The notes beneath the pieces are model-generated. The model saw only the letters and a program-made list of their open reading frames with translations, ran no database searches and was not told the DNA's origin. A stretch of 63,623 nt of DNA, filler included, from Klebsormidium nitens (taxonomy: Eukaryota; Plantae; Klebsormidiophyceae): NCBI GenBank assembly GCA_000708835.1. It is 9 parts of 9 records of this genome, joined end to end, with 100 filler letters (N's around TTAATTAATTAA, not from the genome) between each part and the next. Parts side by side here need not be neighbours in the genome. Positions count along the whole stretch, not along the records: positions 56,506 to 58,190 come from DF237932.1; 8 more parts are not named here. One strand, 5' to 3'. Below, piece by piece: positions 1 through 63,623 of the stretch (position 1 is the stretch's first letter; each line of letters begins with the position of its first letter). The translations under genes were made by a program, and so were the position numbers.

Positions 1-298
1 CACGGTCGCCGTTGCCGAGCGGCGATGTGTCTTTATACCGTGCCGCAAGGTGCCGGCGGCACTGCCCGGCACCTTACCGGCGACCCCCGCTTTATCCGAT
101 GATTATGCGACGTGTCCAGGCCTTAAGCACCGAGGTATCCAAAAACTGATCAGCAGTGCATACCCAGGACGTTGGAAAGCTGACAAAGCTCTGTCCGCCA
201 GCTTGAGAAGGCATGCAAGTCGCTTCCCTGACGGACAAGCTGCGGTGATTCGCTATGGGACCACTATGCTTGGGCAGTGCTAACTTGTTAACCTGCAG

Positions 299-2523
299 TG
301 TCGTATAGGGCGTGTCGCAGCTGTTGACGTTCACAGAGATTGAGGAAGAGTCCCTGCAAGCGGTCGCGAGCGGCAGGAATAAGTAAGTCTTGCTGTCACG
401 ACGACGTTCACCTTTTGTCGCCTGCTCACTGAACACTCAATCGCATCGTTCGTGTGGTTAGTGTTGCGAGGTTTGAAAAGTATGGCCAACCTCGTTCACA
501 GGCACGACGTTCTGTGCGCTTAACCATCACTCAATGTGCCTTTTTGATGCAGCGGCACGCTTCTCGTTGCATACAAGAACCAAGACATCACGAGACAAAT
601 TGCCAAGAGTCTTCTGGCGCCGGACGGGTGGATTCACCAAGAGGTATGGTGAAGGCTAGGATCTAGGATGACGCAGTCCAAGCGCAGTGGTTCTTCTGCG
701 GACTCGAAAACTGTACTCTTCCTTCAAGGCAGATCGATTCCAGTACGTGTTTCATGCAACTTCAATGGCGCTTCCTAGTAGCACCTGACACTCCTTACAT
801 TTGAGCAAAGATCTCTTCCAAATGAACAAGCTGTTAAGGATCGCGGTCGATGGCTTCACGGGGTATGTTCAGTGCTGCTGGCAGAAACGACAGAACAGAA
901 TAAGCAGACTTTGGTCCTCTCCCCGCAGGTCATCAACGCCTACCTGTTTCTATTGAAAGACCGAGAGGTTCGTGCGAACAACGTCCACAGGAAGAATTTC
1001 CCCAAGTGCTACTTCTTCGAAACGATGTTCTACTCAGTGGTGAGTTTTATGAGAGGGCTTTTAGGGAGGGCGTTGATGCGGAAAGCGGGTTCCGCGTGGA
1101 ACACAAATCTTTGCGGGTTCTGGAATTACGTGTTTGTGTACTATCTGCATGTTTTCAGTACAAAATTGCTGATAGTACAGATTGTAAAGTTAAGCGGAAG
1201 CATGTGTCGCTTGTCTTTCTGTGCTCGCAATCATTTGAAAAACCGCCCCTTCTTTGCATAGCTTCACCCGTGGAAGGGCAAGTACAGCTTCAAAGACGTG
1301 CTGGCCAAGAAAACGTGGGTTCCCAAGGAGTACTTTATGGACTTCGACAAGGTGCGCCCAATCGGGGCTCTCATCGATCTTGGTGATCAATGATTCTACG
1401 CTGTATCGGAGTGCGTCAACGCGCTTTGAAAGGCTTCTGTCCTGGCAGTGTGCGCTTGCAGTCAGACATTGTCCATGCTCAGCTTCGTCACTGAAGGTCG
1501 CTTTCGATGGACTCTTAGTACGGTTGAGAGCGCTGGTGAGCGTGGTTGCAATTTCGGAAGAATGCAGGTATAGTTCAACCTTTGTCATCATCGTTTTTGC
1601 AGTTGATCTTTCCCATCAGTTTGCCGAATCACTGGGCTTTGGGCGTGGTGGACACGAAAAAGCAAACGGTCGAGTACCTGGACCCGGCACATGACGGCAT
1701 AGGAGAATACATGTACTCGGACGCAGGGGTCCCAGAAACTGTGCTAAGCGACCTCGTAAGATCCCGTAACTAGTTTGCTTTTCAATTCGTGCAAGTTTGT
1801 TGCGCGGGGACTTTTGAATCTCAAAGGTTCGTCCATGATTGCGTGTGGACGCGTTTCTTATGCTGCAAGCTAAGGTGGAATGAAGCCCTATTGACTTGTA
1901 TGACTGAAAAGCTGTAAGGTCTTGGATGATTCATTACTACGGTTGATCCTTGTCAGGCCGAATTCGTCTACGACGACTGTGTAAGGGAAGTCTCCGCGTT
2001 CGTCAAGGGCAGGCTCAGTGGCACGAAGCCGAGGACACCGAACACCGGATTGTGGGACTTAGTCGAGCGGGACGACATTCCCAAGCAGACGGATGCGTGA
2101 GTGGCCTGCACTCCTGTCTCGTCTCAGCTCCTCTATTCGTCGGAATCTTGGCAGGATGCGTATTGTTGTGAACGACTATTTAGCTCTTCAGGGAAGTCCG
2201 TTCATTGATTGCAAGAGGCTGTGCAGGGTCGCTCATTGAATGATTTGAAGGACCTCAATAGAAGACAGTTCGTTCACGCCTTGCGTCATATTGCAGGTCC
2301 TCCTGCGGGGCGTTCCTGATGAAGTTTGTTGAGTCCATCAGCAAGACCAAGTCAGCCGTAAAGGCATTCGGCTTCACCCAGGTGAGCATACTATTGGAAC
2401 ACACTGGCAGCAACTGACGGTGATCACCATTCTGCTGGCATCAGGACCTAGTGAACTACCCTTTTAAATTTACCAGGGAGGCTGATAATTGTCAAACGGC
2501 GGCAGGCAGAAGTCGGAGGCAAG
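299..2523 (+). CDS. Ulp1/peptidase C48 SUMO protease (ESD4/SENP1-like catalytic domain), multi-exon; 5' and 3' ends uncertain
   Basis: Exons with GT-AG borders and consistent phases (~299-382, 553-643, 929-1039, 1262-1351, 1603-1755, 1957-2096, 2297-2381; tentative 2506-2523) give ...NQDITRQIAKSLLAPDGWIHQE|VINAYLFLLKDRE...KCYFFETMFYSV...LIFPISLPNHWALGVVD...VEYLDP...DIPKQTDA|SSCGAFLMKF. His (HW), Asp (YLD), oxyanion Gln and Cys (xCG) match the C48 pattern. Confidence 0.85.
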
Positions 2524-4533
2524 GTAAGTGGACTGATCGCTTTGCCTTTTTGTACTTTTCTTGTGGACCAATGGGGCGGATCCCATTACGAAGCTGAGCG
2601 CTCGTTGGAAAGACGGCAGGCAGCCTGAGTTGGGGTCAAGGTGGACCGACGTCTTTCTAACTATGTATCCATCCTTTTTTAATCGACCAGTTGCAAGGCT
2701 TGACCAGGGGGGTGTCCTGATTGAATCTCGGAGGCCCCTGAGAGTCGGACGGGAAGGCGGCGGGAAGGATTTGCATCAAAGGAGAGCGACATGTATTTGC
2801 TCTTTGTGATCCTCCGTGATCGACTCTTCTCGAAGCTGAGCGGTGGATGGTAGTAAGGCGGCGGGACCAAGTCGGAGTTAGGGGGGACCGACATCTTTGC
2901 TTTCGTGTTTCCGTTTATCTGATCCAGGCGTCTGATTGCATATCACTGCAGCTGAGCGCCGGTCTGAGGCGGCATGCCTGAGGGGTGAGGAAACAGGTCA
3001 CGTACGGATAGTATACTATCTTTTTCCTTGTGTCGCTCAACTTCGAACTGACCTCGCCACTTCGCTTTTACAGAAGGACCTGAAGCACTTCCGCAAAACG
3101 TGTCCTCGTAGACCTCGTGGAGAAGTCGGCGAAGTTCTGACGGCAGCGGGACGATTCAGAAGTGCTTGGCAGCTGGTCAGCGGTCCGGGCAGTTTTAGGA
3201 GAGAGGCTGTTTGAACAATGACAACAATTGTAACGCTCCGACTCTCTTGTTGTTAGTTCCGCTTCATGATAGCAATTTGTTCCCAATCTCTTCATAAACT
3301 ATCTGCGCATGCATCCTCCGCATGCATGACTGTACAAACTGTTGCGCTAGCCCCGTATCCCGACGTAGATCCGGTAGTATGCGATCCCCCCGAGATGTTA
3401 TCCGAGACATGCCACTGCCTGTGCGATACTACCACCGGCATCGTTGGACGGCTCTATCGGTACCTAAACCGGGGGTCATGTATCGGTGCCTCGGCCGGCT
3501 CGTCCGATACCGTTCGGGAGCGCATGTACCGGTGCATAATTATTGGTACACGGCCGGGACCTTGCCGGGACCGGATACTACCGACCGAGGCAGCTAGTAC
3601 CGCACTGGGGGAGGTCGGGACTGGTGTACCGGTCGGTAGACTCCGATACTATAATGGTCTGCTCCGTTTTTTCCGACGTGATGCTTGTCATTCAACAATG
3701 AAGCTATGAAGATGTACTTTCATTGAATCCGAACAAATGATCTGACAATCTCGGGGCTACAATTTCGCCCGCAATTTCGTTAATGCAACATTATCCAATT
3801 TGAATTTTGCTCCAACATTGTGAACGGTTAAACCTCTTCAAATCATGGCAGTAGGTATTGCATTAAAGATCTTAAGATTTGTACCGTATGTACATGCAAA
3901 CATTTAGGTACACGGGCATGCAAACCTACGTACCTATATATAGTACCTACCAGTCTTCATGCTCGCCTAGGAAAGCGCATGAAGGCCTAGCCCCCAGCGA
4001 TAGCCTACTTAAGTCAGGTAGATGATGTGTCTCGATGGCAATGTGGACTCGCCGTCCTGCCAAGTGCTGAGGTCTTTTGCCGGACTTGGGACTCTTCAAA
4101 ATTGAGGCCTTTCTGACAGTGCTCCAGGATTTATCATTTTATGTAGATTTTGACTCTGAGATCTGCTGTTCACACAAAGAGCATGGCTGCCAACAATCGT
4201 TCCGGGCCAGCGGCCCTGGCCCCTGGGAGAGTGTCAATCCAGGAACGCATAATCCAGGCCCGAAAATCTAGAAAAATCCCTTCCGGCCTGCCGGTTGTAT
4301 TTAATATAGGTACAATTTGTAAGTTTCGCCCAGTAGGCGATTCGTGGCAACTTCATGTGCATAAATTAATATATTTCATATATGAACTTTGTGTGCTTAT
4401 ACATTCTTCGATATTCCTGAAGCACTGGGCACTTGCCGTTCAACATGACGCCCGACCCGTCACATGTTGATTCAGTGTCAAAGTACATTGATTTGTCGTA
4501 AAAACAATTCGGGGTGACACAAGTTCCCGGTCA

Positions 4534-5939
4534 TTAAGGTAGAAGTAATGGCATTCAACCGCCTGCAAAACCCTAGGTCACGTTTTGGGTCACGAAATGC
4601 CCCACAGTTAACCAAATCGAGTCGCGAGCTAGTTTTTGCATTCAATGATTGGGTTCGAGGCCCCAAGGGGGGTCCTAGGACCCGGGTTTTGAGGTGTCTC
4701 GACCCCTCGAGCCACCCCTACCAACCGAGGATTCTTGGCTCTCTCAGAACTGGGGGAGTCATATTCTATCTTTCGTAGCTCTCATATGGCTGTACAGATG
4801 ATGGCGGAAAGGGGCTTGGACGACCTCGGCCCATGCAGAGATATCGCACATTTTCGGGCGGGAGGAACTGTAGAAGAATATCGAGGTTTCCAGTCACCCG
4901 TCTGTCAGAAACCNNNNNNNNNNNNNNNNNNNNNNNNNNNNNNNNNNNNNNNNNNNNNNNNNNNNNNNNNNNNNNNNNNNNNNNNNNNNNNNNNNNNNNN
5001 NNNNNNNNNNNNNNNNNNNNNNNNNNNNNNNNNNNNNNNNNNNNNNNNNNNNNNNNNNNNNNNNNNNNNNNNNNNNNNNNNNNNNNNNNNNNNNNNNNNN
5101 NNNNNNNNNNNNNNNNNNNNNNNNNNNNNNNNNNNNNNNNNNNNNNNNNNNNNNNNNNNNNNNNNNNNNNNNNNNNNNNNNNNNNNNNNNNNNNNNNNNN
5201 NNNNNNNNNNNNNNNNNNNNNNNNNNNNNNNNNNNNNNNNNNNNNNNNNNNNNNNNNNNNNNNNNNNNNNNNNNNNNNNNNNNNNNNNNNNNNNNNNNNN
5301 NNNNNNNNNNNNNNNNNNNNNNNNNNNNNNNNNNNNNNNNNNNNNNNNNNNNNNNNNNNNNNNNNNNNNNNNNNNNNNNNNNNNNNNNNNNNNNNNNNNN
5401 NNNNNNNNNNNNNNNNNNNNNNNNNNNNNNNNNNNNNNNNNNNNNNNNNNNNNNNNNNNNNNNNNNNNNNNNNNNNNNNNNNNNNNNNNNNNNNNNNNNN
5501 NNNNNNNNNNNNNNNNNNNNNNNNNNNNNNNNNNNNNNNNNNNNNNNNNNNNNNNNNNNNNCAGGGGTTTCTGACAGACGGGTGACTGGAAACCTCGATT
5601 TTCTTCTACAGTTCCTCCCGCCCGAAAATGTGGGATATCCCTGCATTGGCCGAGGTCGTCCAAGCCCCTTTCCGCCATCATTTGTACAGCCATGCATATG
5701 AGAGCTACGAAAAATTGAATATGACCCCCCCCAGTTCTGAGAGAGCCAAGAATCCCCGGTTGGTAGAGGTGGCTCGAGGGGTCGAGACACCTCGAAACCC
5801 GGGTCCTAGAACCCCCCTGGGGCCTCGAACCCAATGCAAAAAACTCGACTCGATTTGGTTAAGTGTGGGGCATTTCGTGACCCAAAACGTGACCTAGGGT
5901 TTTGCAGGCGGTTGAATGCCAATGATACTTCTACCTTAA
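4534..5939. mobile_element. Non-autonomous foldback/TIR element with ~380-bp TIRs and TTAA TSD (Kolobok-like GG...CC ends)
   Basis: 4538-4913 is the imperfect reverse complement of 5562-5935. Ends read TTAA|GGTAGAAGTA...TACTTCTACC|TTAA, and flanks diverge immediately outside TTAA. The centre is an N gap (4914-5561). Confidence 0.8.
4914..5561. other. Assembly gap (648 N)
   Basis: Run of N between the two inverted-repeat arms. Confidence 0.99.
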
Positions 5940-7045
5940 AACCGTTTATGTGACGACTTTGTCGACACAGCGGACGTTCTTTGCCTGCGCACGTACTCGA
6001 CCGAGGGCCTTCTGGGCTCAATAAAAAGGGCTCTCCTCTATACTAAGTCCGGCCGCACAACGCTTTCTCTCTGCCAAGGCAGAGGATAAGTTAGTTGGCA
6101 TCATTGGATTTGATTCCAATTTGTGAAGCCAGTAAAATTCATTGGCAAGCAAACCCCGAATTAAACCTGCATGACCGTACCGCCAAAAGAATTCACCAGA
6201 AAATAAATATTTTGGGGTCGGTGTAAAAATATGGAAAAACTACATTGGGACCTGAGGGTGAAAAGGCGAAATAAAGAAAATGATTAAAAATACCCCTTTT
6301 CTGCTGATTTGCCTGGCAAAATATCAAAATTCTGATTTGTGCGAAATGTAAAATAAATATCTGAATCGCAAGAAAACGTGACGAGACACCTAGAATCAAT
6401 AAACCTTCTCACGTGCCACGGTGCAAATTAACGAAATTTCGGACTCGTGCCACAAAACGAGAAGCGCTATCATGCTGATTCCTACCGTCGGCCGGTCCAG
6501 ACTCCAAGCTGCTTCATCGACCGCTCAGAAATTTTCAAAAGAGCCTTTGATAACCGTTCGATGCGCACGTTTCTCTGGCGCCCCGTTGCGATGCTTTCAT
6601 CAATCATTAAATCCTCATGAAAAGCGGACGGACCGCCAGAATATATCGATGAAACAATATCTAAATGAAAGTAAAGTCAAGGTTTCAGTACCGTCGATGC
6701 CGCTTGAGGAGGCATCGACGGCCTCGACCATGTGTGGTTTCAGGACCTACCGACTCCTCGACGGTACCCGGGGATTATGACTGATGTTATTCACCGGGCA
6801 CAAAATGCATTTTACCTATCTCAATACAGTGACCCGGCAGTGTCACCGGGAAAACTGAGAGGTCTCCGGGAAGTAGCTCGGCACCATGCCGGTGCCCGGT
6901 CGAGGAGGACCGGAGTCCCGCATCCAAGCAAACAGATCATTCTGACAAAGGTCAGACCATCAACCAATGCCTGCACAGATTGACGCCCTATGAGAGTATT
7001 TACTCTGACAGATCGACCGGAGACACTAATATAATAGTGTAGATT

Positions 7046-7118
7046 GTCCCTTTTGCGCCAGTGGCTAGCGCATCCCTCCGACCACCGGGGGACGTGGGTT
7101 CGATTCCCACAAAGCCCA
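7046..7118 (+). pseudogene. tRNA-derived sequence (tRNA pseudogene or SINE head)
   Basis: D-arm GCGC-CAGTGGCTA-GCGC (7055-7071), perfect T-arm GTGGG-TTCGATT-CCCAC with B-box GGTTCGATTCC, and tRNA-like spacing. The acceptor and anticodon stems carry mismatches. Confidence 0.7.
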
Positions 7119-7122
7119 ACTT

Positions 7123-7935
7123 TGGGCCCCGGGTGACCATGCATATTAGCATACGGTCTACAAGGATTTTGGGGCCGTGGCATACGGCATATCGGCCAAA
7201 AACGGATTTGGCATCCGGCATATTGGTATCTGCAATATGCCATGCCAATATGTCTACTAAGATAGTCTAATATTCGTGTATTCTGGCCCAGTGGCCCTGA
7301 ATGCGGTACACTTCAATTCCGAATGTCTTGATATCTTCTGGCTTATGTATTTCGTTTATAAAGCTATGAGCAAACAATACCAGCTATTATTTATACCTTA
7401 TACATTATATATCGCATGTTTTGTCAGGTTATGTGATGTTAGTTTCAGAGAAGTCGATTGAGTTAAAGTGAAAACTTACACAAGAAACTCGAAAACCTCT
7501 TGAGAAATGCGAGCGGAGGCGTATATTAGATGGACCGCTCGCTTATGCTTTGCGGTTGAGTGCAGGCTTCGGCCGAGGTCCTCAAATACGGCCGGGACCA
7601 TACGGAGCCAAGCATTACAAGATCACCAAACACAGTCCCTCGCATTTTTGCTCTCGAATAAATAGTGGAATTTAATGTTCTTGCAAGTGGTGATCGAGCC
7701 TGTTACATTCGAGTACGGGGCTGCCTCGAAATAGTAAATCGGCAGGATAATTAGGTGTATGCCGTCGTTTTTGAGCTGTATAAGGCCATTTTCAAGCCAA
7801 AAAAACAAAGATTTAGCATATATGCTGATTGCATATTGCATAACCCAAAAAGAGGCGCTCGGCATATGGCATAACGGCCAAAATTCGGCTGGCATATGGC
7901 ATATTGAAGTCGAAATATGCATGGTCCGGGGCCCA
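7123..7935. mobile_element. MITE-like TIR element, TG...CA ends, 6-bp TSD CAACTT
   Basis: Left end TGGGCCCCGG(GTG)ACCATGCATATT and right end AATATGCATGGTCCGGGGCCCA. CAACTT lies at 7117-7122 and 7936-7941. GGCATA-rich subterminal direct repeats at 7179-7225 and 7861-7906. Confidence 0.75.
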
Positions 7936-8351
7936 CAACTTTCATGCAAGGGGCCTGCTTGTTCCCGGGCTTGCTGCTCTGCGGCTGCCACTGCCGAACG
8001 GTTCCACTGAACAGTGAAGTAGCCTGGCTCTCGATCTTGGACTCCGAATTTAGAACTCGATGCTGACGTAGGCCAAGATAAGAAAACTTCAGACTGGTGT
8101 CGGACGCGCGTTCGAGTTTCGACTAGGGCGGTAACGGAGACCTACTGTCCAGTCGATGTTGCAGTCAGTAACAGAATATAGAAGCGTTACAAGCGGGAGA
8201 GGGGGGGTACCTCCACTAAGTATAATGTTATTAACCAAGCTTTCTAATGATTGGAGGCAGGCTCCAAGATCGAGATCCGATCGATCGGCCGCACTGCGCA
8301 ACGGGCCGCCGGTCCGCCGCAACCGTCTCCAATGTACGTACTATATCAACT

Positions 8352-9088
8352 CAACCCAGCCTCACAGATTTTATGAGGAATCTCTCATATGACCCAAGTC
8401 CGGAAAATGGTAATATTGCCATAAGTCTTGAAATGACGAAACTTCCATACTGGTATGAGAAAATTGAAAAGGGTGTATGAAGAATCAGAGTGCTGCGGCG
8501 CGGATATGTGCCACCCGGTGTGCTGTCGCCCGGCGGGCCCCGGGCTCAGCAACATATCCACAGCGAGGTATCTGCACCGTCCGATCGACTGTGCACGGCT
8601 TAATATCGACCGTGCAGGACGGCCGAAGCGACCGTTTGACCCACGAAGAATTGCTCGCCGCGACCCTGTGGATTGCAGTACATAAGGGCGGCGCCCCTTA
8701 TTGGAGGGGGTGGGGTGGTGGTCCGCGACGGCTTGCCCCGGTGCCACCAACACTGCAAGTCCACTAGCATTAGGGTCTCGCACACTACCCGGAGAGCAAC
8801 CGGGCCCTCCCTGTGACATTAGGGTCTCGCGGGCAACCGGGTGACAACCGGGCACCTCCCAGTGACATTAGGGTGTCAGTGTCAGGGTGTGGCGGTCACA
8901 TTATCCTAGGTTTTTAGTGTGCCCGGTACTTCCCTGTGACAACCGCCCGGGGATTCAAATTCACCATAAGCTCTGAGCAGATTCTCCATACCGAACTGGA
9001 AGTTTCGTCATTGACTTATGACTTATATGCCAATTGCCGGCCTTGGGTAATATGAGAAATTCCTCATAAAATCTGTGAGGCTGGGTTG
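8352..9088. mobile_element. MITE with ~110-bp imperfect TIRs, CA...TG ends and 7-bp TSD (P-element-like signature)
   Basis: The first 30 nt CAACCCAGCCTCACAGATTTTATGAGGAAT are a perfect inverted match to the right end. ATCAACT is duplicated at 8345-8351 and 9089-9095. Internal ~50-bp CATTAGGGT repeats at 8769-8880. Confidence 0.8.
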
Positions 9089-10947
9089 ATCAACTACGGT
9101 ATCACGTGACATGTGGCGGCTGCATAATCGGCGTTATCCCGATTCCCGGCCCCCGGCCGGCGAAAAGAACTTGCGACATGCAAATTGCAATGATCATTTG
9201 ATCCCTCTCTTATAATGTTACACTATGGTACACTGTACACTGCTACTGTAAATTATTATCAGGGCCGTAGATACGATAGATACGGTAGCCGTGCACGGTA
9301 CCTAGTACACTCCCTACGCCACGATGACCACTGATGCCAGCGATATGTGAATACGTGATCACGGGACACTACCATACGGTACGTGACACTACGATACGTG
9401 ACGAAGCTGACGAAGTCATGCTACTGTAGGAGTTTCAGGAGTTCGAGGTGCCAATGCATGAGAGTAAGCTGAGCAACAATGCCGCTCAAATGCGGCTCAC
9501 CAAGCGCCCCACGGGGTTGCCACAGGCTTGCGGCACAATGGCGGCGCCCTTAGCGCCTTCGGTCTTTGACCAGCGCCTTGAAGTGCTAGCCAGACTAGCC
9601 AGACTCGTCGACCAGATCTGGCTGCACTCCTTGTACTACTGGAGTCTATTCGGAATCTACTCTGTCGCTAGACTGACTGGGCGGTAGGCCAACCCTTGGG
9701 GATAAGCAGCTGTACCCTATTGGTTGCCACGGCGCCACGTCGCAGAAAATCGAATCAATATTCGATTCGTTGTCGGAATTTTAAATCGCCGTGGATCGTG
9801 AAAGCGGAATTTCGGGCCTGCTCGCCTTGATTGCCTAAGCGAAACCAAGACGGTCGCGGCTGGCGAGGCCAAAAGCGTTTCGCGGGGGCCGACTTATGGA
9901 CCGCCGATGGCAGGCGATCTCGCGCCTCGCGACCGGGCCGGCCTGCCAGGGGATCGCGCCTGGTACAGTTACTAATTTTCCGCCGGTCCAAATTCGCCGC
10001 GGAGTACAGGATTTCCGCCTGTACCAAATTTTGCTCGCTCAGCGGGTCGGTCGCGCCGGAATTTGAGCGAATTTTGAAGCGAATTCGCCCGCGATCGGAC
10101 GGCGGCGAATCCCGCTCGGCCAAATTCGCGTTAATTTGTTGAACGTAAATCCTCGCGAACTTCGACTCGCGACCAGCCGACAAACACTAAACTTAAGCTA
10201 CATTGACGCGAGACCCTAACCCACACCCTAAGGCGTTCGGCCGGCAACCTACCCCCACCCACCCTAACCCCCCGACCTAACCCCACCAAAGTCACTCGGT
10301 TGCTCGGATTGCTGGTGGCTCTGGCGTCGACAGTCACTAGTACGGTTCGGAAAAAGTTCGGCTACTTTGTCCATTTTGCGGTACTGACTATTAGGGACTG
10401 GTGACATCGGAGTTATCTGACGGCCCGGGGGAAGCCTCCGGAATAATCTCCACCGTCCGATGGACCCCCCCATTGAAAAAAAAGTTGACTCCAAAAACAC
10501 TCGCAAGGCCGGACTCCGGACCGGGTTAGCCCTCGGTTAAATCGCAACTCGCCTCAGATCACTCGCGCCGCAATCGACGGAACCGCAAACCCGACTCGAC
10601 CCACCGGGCACTGACCCCAGTCTGACCCCTCCCTGAACATCCGGAGCACAGCTGCCACGTGGCGTATCCAAACGAAAATTGAAAACCACTGGTGACTGAA
10701 CGTGCCCTAAATCTACTGGACAGTTATTGCTGTTCACGTTACGTAAGTCCCCGTCATGCAGCCCCTGGTACATACATACCTGTAACTGCTTTGAACCTCA
10801 AGTCCAAGACCGGCTAGCAGTGATGCCACCCCTGCTAGTGCTTGCGGCTGAGTATCCCTGAGCAACTTTAGTCACCAACTTGGGAAGCTCACACTTTCTT
10901 CTGCGGCAGATACGCATCTCTTATTTTCTTTGCGCTGGTCAAGCAGC

Positions 10948-11460
10948 ATGGCTAATCTCATAAAATTGCCCGCGATGGATGACAGGCAGCTTCAGCAGGA
11001 GTATGAAACAGCCGAAGGAGAGCATTTGCGGGCTGTGACCAACGAGCTTGTGAGGCGCAGCAGGGCGGAAGCAGAGGAAGCTAGGGACGCCCTTGCAGAA
11101 GAGAGAGCCAACTCTGAGAGGTTCAGGGCTGCAGTCAACCGCCTTGCTCTGCAGCATGAGTATGTCCTACGAGAAAATGATGTTTTGGGAGTTCCGGTGG
11201 CATACTTTGATGCAGTGTATCCATCCAGATTGCCTTGTTCCTTGCAAGCTCGTTATGGTATGACGTATGCGTAACGTTTTTCTGACAGATTCCCAGACTC
11301 CATGGATCGCACCACCCTGCAAGAGTACCTGGCCAACAACAACTTGGTGACTGGTGTACCTGAATCTACTGTCTTGCCTGGAGAGCGGCCCAGGGCCTGG
11401 ACTCGGAGCGACTTGACCGATTTGCAGCTTGTTCGAAATTACTGCAACATAGCTCAATGA
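10948..11460 (+). CDS. Orphan two-exon protein (127 aa), N-terminal predicted coiled coil
   Basis: Exon 1 is 10948-11159 (donor GTATGT) and exon 2 is 11289-11460 (acceptor TCTGACAG). Phases match and give MANLIKLPAMDDRQLQQEY...ALQHEFPDSMDRTTLQEYLANNNL...RNYCNIAQ*. Confidence 0.6.
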
Positions 11461-11760
11461 TGCTACTTACTTCTGAGCACTTTTGAAAAATTAGATAAGG
11501 TAATGGCAGGCCTTGCAGAATAGGGACTTTAATACCTTTCATATTCTGTATCCAACTTTCAGCCATTGATTGACATTAACTTTGATACACTGAGCCCTAC
11601 TCGAGCGAGTACATTCCTTGACTGGACGGCAATGGTACGGTTGTATTCTGTAGATGTACTCGGAAGGCAATAGTTGACGAATTGGAAACTGCTCGAAGTC
11701 TGAAGCTGCTACTCTCTCTTGTTCGTAACGGGCCTATTTTCGGGGCAAGGAAGAACTCGA

Positions 11761-12042
11761 GTGCCCAGGTCCAACAGGGTTTTCTGAGCTCCCAGGTCTA
11801 CAGGGTTTGTTGAGCTCCCAGGTCCAACAGGGTTTTTTGAGCCCCCAGGTCTACCCCAGGGTTTTGTGAGCTCCCAAGTCTACAGGGTTTGTTGAGCTCC
11901 CAGGTCCAATAGGGTTTGTTGAGCTCCCAGGTCCAATAGGGTTTGTTGAGCTCCCAGGTCCAACAAAGTTTTCGAGCACCCCATGGTTTTCTGAGCTCCC
12001 AAGTCTACAGGGTTTGTTGAGCTCCCAGGTCCAACAGGGTTT
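11761..12042. repeat. Minisatellite, ~26-27-bp unit GAGCTCCCAGGTCCAACAGGGTTTGTT, roughly 11 copies
   Basis: Directly visible tandem units with GGTCCAA/GGTCTA variants and no unique spacers. Confidence 0.9.
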
Positions 12043-12390
12043 GGGTTTGGAAGACTTCCACCGTTCTACTTCCTTATATATCGTCGTCCGACTCGTCGTC
12101 CAAGACCACCACGGCGCACGCGAGGGCGCCTATCATCGAACTGTAGCAAGCCGTCGCGAAGACGACCAGAGCATCGAACAAGACGGGCATACTCGGTAGT
12201 AGTAGGACTGTGCAATACATAAATATTCTTCTGGCTAGAAGATGCGCTAAGAAGCACGGGGAGCAAATGGCAGGTTCGGTCTGCCTAATGACTCCTCACG
12301 AGAAGCTTGGGGATGCTGACGTGGCAGTTCGGAGGGAATGTGTCTTGGTCGGGCACTAGCGGGATCTGTATCCCTAATGGATTCGTTAAT

Positions 12391-12878
12391 AAGACGCATT
12401 TTAGAATGTGTCTTACTGAGGATCCTGGAGCCTGTATTCTCTAGTGATTGTCTTAGTTAAGACAGTAAGACAGTAAGACGCATTTTTTAGAAAGTTTCTG
12501 AGATCCGGGGACAAGGATATTGGAACTTCGGGATCCTGGAGCCGTCCCCAAAAATGCGTCTTTGTGTCTTGCGTCTTACAGGGTGGTATGGGTGGGTTGG
12601 TACAACGTCAGCAAAATAAAGCATCTTGTGGTGAGTCCGACGGTTTTTTTCTTAATAGATTCCCTAGTGATTACATCACAAGACAGTCAGTCAGACGCAT
12701 TTTTTAGAAAGTTTCTGAGATCCGGGGACAAGGATCTTGGCATTTCGGGATCCTGGAGCCGTCCCCAAAAATGCGTCTTTGTGTCTTGCGTCTTACAGGG
12801 TGGTTGGTGCCACGTCAGCAAAATAAAGCGTCTTGCGGTGGAGTCCGAGGTTCTTTCTCTTGATGAATTCCCTAGTGA
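12391..12878. repeat. Tandem ~217-bp duplication (two near-full copies plus a truncated copy), running into a gap
   Basis: AGACGCATTTTTTAGAAAGTTTCTGAGATCCGGGGACAAGGAT...TTCCCTAGTGA starts at 12476 and 12693; partial copy at 12391-12447. Confidence 0.9.
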
Positions 12879-12978
12879 NNNNNNNNNNNNNNNNNNNNNN
12901 NNNNNNNNNNNNNNNNNNNNNNTTAATTAATTAANNNNNNNNNNNNNNNNNNNNNNNNNNNNNNNNNNNNNNNNNNNN
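12879..12978. other. Assembly gap with six-frame-stop linker TTAATTAATTAA (the same linker is at 21980, 29892, 51518, 54161, 56450, 58235, 61815)
   Basis: Identical 12-mer centred in 100-bp N blocks at eight places. Confidence 0.97.
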
Positions 12979-13905
12979 CGTCACAGTGTGGCATGGCTGT
13001 ATTGGTGAGAGGAATATGGCTGATCAAATTCGCTTCAAGCAGACGAGCACGGGCCTTTATGCCCAAGATAGTAAACTTGAATCAAGGAATGAAGAAGCAC
13101 TGCGGCGCTTAATAGATGCATCATACTAGGCACGTACACGACCTAGAAATCAATCCGCAAAGCCAGTTTTGAGGAGCCGTGTTCCGTGACAAAGCAAACT
13201 TCATGAACTCAACATGACAAAATATGAACATCAGGCCTGGCAACACCTCCCATAATACTACGCATCATAACGCAGCTCTTATGATCCCCATATACAACAA
13301 CAACATCATGAGCCTACATATTTGATTCACTAAAGCATAGGACGCATGGCGTTCCGCGATGCGATTGACTTGCCGAACGATCTGTCGACAAACGCAATGT
13401 TTTCCAGTATCCCGAAGCGAGAGGCTAGCGCCTCGGCTGTCGGACCGATGCTGCTTGTCAACTATTGCGGAGATCATTCAATCGTGCAAAGTGTGAATCC
13501 TCGGGAGTTGTCCACTGTGACTACTTAGGCCCCTTTTGTGCGAGGTGCCGCCCATCTTTGGATGCCACCGCTACCGGTACTAGCAAGGACGTGTGACCGA
13601 CGACGCTTCTTCGACGACTCACGTACCTGGACCCAACCGAAGGATTTTGCATACGCAGTCTAGGTTGCTAGGGTCTGAGCTTGTCAGAAAGTTTGTTCGA
13701 GGAACATGTCCACGCGAACCTGGCTTTCACTGCCATTGTACCTGCACACGCCCCATGCCTTTGATACGCACGGGCTTTAAGAGAAGTATCCATGGAATCT
13801 GTACAGAGCTTCTGCAGCTAGGTGTCTAGGCAGGAAGCCAAATCTTTCGCCTCGGCGGTACTGTTGCCATTGGCATTAGTACTTTTGTTTCTCTCTTGCA
13901 CAAAG

Positions 13906-16900
13906 ATGGCGGCCACTTTGGCGCCAGCAGATTGGCGGAAGCTCAGGGAAGACCAAAAGGTGTACGCAATTCGTGGGGCACCTGGGCTCCGGCTTGAAGG
14001 CAATGATGGCACACAGCATCTTCAGAGGTGTATAAAAACTTTCATTGAGGAAGGCACGCACTTCACTTTAACAACGGAAGATCTTTATAGACCTCGTATC
14101 AAACCTGAGAGGGTGATGCGCAGCATCGTTTTGGATCTGACTTTCCTGGAGAAAAGGCCGGCCCGCCTCCCGATAGAGCCAGACTTTGGCTGGCCCGACA
14201 TGGAGTTTTTCCAGTCTCCCGATCGTACCTTGGTACCCCTTTGCGAGAGGATCGCAGAGGGTGCATACCCCAAGCTATGGGGTATCGACTTTAGCACGCC
14301 TTCCCTGTACCCCATGAGCACTGAATTCTTTCGGCACATTCTGAAAGTCTTGAAGAGCCCCAACGTGCGATTGCAATATATGGGGATCCCAAGTCACTTG
14401 GGAGAGGAGCTGTCTCACGAATTGCTGGATGCATTGGAGGGCAATAGAAAGCTCCTGATCTTATTTTATGAGTGGCCTGAGAAGAGCATGGCGGCGAGGG
14501 CGGAGCTGCTACTTGACCGCAACTGGCAGCTGTTGGGCCTGGCCCGTGAGGCGCTATCTGCTGCTTCTGCTGGAAAGCTCCTTCTTTGCGGTGAGGGCCG
14601 GGTGGGGAAGACAACATTGAGGAAGACACTTTGGCCCCCAGCGGTGAACCAGGGCGAGCAGAAACAGCTTGGGGGCAATGAGAGCGGAGGTGTGAAGGGA
14701 AAGGAGGCAGCAAAGCAGAGAGGCAACCTTCTCGCCGGACTCCGCTCAAAGTTGGTGTTGTGCTTCCGACCAGAGGATAACTCAGTGAGCGATGCGGCTG
14801 GCAAGAAGGCAGGCAGCAAGCAGAGGGGAGAGGCCATGATCGGAAGCGGCAAGTCGGGAGGCTCGTTTGGTGGTGTCATAGAGGAGCAGACGGTGGCTGC
14901 GGGACTGTCAAATTTGAGGCCAGAGGCCTCAACAAGGGGTTGGGAGGTGGAGCGGGTGAAGTGGGAGGATTACACTATGATGCTGGTGGACTGCGCGGGT
15001 CAGGAAGAGTACCAAGTGTTGCATTCTTTCATCATCCCTGAGATAGCCAGCCAGGCCACGGTGTTCGTCCTTGTCTGTGATGGGACGGAAGTGTCGTCGT
15101 TGAAGGCGAGGGCGCAGCTGATTTACTGGCTGCAATACCTGGTGTCCAGCAGCCGCATGGCCAGGGCTGTGAAGGTGATTGTGAACGAGAGAGAAGGGCG
15201 GGCTTGTGAGGGTTGGTGGGGCCAGCTACTGGGCGAGCTGTCTGTCACATTCGGGGAACGAGTGCTCTTTCTCGGGGGAACGGAGCCGTTCTTTCTTGAT
15301 GCAAAGAAGCCGAGCGTTTTTCAAGCGAGCCGCCTCAGAGACGAGCTGCAGGGCCATCTAACGATACTGTTGAAAGACATTCCGGGCGTTCCAGTGCTGG
15401 CAAACACAATGCTTGAGGCGTTGAGGGGAGAGGCCAAACTGAAGGCGAACCTGCGCATTGCAACATGGCCAGAGGTAGAGGCCCTGTTTCCGAACGAGGA
15501 CTAGGGCGCCCTGAAGGCCGGCGTGTTGTACCTGCACCAGGTCGGCGAGATTGTCTACGTTGAGAGGCCGCACCGGCCCAACTCTGACCAGCTGGTCATC
15601 CTCGACTCGGAGTGGTTTGGGCGTAAGGTCGCCGGGGAGCTGCTCTTTCCAGAGAGGCTCTGGTCCGACAAGGACCCCGAAAAGCGCAAGAGGGACGGGT
15701 TCGCGGTCAACGGCCAGCTCAAGCTCAAGGAGATTGCGAAATGCTGGGCGGGCATACTCCAGAGCACGGCGTTTACGGCGGAGACGCTGATGGACGTGCT
15801 GGTGGACCTCGAGCTGTGCTATTGGTTGGATGCTACCAAGAAAACGGTCCTGATCCCGCCGTTCCTCCCGGCGCGGCCCCTTGTGGAAACGGCGTGGGCA
15901 GACCCCTCATCCGGAAGCTCTGGGCGGGGCGACGGTCAAGTCGTGGGGAGGCAGCTGCGGTGCGCAGCGCCCAGCGAGGACGCGGCTAACGCATCCACGT
16001 CGAGCACGACGGCAGCTGCGCATGCAGACGGAGCGGCCCCTTCGCTGACACTGCTCCCAGTCAGCATCCTCTACTTACTGCAGGTAAGCTTTCTGCCATG
16101 GACTTGCGGCTTTTGCCCTGTCGTCAGTCGCTTCCGATTGTTGCGCGACTGTGATATCGTATCAAACTTCTGGATGATTTGATTGTAGGTCTCATGTTTG
16201 TTGACTACAACGTGTTCTTATTAAAAAACTTGAATCCGGGAGTACGTCAAAGACTTTTCAGCCGCTACCAATTCATCCTTGTCTTTTGGTGCATCAGAAA
16301 TTCAGAGAACTTTTGGAATGCATTAAATGAAAATTGGATTTCTCATGGCATCACAACCTGGGCTTAAACTTGGCGACAGAATCCGTTAAGAGCCACAGCC
16401 GTATTCAATGTCCAGATCACTCACTTCGATTGTGTTGCCAAGCCATCTGCGCAAGTAGCAGCGCAATAAATGCAACATCCGAAATGAAGCTGGCTGTTGC
16501 CTTTTAGCAATCCTTTCTCTCTTTTGAGTTGCTTCTTCTTGTGGTTGCGTCAGAGCTTCGGAAAGCTATGAAGCACTTTCTCGAATCCAACAATGCAAAC
16601 TTCTATTAGTGGCACGAGTGAAGCATACACAAATTCAACCAGATTTGCTGTAGCATGCGTTACAAAATAAGAAGCTTCGCTCTTGAATGGTGAGATTTTG
16701 AGCAGATTTTGACATTGTGAATCGTCTCGCTTTGCAATGTTCTTCAGATTTTCAAACACTTTCAACGTCGACTTCTTAGAAGCTGATGTGTTTTGACCGA
16801 GACTGAACGAGCCAAGAGGAGCAGAAGTCCCCCGTTAAGCGCCGTTTTGCTGCACAAATATAGACCCATAAGTTCATGCAGCCAGCCGCAATGGCACCGT

Positions 16901-18478
16901 CAGATATCCAAGTTGTGATCTGAATCTGGAGATACCTCAACCAGAAACAAGTTTCACCATACTCCACAATGTGCAGGCTCCTTGCTGCGACTGAAAATCC
17001 GTCCTTCCGACTTGTTCGAGCGACAGGGACATATTAGTTGAATCAAGAAGACCAGGTGTTTAGGCAGGTGCGCAACAACCTTCGCATACGTGACCCCGAA
17101 GCTAAAGTTGCTTGCGCTCCTGCGCAGGTCCAGTGGCACGCCAAGTATGGCGCGGCCGACACGGCCGACTGCAACGAGTTTCGGGTTGCGCAGTCCGTCG
17201 TGAGCTTTGTCACGGACGGCGTGCACGTCCTGGTCCGCCACCGGGACTTTGGCGGCGACCCGTCCGTCCAGATCCTCGCCCGGCCGGTCGCCGACCACCG
17301 GGCGGAGGAAGACGTGCTGGACGTGGTGGGCGGAGCTGGTGACCAACGTCATCGAGGTCTGCGCGCGCCGCCTGCCGGGGGTGACGTTGCTCGAGGAGGC
17401 TGTTTTTGCCGCCGACGCGTCGGAAGACGTCCTTGCCAGCACGCGCTGCAAGTCGGTGGCCGAGATTGAGCTGGAGGTAGCCCGCAAGCCTGACGTCATC
17501 TTCGGACGGGAGATCCTGGGGGCGAAACTGTTGACGAAGGAGGAGCTGGGCACCATCCTCACCCGGCAGCAAAAGGCGCATCAGAGTGCGCTGGAGCTCT
17601 CCGCCCTCGTGCTGGGCGGAAAACTCGATCCAGATGAAGAGGGGGTGTCAGCCGCCAAAGCGGTCGACCAAACGGGGCCAAACGCGCCGGTGCTGCGCGC
17701 GATCAGGCTGATGTCAATGAGGTTGAACGGGAAGCTGAACGAGCTGACCAGCCTGGTCACGCAGCATCACGTGGAGGTGATGAGGGAGTTCCGCGCACTG
17801 CGGAGCGGTCAGGAGGAGCTGCTTGAGAAGCTCCGCTCCCTGCAGACGTTTCTCGAGACCAAAGACTTCCTGCCCCGCTTCGTGCACCTGGTCCCCGGCC
17901 GCACCGGCTTCCTCCGGCAGACGCTGGCGCTCCATGTGCTGTGCGAAGGCGAGATCGTGCCCCACAGGGTGGCTGGAAAGGAGGCCGGGAAAGAGGTGAA
18001 AGTGACGCAGGAGTGGGTGCGGGAAATGGCACCCTGGCTGAAAACCTCTCTGAAGCTGCTCGTCGTCTTCGCCAAGATCGGCGTCAATATCGCGGCGCCG
18101 GGGGCGGGGACGCTGATCCCGGGGGTGGAGGCGCTACAGGGGATCTTTGGGGGCACGCCGTTGGACGCGGTGGTGCGCGGGTACACCGCGAAGGAGATTG
18201 TCGATCTGGTGGACAAAAAGGTCGACTCGTTGGTGGCGTTTGTAGAGGGGACGGATACCGTGAACGTTGAGACCGATCCGGGCGTCGACACCCAAGCGCG
18301 GGCTCGGAAGCTGCTATCCGCCGTCAGCGTGGGCCGGGACGACTTGCCCGGCCAGTTCGGGTTGAGTGCGGTCAAATTTATTAGGGATTGCAAGCCCAAC
18401 AACAAGGCGGGCCAGCTGGCTTGGGTGTGTGCTAGTTGCAGGGACAGACTGTTAGGGGGATACATCCATCCGTTATAG
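13906..18478 (+). pseudogene. TORNADO1-like Roc-COR (Roco) gene with an in-frame TAG and a +1 frameshift
   Basis: RNI/LRR-like N-terminus, P-loop GEGRVGKTT (~14590), switch I STRG, DCAGQEEY, COR-like LYLHQVGEIVY, and a TRN1-like C-terminal LPRFVHL...LHVLCE...EW...APWLKTSLKLL. TAG at 15502-15504 is followed by in-frame coding. Intron 16084-17127. Extra G near 17330 (GACGTGGTG-G-GCGGAGCTG). Confidence 0.8.
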
Positions 18479-19509
18479 GCTCTACATAGTTGATACGCTT
18501 AGTTGCCACATAAAGCCAGAAAGTCAAATCTGCCCTCTGATTTTGAAGCTCACTCAACAATGTTAGAGTAGCTGCACCTAGGCTGCATGAACCATTTTGC
18601 GGCCGGTGGAAGGTCGAGAGCGCTGCATGTGTTTTAACTTATCCTTGCGGGTCGCTGGCTTTTCCGGATCATTTGGGGATTTTGCTCTTAATTTCTCAAA
18701 GGCAGAACTTTAGAAGCTGGAGGATCGAATTTTCGTAGCTTGACAAGACTAACAACAAGCGCATTTGCGCTCACCTTAAACGTGTTTTGTGGCCAAGATT
18801 TTGACCAGAACGGACCGTACATTGTTTGCAACTCTAGGCAAGATGCCTGAGCAAGCTCAGGCTCAGTTGGTTAGTGGAATTGTGCATCAATCGACAGAAA
18901 CCGAAACATTAGCAAGTCATGCTAGTGTCATGCCAGATTGTGTCGCAAGCGATTCGTATCCGATCTAGTTATTGACCCATGAATTAATTTGGTAGACATA
19001 TGCCAGTAGTGCAGGCAGTGAGCCAGGCCTAGGCTAGGAGTGCAGGCAAGAGTGACATGTGAAAGAATGAAGCTTCATTCTTTCTTCTGTTCAATCCAAG
19101 GCTGTAAGTAAGGGCGATACTGCGGGATGCTCTTGACAGCTCATCGGTGGCCTGAAGGAAAGTTTCATGTAAGCATGGTGTATGCGGAGTGTTATTGTGT
19201 ACCCCAGTCACACCCATGATCCTTCTGTGATGCGTGGAATGCGGCGCAAGTCATTCACAGAAGAAAGAATCAAGGGTTTCGTGGTTGTAGACTGGAGGGG
19301 GTGACTGAGGACGCACAGCGAGGTGCGGGGTTGGTCCGCTGAGAGCGGTGGGGCGGGCAGTCTTGAGGGCAGCCCGGGTTACGGCCTGTGAGGCTGGTGC
19401 GTGGCGCCAGGTTGCGCGGTAGGGAAAAGAACGGTAACGGGTCACTATTGCCAGGTCGGTGCAAGGGCGTCAGGCTCTTGTAGCTGAGGTGCACCTGGGA
19501 GGCAGGGCG

Positions 19510-20000
19510 CTCGGTCCTATCCGGGCTAGGGGCGCTCTCGCTGATAGGTATTAGGGGGGGCTGCGTGCGTGTAAAGGCTCCGGCCTATGTCCTGGCGGCG
19601 GAAGACCGTCCCTGCCGGGGCCCAGCACTGAGCTCGATTATTCGAGAAGTGCTGGTCGCCACGTAAGCCTTGTGGAGTTCCCCCTTTGCTTTGACCTGGT
19701 GGCATAACTGCTGGCAGTGGTGGCGTGCAAAGCAGTGTCTGTTGCCTTTGAGGTGCTCTAGGAAGGCAGGTCACTCGGTCTTATCTAAGGCTAGGGGTGG
19801 TCTCGCTGATGGGTATTAGGGGGGGCTCGTGCGCGTAAAGCTCCGGCTTAGTGCCTGGCGGCGGGTGACCGTGCCTGCCAGGCCTCCTTTACTGAGCTCG
19901 ATTTATTCGAGACAAGTATTGGTTGCGTACGATAGCCTTGTGAAATACCCTCTTTGCCTTGGCCTGGAAGCGCAGCCTCAGGTGACGGCAGCAGTGCATG
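19510..20000. repeat. Imperfect ~265-bp tandem duplication upstream of the retroelement ORFs
   Basis: CTCGGTC..ATC..GGCTAGGGG..CTCGCTGAT.GGTATTAGGGGGGGCT...ACTGAGCTCGATT occurs at ~19510 and ~19774. Confidence 0.8.
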
Positions 20001-20427
20001 GACCGTGACGAAGCTGTGGCTTGGGGAGTGTTCCTGCAGAGGTGGGAAGCCTTCGCAGCTGAGTGGGTTGGGTTGCCTGGGGAGAAGTTGTGGGTAAACT
20101 TTCTGGCAAACAACCAGGAAGCAGCAGAGAGGCTGGGGTTGGAAGTGGATCCTGCCGATCATTGGATCATTGGCCACAGTCTCAGAGCGGGTGCCTGACC
20201 GAGTGTGTCATTTGTGACGCCCCCGAGACCGACGAGGCGTTCACAGGGTTTGAGGTTGCGGACAGGTCGGAGCCAGCGAGGGCGTGGGGAGCGCGGCCGG
20301 CGCGGGAGCAGTCCTGCCATTGGTGCTGGGTTGACGGGGCGCGGGAGCGCTGGGAGAGCGAGCAGGCGGCGGGGACAGGCGCCCAGCTGAGAGAGCTGTT
20401 CAGGGAAGGGGCAATCGCTGAGTTGGA

Positions 20428-20754
20428 TTGAAGCTGGCGGGCGAGGGCGCCGGCACTCAGTTGCTGGATTTGCCAAGGGACTTGCTGGACTTGATTGCGA
20501 GGAAAGCGTCGGTGGGTGCTTGTTACCGCTGGGTGGCGCTGTGGCACGTGTGCAGGCGGCTGAGGTGGCTAGTCCTCTTGGGTGAGGATTCGCTAGAGGA
20601 ACTCGTGAGCGAGGAACGGGCTGACTGGGAGCGGTGGCCGGGAAGTAGAGGAGGCGTGAGAGGGTTCCGGAGGGTGAGCGCGTCCTATGACGGTGGAGAC
20701 CAGGTCTCAGTTGGCTGCGCGTTATCGGGCGGTGGTGGAAGCGGTTCCAGTTAG
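20428..20754 (+). CDS. F-box-like ORF (no ATG; probably part of a decayed ORF upstream of gag)
   Basis: LLDLPRDLLDLIARKASVGACYRWVALWHVCRRLRWL at 20461-20575 fits the F-box consensus L..LP.E.L..I...L......VCRRW..L. Confidence 0.5.
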   Translation: MKLAGEGAGTQLLDLPRDLLDLIARKASVGACYRWVALWHVCRRLRWLVLLGEDSLEELVSEERADWERWPGSRGGVRGFRRVSASYDGGDQVSVGCALSGGGGSGSS

Positions 20755-21712
20755 GGGAGAGGGTGCTGGGTTTGAGGGCGAGGAGTTGGCGGCAGAAGAG
20801 AGGGAAGAAGTAGGGGCGCAAGCTGACCAGGGGGGCTGGTGGGAGGATCTTGAGGCAGTCGAGATGGCGTCTGGTGCAGGTGCGGAGGGGCGCCAGAGGT
20901 TTTCGGGAAAGAAAGGTGATGGGTTGACCATCAAGCAGTTCGAATTGATGGTCAAGGGGAGCCTGGGTGACAAGTTCAAAAAGTTGCAGAAAGACGTGGG
21001 GAATTCGGTGGAGGGGCCGGAGTTTAACGGGAAGTACTGCATCTACCTGGGCGAATTCTTGGACAACCCTGCAAAGCTGGCTCATGAAAGGGAATATGAG
21101 GCGCACTGCAGGGAGTCGGATCCGGTGGCGGCGCTCTTGTCGTCCTTGAAGCGGCACTTCGAGGATCACAAGGAGGGGAGGGCGCAGGAGTGGGTGCAAT
21201 TTAGGCGCGAGCCGGGGGAAGAGCTGCCGTCGCTGCTGTTCAGGCTGCAGGGGCTCGCCCTGGACTTGGAAAAGCCCGAGGGTGACCAAGAGTTGGTGAC
21301 GAAGTTCGTCACGAGCCTTGACAGGCGCCTCGCGGAACAGACTAGCTCACAGGCGCTTGCAGCCACCAAGCAGGCGGGGGGGGCATACACCTTGGAAGAG
21401 GTGTACGAGGCTGCTCTCCGGGTGTCAGCGATCAATGCTCGCTTGAAAATAGCGAGGGAGCTGGCTCCCAAGCCAGCTGACGCAGGCAGGCTGAGGTGGA
21501 GCAGCAAGCCGGCAGGGGCGCACGCGGCCACGGTCCCAGAACCAGTGCACCTGGTGGCAGCGGCCCCCGTGGCTCCCCCGGGCGGCTCCGGGGCATGCCA
21601 CAATTGCGGTGAGCTGGGGCATTACAGGAGCACTTGCCCCCATCAGCGAAGGAACAGCTCGGGAGGCAGGGGACCGGGAGCAGGGAACGGCGGCCGCGGG
21701 GGCGGAATGTAA
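20687..21712 (+). mobile_element. Ty3/gypsy-type gag ORF with CCHC zinc knuckle, truncated by an LTR insertion
   Basis: Retrotrans_gag-like FRREPGEELPSLLFRLQGLA...LVTKFVTSL and CHNCGELGHYRSTC (CX2CX4HX4C). The stop is created by TGTAAC at 21708. Confidence 0.85.
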
Positions 21713-21935
21713 CGGCACGACTGCGCACCGACTCCCGGCTGCGCGCTGAACTCGCGGCCGCGCATCGTCCGTTATTATACGCTATCGACTTATTGAATCA
21801 CCACACGCCACGTGTCCAGGTTACTGCTTCACCGCGTGACCGTCCGATAAGACCCACGTGCACCGCGTACGAGGGAACCGTCCGATAAGCTTTCGAGACT
21901 AAGCTTATGGCCGGCCAAGGCACACAGGGGATAGG
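21708..21935 (+). mobile_element. LTR-like terminus TGTAACGGCACG..., running into a gap
   Basis: Abrupt switch from G-rich gag coding sequence to non-coding sequence starting with canonical TGTAAC. Confidence 0.55.
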
Positions 21936-22035
21936 NNNNNNNNNNNNNNNNNNNNNNNNNNNNNNNNNNNNNNNNNNNNTTAATTAATTAANNNNNNNNN
22001 NNNNNNNNNNNNNNNNNNNNNNNNNNNNNNNNNNN

Positions 22036-22197
22036 CGTGAGTCCTAACTAATCAGTCTTTGGGAAGAAGGCAAGAAGACGCAATTTTTCTGAGAGGCGCT
22101 CTTGCACGAGGTGATCCCAAGGCGTGCTGAGAAGCTTCGCATGGTTTCCGCACATGTGAAGTAGACAGGCAGCGTGTGACCCTGTCCAACCGTCACA
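22036..22197 (-). mobile_element. LTR terminus (TGTGACGGTTGGACAGGG family)
   Basis: 22082-22197 appears identical to 54217-54332. The same terminus is on + at 24097. All copies abut gaps. Confidence 0.75.
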
Positions 22198-24096
22198 CAC
22201 ATCGCGCAGACCGTCTTGTTGCACACGTTCAAACAGCTTGAAACTGCCTCCTGCTTGACGTTTTGACTTGAATTACACACACTAAACCAAAAGTCACGCC
22301 CAGTCGTGCTGGTGAAATTCAAGGGCATCGAGAAGATCTGCCTTTCAAATGGAAGGATCGCCTGGAATGCAGACGGCAAGCGAAGTGCATTCCTTTGTGC
22401 CATCTGGAAGCTGCCTTACGTATCCAGACCCAGGAGCCCAGCGCAAGATAGGATAGATTGTCGAAGCTACTATAGTATTGCTGGCTGCAAGTAGTGGCGG
22501 ACTCGAGGGCAAGTCTTCCTTGAATTTGCTGCACTCATGTTCCCTGCTTCAGAGAAAGATGACACCATGTGATGCCCCCCCCATGATGTTCCTCGGCGAA
22601 CCCACGAACTTGATCCTCCTCTGGCACGAAAGAGGAGCGAGCAAGCCAAGACTCGGTGGCTGCAATCTGGTACGTGCCCCAAGTGTTTTGAGTGAGTGCT
22701 TCCTATCCTTTTTATGACTTAGGTTTTAATAACTATGAGTATCGTGGAGAGGAGAAAAGATTCGGTTTACTATCTGAGACTTTCGAAAGACTCTGTATCC
22801 AGAATCTTAGTTTCTGGCGACAAGCAATGAGAATCAGGAGTCAAGGCCAAACAACTATTAGCACTAAAGAGTGGGAGGTCTCCGGCTTTTGAATTCAAAT
22901 TTGATGGTAAGCGAATTCGAAGATCAGACCTCCATTCTGAGACCTAAAGTGCTCACTTTTGGGGATTGTTGCGGAATCACAACGGTCCCTCCTTGAGCTC
23001 CAGATCTGAAACTTTCGATGTATTTTGTATTGGTCTGAGAAGAGTTTGCTCTAAGTTGCAGGCAGCCCTGTAGGGTTTCTGATTGAAGTCATTTGAGCCT
23101 AGTACAAACACGTTACGTCCAAACGAGCGGCAGTGAGAGGATGCACGGTGATGCGTCAAACCACCCTCAGCTTGTAACCAGGGCCCCACTTGGAACCCCC
23201 CCACATACTGCTGATGGAGATTACTGCATGTAGCTGCCTTCGATACTTGAAACATTGACAATACTTGCGGGGCCATATACTAAGTTGCCCGCCACACTTA
23301 GCCATATTATGAAGGGGAGTAGTTATGCAAGGGGCAGCTGTTATGCACGGTCAAGTGTGGATCACTTTGAAATGACTTCAGGTCAAGCTAATCAATCTTC
23401 CGCTTTTCTCTGTCACCAGTACAGGATAGATCCGCGAAGGTGCGTGACTTCTTCAAGCCGTGTTTAAGTCGGCCAATTGCCTTTCTTAGGCAAGGGGCAG
23501 CCAGCTCGAACCCGAAAGTGGAGATTGACAAGTCAATACCGACACATAATGCTAACGATCGCACAAATCAGGGCCTCCTTTTGGCAGGTGGTGATTGAAT
23601 CAATGGCGGGGCGTTTCTCAGCTGTTATCACCTAGCCATTTTCTCGTGTCGTAAAACTAATCGCTTGAAGGCAACGCAGAATCCTACATCATGCGATATT
23701 TTTTACGAGTCGAGAAAAGGTCCTCAAGTAAAAGACGAACCTCTGACGTGCTCCGCATAAGAGGATAGGCTTTCCCAGCCTAGGTAGTGAGCTTACCTTG
23801 TTGACGTCTTTAATCTTCATTCATTTCTTTATCCAGTTTCGCATGATTCGATTCGACCTAGGTTTCGTGTAGGTGACGGCCGCCGCTTGAATGAGCCGGA
23901 AGCGTTCATGTAGCGACGAAGAGTTGATTGGGACAAACGGTGTGAGTGGCTGCCGTGCTGAACAAAAGCGTCACCATGGCGGCGGTGGTTCTTACGAAGT
24001 GGCGGGCGCGCGTGGTGAGGAGGGAGGAGGCTTTTTCAGATGGGTCTGCTTATGTTTCTGATTATGTAACTGCTTATATGTCTGCTTGTATGTACT

Positions 24097-24157
24097 TGTG
24101 ACGGTTGGACAGGGTTCNNNNNNNNNNNNNNNNNNNNAACCAGTCGTAATCGTTACA
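24097..24157 (+). mobile_element. LTR ends flanking a 20-N gap (TGTGAC...GTTACA)
   Basis: Starts TGTGACGGTTGGACAGGGT like 22197 and 54332; CGTTACA follows the gap; no TSD found. Confidence 0.5.
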
Positions 24158-27100
24158 ATGTGTTACAGCCGTTTGCATGAGCGAGGAACATACCTATCAA
24201 ATGCTTCGAACGCATCTGCACAGCTAGGACCTCGATTTGATGATGTCATGACTCTAGTCCGCAAGTAAGGTGCCACCTTCTTAATCGCTCCAAGAAAAGG
24301 CCACCCTCTTTCTTTTCCAGAGCGGCGCCTTGTGCTTCATGCCACTGGGGGCCAGTTCACCCGCCTTCTTCAGCACCCTAATCACTTTCAGAGGTGTTCG
24401 TGCACGTGCAGATGATGGTCCAACTTAAAATTAAGGTGTCAGCCGCTGGATCGTCACAATTGAAGTGCTTTATGAACTTTTGAATCGCACTACGACATGG
24501 CACATATCTGAAAGCTGAGTCAGCGTCCTATGCGCATGCTCGCCCGTGTCGGGCGCAGCCCGTGACATGTGTAATCCCTTCTTATAATTCTCTGCTCGTG
24601 CATGTTGTAGATGTTGGGCGCGGGCGTGACTCAGGGGATACTAGGTGTCTCGCACATCACCCTGAGATCGCGGGTTCGACTCACGCAACCCGAGTCGATG
24701 AGGATATGTAAATTTCTCGAAGTTTCTGACCTCTCCTTGGAGGGTTGGCTTGAAGAGACTCTGATCCCGAGGCTGAGGCAACGGGTAGCGACGCGCACCT
24801 TTTGCTATTCGGTATCCTTCTCCCCCCTTTATTTGTTTATGCCGTTCTTCATCAATTTGACATGCTTCAGTGCAATAGCCGACGAAAAGGTTCCGATGGC
24901 TTCAACTCCTCTGTTCCTCTTTTAGAAAGACTACCTTCTTTGTTTCTTCTATTCCTAAAGCCTGCTTTGTCTTTTCTCAACAAGATGGTGGCGATCAGTA
25001 TGCCGCTGCTTCATGCTACTTACTTCGCCGTCGAGACTCTGTAATCAGCAGCAAATAGTAAAGTTCGTAAAGTACTTGAAAGCGATAGCAGTTTGCCACA
25101 ACCATGTATCGCGCTTCCAGTGATAATTGCGTGGAAAGCCTACGAATTAGCCACCACCTCAACTCCGCTTTCGTCGGGCTTGTCGACTCCCCTAGATTAA
25201 GCAGCATGTTGACTGTTTTTTGGTGCAGGTGTTCCTCTTGAGGTTCTCTTGAGGTCCTCTCGTAAGGTCGATGCCGCTGCTGTGGCCAGGCTCAAAAAGC
25301 AGCTTTATGAGTCCAGATGCTCGCGGTATGCATATGACTGGTACTATCTCAACTTCGCCTTCTCGTTTGCGTCAAATTTACATGTATGCAGCTTCCGCGA
25401 GAAGCAAGTAATTGCTCGCCCTGATCGAACAGATGGTGATCTTTAAAATTTATCCTTTGCGGAAGAACGACAACGGCTTCCCCATCCATTCATGAATTTG
25501 TCTTGATCGGCCGTGCTTTTGCGTCCCCGATGTGTTTTTGAATTGCCAGATTGAGACTCCTTGCACTGATTGAAGGCTTGAGTGGTACGGCCTAGGGACA
25601 GCAACTGCTGCTGCGCATTTGAATCCCATTAAGGTACCTTGTAGCAGGGCTCGTTGGCGAAGGACCGACCGAGGGTGCATTGCTCGCATGGAGAAGGCTC
25701 AATTTTCGCTGTGCGCGCTCAACGCAACCCTCCGTTGCCAGGTCCTACCTTTCAAATCACGGGCGCCCTTGGCTGCCTTTGAGCCCTGCAGGCGTCTAAC
25801 AATAGAAGACGTGTCATTTAAGTTGAATTTGTCTTATGCATGCGGATCTATTATTCATTCGATAGAGCTGCGAACCTGTTCTCTCTCTAGCTTCATTGCA
25901 GCGTCGCGGTCTACCACTCCTGTGATCCAAGCAACTCGTGCACGCCGCCCGATGGCAGATGGTGTGTCCCGCAGCACCGCGCTTATTTCAAGCTTCGACA
26001 ACACCAGCCGAAGCCGCCACCGAGCAAGCTTGACTCTTTGTCCGACTCATACGCGCCTTTCTTCCATGGAAGAAAGGTGAGGATTGATCCGGAAATTATG
26101 CGATTATGCGCTAGATTAATCAAAAAAACTCTCCCGGGACATGTAGAAGATCTGGTCATCTTTTTACGATGTAAACTGCAATCTCCCACGAAACGGGATC
26201 TGTCATTGGAATCGCCGAACAGATATCAGAGAAACTCAAAAGCTGGAACGAGACAATGGTCACTCGAGGCTCGTCTCTAGCTTTGCATTATTGGTTACTT
26301 AACACGTTTTCGTCAGCTAGCTTCGACTCCGATCGACTCAATCGACATGCATAAAAGCACTCAGCCGGCAATTTGAGAAGCCCGATAACAATAGCTGCTG
26401 GCTCATGCGCAGGGGACTTTCCACTTTGAATCGTCTCTAAGCTAAGCCTGCGATTGAATTCCTTTCGCCACATACAAGTTGCCTGATGTACCTACTCTGG
26501 CACAAAGCCGCCGGAACTCTGCATTCCACGTTCACCGGCACTTGCCAGGATCGATGACATTCAGATGCTCCACAGACGATCTGCATGCATTCCGATATGT
26601 GGACGCTTCCATTAAGCGGTACTACATTATGTAGTACATAACTGCAGATCCATGTGTCGCACGATATGCCCACTCGGCTGTTGACCAGGTTCCCCTATAC
26701 CGTCTGGATGGGCGTAGAATTCCTTAGGACCCGCCTTCTTCGCCAAATTTAGTCAGCCACCGATCTAAAATATACAAACGTATTAGATCACAGACGAGAT
26801 CACGCCCTTTTAGGGCCTGGTTTCTACCGTACACGTTGTAACCGGTCTACATACCCAAGTGTCGAAGCATGGCCGACCGCGGCAGCGCTGTCGTGATAAA
26901 GTGGTCCGTTTGGTTGGAATGGAGGCATGCCAATGAGGCAATGAGTGCTAATCAGTTCTCACTGGTCCAAAATAGAGGCGCTGAGCTAGAGGGATAATAA
27001 AGTTGACAGCCTCGAATGCAAAGCATTTCGGGAAGTGCATATAACGAAGCCAGATCAACTTTTCTAGGGCGCGGACTCTATTTATAACGGAGGAATCCGT

Positions 27101-27454
27101 TTGAAAAATGCTCTCTGAGAGGCGGTGGCGTGAAATCACGCCGTTCGCTTTCTGCACCCCAATTATCCGGGTGAACTTTGTTGGCAGAGTTGAGGCAAGA
27201 CGGAACGCAGACACCAAGACAGAAACCGTGCCTCCGGCCGGATTGAGCTTCAAACGCAGTGCAGAACTTTTCGTCACTCCACGGGTTGAAGTACAGACCA
27301 CCTAACATTTATATCAGTCTGTCTAGATTCGGAGCCAGCGAACATGTAAGCAAGGAAACTGGATGCACTCGGAGCAATTTTCATTGCCAACCAACGTGCT
27401 TTCAAAAATACTGGGCGCCGGGATAGGGAGTCAGCTCGGGTCGGTTTCCGACTG

Positions 27455-29847
27455 TTAGGACCGCCCCGGCAGCGCCCCTCCGCGCCTCAGCATTTCTTTG
27501 CGTCTCCCAACATCGGTGTTAACGTGCTCAAAACGGAGAGCATTGCTAACTCGGTCGCCGCTTCTGCGAGGGTCGCAATGCATCGCCAGCAGCTGCAGAC
27601 TTGCTTCCGCTCGAACCGCACCGACCCCATCAGCGGCTGGATTACGGAGTTCAACTTCGGCGGAAGCTCCCGCAAGAACACCACCGCCCCTGCAAGCGCC
27701 CGGACGCTTCTGTGCAGCGTCGATTGCATCTCCTTCAACGCCCCGACCGTCAACAGCACCTTGTGCTTCGCCGCCGCGAGGCGCTCCCCCGGGGTCGCGC
27801 CCCGCGCGCCGGGNNNNNNNNNNNNNNNNNNNNNNNNNNNNNNNNNNNNNNNNNNNNNNNNNNNNNNNNNNNNNNNNNNNNNNNNNNNNNNNNNNNNNNN
27901 NNNNNNNNNNNNNNNNNNNNNNNNNNNNNNNNNNNNNNNNNNNNNNNNNNNNNNNNNNNNNNNNNNNNNNNNNNNNNNNNNNNNNNNNNNNNNNNNNNNN
28001 NNNNNNNNNNNNNNNNNNNNNNNNNNNNNNNNNNNNNNNNNNNNNNNNNNNNNNNNNNNNNNNNNNNNNNNNNNNNNNNNNNNNGCGTCGAACTTGTAGG
28101 CCGGGGTTTTCACACCGGCCGCGCGGGCGTGCCCGGCCCATGGCCGCCGCCTCCTCGCGCATCCTGATGTAAATCGGCTTCAGGTCTTCGTAAGGGGCAG
28201 AAGAGCCCGGGGTGAGGGAACCGGGGTCGTTCGCCTGAAGAAGCTCCAGCGCTCTCTGCCTTAACGCAGCCACGGCCGGCAGATCAAGCACGTTCGGAAC
28301 TTCGTCCGTTTTCGCTCCTCCCTCCCCCTTAACGCCACCGTTTTCGGTTTTGACTCCGCCGTTTACTGACAAAAGCTCGGGGTTACCCAAACCCTTAAAC
28401 CACTCGGCCATGATCGTACCGGCCAGCTGGCGGCTCGTCGCCCGCGGACTCTGAAGTAACTCCGTCACGTGCCCACAGAACGCCCCAGTCTCCTCTTCTC
28501 GAAGCGCTAGCGCCAGCCTCGCAAGAGCCCAGCCTCCCTGCGCGCGCATCTCTACCGCCGATGGGCTGCCCTCCGCCCCAACCAACGGCCCAGATCGCTC
28601 GACGGCCCCCGTCTGCTTCCCACCCCCTCCCCGGTCCTTCTCCTCTAACCTCCCCCCCGAAAGGAGCAAACTCACCTCACCCGAGGGGGTCGCCGCCATG
28701 GCAAACCAGCCCCCCAGGAACGGTGCGCTTCCTTCCGCCCCCACGCTGTGAAGCAGAGTCTCCCAAACCCTTCGCGAACAAACGACGATCGACTCGTTCA
28801 CTTCAAGTAGAAGATTCTGGAAGGTCAGCCGCAGTGCGTCTGAAAGGACGGCCGCACCCAAGGGGGGGTGCTTCCGCCAGCCAATCCGACCCCCTCGTGC
28901 GTGTTAAGGAGCCGTTCAAGCGTCGTGATGGCGGCTGATCGGACGGTGATTGTGTGCCGCATGAAGGGCCAGAGGCGAGAAACGAGGACTTCCACTTTGG
29001 GGAGATGGGCGGTATCAGGGTCGGGCTCTTCTTTCTTGACGGCGGAGCGTGCACCTGTCAAATAGCGAGGGTACATTCTATAGGCAAAAGTCTTGATGTC
29101 CACCTTTACTTGGGGCGACGATGTAGCGAAAGATTGTGAGTGACGGCTTCGCTAAAAACGAAGCCCACAAAGTGCCCTTTGGGGCCCGTCCATCGAAGGA
29201 ATCAGCAGCTTGAATACTAGCAGCGGGCATGCGTGCCTTAAGCCCACTTGAATCTTGACTCAAAGTTCAGGCCCGAATCGATCTTCCCAAAGCCGCAAAA
29301 AATACAAAGCTGTGCCACTAGCTCTCAGAACACGGTGTTACTGTGAGTGAAGCAGCGCATGATGACTGGATTCCGTTGTGCTTGCCACCTTTATTCGGCC
29401 ACTTACGCAACCCAACAAACATATACATTTGTCCGTAGTACCGGCTCCTTCCTTTCCGTACGTATTCAACGACGCCTTCAGACCGGACAAGGCGCAAATG
29501 TAGACGGTCGTAAAGCGAACACTCTCAGTGCAAAGTTGCGAAGCACGCACGCGTCACCGTTCCTACCCCTCCCAATCTTTGCCAAAAGCTCCGGCCAAGT
29601 TTCCCTCGAAGCCATGCAACCCAGGTTTACAATAGCCTCCAACTTATAACCTCCGACCTTTGCTACAAAAACGGCCAACGACTGAGGCATGCTCCCCGAG
29701 AACCATGCGAGGCCAAGCCCATAAAAGCGTTCAAAAACCTTCGTCCCCTCACCTGCGGCGGCCACCCCCGGCTGCGCGTACAGCTCCGCCAGCAGCCGCA
29801 TCACGCTCCCGATCGACGGGCTCAGGTCGTCCAGGTTCAGCAGCGCA
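27455..29847 (-). pseudogene. BTAF1: BTAF1/MOT1 HEAT-repeat-region fragment with frameshifts and a probable internal deletion; no SNF2 ATPase part seen
   Basis: LLNLDDLSPSIGSVMRLLAELY, RLWPFMRHTITVRSAAITTLERLL, DALRLTFQNLLLE, PYEDLKPIYIRMREEA, LPPKLNSVIQPLMGSV and TPMLGDA..ARRGAAG resemble successive BTAF1 motifs but lie in different frames. Confidence 0.75.
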
Positions 29848-30087
29848 NNNNNNNNNNNNNNNNNNNNNNNNNNNNNNNNNNNNNNNNNNNNTTAATTAAT
29901 TAANNNNNNNNNNNNNNNNNNNNNNNNNNNNNNNNNNNNNNNNNNNNTGGGTCCTTTCGCCTGCCCTGAGCTCAAAGGTGGCAGGGGATCTCTTTATCGA
30001 AAGGCAACACCTGGGTCCTTTCAGACTGATTGTCCGCCTGATGTGGGTAATTCGGACTTATCCCAGCTAGCGGACAGCAGTCATAAG

Positions 30088-30121
30088 TTTGCCCCGCGGA
30101 CCCCCGGGTCCGCGGGGCAAA
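30088..30121. repeat. Perfect GC-rich hairpin, 16-bp arms
   Basis: TTTGCCCCGCGGACCC-CC-GGGTCCGCGGGGCAAA. Confidence 0.95.
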
Positions 30122-30654
30122 TCTCTTGTCCTCTGAGTAGGGGATAAGATTTAGTTACTGGTAGGTAGAACGTGCGGAGGTTAACCATAACCTTCTGCGG
30201 GTTTGGTTCCTGTGCGGCAGCCGGCTGTGCCACCCTCCGGTCACACGGCTCACGCCGCGACACGTGGTGACCTAGGGCGCAATCCGTACCATGTACGGAT
30301 CGCCACTCGTACAGTGTACTGTGCGTGCGCCGACGCGCGTGCGGTCGGCGCTGGAAGGCTTTCTAGGATAATAGGAAACAGCCTGGCCGCCTTTCGTGCA
30401 TGATCGTGACACGGGTGCCGCATTTGAGCATTTCGCTCCACACTGTCAAGGGCGACGAGGCTCGTCACGCTGTACCGTGCGAGCATGGACCCCAGAATGC
30501 TGCCCTGCAGGGCTGAGCTTGTGGATTCGGATTCCTCAGCAATGCGAGAAACTTTTCCCAGCTTTTGCAGCTTAACAGAGCGACGAGAGTGCAGGCGGTC
30601 ACAGCTCGTCTGCCTTCGAGCCTCCAAGATTCAGGCGCCGGTTGCAACGTCAGC

Positions 30655-33600
30655 ATGGCGCCCCCGAGCTACAGCGACCTGTTCTCGATTGAGGGCAAGA
30701 CCGCCCTGGTTACTGGGGCATCGTCAGGAATCGGGTCCCGCTTCTCGGTCTTTCTAGCGTCGCAGGGGGCATCAGTGGTGGTGGCAGCGCGCCGGAAGGA
30801 CAAGCTTCATGACGTCGTGCAGGTAGGAATCAGTCCTTTGGTCTAGATTTTGACATTCTCGAGGAGTAGATTTGAAGAGGACGGTACCCTGCAATGCCCC
30901 TCCAATGAAGGTCGCTTCGTAGACTGTACGCCCCTGTGCATTTCGAGGATGGAAGTGAGAAGCTGACAAGGGGATGCTATAGCAAAGCAGGTTCGAAGAA
31001 ACCAACCCGCTGTAGGTTGTAGATTCCGTAAGGCTGTCACATGCAGGTGTCGCTTTGATTGAAAATCACATGAGCCAATCACTACGAAGAAAACTTGGCT
31101 GCAGAAATGACCGTGAAAGCTGCAATCACTTGTTCACGAGCTCTGTGGTACTCAACATGGTCAGCATGCTTCATCAAATGTGTACAGGAGGCGGCCGCAA
31201 TCTGGGGATCTCAGCAGTGACACCTTTCCCAAGGCAGAAGGAAACGATCCGTTGCTCTTCTTTCAGATGTCTGTCGAGCATTCAATCTTATAAATTACGT
31301 TCTGGGGCATTTGCTCTTTGCAAGATCGAAGCTATCCTCCTAACTATTCGAGAGTCTTTCTTCTGGAGCATGATTGTCAAGAGTCACTCATTCTGTGCAG
31401 GAAATCGAAAAGGCGGGCGGCAAGGCGAAGGCTGTCGAGCTGGATGTGTCAGCGAACCAAGAATCGATCAAGAGGAGTGTAGACGAAGCCTGGGCAGCCT
31501 TCGGCAAGCTGGACATCCTGGTAAGCAAGGAGACCGTCAAAGGATCGATGAGGAAACCGAATCCTCTGTTTGATGCTGGTTGACAGGCATCAACCTGTAC
31601 GTTCCAAAATTCTTGAGTATTGGGCTGTTTTTCGATCTCGCTCACACCAACTCATACTTGCATCGCGTCTAGGTCTAATAATTGAAAGTACAATAAAGAC
31701 TACTTTACTCAGTTTCTTGCTTCAAATGTGCATTTTCATCAACAGAAACCTCCGCCTTTGGACCGCCCGGCAACATACTACTTTCCCGATGAATGCTTTG
31801 GTCGTTCAGGCAAATGTGTCGGACGGGGCTTCGCTGAAATCGCACCTCCTCGGTTTCCAGGTAAACAACGCGGGGCTCGGCGGCGGCGAGGGCGTTCTTA
31901 AGGACAGCCAAGAGACGTTCGACGCACTGTTCAACACCAACGTGCGCGGCGTCTACTTCACGACCCAGGCCGTGGCTAGGCTGATGGTGGACCACGATCT
32001 CTCGGGGCGGATCGTAAACACGAGCTCGATCGCCGGGGCGGAGATGGTTATGGCCGGGTGGGCCATCTACGCTGCCTCCAAGGCCGCGGTTATCCAGCTA
32101 ACCAGGTGGGTCAGCGGCTGTTCAAGCTGAGGCTTATGGGTGATCTCCCGTTAACCAGGTGATTCAGTGAAGTTTGGCGGTGAGTTTGGTTGATTTCCGT
32201 GTTTCCAAGGTGGGTTAGCGGAGGTCAATATTGACATCTCCTTGGTTATCCGGAACCAGTTGGGTCAGCCGCCTGGACGCTCGAACAGGAGGTTAACTTC
32301 TGCTTGAGTATTGGAACAGGACATCAAGGCTGAAAAGATTGCTTGACTTTCGTACGTTGCGTGAGTGCTGGCGGGTCTGTTGGGGGCTTTATCTTCCAGC
32401 AGAAGTAGCGAACGTTTCACTTCTAGGGCATTTTGTCGAAGCGTCCACTTCTCTTCCGCTAAGCCGCTTGCACTGCTTTCCTCGGTAACTTCAACCGGAC
32501 AAGCTTACCGTGAAGCACATCAGGCAGATTTCGAAAGCAACCTGCTGATCGCAATCTGCTTGTGATGTAGAGGCGAAGCGAGTTCTGCGTACTGTAGACG
32601 TTCTTCTCCATGAAACGGTTTGGTCTTTTCGCAGGTGATTCTACGGTTCCTCCACAACGAAGCCGTCACTAAGTTCTGCAGAGCCAGTACCTTTCAGATT
32701 CCATCTTCCTGTACGGGAGGTGATCCCGCTTTGCCATGCTTTTACCTCATTCCGACGCTTTTGCTGACCGTCTGCAAAGTCCGCAACAGTTCATCATTCC
32801 GACGCTTTTACTGACCGTCCGCAAAGTCCGTACTAATGCGTGACGTCCGCAGGGCGATGGCGGTCGAGCTGGCTCCCAAGGGCATCAACGTGAACAGCAT
32901 CGCGCCCGGCGTCTTCCCGTCGGAGCTGACGAGCTCAGTGGTCGGGACCGAAAGCGCAAAGCTAGTCCAGAGGGCAGTCCCTGCGCGCAGGTTGGAAACG
33001 CTTCCGCCGGCTTCCTTCTCGGTCTTTCTTGAAGTCCTATCTCGATCACTTTTTATTTTCTCGTCTTTCTCCTGGATTTGTCTGTTGAGCGGAAGCCACA
33101 TCTCAATTTGCGATATTGACATCTCGTCTGCAGTCGATAATCTCGTCTCGGTCGTTCTGCAGTTTTGAGCGTTCCGCAGTTCTGCTTATTTCGCAGAGAC
33201 CGGTGGGCTGTACCTCGTGCCAGCCGTCTTTGCATTCTGAGAAGCAACCTGCAATTCCTCCTAGTGACACGTCTGGTCTGTTTGTTGGACATTCTCGTCG
33301 CTGATCATCGTTCCAAACAAGTCACAATTTGAATGATCAAAAAGAAGACAGTCAGAAGGCTATCTCCGTAGTTCGTAGATTGTTCCAAAAGGCCCTCGGC
33401 GTTAGCAACTTGTGTTCTCAAAGCAATTTACACAGGAGAGATCATCAAAAAGAGTCTCTTTTGTGCAAACGCCTTCGTATTTGTAACGGCCTTTTTATGA
33501 GCCCGTCAAATCTGGCCGTCTTTTTCGCAAACAGAACAGGAAAGGGTTTGCGCTGGCATCTGTCAAAGGTCGGATGCATAAAATTGGGTTGATGAAGGTT

Positions 33601-34315
33601 AAAGTCCTGCTGACGTAACAAGCCCAATCCTGCTTCAAATGCAGAGTGGTTTCTACATAACGCAAAAACGGAGGCCTGACGTTTTGTGAGTCTCCTCAGT
33701 GCGTGCTGCTGGGGTACTTTGAGTGTCGTACCGTCCGCTTGCTGTCATCAACAGTAGTCCAAGTCGCCGTCCATTACAGACGGCTTGATCTCCTTCTTAG
33801 GGTCCGGGAAATCTGACGGGGTGCTCGACCGTGTTTGAAGAGTCCGACGTTTCGTAGCATGCAACGCTTTCGAACGGACCGATCTGATCGTGGGCCCGAT
33901 AGGGTCTGCAACAGACTGTGGTCGCGGCCGTCAATATGCGTCATGCTGAATTCGGCCAAGATAACCCGTCTTCGAGCATTCCCGTGACTGGTGTAGATTC
34001 GAGTTCTGGGCGTTAGTCCACTTCGAAGCCGTCTTGTCATCAAAATACCCAGGGACCCGTACGGTTCTCTATCCTGTGTCTTAGGCTCATACGCGCACGT
34101 GGGCAAAAAGCGACCCGGTCTCAATGGGCACTGATTTGTCAACCCTTTCTAATTTCAGGTACGGAGACACGGAGACGGACCTGATGGGCGCCCTCCTGCT
34201 CCTCGTGAGCGAGAAAGCGTCTCGATACATCGTCGGGGTGACCATCCCAGTGGACGGCGGACACTCGCTATACACGATGGATCTGGCGAATCCAACAGCC
34301 ATCTTTGACGAATAG
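30655..34315 (+). CDS. Classical short-chain dehydrogenase/reductase (FabG-like), 5 exons
   Basis: Exons 30655-30822, 31401-31520, 31861-32105, 32853-32990, 34159-34315 join in phase. Motifs TGASSGIG, VNNAG, YAASK, VNSIAPG and IPVDGG. Confidence 0.93.
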
Positions 34316-35449
34316 AGGAGGAACGGCAGGTTTCAAGTACATAAAGGAGAGCGGTTTGGTCAAGTAATGCTGAAGCGAGTCAGCGGCTCGCAGTGTCATT
34401 GAGGGTCAGTGCGATGATGGTCAGTGATTTATGCATCCAGATCATGTGTCATGAACAGCAGAATAGAGGTTCTTCTGCAAGGACTATGGGCTTCCAAGAG
34501 GACTTTATGACCGAAAATGTAAAAATGGCAGACCCGAGCAATGCATGAAATCTAGACGGCTCTCACTCTGCGATTTACATGGTGTCGATGATTTGCAAAC
34601 AATGCGATCCGCATAATACTTTTAGCAAAGTGCTCTATCTGATTGCGAGTGAGCAAAACGTTTCGTCGAAACATGGAGACAAGTGTACCATGGAAGATGG
34701 GTCCATTGAAGATGCATCCGTCTCGACATATCATGTTATGCTACAACGCTCCAATACAATAATATTGGATCACCGCAGATCCATACTGCAAACTGTCATC
34801 CGCTTGGCCATTCTTTGAGATTGGATCTGAGTGATTAATCTCAAAAATCGTGGCGTGGAAGCTTTGACCAAATTCTACATCCGCGTCAATCCCTGCATTT
34901 CCCAACCAGATGGTATGCGTCTGCAGAACTACCGAAGTCATGAACATCTTTATACATGGGCAGAGCGAGAGGTTTTGAACTCGTAAAGAAGTATGTTGAG
35001 TGGGGAGCGGTAAAAGCACTTCTGAAGTATCTAGCTGTCTCAGAGTGCACATCTTTAATTGCAAAGTCTTTCCATATATGATGTTGGACAAGATCGGTCC
35101 GAGATGACAATGCAGAAATGGGTCATCATATTCCGCTGAGGGAAGTGACAGAAAAGACAGCCAAAATCTCGATCCCACCCACTATGGTACACATGTTGAT
35201 TCTCCGTTCTGCCGAAGACTCAACTTTTTACGGCACTTTCTAGCGTTCTCGTTTCTACATGCTTTAGGCGGTAAATGTTTCCGTCTGCTTCCAAGTATTT
35301 CTATTCTCCCCGATTCGCATCGATCCATCCTCCACCAATTCTCGAGCTGATGCTGTCTAACATCTCACAAAGGGACGGCTTCATTACACGGGCTGCCAGC
35401 TAGCCTCTACCATATGCGCTAGAGCTGACACGAGAAACGGTTCGCTTTA

Positions 35450-37281
35450 TCAGTACCCGGTCTTCGGAGGAGAATAACTCGGCGGGCTGTAACTGGGGGG
35501 CGAGTAGCTCGGGGGAGAGTAACTGGGGGGAGAGTAGCTCGGGGGAGAATAGGACGGAGGCGAGTAGGAGGGGGGGGAGTAGGACGGAGGGGGGAAGTAG
35601 CAGATGAAGACGATGATCTCAGAGGACGGAGGAGAGTAAGAAGGGGAGTAAGAAGGGGGAGAGTAAGAGGGGGGCGAGTAAGAGGGGGGCGAGTAAGAGG
35701 GGGGTGAGTAAGAAGAGGGAGAGTAAGAAGGGGGGGAGTAAGACGGGGGAGAATAGGACGGGGGAGAGTAAGACGGGGAGTAAGAGGGGGGGCTATAGCC
35801 TGGGGAGTAAGAAGGGGGGCTGTAGCCTGGGGGGTAAGAAGGTGGGCTATAGCCTGGCGGTGCCGGGACGAGGTAGGACCCGGGCGGGCAGACCGAGGGG
35901 CTGTAGAAGTAGGGGGGGCTGTACCCCGGGGAGTAGGAAGGGGGGGAGTAGCTCGGGGGAGAATAACTGGGGGGAGAATAGCTCGGGGGAGAGTAACTGG
36001 GGGGGGAGTAAGACGGGGGCGAGTAGCTCGGGGGCCCGTACTGGAAGAGGTTCCTCTTGGCCCCATTCTCGGCGTCCACGAAGCTGGGATCCTCAGCCTG
36101 GGCGTCGCCGCCCTCCAGCTTGATGTCGCCGAGGTCAGCCGCGCCGTTTGCAGCGGCGCCCACATCGTCCGCTGCAAGAAGAGGAGGAACATGGAATATC
36201 AGGAATGCGAGGGTCCAGACAATGGATTCAAAGCTAAAGATCTTGGTTATCGCTGCGGGAACCTCAGATTGCGGAAGAAAAGGACTAGGGAAGAGGGTGA
36301 GAAAGTCACCGTACCTGCGGAACTGACCAGGATGAAGAGAGATTGATCTGCAAGGCCACGATAGGCTCAATCGATGTCTCCAAGTACTATCAATGGAATT
36401 TTTGGGGCTCCTGGGGCGATCAAAAGCTCAGGAAGACGAAGTAAGAGAATTGAAGGAGATCGCATCGCGAAGAAAAACGAATTATTTTCTTGAAGACACA
36501 GAAAAGCTGAGATCACTTAAGTACTCAAGCTTGAACGCATGCAACCAATACTCCTCCGCAAAAGCAGGATTGGGTCCCTTTCATTATTTTCCGTGCAGCA
36601 TGATCCCATGCGAAATGATGGTCAAGATTTGATTCTGAAATTCGTTTTCTGATCGTCGAGGGACAGAAACCCCCTTCTAAGGAAACCAGTCGCTGCCAGA
36701 GTTAATAACGTCGAATGTGAAGTATCATAGGACCCGCGGGTTTGACTCTGTCCTTTTACTGTCTGAAGGGTACATGCAAAGTGGAGTTCCAGTCCTTAGC
36801 ACGTAGTCCTCCTAACAACTTCCCTTCACAAGCCAAAAAAAATCTCAATGCAATAGCGAGAAGAAACTTCCATAATGACGAAGTTCTGCCGAAGCGTTTT
36901 TCAAAACCGTTTTACGAAACTTGCACCGCAGGAGTCACTCAAGGGAGATGTTTCTTTCCCGTAAGCAGATTTGTATGGTTATATACATGTTTCTGCAAAC
37001 GGGTCCTCAAGCTTCGCGTGCTTGATGTTGTTGCTTGGGGACTACTATACGCGACGGCTGCTTCGACAAAACATTTGGAGGGCACTTTGTTAAAGAACCC
37101 GTCACCCGAACGCTTCCCCCGACACCCAACCCGGAAACACTGCAAGAAGCGTCATTCGAGACTGCCCTCCAACTTTTCTTGAGCAAGAAAACCGCCCAGA
37201 GCGCTCACCGTGCACCACGACCCCCAAGCCCAGAAGCCCCACCAGGAAGAGCGCCAGCAAAGGGCGGCTCAGTCTCGCCAT
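35450..37281 (-). CDS. Secreted extensin-like Ser-Pro-Tyr repeat (HRGP-type) protein, 275 aa, 3 exons
   Basis: Exon 1 37281-37209 encodes a signal-peptide-like [24 protein letters not shown]; exon 2 36347-36315; exon 3 36171-35450. About 23 perfect SPPSY repeats. Confidence 0.85.
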
Positions 37282-39320
37282 CGTGCTCTCGTCTTTTTGA
37301 CCGCCCACTTGGCTAAGACTTTCGATTGGGTGCTTGGAGGGCGCGAATAAAGTCGAAGGTGCCGGAAGAGGGAGAGCGCTCCTGCTTGCTGGCAAAGGCG
37401 CGAGGCAGCTTGGCGACTTGTGTTGGTGGAACTCTGAATGGAAATGAGAGCTGCGGGACTCGTACTAAGATTAGCAGAAGTCAAAGCTCGTCATTCTCAA
37501 GAGACTCGAAGTTGCACCGGGAGGTCACGAAGGGATTATGGACTTCAGAAGATGCGCTTGCATGGCTGCGGGGTCGTAAGTCTTATGTCTTAGTGTGCGC
37601 GCGGACTGTGATCTTGGACCCGCGTGACACGGGCTGTCCTGCGACGTCGCAGCATGCGATGCAGGCCCAATGTCAAATGTGTTGCGTCAATGACAGAGTC
37701 AATGGCACCGGCGCATCCATTCGCCGGCCGAGATCTTAGGCTAGGCGGCTGTTGTAAAATTTGTGATTCAGCAGCTAGCTGTCGTCATCCTCAATCTCCG
37801 GAAATCAAAATGCCATGCTGATAAGCGAGACGGCTTTGACTGCGCAGGTCGGATTCCTTGCCGAATGGGGCAGAATCTCTCCAAGGGAATTGACACTAGG
37901 GACTGCATCTCGCAGCATCAAGCAGAAGAGAAGCATGCATGCAGTACGATCGAGGCTGCAGCAGTCGCTCAAAATCGAGCTTTTCGGAAAATGGACCCTG
38001 ATTTGCATGTTCTTGAATCATGTGAAAATTTCCAAACCTGCTCGTGCGATTTCTTGACAGTTGTTTTCTAGTTCTCATGATGACCACTCTGCAAGCGCAC
38101 TTGCCCTTCAGGTGCCCACATGTCGAAGCATCTGGTGCAGTGTGCAAGACGACAAGAGAACGGCAGCTTCAAACCCGGCTTCAAACCTGCGGGACATGAA
38201 CGTGTCAGGAGGAGCTGTCTGCACTGCGGCACGCTGAGGATGATTGCCCTCATGCAGGCCAATTTAATCCGCAGTGCGCACTGATCATCATGATGATGCG
38301 ATCTACTCAAGAAGCCACTGGATTTGTCGATCCCGTGTAACTGGTAGCATGCCTCGCCCGCCGCGCCTATCATTCAAAGTTTCTCGATGGCGAAGGTCGA
38401 GATGCTGAGTGCCACACATCTCATTACTGTGGTCATGTGATAAGGAAAAGGGGGCTGCTACCTGCACATGTTCCCGCGCGATATTGTGAAAGGGCCAAAC
38501 TTTGATAATTATACGGCTTGTACGTAAAGATCGTTTATTCGGAAAAGCCGCAAGGTCGTGCGTGCACGACGAGCTAATGAACGGCTGTTGAGAGTTTGAT
38601 AGTGCCGTTCAATATAGATCTGAAAAACGCCTGCTCCATGGAGATTGAGTCCGGGTGCACTATCAGCAGGTAACTTGATGCTGCTGCTACGCTCACGCTG
38701 AGCATCTAAACCGAGGTCGAATTCGAGCAAGACATACGAGTCCCAAAACGCGCGCCGCATGCTAGCGACCCAACAATTATCTTCAGATCAGCACATGCGC
38801 CCACTCAAGCACGTACGTGATTGTAGTATTGAAGTGCCCCAAAACGATCATGTACGAAGGTCGAAGCTGGAATCAGCTCGGGAAGTTTTCAGCGTCATGC
38901 GCACATGTACCTCCGAGTCGTAGATCGTTTCTTTGGCAGCATCGAATAGAAGCTACGAATTCACAGATCATTCAGTTCGGTAGTAAACATTTTACGGCGA
39001 TAACAAACAAACCCAAGGGTCTCTGTAGGATTGTCAGAGCATCCGTTTGAATTGACAATCTCAAAGAGGAACTCGTTTAACCAACACGTTTTCCAACCTG
39101 TGCACGCTCCTAAATTGCACAGACAAACATACCCTGTGGCTAGCTGAACGCTGACAGCGCACGAGCCGTGCGCTCTCGCCGTTTCCGCGGTTTGTTCTGA
39201 CAACGAACGTGTTATGTTTGTTGACGATGGAGAAGTTCAGTCTGCTTGGTGGCCAGGTCGCTGTATCAATATTCAACATACTTATGTTACAAAGTGAACT
39301 TTTCGCAGCCGCGATGCACG

Positions 39321-41714
39321 TCACTGGATGGAGCACTGCTTCTTGCCGCTTCGGCTTCCGGACACCAGCGGCTTGTCTGGAATGCATGCGCCTTCGGGCA
39401 ACGGCTGTTTTGCCCAAGGATCTTGGAGCACTTCGGCGGAGTATCTGCGAGGCGCAGATAGCATCTTCGATGGGTTGATTAGGAGGCGATTGTGTTCGAG
39501 ACCCTCCAGTCCTTTGATTCGGAAACTCAGCGCTGTCCTTTGCCAAACCAGACTCTCATGAACAAAATCTCCGACTCTCCAGGCCAACGATATTTTATGA
39601 GTTTGACGTCAAGCAGATGGCACCGAGACGTCTACATCGGGCCCTGCTTACCATACCGCTAGATTACCCGTGGACCACTCTGGACACCTCTCGACAATGT
39701 TCCCAGGAGCTCAAAAGCCGCATGAATGACATAGTGCACCGTTTCACGATCAGTAAGAACCGATGTTTCGACGTTCATTTGCAACCACTCTCGATGGTTA
39801 TCTGAGCCCAACCAGAACCTTGAGAAGCAAGACTTACATCTTGACCTCTTTGAGAGGCTTGTCGTGCTTCGTCTTCACGAGCTGCATGTCGTCCAACACG
39901 CTGAGGGTGCTCTCCGTGACTTGCCCAAAAACGGTGTGCTTGCCGTCCAAGTGCGGGCTCTGTTGGAAAAAGAAGAGGACACAGGCTGAGATGCCATTCT
40001 TCAAGAAGCGACTCAATCAGCCGTCAAACAAGCATCAAGTCGAATGTAGAGAACCAACAGGTCTTCAGAGCTAGACCTTCCAGGAGACGTGAACATTTGA
40101 AAAGCAACAGGTCGTAAACACTGAGCAGCAATGACTGTTCGGTCTTGACAAGGAAAGCAAGCTTCGCCCTTTTGCATCGACGACAGACGCCTGCCATTGA
40201 TTCAGCCAACATGTCCCGCTGCAGCATTACTGAAGGGGTCGTAAAACCAGTGCCAAATCGCCACTTCGGAGATGGTTCCTTGATGACAGTTTGAGCAGAT
40301 TCAACGTTAAACTCCATCTTCTCAATGCCCCCCATCAGCCAGCCACGCTGTCCGTAATTTTTGGAACGAAGGTTTGCAAAATCATGAGTCGGCAGTACCG
40401 AAGAGGTGGTTCAAATCAAATTGATGCACTGCCCCAAGACAGACTCTATGGAAAACGAGTTGCCGCTCTTTCAGGTCAGAACGACGGACTAACCCAGCTC
40501 CGCTCCGCAATCAATCAAACAGCGTTGAATGCGATCGCTTTGAGATTTCAACACTCACTGGCTTATACGTGATGAACCATTGCGACGAGTTCGCATTTCT
40601 GCCAGCATTGGCCATGGACACAACTCCCTTCCGGTCGTGGCTCAGCTTGGAGCTGATCTCATCTTGGAACACAGGGCCATATATGCTTTCACCGCCAGTA
40701 CCATCGCCTGCACAAATCGAAGAGCACTCGGCATGCTGTTTGCAGCAGAGCAACAGCTCGATGGACACCAGATCTAGAAAAGTAGTGCTTCTAGACACCA
40801 GGTGCATCTGCTTCTGTCACCCAATCTTCCAGTCCGAACAACCTCGTGCTGGCTTTGACACTTACTCTCACATACGCTGATTGAATCCTTCTTGTAACTC
40901 AGGCTAGTCGAGACGCTGCTTCTGGAACAGGATGTGCAGCTGGATAGCTCCAAGAGTCACCCATCCTTTGAGGGGACCATGTAGAAAAGGAGGAAGCAAC
41001 TGATTGACTGACGATGATGGAACCTCGAGAAGGAGGCTTGCCTCTCAGAGTAGCATACCTTTGGGGTCCCCAGTCTGGCAGATGTATTCTGGCACTAGAG
41101 TCTGCACACAATCCACCACCATCGGATTTGAGGCACTCAGTTTAAAGGCTATGTATCCTCTTCTCGATTACAAAACTCCTTTGATTATTTCTAAGCTGTA
41201 AAGGTGATGGTGGAGTTCAACAGATTCATGCCTGAACTGGACACGTGGCCCCATCAAGCGCATTGTGCAAGCGTCAGCAGAGCGAAGTGAAGGCTTGAAG
41301 TGACACGTGCTTTCCATCAGCTTGACTTGAAAAGGATGCTCATGTGGAATAGTTTGCTTCAGAGCAAGCATCAGAGCGGTACTCACATGAAAAATGCAGC
41401 CGTCATAATACCCTGCTTTGCTCAGCTCGATGAAGTTTCGGCAAGTTCTGCAAGAAGCACAAGATGCTGAGCCGACCTGGCTCTCATCAACATTGAACGC
41501 AAGCCACAACATGCCAAAAGTACCAGTAAAGTGGGAAAAGTACAGCACACAGTACTGTGCTTCAACTTTTCCAGCTCAGAGTTGATCAACCGGCCCCTGC
41601 CAGCTTGCCATGAGTTGGAAAGTCTTTGGAGGCCTTCACTTACTTTGGGGTCTCCTTGTAAAAGAGCTCGATTTCCAAAGTGCCATGCGTGCAGGACAGC
41701 GAAACCAGCGCCAT
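39321..41714 (-). CDS. Single-domain cyclophilin-like protein (189 aa, 6 exons) with FHT in place of FHR and C-terminal CaaX (CSIQ)
   Basis: Exons 41714-41644, 41447-41387, 41101-41059, 40707-40559, 39959-39838, 39444-39321 are phase-consistent. Motifs [58 protein letters not shown]. Confidence 0.88.
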
Positions 41715-42098
41715 CCTTTTTGTGCTGATTCTCCCAAAGCTGGGGTCTATATATTTGCCCGAATACTGAGGTTTCTCTTCTCTTAAATCAGATAATCAGA
41801 AAGCCTCCTCGAAAGTCGTTTCATCGAAGATGCAAGCTGTTGCAGACGCTTTGAACCTTGAGCTGTTCCAGCGCAGGCAGGTCGTCTGTCCTATCAATAA
41901 CCAGCTTCAAATGGGTTCAGTGATTGCGCAGATCAATTGCTTCGAAGGGACCTTGTCTCAAACGGGTGCTAAAACTCGAGGCGATTGCATGGCATTTGGA
42001 GTTGCTTTTCGGTTTGGAACAACTTTCCAAGGCAATGCTTCAAGGTGTCGGCAATTAAGCCGAAAGCAAGAAGCAAGAGCTTGCATGACGATCGGCAC

Positions 42099-42140
42099 CC
42101 GGCCCTAAAATTAGGGTTTGGCCCCTGGCCCGCCTGGGCC
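42099..42140. promoter_or_regulatory. Telo-box plus site-II-like GGCCC motifs in the divergent cyclophilin/MOB1 promoter
   Basis: TAGGGTTT at 42112-42119 flanked by several GGCCC/TGGGCC motifs between head-to-head starts at 41714 and 42746. Confidence 0.5.
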
Positions 42141-42745
42141 GAACGGCGGTGCCACATTTAGATAAGGTTAATAGGGGCTTGCTTGAATTGGGAGCCCGAT
42201 TCTAATAGATGCCCGACGCCAAGAAGTACCACGGGGGATTGTCCCGGAAGGACGTATCTGTTCCAAAAGGCGGAACGTGCGAAGTTTTATCCCCCAGTTT
42301 TATGCCCCGCTAGTTTCTCGTCTCAAGAATAAGGGCCTCGGTCAGCTCGGTCAAGTAGCAACGGTCTGCGGCAACCACATTCATGGCGTAGAATTGGCAA
42401 TGATGCGCGTGCCATGCGCGTGCTTGAGCTGGCCATTTTATCAACTTTCTCCAGGAGAGGAGTGGAGGGACTCGGAGGCGCCTACTAAGTTCTGAAACGA
42501 GCTTCAAGTGACTGTAGCCTTAGGACCGTGTCTCGACTCCAGCATTCTTCCTTCTAAGGAAAGTAAAGGCGGGTCCCTGCACTCAGCATCTGTCCTGGGT
42601 CAGCGGAGACAGCTTTTTAGCTATTGGCGGACAATTCACCATATCGCAGACCTAGGCCAATTATACAGCAACTACATCCAAACCTGGTGATTCAATTGTG
42701 TTCACGCACCTGCGTTCGTAACGCAATCACCATAAGGAGACAACA

Positions 42746-44720
42746 ATGTTCAATTTTGGCAGGTATGGCATCAGCTTCTGGTTTGAATTGGACTTACACA
42801 TGCTTGATAATGTTAGCACTCTCTGAGGGTTTCTGACCTGCTTCATAACAGCATCACATTTAGGGTACCTCAATGATAATCTCAACTGTCATCATAGCAA
42901 TCAGGACAACTGATTCTTTGTAATGAATCGGTTGTGATTGCCAACGTTACTGCTAAGGGGCAGCTTGCCTAGCGTGGGCGACTTGATGGCTATCGGACCC
43001 CGAACGTCGTTCTTAGAGATTGCTTTTGACTGGTCGGTTACGCCCTTGGCAAGGACTTGACCCAAAGCATTGCGCTGCAGGAATCGGCAGACTTTCCGAC
43101 CAAAGAAGAACACGCCCCAAGGGAGTAAAGGAGCTCAGCTTCGGCAACACATCGATGCAACTCTTGGAAGTGGCAACCTTCGGGAAGCGGTTCGATTACC
43201 ACCGGGGGAGGATCTGAACGAATGGCTGGCTGTCAACAGTAGGTTGACCTTCTGAGCTTTTGCAGAGCGGTGTGCTTTCTGGTACATTGCCTCTTCAACA
43301 AAGTTTCTGTTGCCCTCTGTCTTTGGCAATCAGGACATTTGGTTTTGTCGAGGTCCTGCTAGGTTTGGGGATCCATTACAGGATGCAAAGTGAACTCAAT
43401 TGTACCGACTTGACGCCTCCCCGTCAGCCCTTGAAGAGACAGCAGATCTGTTAGATAATTACAGAGCCAACTGTGTGGCACAATTGCGCCAATAAGAATA
43501 TCTCATTCTTGGCTGCGTTTCTTTGATAGTCTCTGGAACTTCCTTTTGCTACAGCGGTTGACTTCTTCAACCAAGTGAACCTTCTGTACGGCACCCTCAC
43601 CGAGTTCTGCACGCCAGAGAACTGCCCGACCATGTCAGCCGGGCCAAAGTAAGCCCCCTCTGTTGCGCATTGAAGCGTCCTTTACTTTCTGTGTTTCTTA
43701 TCAAGGCCCATGTATCCTTCCTGCATCCGATACCCCTGACAAAGATATCATGTTCTGTTTCAAAGCTTCGTCGGATGCCTGCGCACCTCACCTGACCCTT
43801 TCTACTGCAGTGCATACGTGGCTTTACGCTGTCTGCTGTGGTTGCTCTTCGTATTTAGTGGGCATCATGGGGCGCACTGACCAGAAGGGCCACATTTGGG
43901 GAGAAATGCGCGGCATGCCTAAGCAGCCACATCAATCGGATGGTCTGTTCGGCTCCAGCGGCAGGCGGTCTTCTTTCGATGACTGAAGGGGTCGGAAGAT
44001 GCCTTTTCCAACCTGGCTACCTACAGGATCTGAAGGTCTGTTCGATGGTTTTGACAGGTGCTCCATGCAAAGATTGCAGTTTGTCTTTTGCAGGCTTGTC
44101 CTGATGGCCTTGCTGTCCCCTCTTGTCCCTAACGGCTCAACTTTTTCGTTGCAGATACGAATACCGATGGGCCGATGGCGTAAATATAAAGCGGCCTCTG
44201 GAGGTGTCTGCTCCGAAGTATGTTGAGTACCTAATGGATTGGATTGAGACGCAGTTGGATGACGAAAGCGTGTTTCCTCAGAAGCTAGGTGAGCTCCCCA
44301 AATCTATTGATGCGTTGATGAAACGCAGTTGGGGCGAGGAACCATATTTGATAACAATCAGCCTTCACTTCAAAAGGAAGTCGAGAAAGATCTTGGTTGC
44401 AGATTCACGAGTTGCTCTGCCGAGTTTGTGTTTGGAAGGCTTTGACTCCGGACCTCATGGGTTCCCAAATCTTGTCTTATCCTGCAGGTGCACCATTTCC
44501 GCGGAACTTCGAGGAAGACGTTGTCAAGGTTATCTTCAAACGGCTGTTCCGGGTATATGCTCACATCTATCACAGCCACTTCCAGAAGATCGTGAGCCTC
44601 AAGGAAGAAGCTCACCTTAACACTTGCTTCAAGCACTTCATATACTTCACACAGCACTTTGACCTGATAGACAGAAAGGAACTAGCACCCCTGCAAGAAC
44701 TTATTGACTCTATCACGTAG
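42746..44720 (+). CDS. MOB1: MOB kinase activator 1
   Basis: Exons 42746-42762, 43081-43238, 43555-43648, 44155-44288, 44488-44720 give TFRPKK...[28 protein letters not shown]...YEYRWADG...[16 protein letters not shown]...LAPLQELI. Confidence 0.97.
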
Positions 44721-45701
44721 ACAGAACGTCTACAATCACGAGGCGTGAGTCTAATTGGGCTAATGAGTGGCATGGGCCATTCGGTGCTTTATAAGCCCAA
44801 GTCATGAAGCCTTGCTTGCGCGAGTCCAGGCAGAAACAATGCATATGTATATAAGGGACGATTTGGATCAATCAGGCTGGGGCCTGCAATGATTGCGTTC
44901 CAGAATGTCGCAAATGCATTCCAATCCGGTATCTGCGTGCTGGGCACCAGCTGAGGGCCCGTTGCTTATCCCCAACGGCTTAGTTAGCACGCCCTCAGGC
45001 ATAGCAGGTTCATGCAGATTGCATGTACAAAATAACGGGACGACGCGCGTTACTTGCGTATTACTTGCATGCATTACTTGCATGTACAGATTGCAATTGT
45101 GGTCGACAAAGACGGCTCGGCCGGTCATGACATTGTAGACAAAACGAACGAGCTCGGGAACACTTTAAGCGGGCGTCATGGGCTGAGGCTAAAATATACT
45201 GCCGTTGTTATCAAGCCTTGCAACTTCGAAGATTGTGCGGTGCAAATGGCGGTCCGCGCGATTACGAGTCAGGACATGTTGCCAATCATGGCGGCATATT
45301 GCTCATGAACGATCAGACACGCGTGACCATGTTTATGACCAGGTCGAGCACAGTGCCCATACGTCCATGACCTCCACAACGCCCATCAAGGCGCTGAATG
45401 AAATTGCAACTGATGTTACTTTGCTGGAGTGGATATGTTGCAGAACGTAGCCAGGAGTTCTCATGACTGGCAAGCCGCCAACAAGCTGGCTGTGCATAGA
45501 GTACTGACAATCTCGTTGACTATTGCAAAGCGTTGCTCTTCTGTGCATGATCATGTCTCTCAGGCTGACCACAGGCGAATTCTTTATTTGGCATCTGTTT
45601 TACAAGAGCTATCAGTACTGCTGATTGCAGAAAGTCTCAAGCCCGTCTAGAAGAGGCGACATTGTTTCTCATCATTGTCTCTCACTCTCCCGGTCAGGTC
45701 C

Positions 45702-46616
45702 TCATTCGTAAGCCCGTTTGCGGAACACAAGTACCATGTTGTTTGCTGGCATGCAGACTTCCTGCTCAAGCTGGATACCAACAGCACTGGCAGTAGCGGC
45801 CACCTCCCCAATGTCTCGGATGCCCCACGAGGGATTTCGCCCTTTTAGGCTGGCGTCAAACTGTTCATTGCTGGGAGCTGTATGGGCTCCATTCCGCTTG
45901 AATGGCCCGTACATGACTAGGACCCCATTGTCCAGAAGCAGTCGAGAGGCGCCTCTCATGAGGCCCTCGCAGACTGCGTATGGAGCAATGTGAATCATGT
46001 TTATGTTGATGATGGCATCCGTGCTGCTCACAGGCCAGTTTTCCGCTGCTACATCCAGCGTCAGAGGAGGCAGCAGGTTCTCCTGCGCGCTGTGCTTCAC
46101 CCAGTCTGCAACGCTGGCCAAGGCCAACGTGTCAATGTCACTTGGCTGCCAAGACAGGTGCGGGAACTTGGAGGCAAAGAGGGTGACGTGCTCGCCAGTG
46201 CCGCTGGCGATCTCAAGTACGGTGCCCTGCTTTGGAAGCACCCCCTGGAGCACCTCCGCAATCAACTCCCTATTGCGCAGAGCTGCAGGTGCTGAGAGGC
46301 GCCTGTCAGGAGCCTGCTCTGCCCCTGCATCCAGTGGCGGCAACGTGCCAGCATTCTCCGCTTGGACTTTGAAGACCGATTCTTTTGGAAAGGAGTCGTA
46401 CGGCATGATTGTAAGACGAAGGGGTGAGCGTACAGGAGATGGTGGCCAGATTGGGGATCTGTAGCTAGCTGGTTTGGACTGGAGAGAAGCGCGGCTGATG
46501 AAAATTCTGGCAGGACAAGAATGGCAGCTCTGAAGCTTGACCAATGTACTACCTCCGGATCCTTGTAGCACGCCCTTGCTCAGAGCGGATTCTGGAGCGA
46601 GAGTCACCGCCTTCAT
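45702..46616 (-). CDS. DUF938/METTL26-family SAM-dependent methyltransferase, intronless, with transit-peptide-like N-terminus
   Basis: APAALRNRELI..VL, VLEIASGTGEH, WQPSD, ININMIHIAP, YGPF...HTAPSNEQFDASLKGRNPSWGIRD. The first ~70 aa are Ser/Arg/Pro-rich. Confidence 0.9.
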   Translation of the reverse strand: MKAVTLAPESALSKGVLQGSGGSTLVKLQSCHSCPARIFISRASLQSKPASYRSPIWPPSPVRSPLRLTIMPYDSFPKESVFKVQAENAGTLPPLDAGAEQAPDRRLSAPAALRNRELIAEVLQGVLPKQGTVLEIASGTGEHVTLFASKFPHLSWQPSDIDTLALASVADWVKHSAQENLLPPLTLDVAAENWPVSSTDAIININMIHIAPYAVCEGLMRGASRLLLDNGVLVMYGPFKRNGAHTAPSNEQFDASLKGRNPSWGIRDIGEVAATASAVGIQLEQEVCMPANNMVLVFRKRAYE

Positions 46617-47117
46617 ACCTTCGTACCTCCATTCAATTCTCAGAAGTCAACATGCCGTCATGAATGAACGTGAGCTGAATTGCAGCACTCCCTTCAACGT
46701 CAGCAATTGATCAAGGTCTTTGACAGTGACACCGAACCTACGACCTACTCCATGTTGGCGACTGCCAGAAGCAATTTGTGTCAACATTTGCCTCCATACT
46801 GGCACCTGGCCGGGTGCATGCTGTCCAGAGTCCAGGAAAGCTTAGCCTTCAGCATTCACCCTGCAGGCGTCTGCAGAACAATGCGCTTCCCTATACCAGT
46901 TATCTTTCTTTCATCTCTCTTTCCAGTGGGAGCCTGACCCTTCACCCTTCAATATACCAGGGCCAGCACGTTGGCAAAGAATGATAGCCAGGAAGCGCAC
47001 GTAGCAAGAACCATATTTCTTGAGCCTTGCAGCGCGTGGTCAAAAGTAGACCGCCTGGCGTCCACCGTTTTCTTTGGGCTTGTCACTTTATACTGTTTAG
47101 CTTGACAGTTGGGTTAG

Positions 47118-49943
47118 ATGGAGAGCACAAGTTGCGTTCGGCTTCTGCGAGGGACGCGGGCAATGCAGCTTAGAGAACAGACAGTGCATTCTAGCTGCCA
47201 ACAGCAGGGAACCTCTTGCGCTGGGGCTTCTCATTGTTCTGCTCCCTACAGAGTTCCCATGTGGCTGGCAACACGGCGCCGGATGCTTCAAAGCAAACAA
47301 TGGTTATGTTGCTCGTGCCAAGAGGATTCCGAAAGAGGACAATGGCCCAGATGGAAAGCAAATGCTGGAAAGCGAAACGCCATCTCAACATCCCAGCCGA
47401 TTGCCAGAGATTTGGGAAGAATACAAAGATGTTTGGTTGCGCCGCGGGCAGCTCCTAGCAGCGAGGTCTCTGCTGGGACGTCAGTGCGCTCGCTGGAAGT
47501 CATCAAGGAGGAGCTCATGGAGGCGGTTAAAGGTGTGCCCTTTTAGCCTTTTCTACCTTACTACACCGTCGCTGCTACCTTTTATGCTCTTTCGGCCTTC
47601 TCGGAGGACGTGGGCAATCTTTGTTTGAAATGGGCCCGCATGTTGGAACACACATCGATGCTTTGACGATGCCCCAGGTGTCCAGCTGCTCAATGGCCAA
47701 TGAGACCCGGAAAAGTTCCCACAAAATAGTACCACCACTCGCAGAGCGCCCCAAGCCTCAGCGAAACGGCAGGACGGCTTAGACAATTGAAAATGGTCAC
47801 TCGGTCCTCGCGAGCGCTCAAATGTTTGTGATCACGTCCGTTTGGGAAGGCTGTGGGAAATACAAGGCGCCTGCAATCAGGACTCTGTACCGTACCCTTT
47901 TGCAGTAGAATTTCTGATCATGCTCGTAGGAAAGCCATACTACTTGTGGTAGTGTCTTCTGATCCAAGCCTGTCTTTTATTTTCGAATCCTGCAACAGGA
48001 AGGTGCGAGCAAATCGTAGATTTCTATCACTCCGGGCCTGGACAAATGCGACACAAGGGTATCCTCAGAACCCCCTACCTCAGGTTTTGTAGATCAGAGA
48101 CACTTGCCTGTAGCAGCTCATCTCTGCTCACACCTGTTGCAGGCACAGACATGGGAATCTTCGGTGTCCCTTCAGGGAAAAAAGACCACATAGAACGGCT
48201 TATTGCGGAGTTGGAGGAGCACAATCCGACTGATAGCCCAACAGAAAATCTTGAGAAGGTATGTCAGCAAAGCGAGTTCTTATCCTGAAAGCTGTTGAGA
48301 CAAGTCATGACAACAGAAAGGAGGCCCAGCTCTTGCAGTTTACAATTCAGATGTTGAGCCTCCCCGCCTCTTTTTCGCAAACGAGGCACTGCACGTGCTT
48401 ATGTCACTTCGTCCAGCATATCTTTATTGCGGTCCTACAACTGGCAGGCCTTATTCGAAAGCTAAGAACATCTGGGTTTTGGAAAGCCAGACAGTCTGTC
48501 CGTTATCACAGGTTGCTGGCGAATGGACCCTTCTGTATAGTACGATCAAGATTCTGGGGTCGAAACGAACCAAGCTTGGACTACGCGAATTTGTAAAGTT
48601 GGGAAACTTTAGGCAGATCATTGATGTGGATCAGGTGAGGCACTTGTGTTGGCCACTAATTCAATAGCACAGATTTGGACCAACACTGTGGAGACAGTTC
48701 GTTCAGGTGACTATGCCAAATCTTTGATGTCGCTCGATTTTGCAAGTATCGCATGCTCTTTGCCTAGTCAATTGCGCCAAATCAACATTCTTCTGGCCCA
48801 CATCATGGCGTCATGGACGAACAAGGGCTGCTTCGATCGTCTCAAGATTGGTGTAGCTCGTTGGCTTAGCTGTGGTCCACTCCTGCGTTTGAATTGTCTC
48901 GACCAACTGTATCCTGCAGAGTCAAGCTTCAAACGTCATCGACTTCCGAGTTACCGGCCTTGGCTTGCTGACAGGGAGCTTCACGATTGATGCCAGCTTC
49001 AAGCCGGTATCCCCAACAGTAAGTCAGCCATGCGGATGTTTGACTCATGACGTCCGGGAATGATTTGAATTCCCAGATGAGATGCCGCTTTTCCTTCAAA
49101 ACACCCGTTGGCAGAGGCTTTCTGCTGCAATCTTCGTCCGTCGCATGAGAGGGCCGTCTGCAGATACGCTCTGAATTGGCATACCGTAAAGATTGTGGAA
49201 GAGACCGCAGATAATATAGCCACTTTAAAGCCGTGGTTCGGCAGCCGCTCAATCCATCTCACCGGGCTGGTGATTCAGAACTGTACTAAAAGCGGAAGAA
49301 GTGGGGTTGTAATCAGAAGAGTAACTGCATTGTCATCCGACATTCTGGTTCGGCAAACCTTCGTCAAAGCGGGAACTCGCCCTCAATCCCAGCTCACCCG
49401 TTGTTCGCTAAGCAGCAAAGGATGAATTTTGGCCGTCAGTAAGCCGGCCTGATTTTTTGCAGCGTGTTGAGATCAAGTTCCTGAAGTCGGTGTTGGTACC
49501 GGAGCAGCTGTTGCTCCTGTTTCAAAAGAACTACGACTTGCTGCTCTCCGTCTTCAACCCGGAGGGCTGGCTGGACATCACGTGAGTGCTCGCGTCTCCC
49601 CACAGAGTAGCAACGTTCTAAATGAGTCCAGGCATGATCACCCTTTGCGCCAGTGTAAAGCAGCAGCCTCTCAAAGCGTTGCTGATGATAATCTCCTCTT
49701 ATTGGGGTGCCTTTTAGATAGCTTGTGCCAGCCGATAGGAAGTCCCTCGGGATGTCTTACTCTAAACACAGATTCCGGTGGTTCTTCGCTTCAAGTCCTG
49801 ATCTTCGAGGAGATGTGAAATTAAGCTGGGCACGGCAACGTTCACGAAGGTTTCTAACCGTTGATTGTCCGTGCAGGTTTTCAGACGAACAATTGCGTGT
49901 TGGCAGGGACGACAAAGGCAACGTATTTGTGTTAAGAAGATGA
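47118..49943 (+). CDS. FBN5: Plastid lipid-associated PAP/fibrillin, fibrillin-5 type, 6 exons
   Basis: Exons 47118-47532, 48143-48258, 48512-48634, 48920-49018, 49463-49581, 49877-49943 give [20 protein letters not shown]...[16 protein letters not shown]...[14 protein letters not shown], the FBN5 signature as recalled. Confidence 0.9.
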
Positions 49944-50889
49944 GTCGCACGTCACTGCAATCCCTGTCTCACCATGGCTCGCTTTAAGTTAGAGGACGTC
50001 ATATTTTGACCAGTCGAAATATCCTGTATGCTGCCTATGCTGCCCATGATGGACAACGATGAACGACGAGCGGCCCCACGGTCGCAATTCAAACACCATC
50101 TGCATGTTCAATTTCCAACTTTTAGTCGTCCTGTCAAAATGCAATGCAAGGTGGCACTGCGAAAGAGCTGCAAAGTTGCGCATGATCCCAAGCGCTAGCT
50201 TTCCAAAATTCCGAACGTTCAATCTGATGGATGAAGCTTAATTCCGGTGATGCATGTGCTCTCCGCTTGACCATCATCATCCGATTCATGTGCAATCAAT
50301 GATATCATTGTGTGGCATGAATGGGCAGGCATGGACTCCGTAACACAAGGGTGGATCTCTGATATTGCGTTGAGAAGCCAACGGCTGATATATATCGTTG
50401 TATAAAGATTCTCGCATGTTGTATCTTTGCGATACACTTTTTGCTGCTCGGATCTCATCAAAGCATCTTAACGAGTGATTCATACGAGCATGCTCGTGAC
50501 AACACTACTTAGGCTAAGGTTCATGTGGGATAGGAGGCCGGGTGCGTTTTACATTGTACGTGATACATGCATATGCTTTTATTGCTTGCAACATCACGCA
50601 TAGAGCTAAGCAACACTCAAATCACACACATCGATCGATATCAAGGTAAATTTGATTCATGCAACCATGTGGAAACATGGCCAACACAGCCTAGCCTGGG
50701 TCTGTCCCTCACTGTCATCCCAATACTGACATTGAGCAAGCAGGCTGTATTTCATTGAGCCTGTGCGTATGCTGTGAGCCTGTGCATCCGTTTCTATGCA
50801 CGGATGCACTTTTTGTGTAAACGTTAGCTGTCTTTGAAGTCTATGAAGGTATCTAGTATTGAAAGTCTTACTTCAACTTTCCTGCTTTC

Positions 50890-53620
50890 CGCAGGTACCT
50901 CACAAGCCGTTTCCTCACATCATACATGTCTATGGAAATCACATCAATCCCGCCTAACGCGTCCGGCACAGGCCCTCCTCCATACACATCCTCGACAGGG
51001 AGCACAACGGCAAACTGTTGCAATCCTGGCTCTGTACATTCGGTGTCTAGGCCAGACTGCACCTCTTGGATGTCATCGTCTCCCCTACGACCAACTAGTA
51101 AAGTGAAGCGATGGTTTTGCCGGCCTGAGTCCGCCAAAGAAACATTGACCGTCCGGGGCTAGCTTCGCCGTCGAGAATTTACCGACCCACTTGATCAGGT
51201 TGCTCTGCAGCAGAGAACTTCTTGCAATGAAGAGCCAACATAGGAGCATGTTGGAGCGACAAGTGACCAGACACTTTTTCTGCAACCCTCAACTACAAGT
51301 CTCTTGCACTTATTGCTGACAATTTACGAAAAGGATTGTCGTAAACTTTGCAGTGAATCTAGTTTGGGACATGAGGGGGCACGACTTACTTGCATGCTTA
51401 GCAACAAAAGACTGTATTATATTTATTATTTAGGAAGACGGAAAAAGCTTACCTTCGCAAGTTTCATAGTCTCNNNNNNNNNNNNNNNNNNNNNNNNNNN
51501 NNNNNNNNNNNNNNNNNTTAATTAATTAANNNNNNNNNNNNNNNNNNNNNNNNNNNNNNNNNNNNNNNNNNNNCTGTAACCCGCGCGCATTTAACTGTGT
51601 AACCGTAACTTCTAGTTATCATCGAATTACCGTCGACGTCGTGATCCTAAAACCCTAGAATCACCCAGAGATTCGGTCCCTAAATGCCCGTATCTCAACA
51701 GTTACATAGCTGAGATTTCAGACTTGCCGTTCGTGAATTAGCCCCTCGTGAATTGGATTTCCTAGGGTCTGGACCGGTTGTGAAGGAGTGTGACGTTCCT
51801 TGGATCTCCTTGGATGCTTTTCAAAGCTTCTGCGTTAGGCAGAGTCGAGTATCCCTTCTGTTGAGGGAATTGAAAGCTGCTCTGCTTCCAAGTTCTTTTT
51901 GCCAAGAACTGGTGGCAAAGCGTAGGTTTCGTATTCGAACAATCTGTTTCAGCTTAGGAAAGTCCTGCAATAGAAGTTTATTTAAATTATGTTTCTAAAG
52001 AATGAAACTGCAAGCTTTCTGCACTGACTTCTGAGAAGCATGTAGTGGGCTCAGAATCTAGAGACGGAATCCATTTCTTCTCAAGGTGCGACCGATGCTT
52101 TTGGGGATCATTGAGCATATCTGTCAAACCAAAGGCATTCAAATATGCCTCCAAATCTGCAAACATCGAACTGAACGCAGCCAAGGAGGGGTCTGGGACC
52201 GGCGGACAATATGATAAGCACCAATGCGAAGAAATTAGTAGACAACCAGGGAAAGGAGGAGTTACTTCTGACACAACTCACTTCCGGGTCCCCCTGATAT
52301 ACGTGGTGAGAGTCGGCTGTATATCCCATCGGTAACGGGATGCGAAGGAAGGGCTTGAAGCCGTGCACAAAGACGCAAACACTGTTGCCTGTCAAGACAA
52401 GACGTTTCCGTCCATATGACGACATTCAGTGACTTGAAGGAACTATCGGACAGGTTGGGCGCGTGCGACGCCTAGGCACAAGCTTGCTGAGACTTCGACG
52501 AGTATTTCTTTTTTGAAGTTCTTATATTTAGGTAGGTACTGATTCGGTAGTTCGATGCAAAGATTGTCATGGATTCAATCGAACCTACCAATGCGAAGGT
52601 TTTTTTAATCGAGCACTCAGTCAAAATGTGTTTGCTTTCAAGGTTGCAACCTCATCTTTGATTGGCCACAGATTGGTAAGCTGCTGTTTAATAGCTTTGT
52701 AAGACGAGCAAGATTATCCGACCATTGGTCGAAGTAGAGTGAGTCATCGAGGGCACGGGGGCTGGGCCGGGCTAGGATTGAGTAGCAGAAATTTGATCAC
52801 GAAGCGTCTAATGCGGATCGTTTTTGGCCCGCTGAGTCTCGAATCCGATTTACTTGACCTCATAGTCGTTTCGAAGCTCAGAATCTCTGCTTAGAATCTT
52901 AGCCCTTTTCAAGCTTTCATGTTCGTACGCAGCCTTGATTTACAGTGCTTGGTGAGCTCCAACACGACTACCTCAACAAAGATTATCAATCTCAGAGCTC
53001 GACCCCGATTTCGTTGCAAGAAAGGATCAAGCGCCCGCTCTACAGCTTAAATCAGAAAGGGGAGCTCGGGACCTCGCTTTCTCGGAAGCTCTCTTTCTAA
53101 TCTTGTGATCAGAAGGAACAATCCGAATTTCTTTTATGTCAGGTCAGCAAAGGCAAACCAAGTCAAAGACGCATGACGGGAAGCATTACCTTTTGAGTTG
53201 ACCCCATACATCCTGATGATGACGCACCCCTCTGAGTCAGATCTCCGGCTGGTGTGCATAAGATCGCGGTCTGCCCGCCCAACAAAAAAATCCATGTCGA
53301 GCTATTGAAAGACTGCACAAGTATATGAAAGCAAGTCACCATGATGTGACGTCTTTCTGCCAGTTGAAGATGTCATGAAAAAAGACGCTGGCAAAGACGA
53401 CGCTGCCTATTCTAAATAACACGAGTCTTCGAACCGCAGTTGCATCCTTGACGAGGCAAATATTTGACTCTGAAACTGTGGACTCAGATGAATCGCTTGT
53501 GAATACTCACCAAAATTTATTGTCGAGAGTGCCTTGCACCTTAATAGGTTGACGACCTGTTTCTAGAAGGGCGTCATTCACAGCGTCTTCGTCATCTGAT
53601 ATCCCTGACTGTTCCAAAAC
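50890..53620 (-). pseudogene. POLD1: Decayed DNA polymerase delta catalytic subunit-derived relic (N-terminal and exonuclease region), split by an LTR and a gap
   Basis: Exon 53312-53190 (FQ*LDMD...IIRMYGVNSKG) splices in phase to exon 52388-52282 (NSVCVFVHGFKPF), matching plant POLD1 FQQLEID...[25 protein letters not shown]. Weaker exonuclease-like LDTEC...GIDVISI at 50890-51100. Confidence 0.65.
51575..51700 (+). mobile_element. LTR 3' portion ending ...TCTCAACA (second copy 61871-61996)
   Basis: 126-bp near-identical copies, both immediately after linker gaps and both ending in CA. Confidence 0.75.
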
Positions 53621-53926
53621 TTATGTCAAGCCCTATCTTCGTTAAGTCACTTCGCTCAGTCATTCTGAGATTCTGGTCCCTTCAGGAAGCCAAACATGAG
53701 CACAGAAAGAATGATGATCAGGAGATGCTACTAAGCATCGTTATCTGATGACTTGTGGATATCACAAAAGCCGTCTAACAAAGTAGAACTTGAAAACAAA
53801 ATCACCACGCCACAGATAATAGACCATACAAGCATCCAGTCCGAGAGCATCTTTGCCTCAGATAACACCGTTACATATGGTCGCTGTTGTATCATCGCAT
53901 TAACCCCGTTCCGAGAGGGACCGAGC

Positions 53927-54116
53927 GCCCGAGCGCTCGCTAGTCCGTACCGTCCGACAAGCTCCCCCGTCAACTTCTTTTGGGTTAGCTTTAGGGTGCG
54001 CGCCTCCCTATCGCGCGTCAGCTCCATGCCGAGGAAGTATTTCGCCTCCCCCACGTCGCGCACGTCGAACTTCTCCCCCAAATGCGCCTTCACTTTGGCA
54101 ATGCCCTCCGCTCCCC
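53927..54116 (-). mobile_element. Ty1/copia reverse transcriptase fragment
   Basis: KVKAHLGEKFDVRDVGEAKYFLGMELTRDREARTLKLTQKK is typical of RVT_2. Confidence 0.85.
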
Positions 54117-54216
54117 NNNNNNNNNNNNNNNNNNNNNNNNNNNNNNNNNNNNNNNNNNNNTTAATTAATTAANNNNNNNNNNNNNNNNNNNNNNNNNNNN
54201 NNNNNNNNNNNNNNNN

Positions 54217-54332
54217 AATTTTTCTGAGAGGCGCTCTTGCACGAGGTGATCCCAAGGCGTGCTGAGAAGCTTCGCATGGTTTCCGCACATGTGAAGTAGA
54301 CAGGCAGCGTGTGACCCTGTCCAACCGTCACA
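54217..54332 (-). mobile_element. LTR terminus identical to 22082-22197
   Basis: 116-bp match by eye. Confidence 0.8.
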
Positions 54333-54369
54333 ATAGTGTTGCTCACCACTATAAGTCTACGGGTCTCTC

Positions 54370-55540
54370 CACGGGACCGCTACGGTGCAAATTGGTGGCG
54401 GGCGGTTCACCGGGCTACGGCGCGGAAATTCGGCTTTGCGCCGTGCCAGTTTAAATTACCGTGCGGGCCCTCTGCCCGAGTTTCGGGTGCAGCAGAAATT
54501 GCCCTTGGCAGCAAATCGCCCTAAAATGCTGAGCATTTTGCCCCAGTAATGCCCGGTTTAGCCTTGGTTCGAAATGCCCCGGAATGTTAAGGACCGACTA
54601 ACGCAGGAAGTAACGCAGCAGTATGCTTACAAGGTAAAATCTACAAACTAGCTCTTGCACATTGCACCCGGTTGAAGCACATTTACATTCGAGTACTCAA
54701 TTGTCTATGTGGTACAAGCGAACAGCTAACCGGGAGGACTTGCCAAACCGGGTCCACCTTTCCCAAAAAGCCTCCAGCTTGCCGATGACCGGGAAGATAC
54801 CCGGCCACCTTGGTTTCATTTGAGCTGTACAGTATAGGTACAACATCCGGAAATATACATGTGCGGTATTATCGGACGGTTAGCAACTGCACTACCGCGG
54901 TAGGCTGCACCTACACCGTATAGTAGTACCGGTACAAGCTAAGTCGGTACCCACACTGAAGCTGTACCGGCATGTACTTGTTTGGAACCTCTCGCCCTTG
55001 AAACTACGGTAGTACCGTCACTGCGTGCGGCGGTGTCAGAAGTCCGTACAAATCGTTTGAACGGGGGTGATCACGTGCGTCTCGGATTTCAGAAGGTGAT
55101 GTGAAAGTTTACTTATTCTCCTACAAGGAATGGTGGTCAAAAAAATGGCTTATTTTGCCCTACCTTGATAGCGAATCGAGCATGGAACCTGGCAAAAGCT
55201 TCATATGAGGCTACCAAACTATCATAGCCTGGATGTAAACACTCTACCCAATCAAACCCCCAAGTGTCCTTCTCTGTATCTTAGGTTTTGAAGCTCCTGT
55301 AAGCTTGTTTTCAAGGCTCAATTTTATGGCCAAATTGCTACAAAACTGGATTATTTGGTGCCAATAGGGCATATTTTCGGGGCGATATCCTACGGCCGGC
55401 GTCGTAGCACCCACAAACCGCCGCAAATTGACAAGTCGAAAAACGGTCGCACCGTCGCGAATTTGGGGGCGCCGGCTACTGTAAATTTTGAGTACTGCGG
55501 AAATTCCCCCGAACCGAATCTGCACCGTAGCGGTCCCGTG
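54370..55540. mobile_element. CACTA/EnSpm-like non-autonomous element (CAC...GTG ends, 2-bp TSD TC)
   Basis: 20-bp TIR CACGGGACCGCTACGGTGCA / TGCACCGTAGCGGTCCCGTG with TC on both flanks and GC/AATT-rich subterminal regions. Confidence 0.75.
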
Positions 55541-55542
55541 TC

Positions 55543-55820
55543 CCGTCCACTTGGCTCACTAGCCTACCAGGCTTACTAGCCTAGGTCACACACTCTCAGG
55601 CTCACTAGCCTAGCTCTCAGTCACACTCAATCTTAGCCTTCGATATCCTCATCTACAGCTAACACTGACGGCCGCTCTCAATCGCCTAACCTCCAAACCG
55701 CCTAACGGTTTAACCGTCCAACCGCCGTACACGCACGTCGGCGTTCACTAGTCCAAATCCTAACTCGGGCCGAACCCTGATCACAGTAATTCGGCTGACT
55801 ATAATCACCGAATCTTAACA
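55543..55820 (+). mobile_element. LTR of the ...AATCTTAACA family; probable 5' part TGTTG... at 54337-54369, split by the CACTA-like insert
   Basis: Homologous to 56150-56405 (inverted) and 61997-62157. Joining across the insert yields TGTT...AACA ends. Confidence 0.65.
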
Positions 55821-55841
55821 AACCTCGTCGAGGGTGTCAGG

Positions 55842-56149
55842 GTGAAGCCGAGTGCGTTTCAAGCGCTCAAAAGCTCGGTGTATGAGCCGTGCATCATGGG
55901 GAAGCAAACGCAGCAATCCCTCCCAGAATTGGAGTCGGTGAGCTTGGAGCCTCTTGACATGGACGCCTGCATTCCAGTGCCGGTGCCTTTCATTGGGGGC
56001 AGCCGGTACTTTGCCACGTTTCTAAGCGGCTACAGCAAGCTCTCGGTTAAAGTCCCCATGAAGCAAAAAGGCGAGGTGGCCACGGTGATCGAGCACATGA
56101 TCAACCGGCTGCAATTGCAATTGAAGAAGAAGCACAAGTCGGTGGGGAC
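55842..56149 (+). mobile_element. Degenerate copia pre-integrase/integrase fragment
   Basis: PCIMGKQ...PLDMDACIP...GGSRYFATF...KQKGEVATVI...KKHKSV resembles C..C..GKQ...LVH.D.CGP...GG.RYF.TF.DD. Confidence 0.8.
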
Positions 56150-56405
56150 TGTTAGAATCCGGTGATTATGGTCAGCCGGATTACTCCGTGATTAGGGTTC
56201 GGACCGAGTTAGGGTTTGAACTAGTGAGCGCCGGCGTGCGTGCACAGCGGTTAGGCGGTTAACCTTGGAGGTTAGGCGGTTGAGAGGGCCGCCGATATGG
56301 AGCCGTAGATGAGGATATCGATGGCTATGATTGAGTGTGAGTGTGATCTAGGCTAGTGAGCCTAGTAGTGTGTGACTTAGGCTGTGAGCCTAGTAGGCTA
56401 GTGAG
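56150..56405 (-). mobile_element. Inverted copy of the ...TTAACA LTR family, running into a gap
   Basis: TGTTAGAATCCGGTGATT... is the reverse complement of the end of 55543-55820. Confidence 0.75.
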
Positions 56406-56505
56406 NNNNNNNNNNNNNNNNNNNNNNNNNNNNNNNNNNNNNNNNNNNNTTAATTAATTAANNNNNNNNNNNNNNNNNNNNNNNNNNNNNNNNNNNNNNN
56501 NNNNN

Positions 56506-57229
56506 GCACGTTCAGAGCATCCTTTTTGAGTACAACACCTCTTATCAGGAGTCTTTAAAAACTTCTCCTTTCATGGTCACGTATGGACGTCTGCCCATCA
56601 TTTCGGCTGATCATTTTTACCCTCGGCCGCACCTTCTGCCCTTTGAGTCCAATGTCGATTCGTCTTGGGAACACCATGAAGCACGAGTCGCTCAAATCAG
56701 GGTTTTGCAGAGCCAAGCAAAGCTACAGATCGAGCAGGCGCAAATTAGGCAAAAGGAAAATTATGCTCGTTGGAACAGTAAGCGCCGCGCCAGAGCAGAT
56801 AAACTAACCAAGGGTGATTACGTGCTCATGCAGAAACCCGGTACTATCCGTGGCTTCCAGCTTCATTGGGAGGGTCCGTACATATTTAAAGGTTGGGTCA
56901 GTACGAGTCAGCGCCGCCTAGCTGTCCTGAAGGACAACCGCGGACGCGTGTGGTTCAGAAAAGGGGAAGAGATAGTCAGATTTGAGCCCCGTGAACAATT
57001 CGTTTATGATTACATTGACAATGGCCAAAACATTGATCCCGCTTCAGTCCAAAACCTCCCAGCCGATCCTCCTAACGGTGGAGACGGACCCCTTCCTGCA
57101 GCAAGAGCGCAAGATTCTGTCGAGCCTCAAATACTTCGACTTGGTGCCTTCAGTTATAAGGTCCTACGAATCCACGATCTTATCCAGGCTACCCGAGAGG
57201 GCCCTCCTCAAAATAGTAGCCGCTCTTGA
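56506..57229 (+). mobile_element. Ty3/gypsy integrase C-terminal region (end of pol)
   Basis: ILFEYNTSYQESLKTSPFMVTYGRLP...QAQIRQKENY...GDYVLM...LHWEGPY (GPY/F module). Confidence 0.88.
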
Positions 57230-58148
57230 CATCACTAGTTTTGAGAATCTTGGATGCGTAAGCATTGCCCACCACGTGCAAATGCACGGGGTCAGATGCT
57301 ACACAATTCATGCCTTTCTAGCTAACCCACGCTTTGCTTCTGACATCAAGATTAGCACCCTCTTGAAACGAACCGAAAAGGTTCAGACGTTTTCTTTTCC
57401 TTCCGTTAATACTTTTTTACTGATCGACATGCTCTCGAAAATTTTGTTGTGCTGTAAGAGTCTGCTACCGGAACGCAGAAAAGCTTTCAAGATGGTTCTG
57501 AAACCTTTTCTTTGCTCGGACTACTACCATCAAGCAGTTCAGAGAGTGGCTTATGACGTCAAACACGGCCACATCTGTCTTTTTCCTAAGAACGGAAAAG
57601 AATGTCGCTGTGCAGAACTTGCACGAGCTGCCCTCACACGGCAACTGGCCTTCGTTAACAGTCTCGGCGAATTACAAACTTCGACTGAAGAATGGAAAGC
57701 ATTCTTCAGCCCGGTTCTTTTACCTTCCGAGCCGTTCAATTCTCTTCTAGCTACTAAGCCAATCTCCATCTTTTGTCAGTATATGCAGTTCTTTTGTCCA
57801 GAGCAAGGCGGGACTTCGAACATTCAGATTATCGGTGTTCCCTCGCCTGATATCAGCCCTCTAGACATCTTCGAAGAGGATCCATATAAAGGGCGTCAGA
57901 ACACGACCCCCATAGGTGCTCGTCTGTCCGTCTTGACTTCTGTTTCTCAACCTACAGGCCCATCTCAAAGTCCACCAATGGCAGAAAACGACAGGCAACA
58001 TCTCGTCGGGACAGCTGCAGCCAGCATTGCACCAGTCAACCCGATGCTTGACAAGCTCAAGGCGTTTTCTCAGCGTGGCGCGGTGCGGGGTTCTAGCGGA
58101 CTTAGGGCCATTGACCGACTTGCGCCGTACGCCTGTGTCCAGCTTTAA
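56982..58148 (+). CDS. Extra 3' ORF of the gypsy element (up to 388 aa) with an F-box-like motif
   Basis: Stop-free 1.17-kb frame overlapping the end of pol in +1 frame; ILSRLPERALLKIVAALDITSFENLGCVS at 57177-57265. The stop is followed directly by a PPT-like AAGGGGG (58147-58153). Confidence 0.7.
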   Translation: MSPVNNSFMITLTMAKTLIPLQSKTSQPILLTVETDPFLQQERKILSSLKYFDLVPSVIRSYESTILSRLPERALLKIVAALDITSFENLGCVSIAHHVQMHGVRCYTIHAFLANPRFASDIKISTLLKRTEKVQTFSFPSVNTFLLIDMLSKILLCCKSLLPERRKAFKMVLKPFLCSDYYHQAVQRVAYDVKHGHICLFPKNGKECRCAELARAALTRQLAFVNSLGELQTSTEEWKAFFSPVLLPSEPFNSLLATKPISIFCQYMQFFCPEQGGTSNIQIIGVPSPDISPLDIFEEDPYKGRQNTTPIGARLSVLTSVSQPTGPSQSPPMAENDRQHLVGTAAASIAPVNPMLDKLKAFSQRGAVRGSSGLRAIDRLAPYACVQL

Positions 58149-58290
58149 GGGGGTTTGGCCGTTTATCTGATGAGCCAACGCAACAAGAATNNNNNNNNNN
58201 NNNNNNNNNNNNNNNNNNNNNNNNNNNNNNNNNNTTAATTAATTAANNNNNNNNNNNNNNNNNNNNNNNNNNNNNNNNNNNNNNNNNNNN

Positions 58291-58635
58291 GAGGCCACAG
58301 TGCAGTGCACTGCCGAATCAGAGCCTGCAGACACAGGGAGAAATGGTCGTTCCCCGGGGGCGGGGAAAGAGCGGGCGTCAGCCGGGGACAGCGGTTCCCC
58401 GGGGTGTCCCCGGGGATGCGATAACACCGGGAATCTCGACAGGTCCCCGGTGTTTTCTTGACTCCGAGGACTTCAGGCCGGGGACCTAAGACCGGGGACT
58501 TCAGACCGGGGAATCTCAGTCCCCGGGCTTTCCCCGAGGAGTGCAATTTGCCGGGGCACGGTCTGCGTTCCCCGGCATATCCCCGTCAAACGCCCGGGTC
58601 GATACTACAGAAATTAAACACTATACGGCTCTTAA
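58291..58635. repeat. CCCCGGGG/CCGGGGA-rich tract, probable transposon subterminal region
   Basis: Many CCGGG(G) motifs in both orientations, ending at CTC|TTAA; the other end is lost in a gap. Confidence 0.45.
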
Positions 58636-59937
58636 GAGCATCCTAAACCTGTAACAAAGATTGTACAGAGACTCCTTCCGCACGTGCACAGCACTCTTTA
58701 GGTTATGTAGGTGCCAAAGATGGGTCTGTCAGGTAGTCCAGACCAGATTTTCAGTCTTCTGTCGAACTTCGAATCCGAGCACACGAGGAAAGGCCGCTTT
58801 CGAAACTTTTTAGATCCGACTTGGTCACTCTCCGAGCAGAATAGCCCCAGATCCGATTGCAAAAACCCAGTTATAATCTATCCGAGAGTGCAACTGCGAC
58901 GTTTCAATGCTTGCGGTGGCACAGTCGAAAACCAGGCACTCGTTTTTCTCTTCCAGGAGAACCGTTTGCCACGCTTGAAGCAGCCCGAGGAACTCTTTTG
59001 CGAGCCCGTACTTCAGCAACGTACCATTGCGCGTCACAATAGCTCCGGTCAGAAAAACCTTACTTGGATTGAGTAGCTTTTTCTGGCACCTCCAAACACG
59101 AGACGGTTTGAAAAGTGTAACGAGATTGACCTGCAACAGCTGGCAGCCAGACAAGTTGAAAGGAGATTGGAAAAGAAGAGATCCGTACGAACGAACGGAG
59201 GAAAGGTGACCGTGAGCTGATTGACAGCAACAGGAGATATTGAAGAGCTTCTTTGAAGAAGTACGATTTGAAAAGAGTCTTGTTTCAGGCGCTATTATCG
59301 GTCCACTGAATTACAAGGTTTCGCGTCCCACTCTCTGCCAAACTGCCGTCGCGCTCTTCAAAAGGACTTTCTCTACGGCTGAACTTGCTCCTGCTGTTGC
59401 CTCATAGACTTAGTGATTCTCTTGACTGAGTCTTGGACCTGGTCCCCATGTACAAGGCGTCAAAGTACCTGCAGGAAAACGATGCTATACGGATGAGTTC
59501 CATTTCCTTTATTGATAGCCGTAAGCGCGCTTGGTGACTTCAAACAGCAGAAACGCGGAGGCAACTGCAAAAAGAAGGGGGGCAGAGAAAGAGAGGCTAA
59601 AAGAATTCGCAGCGATCATCACTTCGAACGGGTTGCTGGAAGCAGTGAACTGCCACTACGAATTCTCCTTAAGCAGTTCGCCCGAGATGGAAGAATACAG
59701 CAGACACCACATGTTTCTTGTGCAGCATATCCAGGTCGTGTCGGCTCTGTTTGCACAGCAGAATGAAGTGCCGTATATTCTTTCTAACGAATCGTTCAGA
59801 CAATCTCCAACTGTGTACCACAATTGAGCTTATTGCGTAAGATATTTCGACGTTGCTTTCACTGCCATTTTCTAGAAACAGCAGAAAACACCTTGATGAC
59901 AGCGGAAGACGAGAGGCTTACCCACAAGCTAGGTCGA

Positions 59938-61730
59938 CTACGAAACAAAGACCTCCTCGCGCTTGAGGCGCTTCTCTCGCCAGCGCTTGTTGGTGATAAG
60001 TACTGTCTTGTTCTTCACGCTTCCTTCCGCGACCATCCTCTGTAGTTCTTCAACCGGGAGGCTACGGACAGACTTGTTGCTTTCCTCTCCTTGAAGCTTT
60101 TGTTCGAAGATGTACGAGAGCAGATCGTTCTTCTTCAACTGCAATCAGTAGGAAAAGCACTGTGATCCTCTCGTCGGTCCAAAAAACTAACGAAGATGAT
60201 TCAAAAGTCAACCCATTCTAATGTACATCTCGTTGTTGGTTGACGCGAGCTCGTTATGAGCTCAACCGTTGAAGCTCACTCTGCATCGGAGTTGGTGACC
60301 TCGCCAAGAGAGAATATCAAGCCGACGATCCGACTTCGAGCAAATGTCAGAGCTAACTCCAGACCCCATACCTTCTCGTGCTTTAATCGCCACTTTATCA
60401 ACGGCTTCTAACAACGGCAAAGTTTGTACCAGCATCTCAAAGGAGTTTTCATACGTATGGTACTGAACGATGACGTCAGCTGCTTCAGACCAGCCTTCTT
60501 TCCGCTCTCCTGTGAATCGCTTGCACGAGTTGACTGTGAAGGACTTCAACGCATCCTTCGGTTCAGAGCAAGCGTGAGCGCTTTCAACACTCGATGGTGA
60601 CGTCACCAGACTCCAACGCCAATCATGTCGAACGACGTTTCAGCATAATTTGTACGTACGGAATAATGACGTCATTTGCTTGCCGAACAGAATTCAAATG
60701 AAACTTCTCTTTGTTCTCCGTACTCAATGCCTAGTCAAACGGATAAACTTCGTTGGACTAAAACGCAGAACTTTGGATCCAAATCCGAGCTGCCATGAGC
60801 GCTTTTGAACACTTAGAGATGACGTCAGCAGACGCAAAGCATGACGATGTAGATTGAACAGCTGCAAAAGGGACCACTGACGTTATCGGCGCACTAAACA
60901 AGCCCACTCCAACAACTTGTCACTTTTCAAAACAAAACTCTAAGAGGTCAACGTCAGAAGAGTGAACGCATTCCACAATGCAATTTTAAACATGCACGAG
61001 CAACTTTGCTTGTTGATTCGAAGACCGTTCAAAGGTGACGTCAGCACATGCTGATCTCGTGCGCTTCTTGACCATCCCGTCCAGACCGTGAGTCACAAAT
61101 TTGTCATAAACTTTGAACGGCCAACTAACTTGAGACGGACCTGCGTTCGCTGCCGGCAAGCCAGACGTTGCTTCCTAAGTAGTCACCTAGATTCCGAGAT
61201 TTTTGGAGGCAACTTTTAAGCAACCAGACGGATAAAGAACAAACTTGCCTGGTGGACGGCGTCCATCCGGAGTAGCTTCATGCAGACGAGCGCGTAGTTC
61301 TGCTTGAGGAATGCAGGGAGCTCCACCGTCGTCTTTGCAGCACCACCCGGGCCGGCTCTCTCATCCGTCTCGCTTTCGCCTCCGCTTTCGCTTCCGTCTT
61401 CACTCTCTTCTCCGTGAGAATCTATCGGCACATCGCTTTCGTCCTCATCTGAGTCATCGAGAACAACCTGCTTCTTCAGCTTTTGCTTCTTTGGCGCTGG
61501 CTGACCCCTGCCCCCGCAAACGCACCCCATCATGCTACACATTCCGTTCTCATGGAAGTTTTCACTGATTATCAAAGGGCGCTTGATCCGCTTCTCCCGT
61601 TGCTGCACCCCGTCATTCTCGTCCTCGACCCCCGTGTTCTTTTTATCCCCAGGCTTTTCGTCCGCATCTTTGGACTCGTTCTTTCCGTCCGCGCCACGCT
61701 TTGCCGCCTCGGTCGCAGCATCCACTGCAC
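59938..61730 (-). CDS. 3' part of an unknown acidic/basic protein gene; last intron appears GC-AG
   Basis: Exon ~61730-61249 (CSMMGCVC motif, D/E-rich tract) ends CAG|GCAAGT; acceptor GATTGCAG| at 60138 gives in-frame MDAVHQ|LKKNDLLSYIFEQKL...EEVFVS*. Confidence 0.55.
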
Positions 61731-61870
61731 CTACTTGTAACGATTACGACTGGTTAAGCCTAACCTCGTTNNNNNNNNNNNNNNNNNNNNNNNNNNNNNN
61801 NNNNNNNNNNNNNNTTAATTAATTAANNNNNNNNNNNNNNNNNNNNNNNNNNNNNNNNNNNNNNNNNNNN

Positions 61871-62157
61871 TGTAACCCGCGCGCATTTAACCGTGTAACC
61901 GTAACTTCTAGTTACCATCGAATTACCGTCGACGTCGTGATCCTAAAACCCTAGAATCACCCAGAGATTCGGTCCCTAAATGCCCGTATCTCAACACTAA
62001 TACGGACGGCCGCTCTCAACCGTCTAACTTCCAAACCGCCCGACGGTTTAACCGTCCAACCGCCGTACACACACGCCGGCGGTCACTAGTCCAAACCCTA
62101 CACGGGTCGCCCTAATCACATAGTAATTCGGCTGACCACAATCACTGAATTCTAACA
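61871..62157 (+). mobile_element. Nested LTRs: ...TCTCAACA family (61871-61996) inserted into the ...CTAACA family (61997-62157)
   Basis: Each part matches a separate copy elsewhere in the window (51575-51700; 55660-55820). Confidence 0.75.
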
Positions 62158-63369
62158 TGGACTAGGCTTCCAGTCGGCCTTCCACCTTCCAAAGTAACTC
62201 GTCGGATAGTTAACCCGCCCAAACCGTTTTCGCCCGCAGCCGCTCCCACTAGAATTCGAACTTTCGACCCTCCGGTCCCACATTTTGTTTCAAAGTACGG
62301 ACCGGGGATGACGTCACAAGTCCGTACTCAAATCGCGCCACCCGCTGGACAATACTCGCGGACGGTTCACAAATGGCGAACTGAGGGGCATGGCGCACAT
62401 GTTCAACCGGGGGTCGAAAAAGACTCAAGGCTGAATATTTTGCCCAAACACAACGCAGTCGCGGTGTCGGCCCCCGTGTTTGCCGCGCGTGACTTCGAAC
62501 GAGGGTCACAATGTAGGCAACTTTGTAACCTTGCGCAAAAGCTCAGGCGGCAGGCCCGGAAGCTGTTGAGTAGATAGAGGGATACAAACACCGACTACCC
62601 CAGAGGTACCCTACGCGTACGAGACCCCCCAAAGGGAAGTGGTGGCGCCTCGGCCTAGCGCTAGGACCGAGGAAGGCAAAAGGAGCACCCAAAATGGACA
62701 AAGGAGCACCATAGATTGCACATCTACGAAAATGTTGTAGTAAGAGAAGAGTGAACCATGGCGAAAATCGATGAATGTGACGGATGGGCTACGGTTAAGT
62801 AGACCGCCCATCGTCAAGAGTGCATGACCTTCGGCTTAGCTTATGTGCCAAATGGCGGCATATGAGCACAGTATTGATGTGACGTAGTTACTGCAAGGTT
62901 GGTTAATCACGCCACCAAATAGTTCGTAGAGTTTAAAAGTGATCACACTTAGTCAATGGTGCGATGCAGCGACCATGGATGACCACACAAGTTCATGATA
63001 TGACCGGGATTGCTTGGCATGGTGCATGACGCTCTACCATAAAGTCGTGAGTATGCTCCCCGACTAGCTGGACGGAGATTTTAGACACGTGACTGAATGC
63101 AGAATCCGAGTCGATTGCGCTCGTGGACTACCTCTTCATGATCTGAAACTTCAGTGAACGCGAATAGGAAAGAGACACGTAGTAGGCTTGCGGGGATCCT
63201 TAAAAACAAGTCCGTGACCAGCAGGCAAAACTATCTATAGCAGAAAGACAACATTTTTACAAAGTGGCGCCTTCGTCCAAGAACGCATGCAACCATGAAT
63301 TCCGCACATGGCTGCTTGATCGTGTGTTGTTATGTTGACACCGCTTCGCTTAGCTGGACAACCATCACA

Positions 63370-63623
63370 ATGAACGAGGAGCTAGATGCGGCCTTTGAGG
63401 AAATATGGTAGCTTTTTAAAAAAACGGGATTGGTGAAGCCGGTTCTCATGAAGTGGGTTTACTGATCTAAGCGGAACGCTTCCGAAAACGTGGTGCCGTA
63501 CAAGGCTCAAGTGGTGGCGACTACCCGCAAAAGTGCTTTGGGATCGACTTCAAGAAAGTCTATGCCTTGATGAGCAAATAGACGATGTCACCGGGCGCTC
63601 CTCGCGGTGGTCGCAAAGCGGAA
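63370..63623 (+). mobile_element. Degenerate copia reverse transcriptase fragment
   Basis: MNEEL...W*L...KPVLMKWVY*SKRNASENVVPYKAQVVA...GIDFKKVYALMSK resembles RVT_2 start motifs, with stops and frameshifts. Confidence 0.75.

Follow-up and report, generated by a model that had tools for sequence, protein, structure and literature searches.

Overlapping reading frames at the 3′ end of a pol gene

The window analysed here, a stretch of 63,623 nucleotides (filler included) compiled from the Klebsormidium nitens assembly GCA_000708835.1, contains at positions 56506-58190 a piece of genomic DNA (record DF237932.1) with two long reading frames on the + strand. The first of these (56507..57229, including the stop codon), open at the left edge of the piece, which cuts it, is the 3′ end of a pol gene and encodes the C-terminal part of an integrase. 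The second frame was listed as an ORF of 388 aa with a TTG start (56982-58148, + strand). It starts 248 nt inside the integrase frame, which ends at 57229, and is shifted by +1 with respect to it, since (56982-56507) mod 3 = 1. The preliminary description of this DNA, which reported a 388-codon ORF beginning in the last ~250 nt of the integrase frame, was accurate in this respect.

An inspection of related sequences (see below) led to a revised annotation of the second frame. It constitutes the 5′ part of a gene, referred to here as the accessory gene (57021..58190, + strand), which opens with an ATG codon shared with its closest relative, contains one in-frame stop, and is cut by the right edge of the piece; what is present is roughly the 5′ half of a gene of 690-760 codons. 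The overlap of the two frames (57021..57229, + strand, +1), across which the substitutions relative to locus L001 change phase, covers the last 70 or so codons of the integrase. The accessory gene encodes (i) a conserved N-terminal domain of about 100 aa (57072..57371, + strand), alignable across all of the lineages in alignment A6, and, within it, (ii) an F-box core (57180..57263, + strand), which matches positions 1-28 of the 43 positions of PF00646 and is the motif pointed out in the preliminary description.

The piece extends 42 nt beyond the end of the ORF, and no LTR is visible within it. At the base composition of the piece, the probability of 388 stop-free codons at one given place is 1.5e-8; the longest stop-free run observed is 390 codons, compared with 234 in 2000 shuffles of the piece.

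The accessory gene is located within Ty3/gypsy-type elements

The integrase translation of the window is 92% identical to that of L001, a 3.5-kb contig from the public sequencing run SRR23617307. In the L001 integrase, Pfam recognizes rve (42.9 bits) together with the Integrase_H2C2 zinc module, while the window retains the C-terminal part of the protein only. L001 also carries P0001, the sole close relative of the accessory ORF obtained in a word search (79-81% aa identity of the ORF with P0001/L001). When 1.84 billion representative proteins were searched exhaustively with HMMER, five matches were obtained, P0001 and the distant P0002 to P0005; the homology of the distant relatives to the ORF of the window is supported by library-wide E values of 1.8e-10 to 7e-4. 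Further relatives were identified by a profile word search (P0006) and by an integrase-anchored search (P0007 to P0013). Pattern scans of JGI metagenome contigs and IMG/VR gave pattern matches, with no confirmed relative among them.

Four of the five HMMER matches adjoin an integrase; in the case of P0002 (on L002), the upstream DNA is too short for an integrase to be seen. An integrase is located directly upstream of the accessory gene in L001, L003, L004 (twice), L006/L007, L008, L009/L010, L011 and L014, and at every related locus with upstream DNA the homologous gene overlaps or abuts the preceding integrase. The integrases of the related loci are 45-55% identical to that of the window's lineage. 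Recurrence of the gene after an integrase was observed in many loci, originating from at least six samples, and the search of the 1.84 billion representatives found no relative of the accessory protein encoded outside an element. The gene is a constant component of a clade of such elements.

The order gag, protease, RT, RNase H, integrase, with a capsid of the Ty3 type, was found in L004/L005, L008, L009, L012 and L013. The 22-kb contig comprising L004/L005 carries gag (Ty3_capsid), RT, RNase H, integrase and the accessory gene in tandem: two full elements follow each other, and the unit that is repeated includes the accessory gene. Searches for an LTR pair in this family found none, and the LTR bounds in L004 are undefined because its units are in tandem. 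The earlier view that the ORF lies within an element can thus be retained on the strength of the upstream integrase and the tandem unit, but not on the strength of the polypurine tract (PPT) originally invoked for it.

The tandem arrangement itself (L004:1-20959 plus L005; ENA ERZ26165376, ctg340246_1x_c) consists of two units with a spacing of 10776-10934 nt, whose blocks are 85-100% identical. The name of the contig flags it as circular and of 1x coverage, and the tandem could be either an array whose units have LTRs in common or an artefact stemming from a single long read.

Purifying selection and the start of the gene

The coding capacity of both frames was analysed by a comparison of the piece with L001, which comes from another assembly and is 82.6% identical over 1683 nt. 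In its own frame, the accessory gene (57230-58145; 305 codons) gave dN 0.127, dS 1.30 and dN/dS 0.098. The same DNA read with an offset of +1 (304 codons) gave dN 0.316, dS 0.175 and dN/dS 1.8, and with an offset of +2 (304 codons) dN 0.301, dS 0.206 and dN/dS 1.5; these two off-frame readings include 12 and 22 stop-containing codon pairs. The non-overlapping part of the integrase (56507-57019; 171 codons) gave dN 0.037, dS 0.68 and dN/dS 0.054. The comparison with L001 therefore reveals purifying selection on the accessory gene (0.10 in its own frame versus 1.5-1.8 off-frame). With its conservation and its position in the related loci, the sequences make it almost certain that this is a real, conserved, element-borne gene.

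The distribution of substitutions relative to L001 shows where one frame gives way to the other. The differences fall in third positions of the integrase up to ~57076 and in third positions of the accessory frame from ~57167 onwards, while the intervening region (~57047-57196) is nearly substitution-free (0-3 substitutions per 90 nt in each phase). The dS value in the overlap is 0.145, compared with 1.30 downstream. Judging from the aligned sequences, this near-absence of substitutions is what a true overlap with both frames under constraint, or additional constraint at the RNA level, would leave.

Upstream of ~57050, coding constraint on the frame of the ORF is absent. The accessory gene is therefore likely to start not at 56982 but at the ATG at 57021, which is common to the window and L001 and which, in L001, is immediately preceded by a stop codon.

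In the same comparison, dS also differs between the integrase (0.68; 56507-57019) and the accessory gene (1.30; 57230-58145). Saturation or codon usage, RNA-level constraint in pol, and recombination between lineages are all possible causes of this gap.

The complete gene and the condition of its copies

Four intact relatives were identified, encoding proteins of 688 aa (L001), 761 aa (L002), 738-819 aa (L003) and 743 aa (L014). The +1 overlap with the integrase is present in all four of these intact copies and in the window. In the intact relatives, the reading frame continues, through conserved blocks, for 300-370 codons past the position of the string AAGGGGG, which stands at the end of the window's ORF and which had been described as PPT-like. 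The string is indeed there, but it is internal to the gene of the intact relatives, which rules it out as a polypurine tract; the same longer relatives rule out the end of the ORF as the natural end of the gene. Since the frame of the window is still L001-like up to the edge of the piece and the intact relatives are longer, the window copy is best described as a gene interrupted by one in-frame stop and then cut by the edge. Because of this stop it would yield at most a truncated product, in which the F-box is kept.

The other copies contain one to four breaks each (frame changes and stops). The majority of the copies are broken, as is usual for such families, a state that the preliminary description had named as refuting its proposal; four copies are intact. 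The integrases of the intact-copy lineages, where present, are only about 55% identical to that of the window (92% in the case of L001), and L002 does not reach far enough upstream to include an integrase.

Two of the intact copies, those of L001 and L014 (L014:226-4594), were found in the same run (SRR23617307) and represent two element lineages, each with an intact accessory gene. Their accessory proteins show no match to each other outside the N-terminal domains. The presence of both in one sample suggests that several lineages are active within a single genome or community.

The N-terminal domain resembles F-box domains

The F-box-like motif noticed in the preliminary description is present at 57180-57263, and its identification was substantiated mainly by relatives of the window copy. 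The whole ORF of the window gave no F-box match in Pfam at E≤10. When its N-terminal domain was searched alone, PF00646 was matched with 13.5 bits (E 0.07), which is below the curated cut-off of 20.5 for this family. Five relatives exceed this cut-off: P0002 (26.4 bits), P0003 (25.1), P0005 (21.0), P0006 (24.5) and L014 (22.2). Two of them also exceed the cut-off of 24.3 for the F-box-like family PF12937 (P0002, 28.7; P0003, 24.9), while P0005 (22.4), P0006 (24.2) and L014 (21.5) stay below it. The above-cut-off matches of the five relatives are located at columns aligned with the motif of the window.

Alignment A6, composed of the N-terminal domains of seven natural copies, all of which match PF00646 at E≤10, has 13 invariant columns. 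These include an L-P-E core, two further leucines and a signature A-H-x-V-x-x-H. L40, P41, E42, L46 and L52 are invariant in 7/7 copies, and the second histidine of the signature is found in 6/7. The match to the two profiles (43 and 47 positions) is confined to positions 1-28 to 1-40, and the A-H-x-V-x-x-H signature stands where canonical F-boxes have their tryptophan-containing end. Within the protein, conservation across the lineages is highest in the N-terminal domain.

A search of the PDB (177,635 sequences) with the A6 profile returned only three matches, each of them to an F-box protein: AnkB of Legionella (5k35; the top match), FBXW7 (5ibk) and FBXO3 (9kbd). Each match is weak and non-significant (E 0.5-2.1) and is aligned on the L-P-E core. 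The PDB sequence search gave nothing usable with the ORF alone or with the whole-length family profile. Structure models built from 8-row alignments were unusable (pLDDT 35.6 for the window protein and 40.6 for the intact relative P0002, with values below 50 in the F-box region), and Foldseek with the low-pLDDT model found nothing at E≤0.001. We read the family as a divergent F-box, of which the window copy is a weak-scoring member, and on the basis of the profile matches and invariant columns we consider it very probable that the N-terminal domain of the accessory protein is homologous to F-box domains.

The remaining part of the accessory protein

In the full-length protein, the N-terminal F-box domain is followed by a helical region, a tail rich in P, S, T and Q and, in most lineages, a C-terminal domain. 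The helical region matches no Pfam family in the window ORF or in its relatives; the part following the F-box had been described as unrecognized, and Pfam indeed assigns it to no family. The tail is rich in P, S, T, Q, N and G, which make up 41-66% of its residues. The C-terminal domain is short, is conserved in most lineages, and is predicted with moderate confidence to form a small sheet (P0002). No substrate-binding domain was recognized by Pfam.

The C-L-x6-C-R-C cluster of the window is present as originally described, but its conservation does not extend beyond the window and L001, and a metal site was rejected for this reason. We found no hydrophobic segment, i.e. membrane or signal segment, conserved across the lineages, and Pfam gave no match to an env family and no chromodomain. 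The accessory protein is thus not env-like, and this candidate, suggested by the position of the gene after pol, was also rejected.

Two distant members of the same integrase clade carry post-integrase ORFs (L013:5735-6967 and L012:5896-7199) that match the C-terminal half of the protein only and contain no detectable F-box. Either a sub-clade may have acquired the F-box half, or L013 and L012 may have lost it.

Proposed role of the protein and alternative explanations

Because the accessory gene begins with a divergent F-box, the element probably makes its own ubiquitin-ligase adaptor. In the mechanism that we propose, the F-box would dock the accessory protein onto the SKP1-CUL1 ligase of the host, and the rest of the protein would recruit a protein of the host or of the element, whose ubiquitination would benefit the element. 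Such a mechanism would parallel the lentiviral accessory proteins and the viral and bacterial F-box proteins that borrow cullin ligases. Seen from its sequence, the accessory protein is somewhat more apt to work as an element-encoded SCF adaptor than in some other capacity. A more specific proposal, namely that LTR retroelements of one clade, whose hosts may be filamentous fungi, encode an SCF receptor sending a host anti-element defence factor to the proteasome, is put forward tentatively, and we regard it as rather doubtful in this full form. Such a receptor would be the retrotransposon counterpart of lentiviral Vif/Vpu and plant-virus P0, independently arisen and maintained by selection. 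That the target would be silencing factors specifically, as the preliminary description suggested, is less probable still.

Three other explanations were considered. A chance open frame, or a host gene beside a truncated element, might be suspected from the fact that the piece is short, ends 42 nt past the ORF and shows no LTR; however, chance is excluded by the shuffles and by dN/dS, and the gene overlaps an integrase, and recurs after an integrase in at least six samples, and no element-free relative was found among the 1.84 billion representatives. Both versions are extremely improbable and were rejected on dN/dS and on the integrase found upstream in the related loci; the ORF does not belong to flanking host DNA. 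It is also conceivable, although unlikely, that the F-box region is a C-terminal extension of Pol, reached by a programmed +1 shift or, in some lineages, by a continuous frame. Such an extension would act in cis on the integrase or the integration complex (e.g. in turnover, uncoating or targeting), and would resemble the chromodomains by which the integrases of chromoviruses are extended. It would account for the +1 offset kept in the four intact copies and the window, and for the almost substitution-free overlap zone. It would also agree with the intact L002 (L002:343-2628, 761 aa), in which, unlike in the other lineages, the stretch of 77 open codons that precedes the conserved domain contains no ATG, and with P0006 (L008:10001-12139) and P0010 (L009:3735-5816), in which the integrase and the accessory gene form one continuous ORF. 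The continuity in the last two copies may, however, be a product of decay, since the accessory gene of each is also broken elsewhere by frame changes or stops. Moreover, an ATG located 17-23 codons before the conserved domain is common to the window, L001 (where a stop codon lies just before it) and L003, the ORF of L014 also opens with an ATG, and no slippery site was identified. The shared ATGs favour initiation separate from that of pol, probably on a transcript that is subgenomic or spliced. The conserved +1 overlap of pol and the accessory gene bears on how such elements express extra genes.

The third explanation concerns the F-box itself, whose likeness to known domains could be that of a relic or of a convergent helical motif that does not bind SKP1, in a protein serving some other role for the element, for example in particle assembly, nuclear import or nucleic-acid handling. 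The sub-threshold score of the window motif fits this explanation, as does the last third of the F-box profile, which is unmatched and replaced by the histidine signature of the family. Moreover, L013 and L012 retain only the C-terminal half, so the conserved function may sit there. Nevertheless, five relatives pass the curated F-box cut-offs, the invariant columns are those of the F-box core, and it is the N-terminal domain that is best conserved across lineages; the protein has neither a membrane or signal segment nor a Pfam match to a nucleic-acid-binding family. We judge a relic or convergence to be quite unlikely, and a divergent F-box serving as an SCF adaptor remains our preferred reading.

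Comparison with known systems

F-box proteins that borrow the SCF ligase of the host are found in several parasites and pathogens, e.g. P0 of poleroviruses, Clink of nanoviruses, the ankyrin/PRANC proteins of poxviruses and VirF of Agrobacterium. The accessory gene resembles these viral and bacterial examples, and AnkB of Legionella, in that a short F-box is encoded by a mobile or parasitic genome and is linked to a unique part that binds, or here would bind, the substrate. It differs from them in its carrier, which is an LTR retroelement, in the lack of any similarity beyond the F-box core, and in that the remainder of the protein is without a known domain. The searches of Pfam, the PDB and protein collections returned no family or chain corresponding to polerovirus P0.

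Retroviruses are well known for their counter-defence genes. To our knowledge, hardly any such genes have been described in LTR retrotransposons, whose usual gene content is regarded as gag and pol only. The lentiviral proteins Vif, Vpu and Vpr/Vpx recruit cullin-RING ligases (reviewed in PMC7764263). Lentiviral accessory genes are similar to the gene described here in being extra genes near the 3′ end of pol in a reverse-transcribing element, and their products deliver a restriction factor of the host to a ubiquitin ligase of the host, which is the mechanism proposed above. In contrast, they bind adaptors or a host F-box protein without having an F-box of their own, and show no homology to the accessory protein; furthermore, on the available evidence, the host of the element is not an animal.

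Extra modules also occur in Ty3/gypsy elements, the best known being the env of errantiviruses and the chromodomains of chromoviruses. The Burro gypsy-type elements of planarians contain ubiquitin- and apoptosis-related domains, namely MATH, BIR and SUMO-like domains (PMC6431247). All of these cases share with the present one the addition of a module after or within the pol of a gypsy-type element, and Burro constitutes a precedent for modules of the ubiquitin system in such elements, although an F-box is absent from the modules listed for it (PMC6431247). The accessory protein differs from errantiviral env in having neither a conserved hydrophobic segment nor an env match, and from the chromoviral proteins in having no chromodomain. 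No published description of an F-box gene in an LTR retroelement was found in the literature searched, a body that leaves out most subscription journals.

If the proposed reading is true, an element-borne F-box gene under purifying selection would amount to active manipulation of host protein turnover, and its substrate would provide a direct handle on what restricts retroelements in the host lineage.

Host context

The close relatives of the integrase come exclusively from metagenomes and assemblies of raw runs, and the nearest named proteins are 24-26% identical. The samples concerned comprise the runs SRR23617307, SRR23617210, SRR14092358 and SRR20627847, the assembly ERZ26165376 and the metagenomes 3300060284/5. 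The CpG observed/expected ratio is 0.7-0.9, and there is no RIP signature (RIP indices negative). Ten neighbouring ORFs compared with Pfam yielded no match. In L011, a gene with a HET domain (L011:13624-15141; 70 bits) is located near a related element, on a contig that also carries a Myb gene and a glycosyltransferase. This gene content hints that the host, for that contig only, may be a filamentous fungus.

Another element was detected in L008, where a copia-type element (L008:40-5120, minus strand; RVT_2, gag_pre-integrs and rve) is located directly upstream of the gypsy-type gag. It is bounded by 187-nt LTRs that are 98% identical, and contains a 94-nt tandem duplication at 1789-1984.
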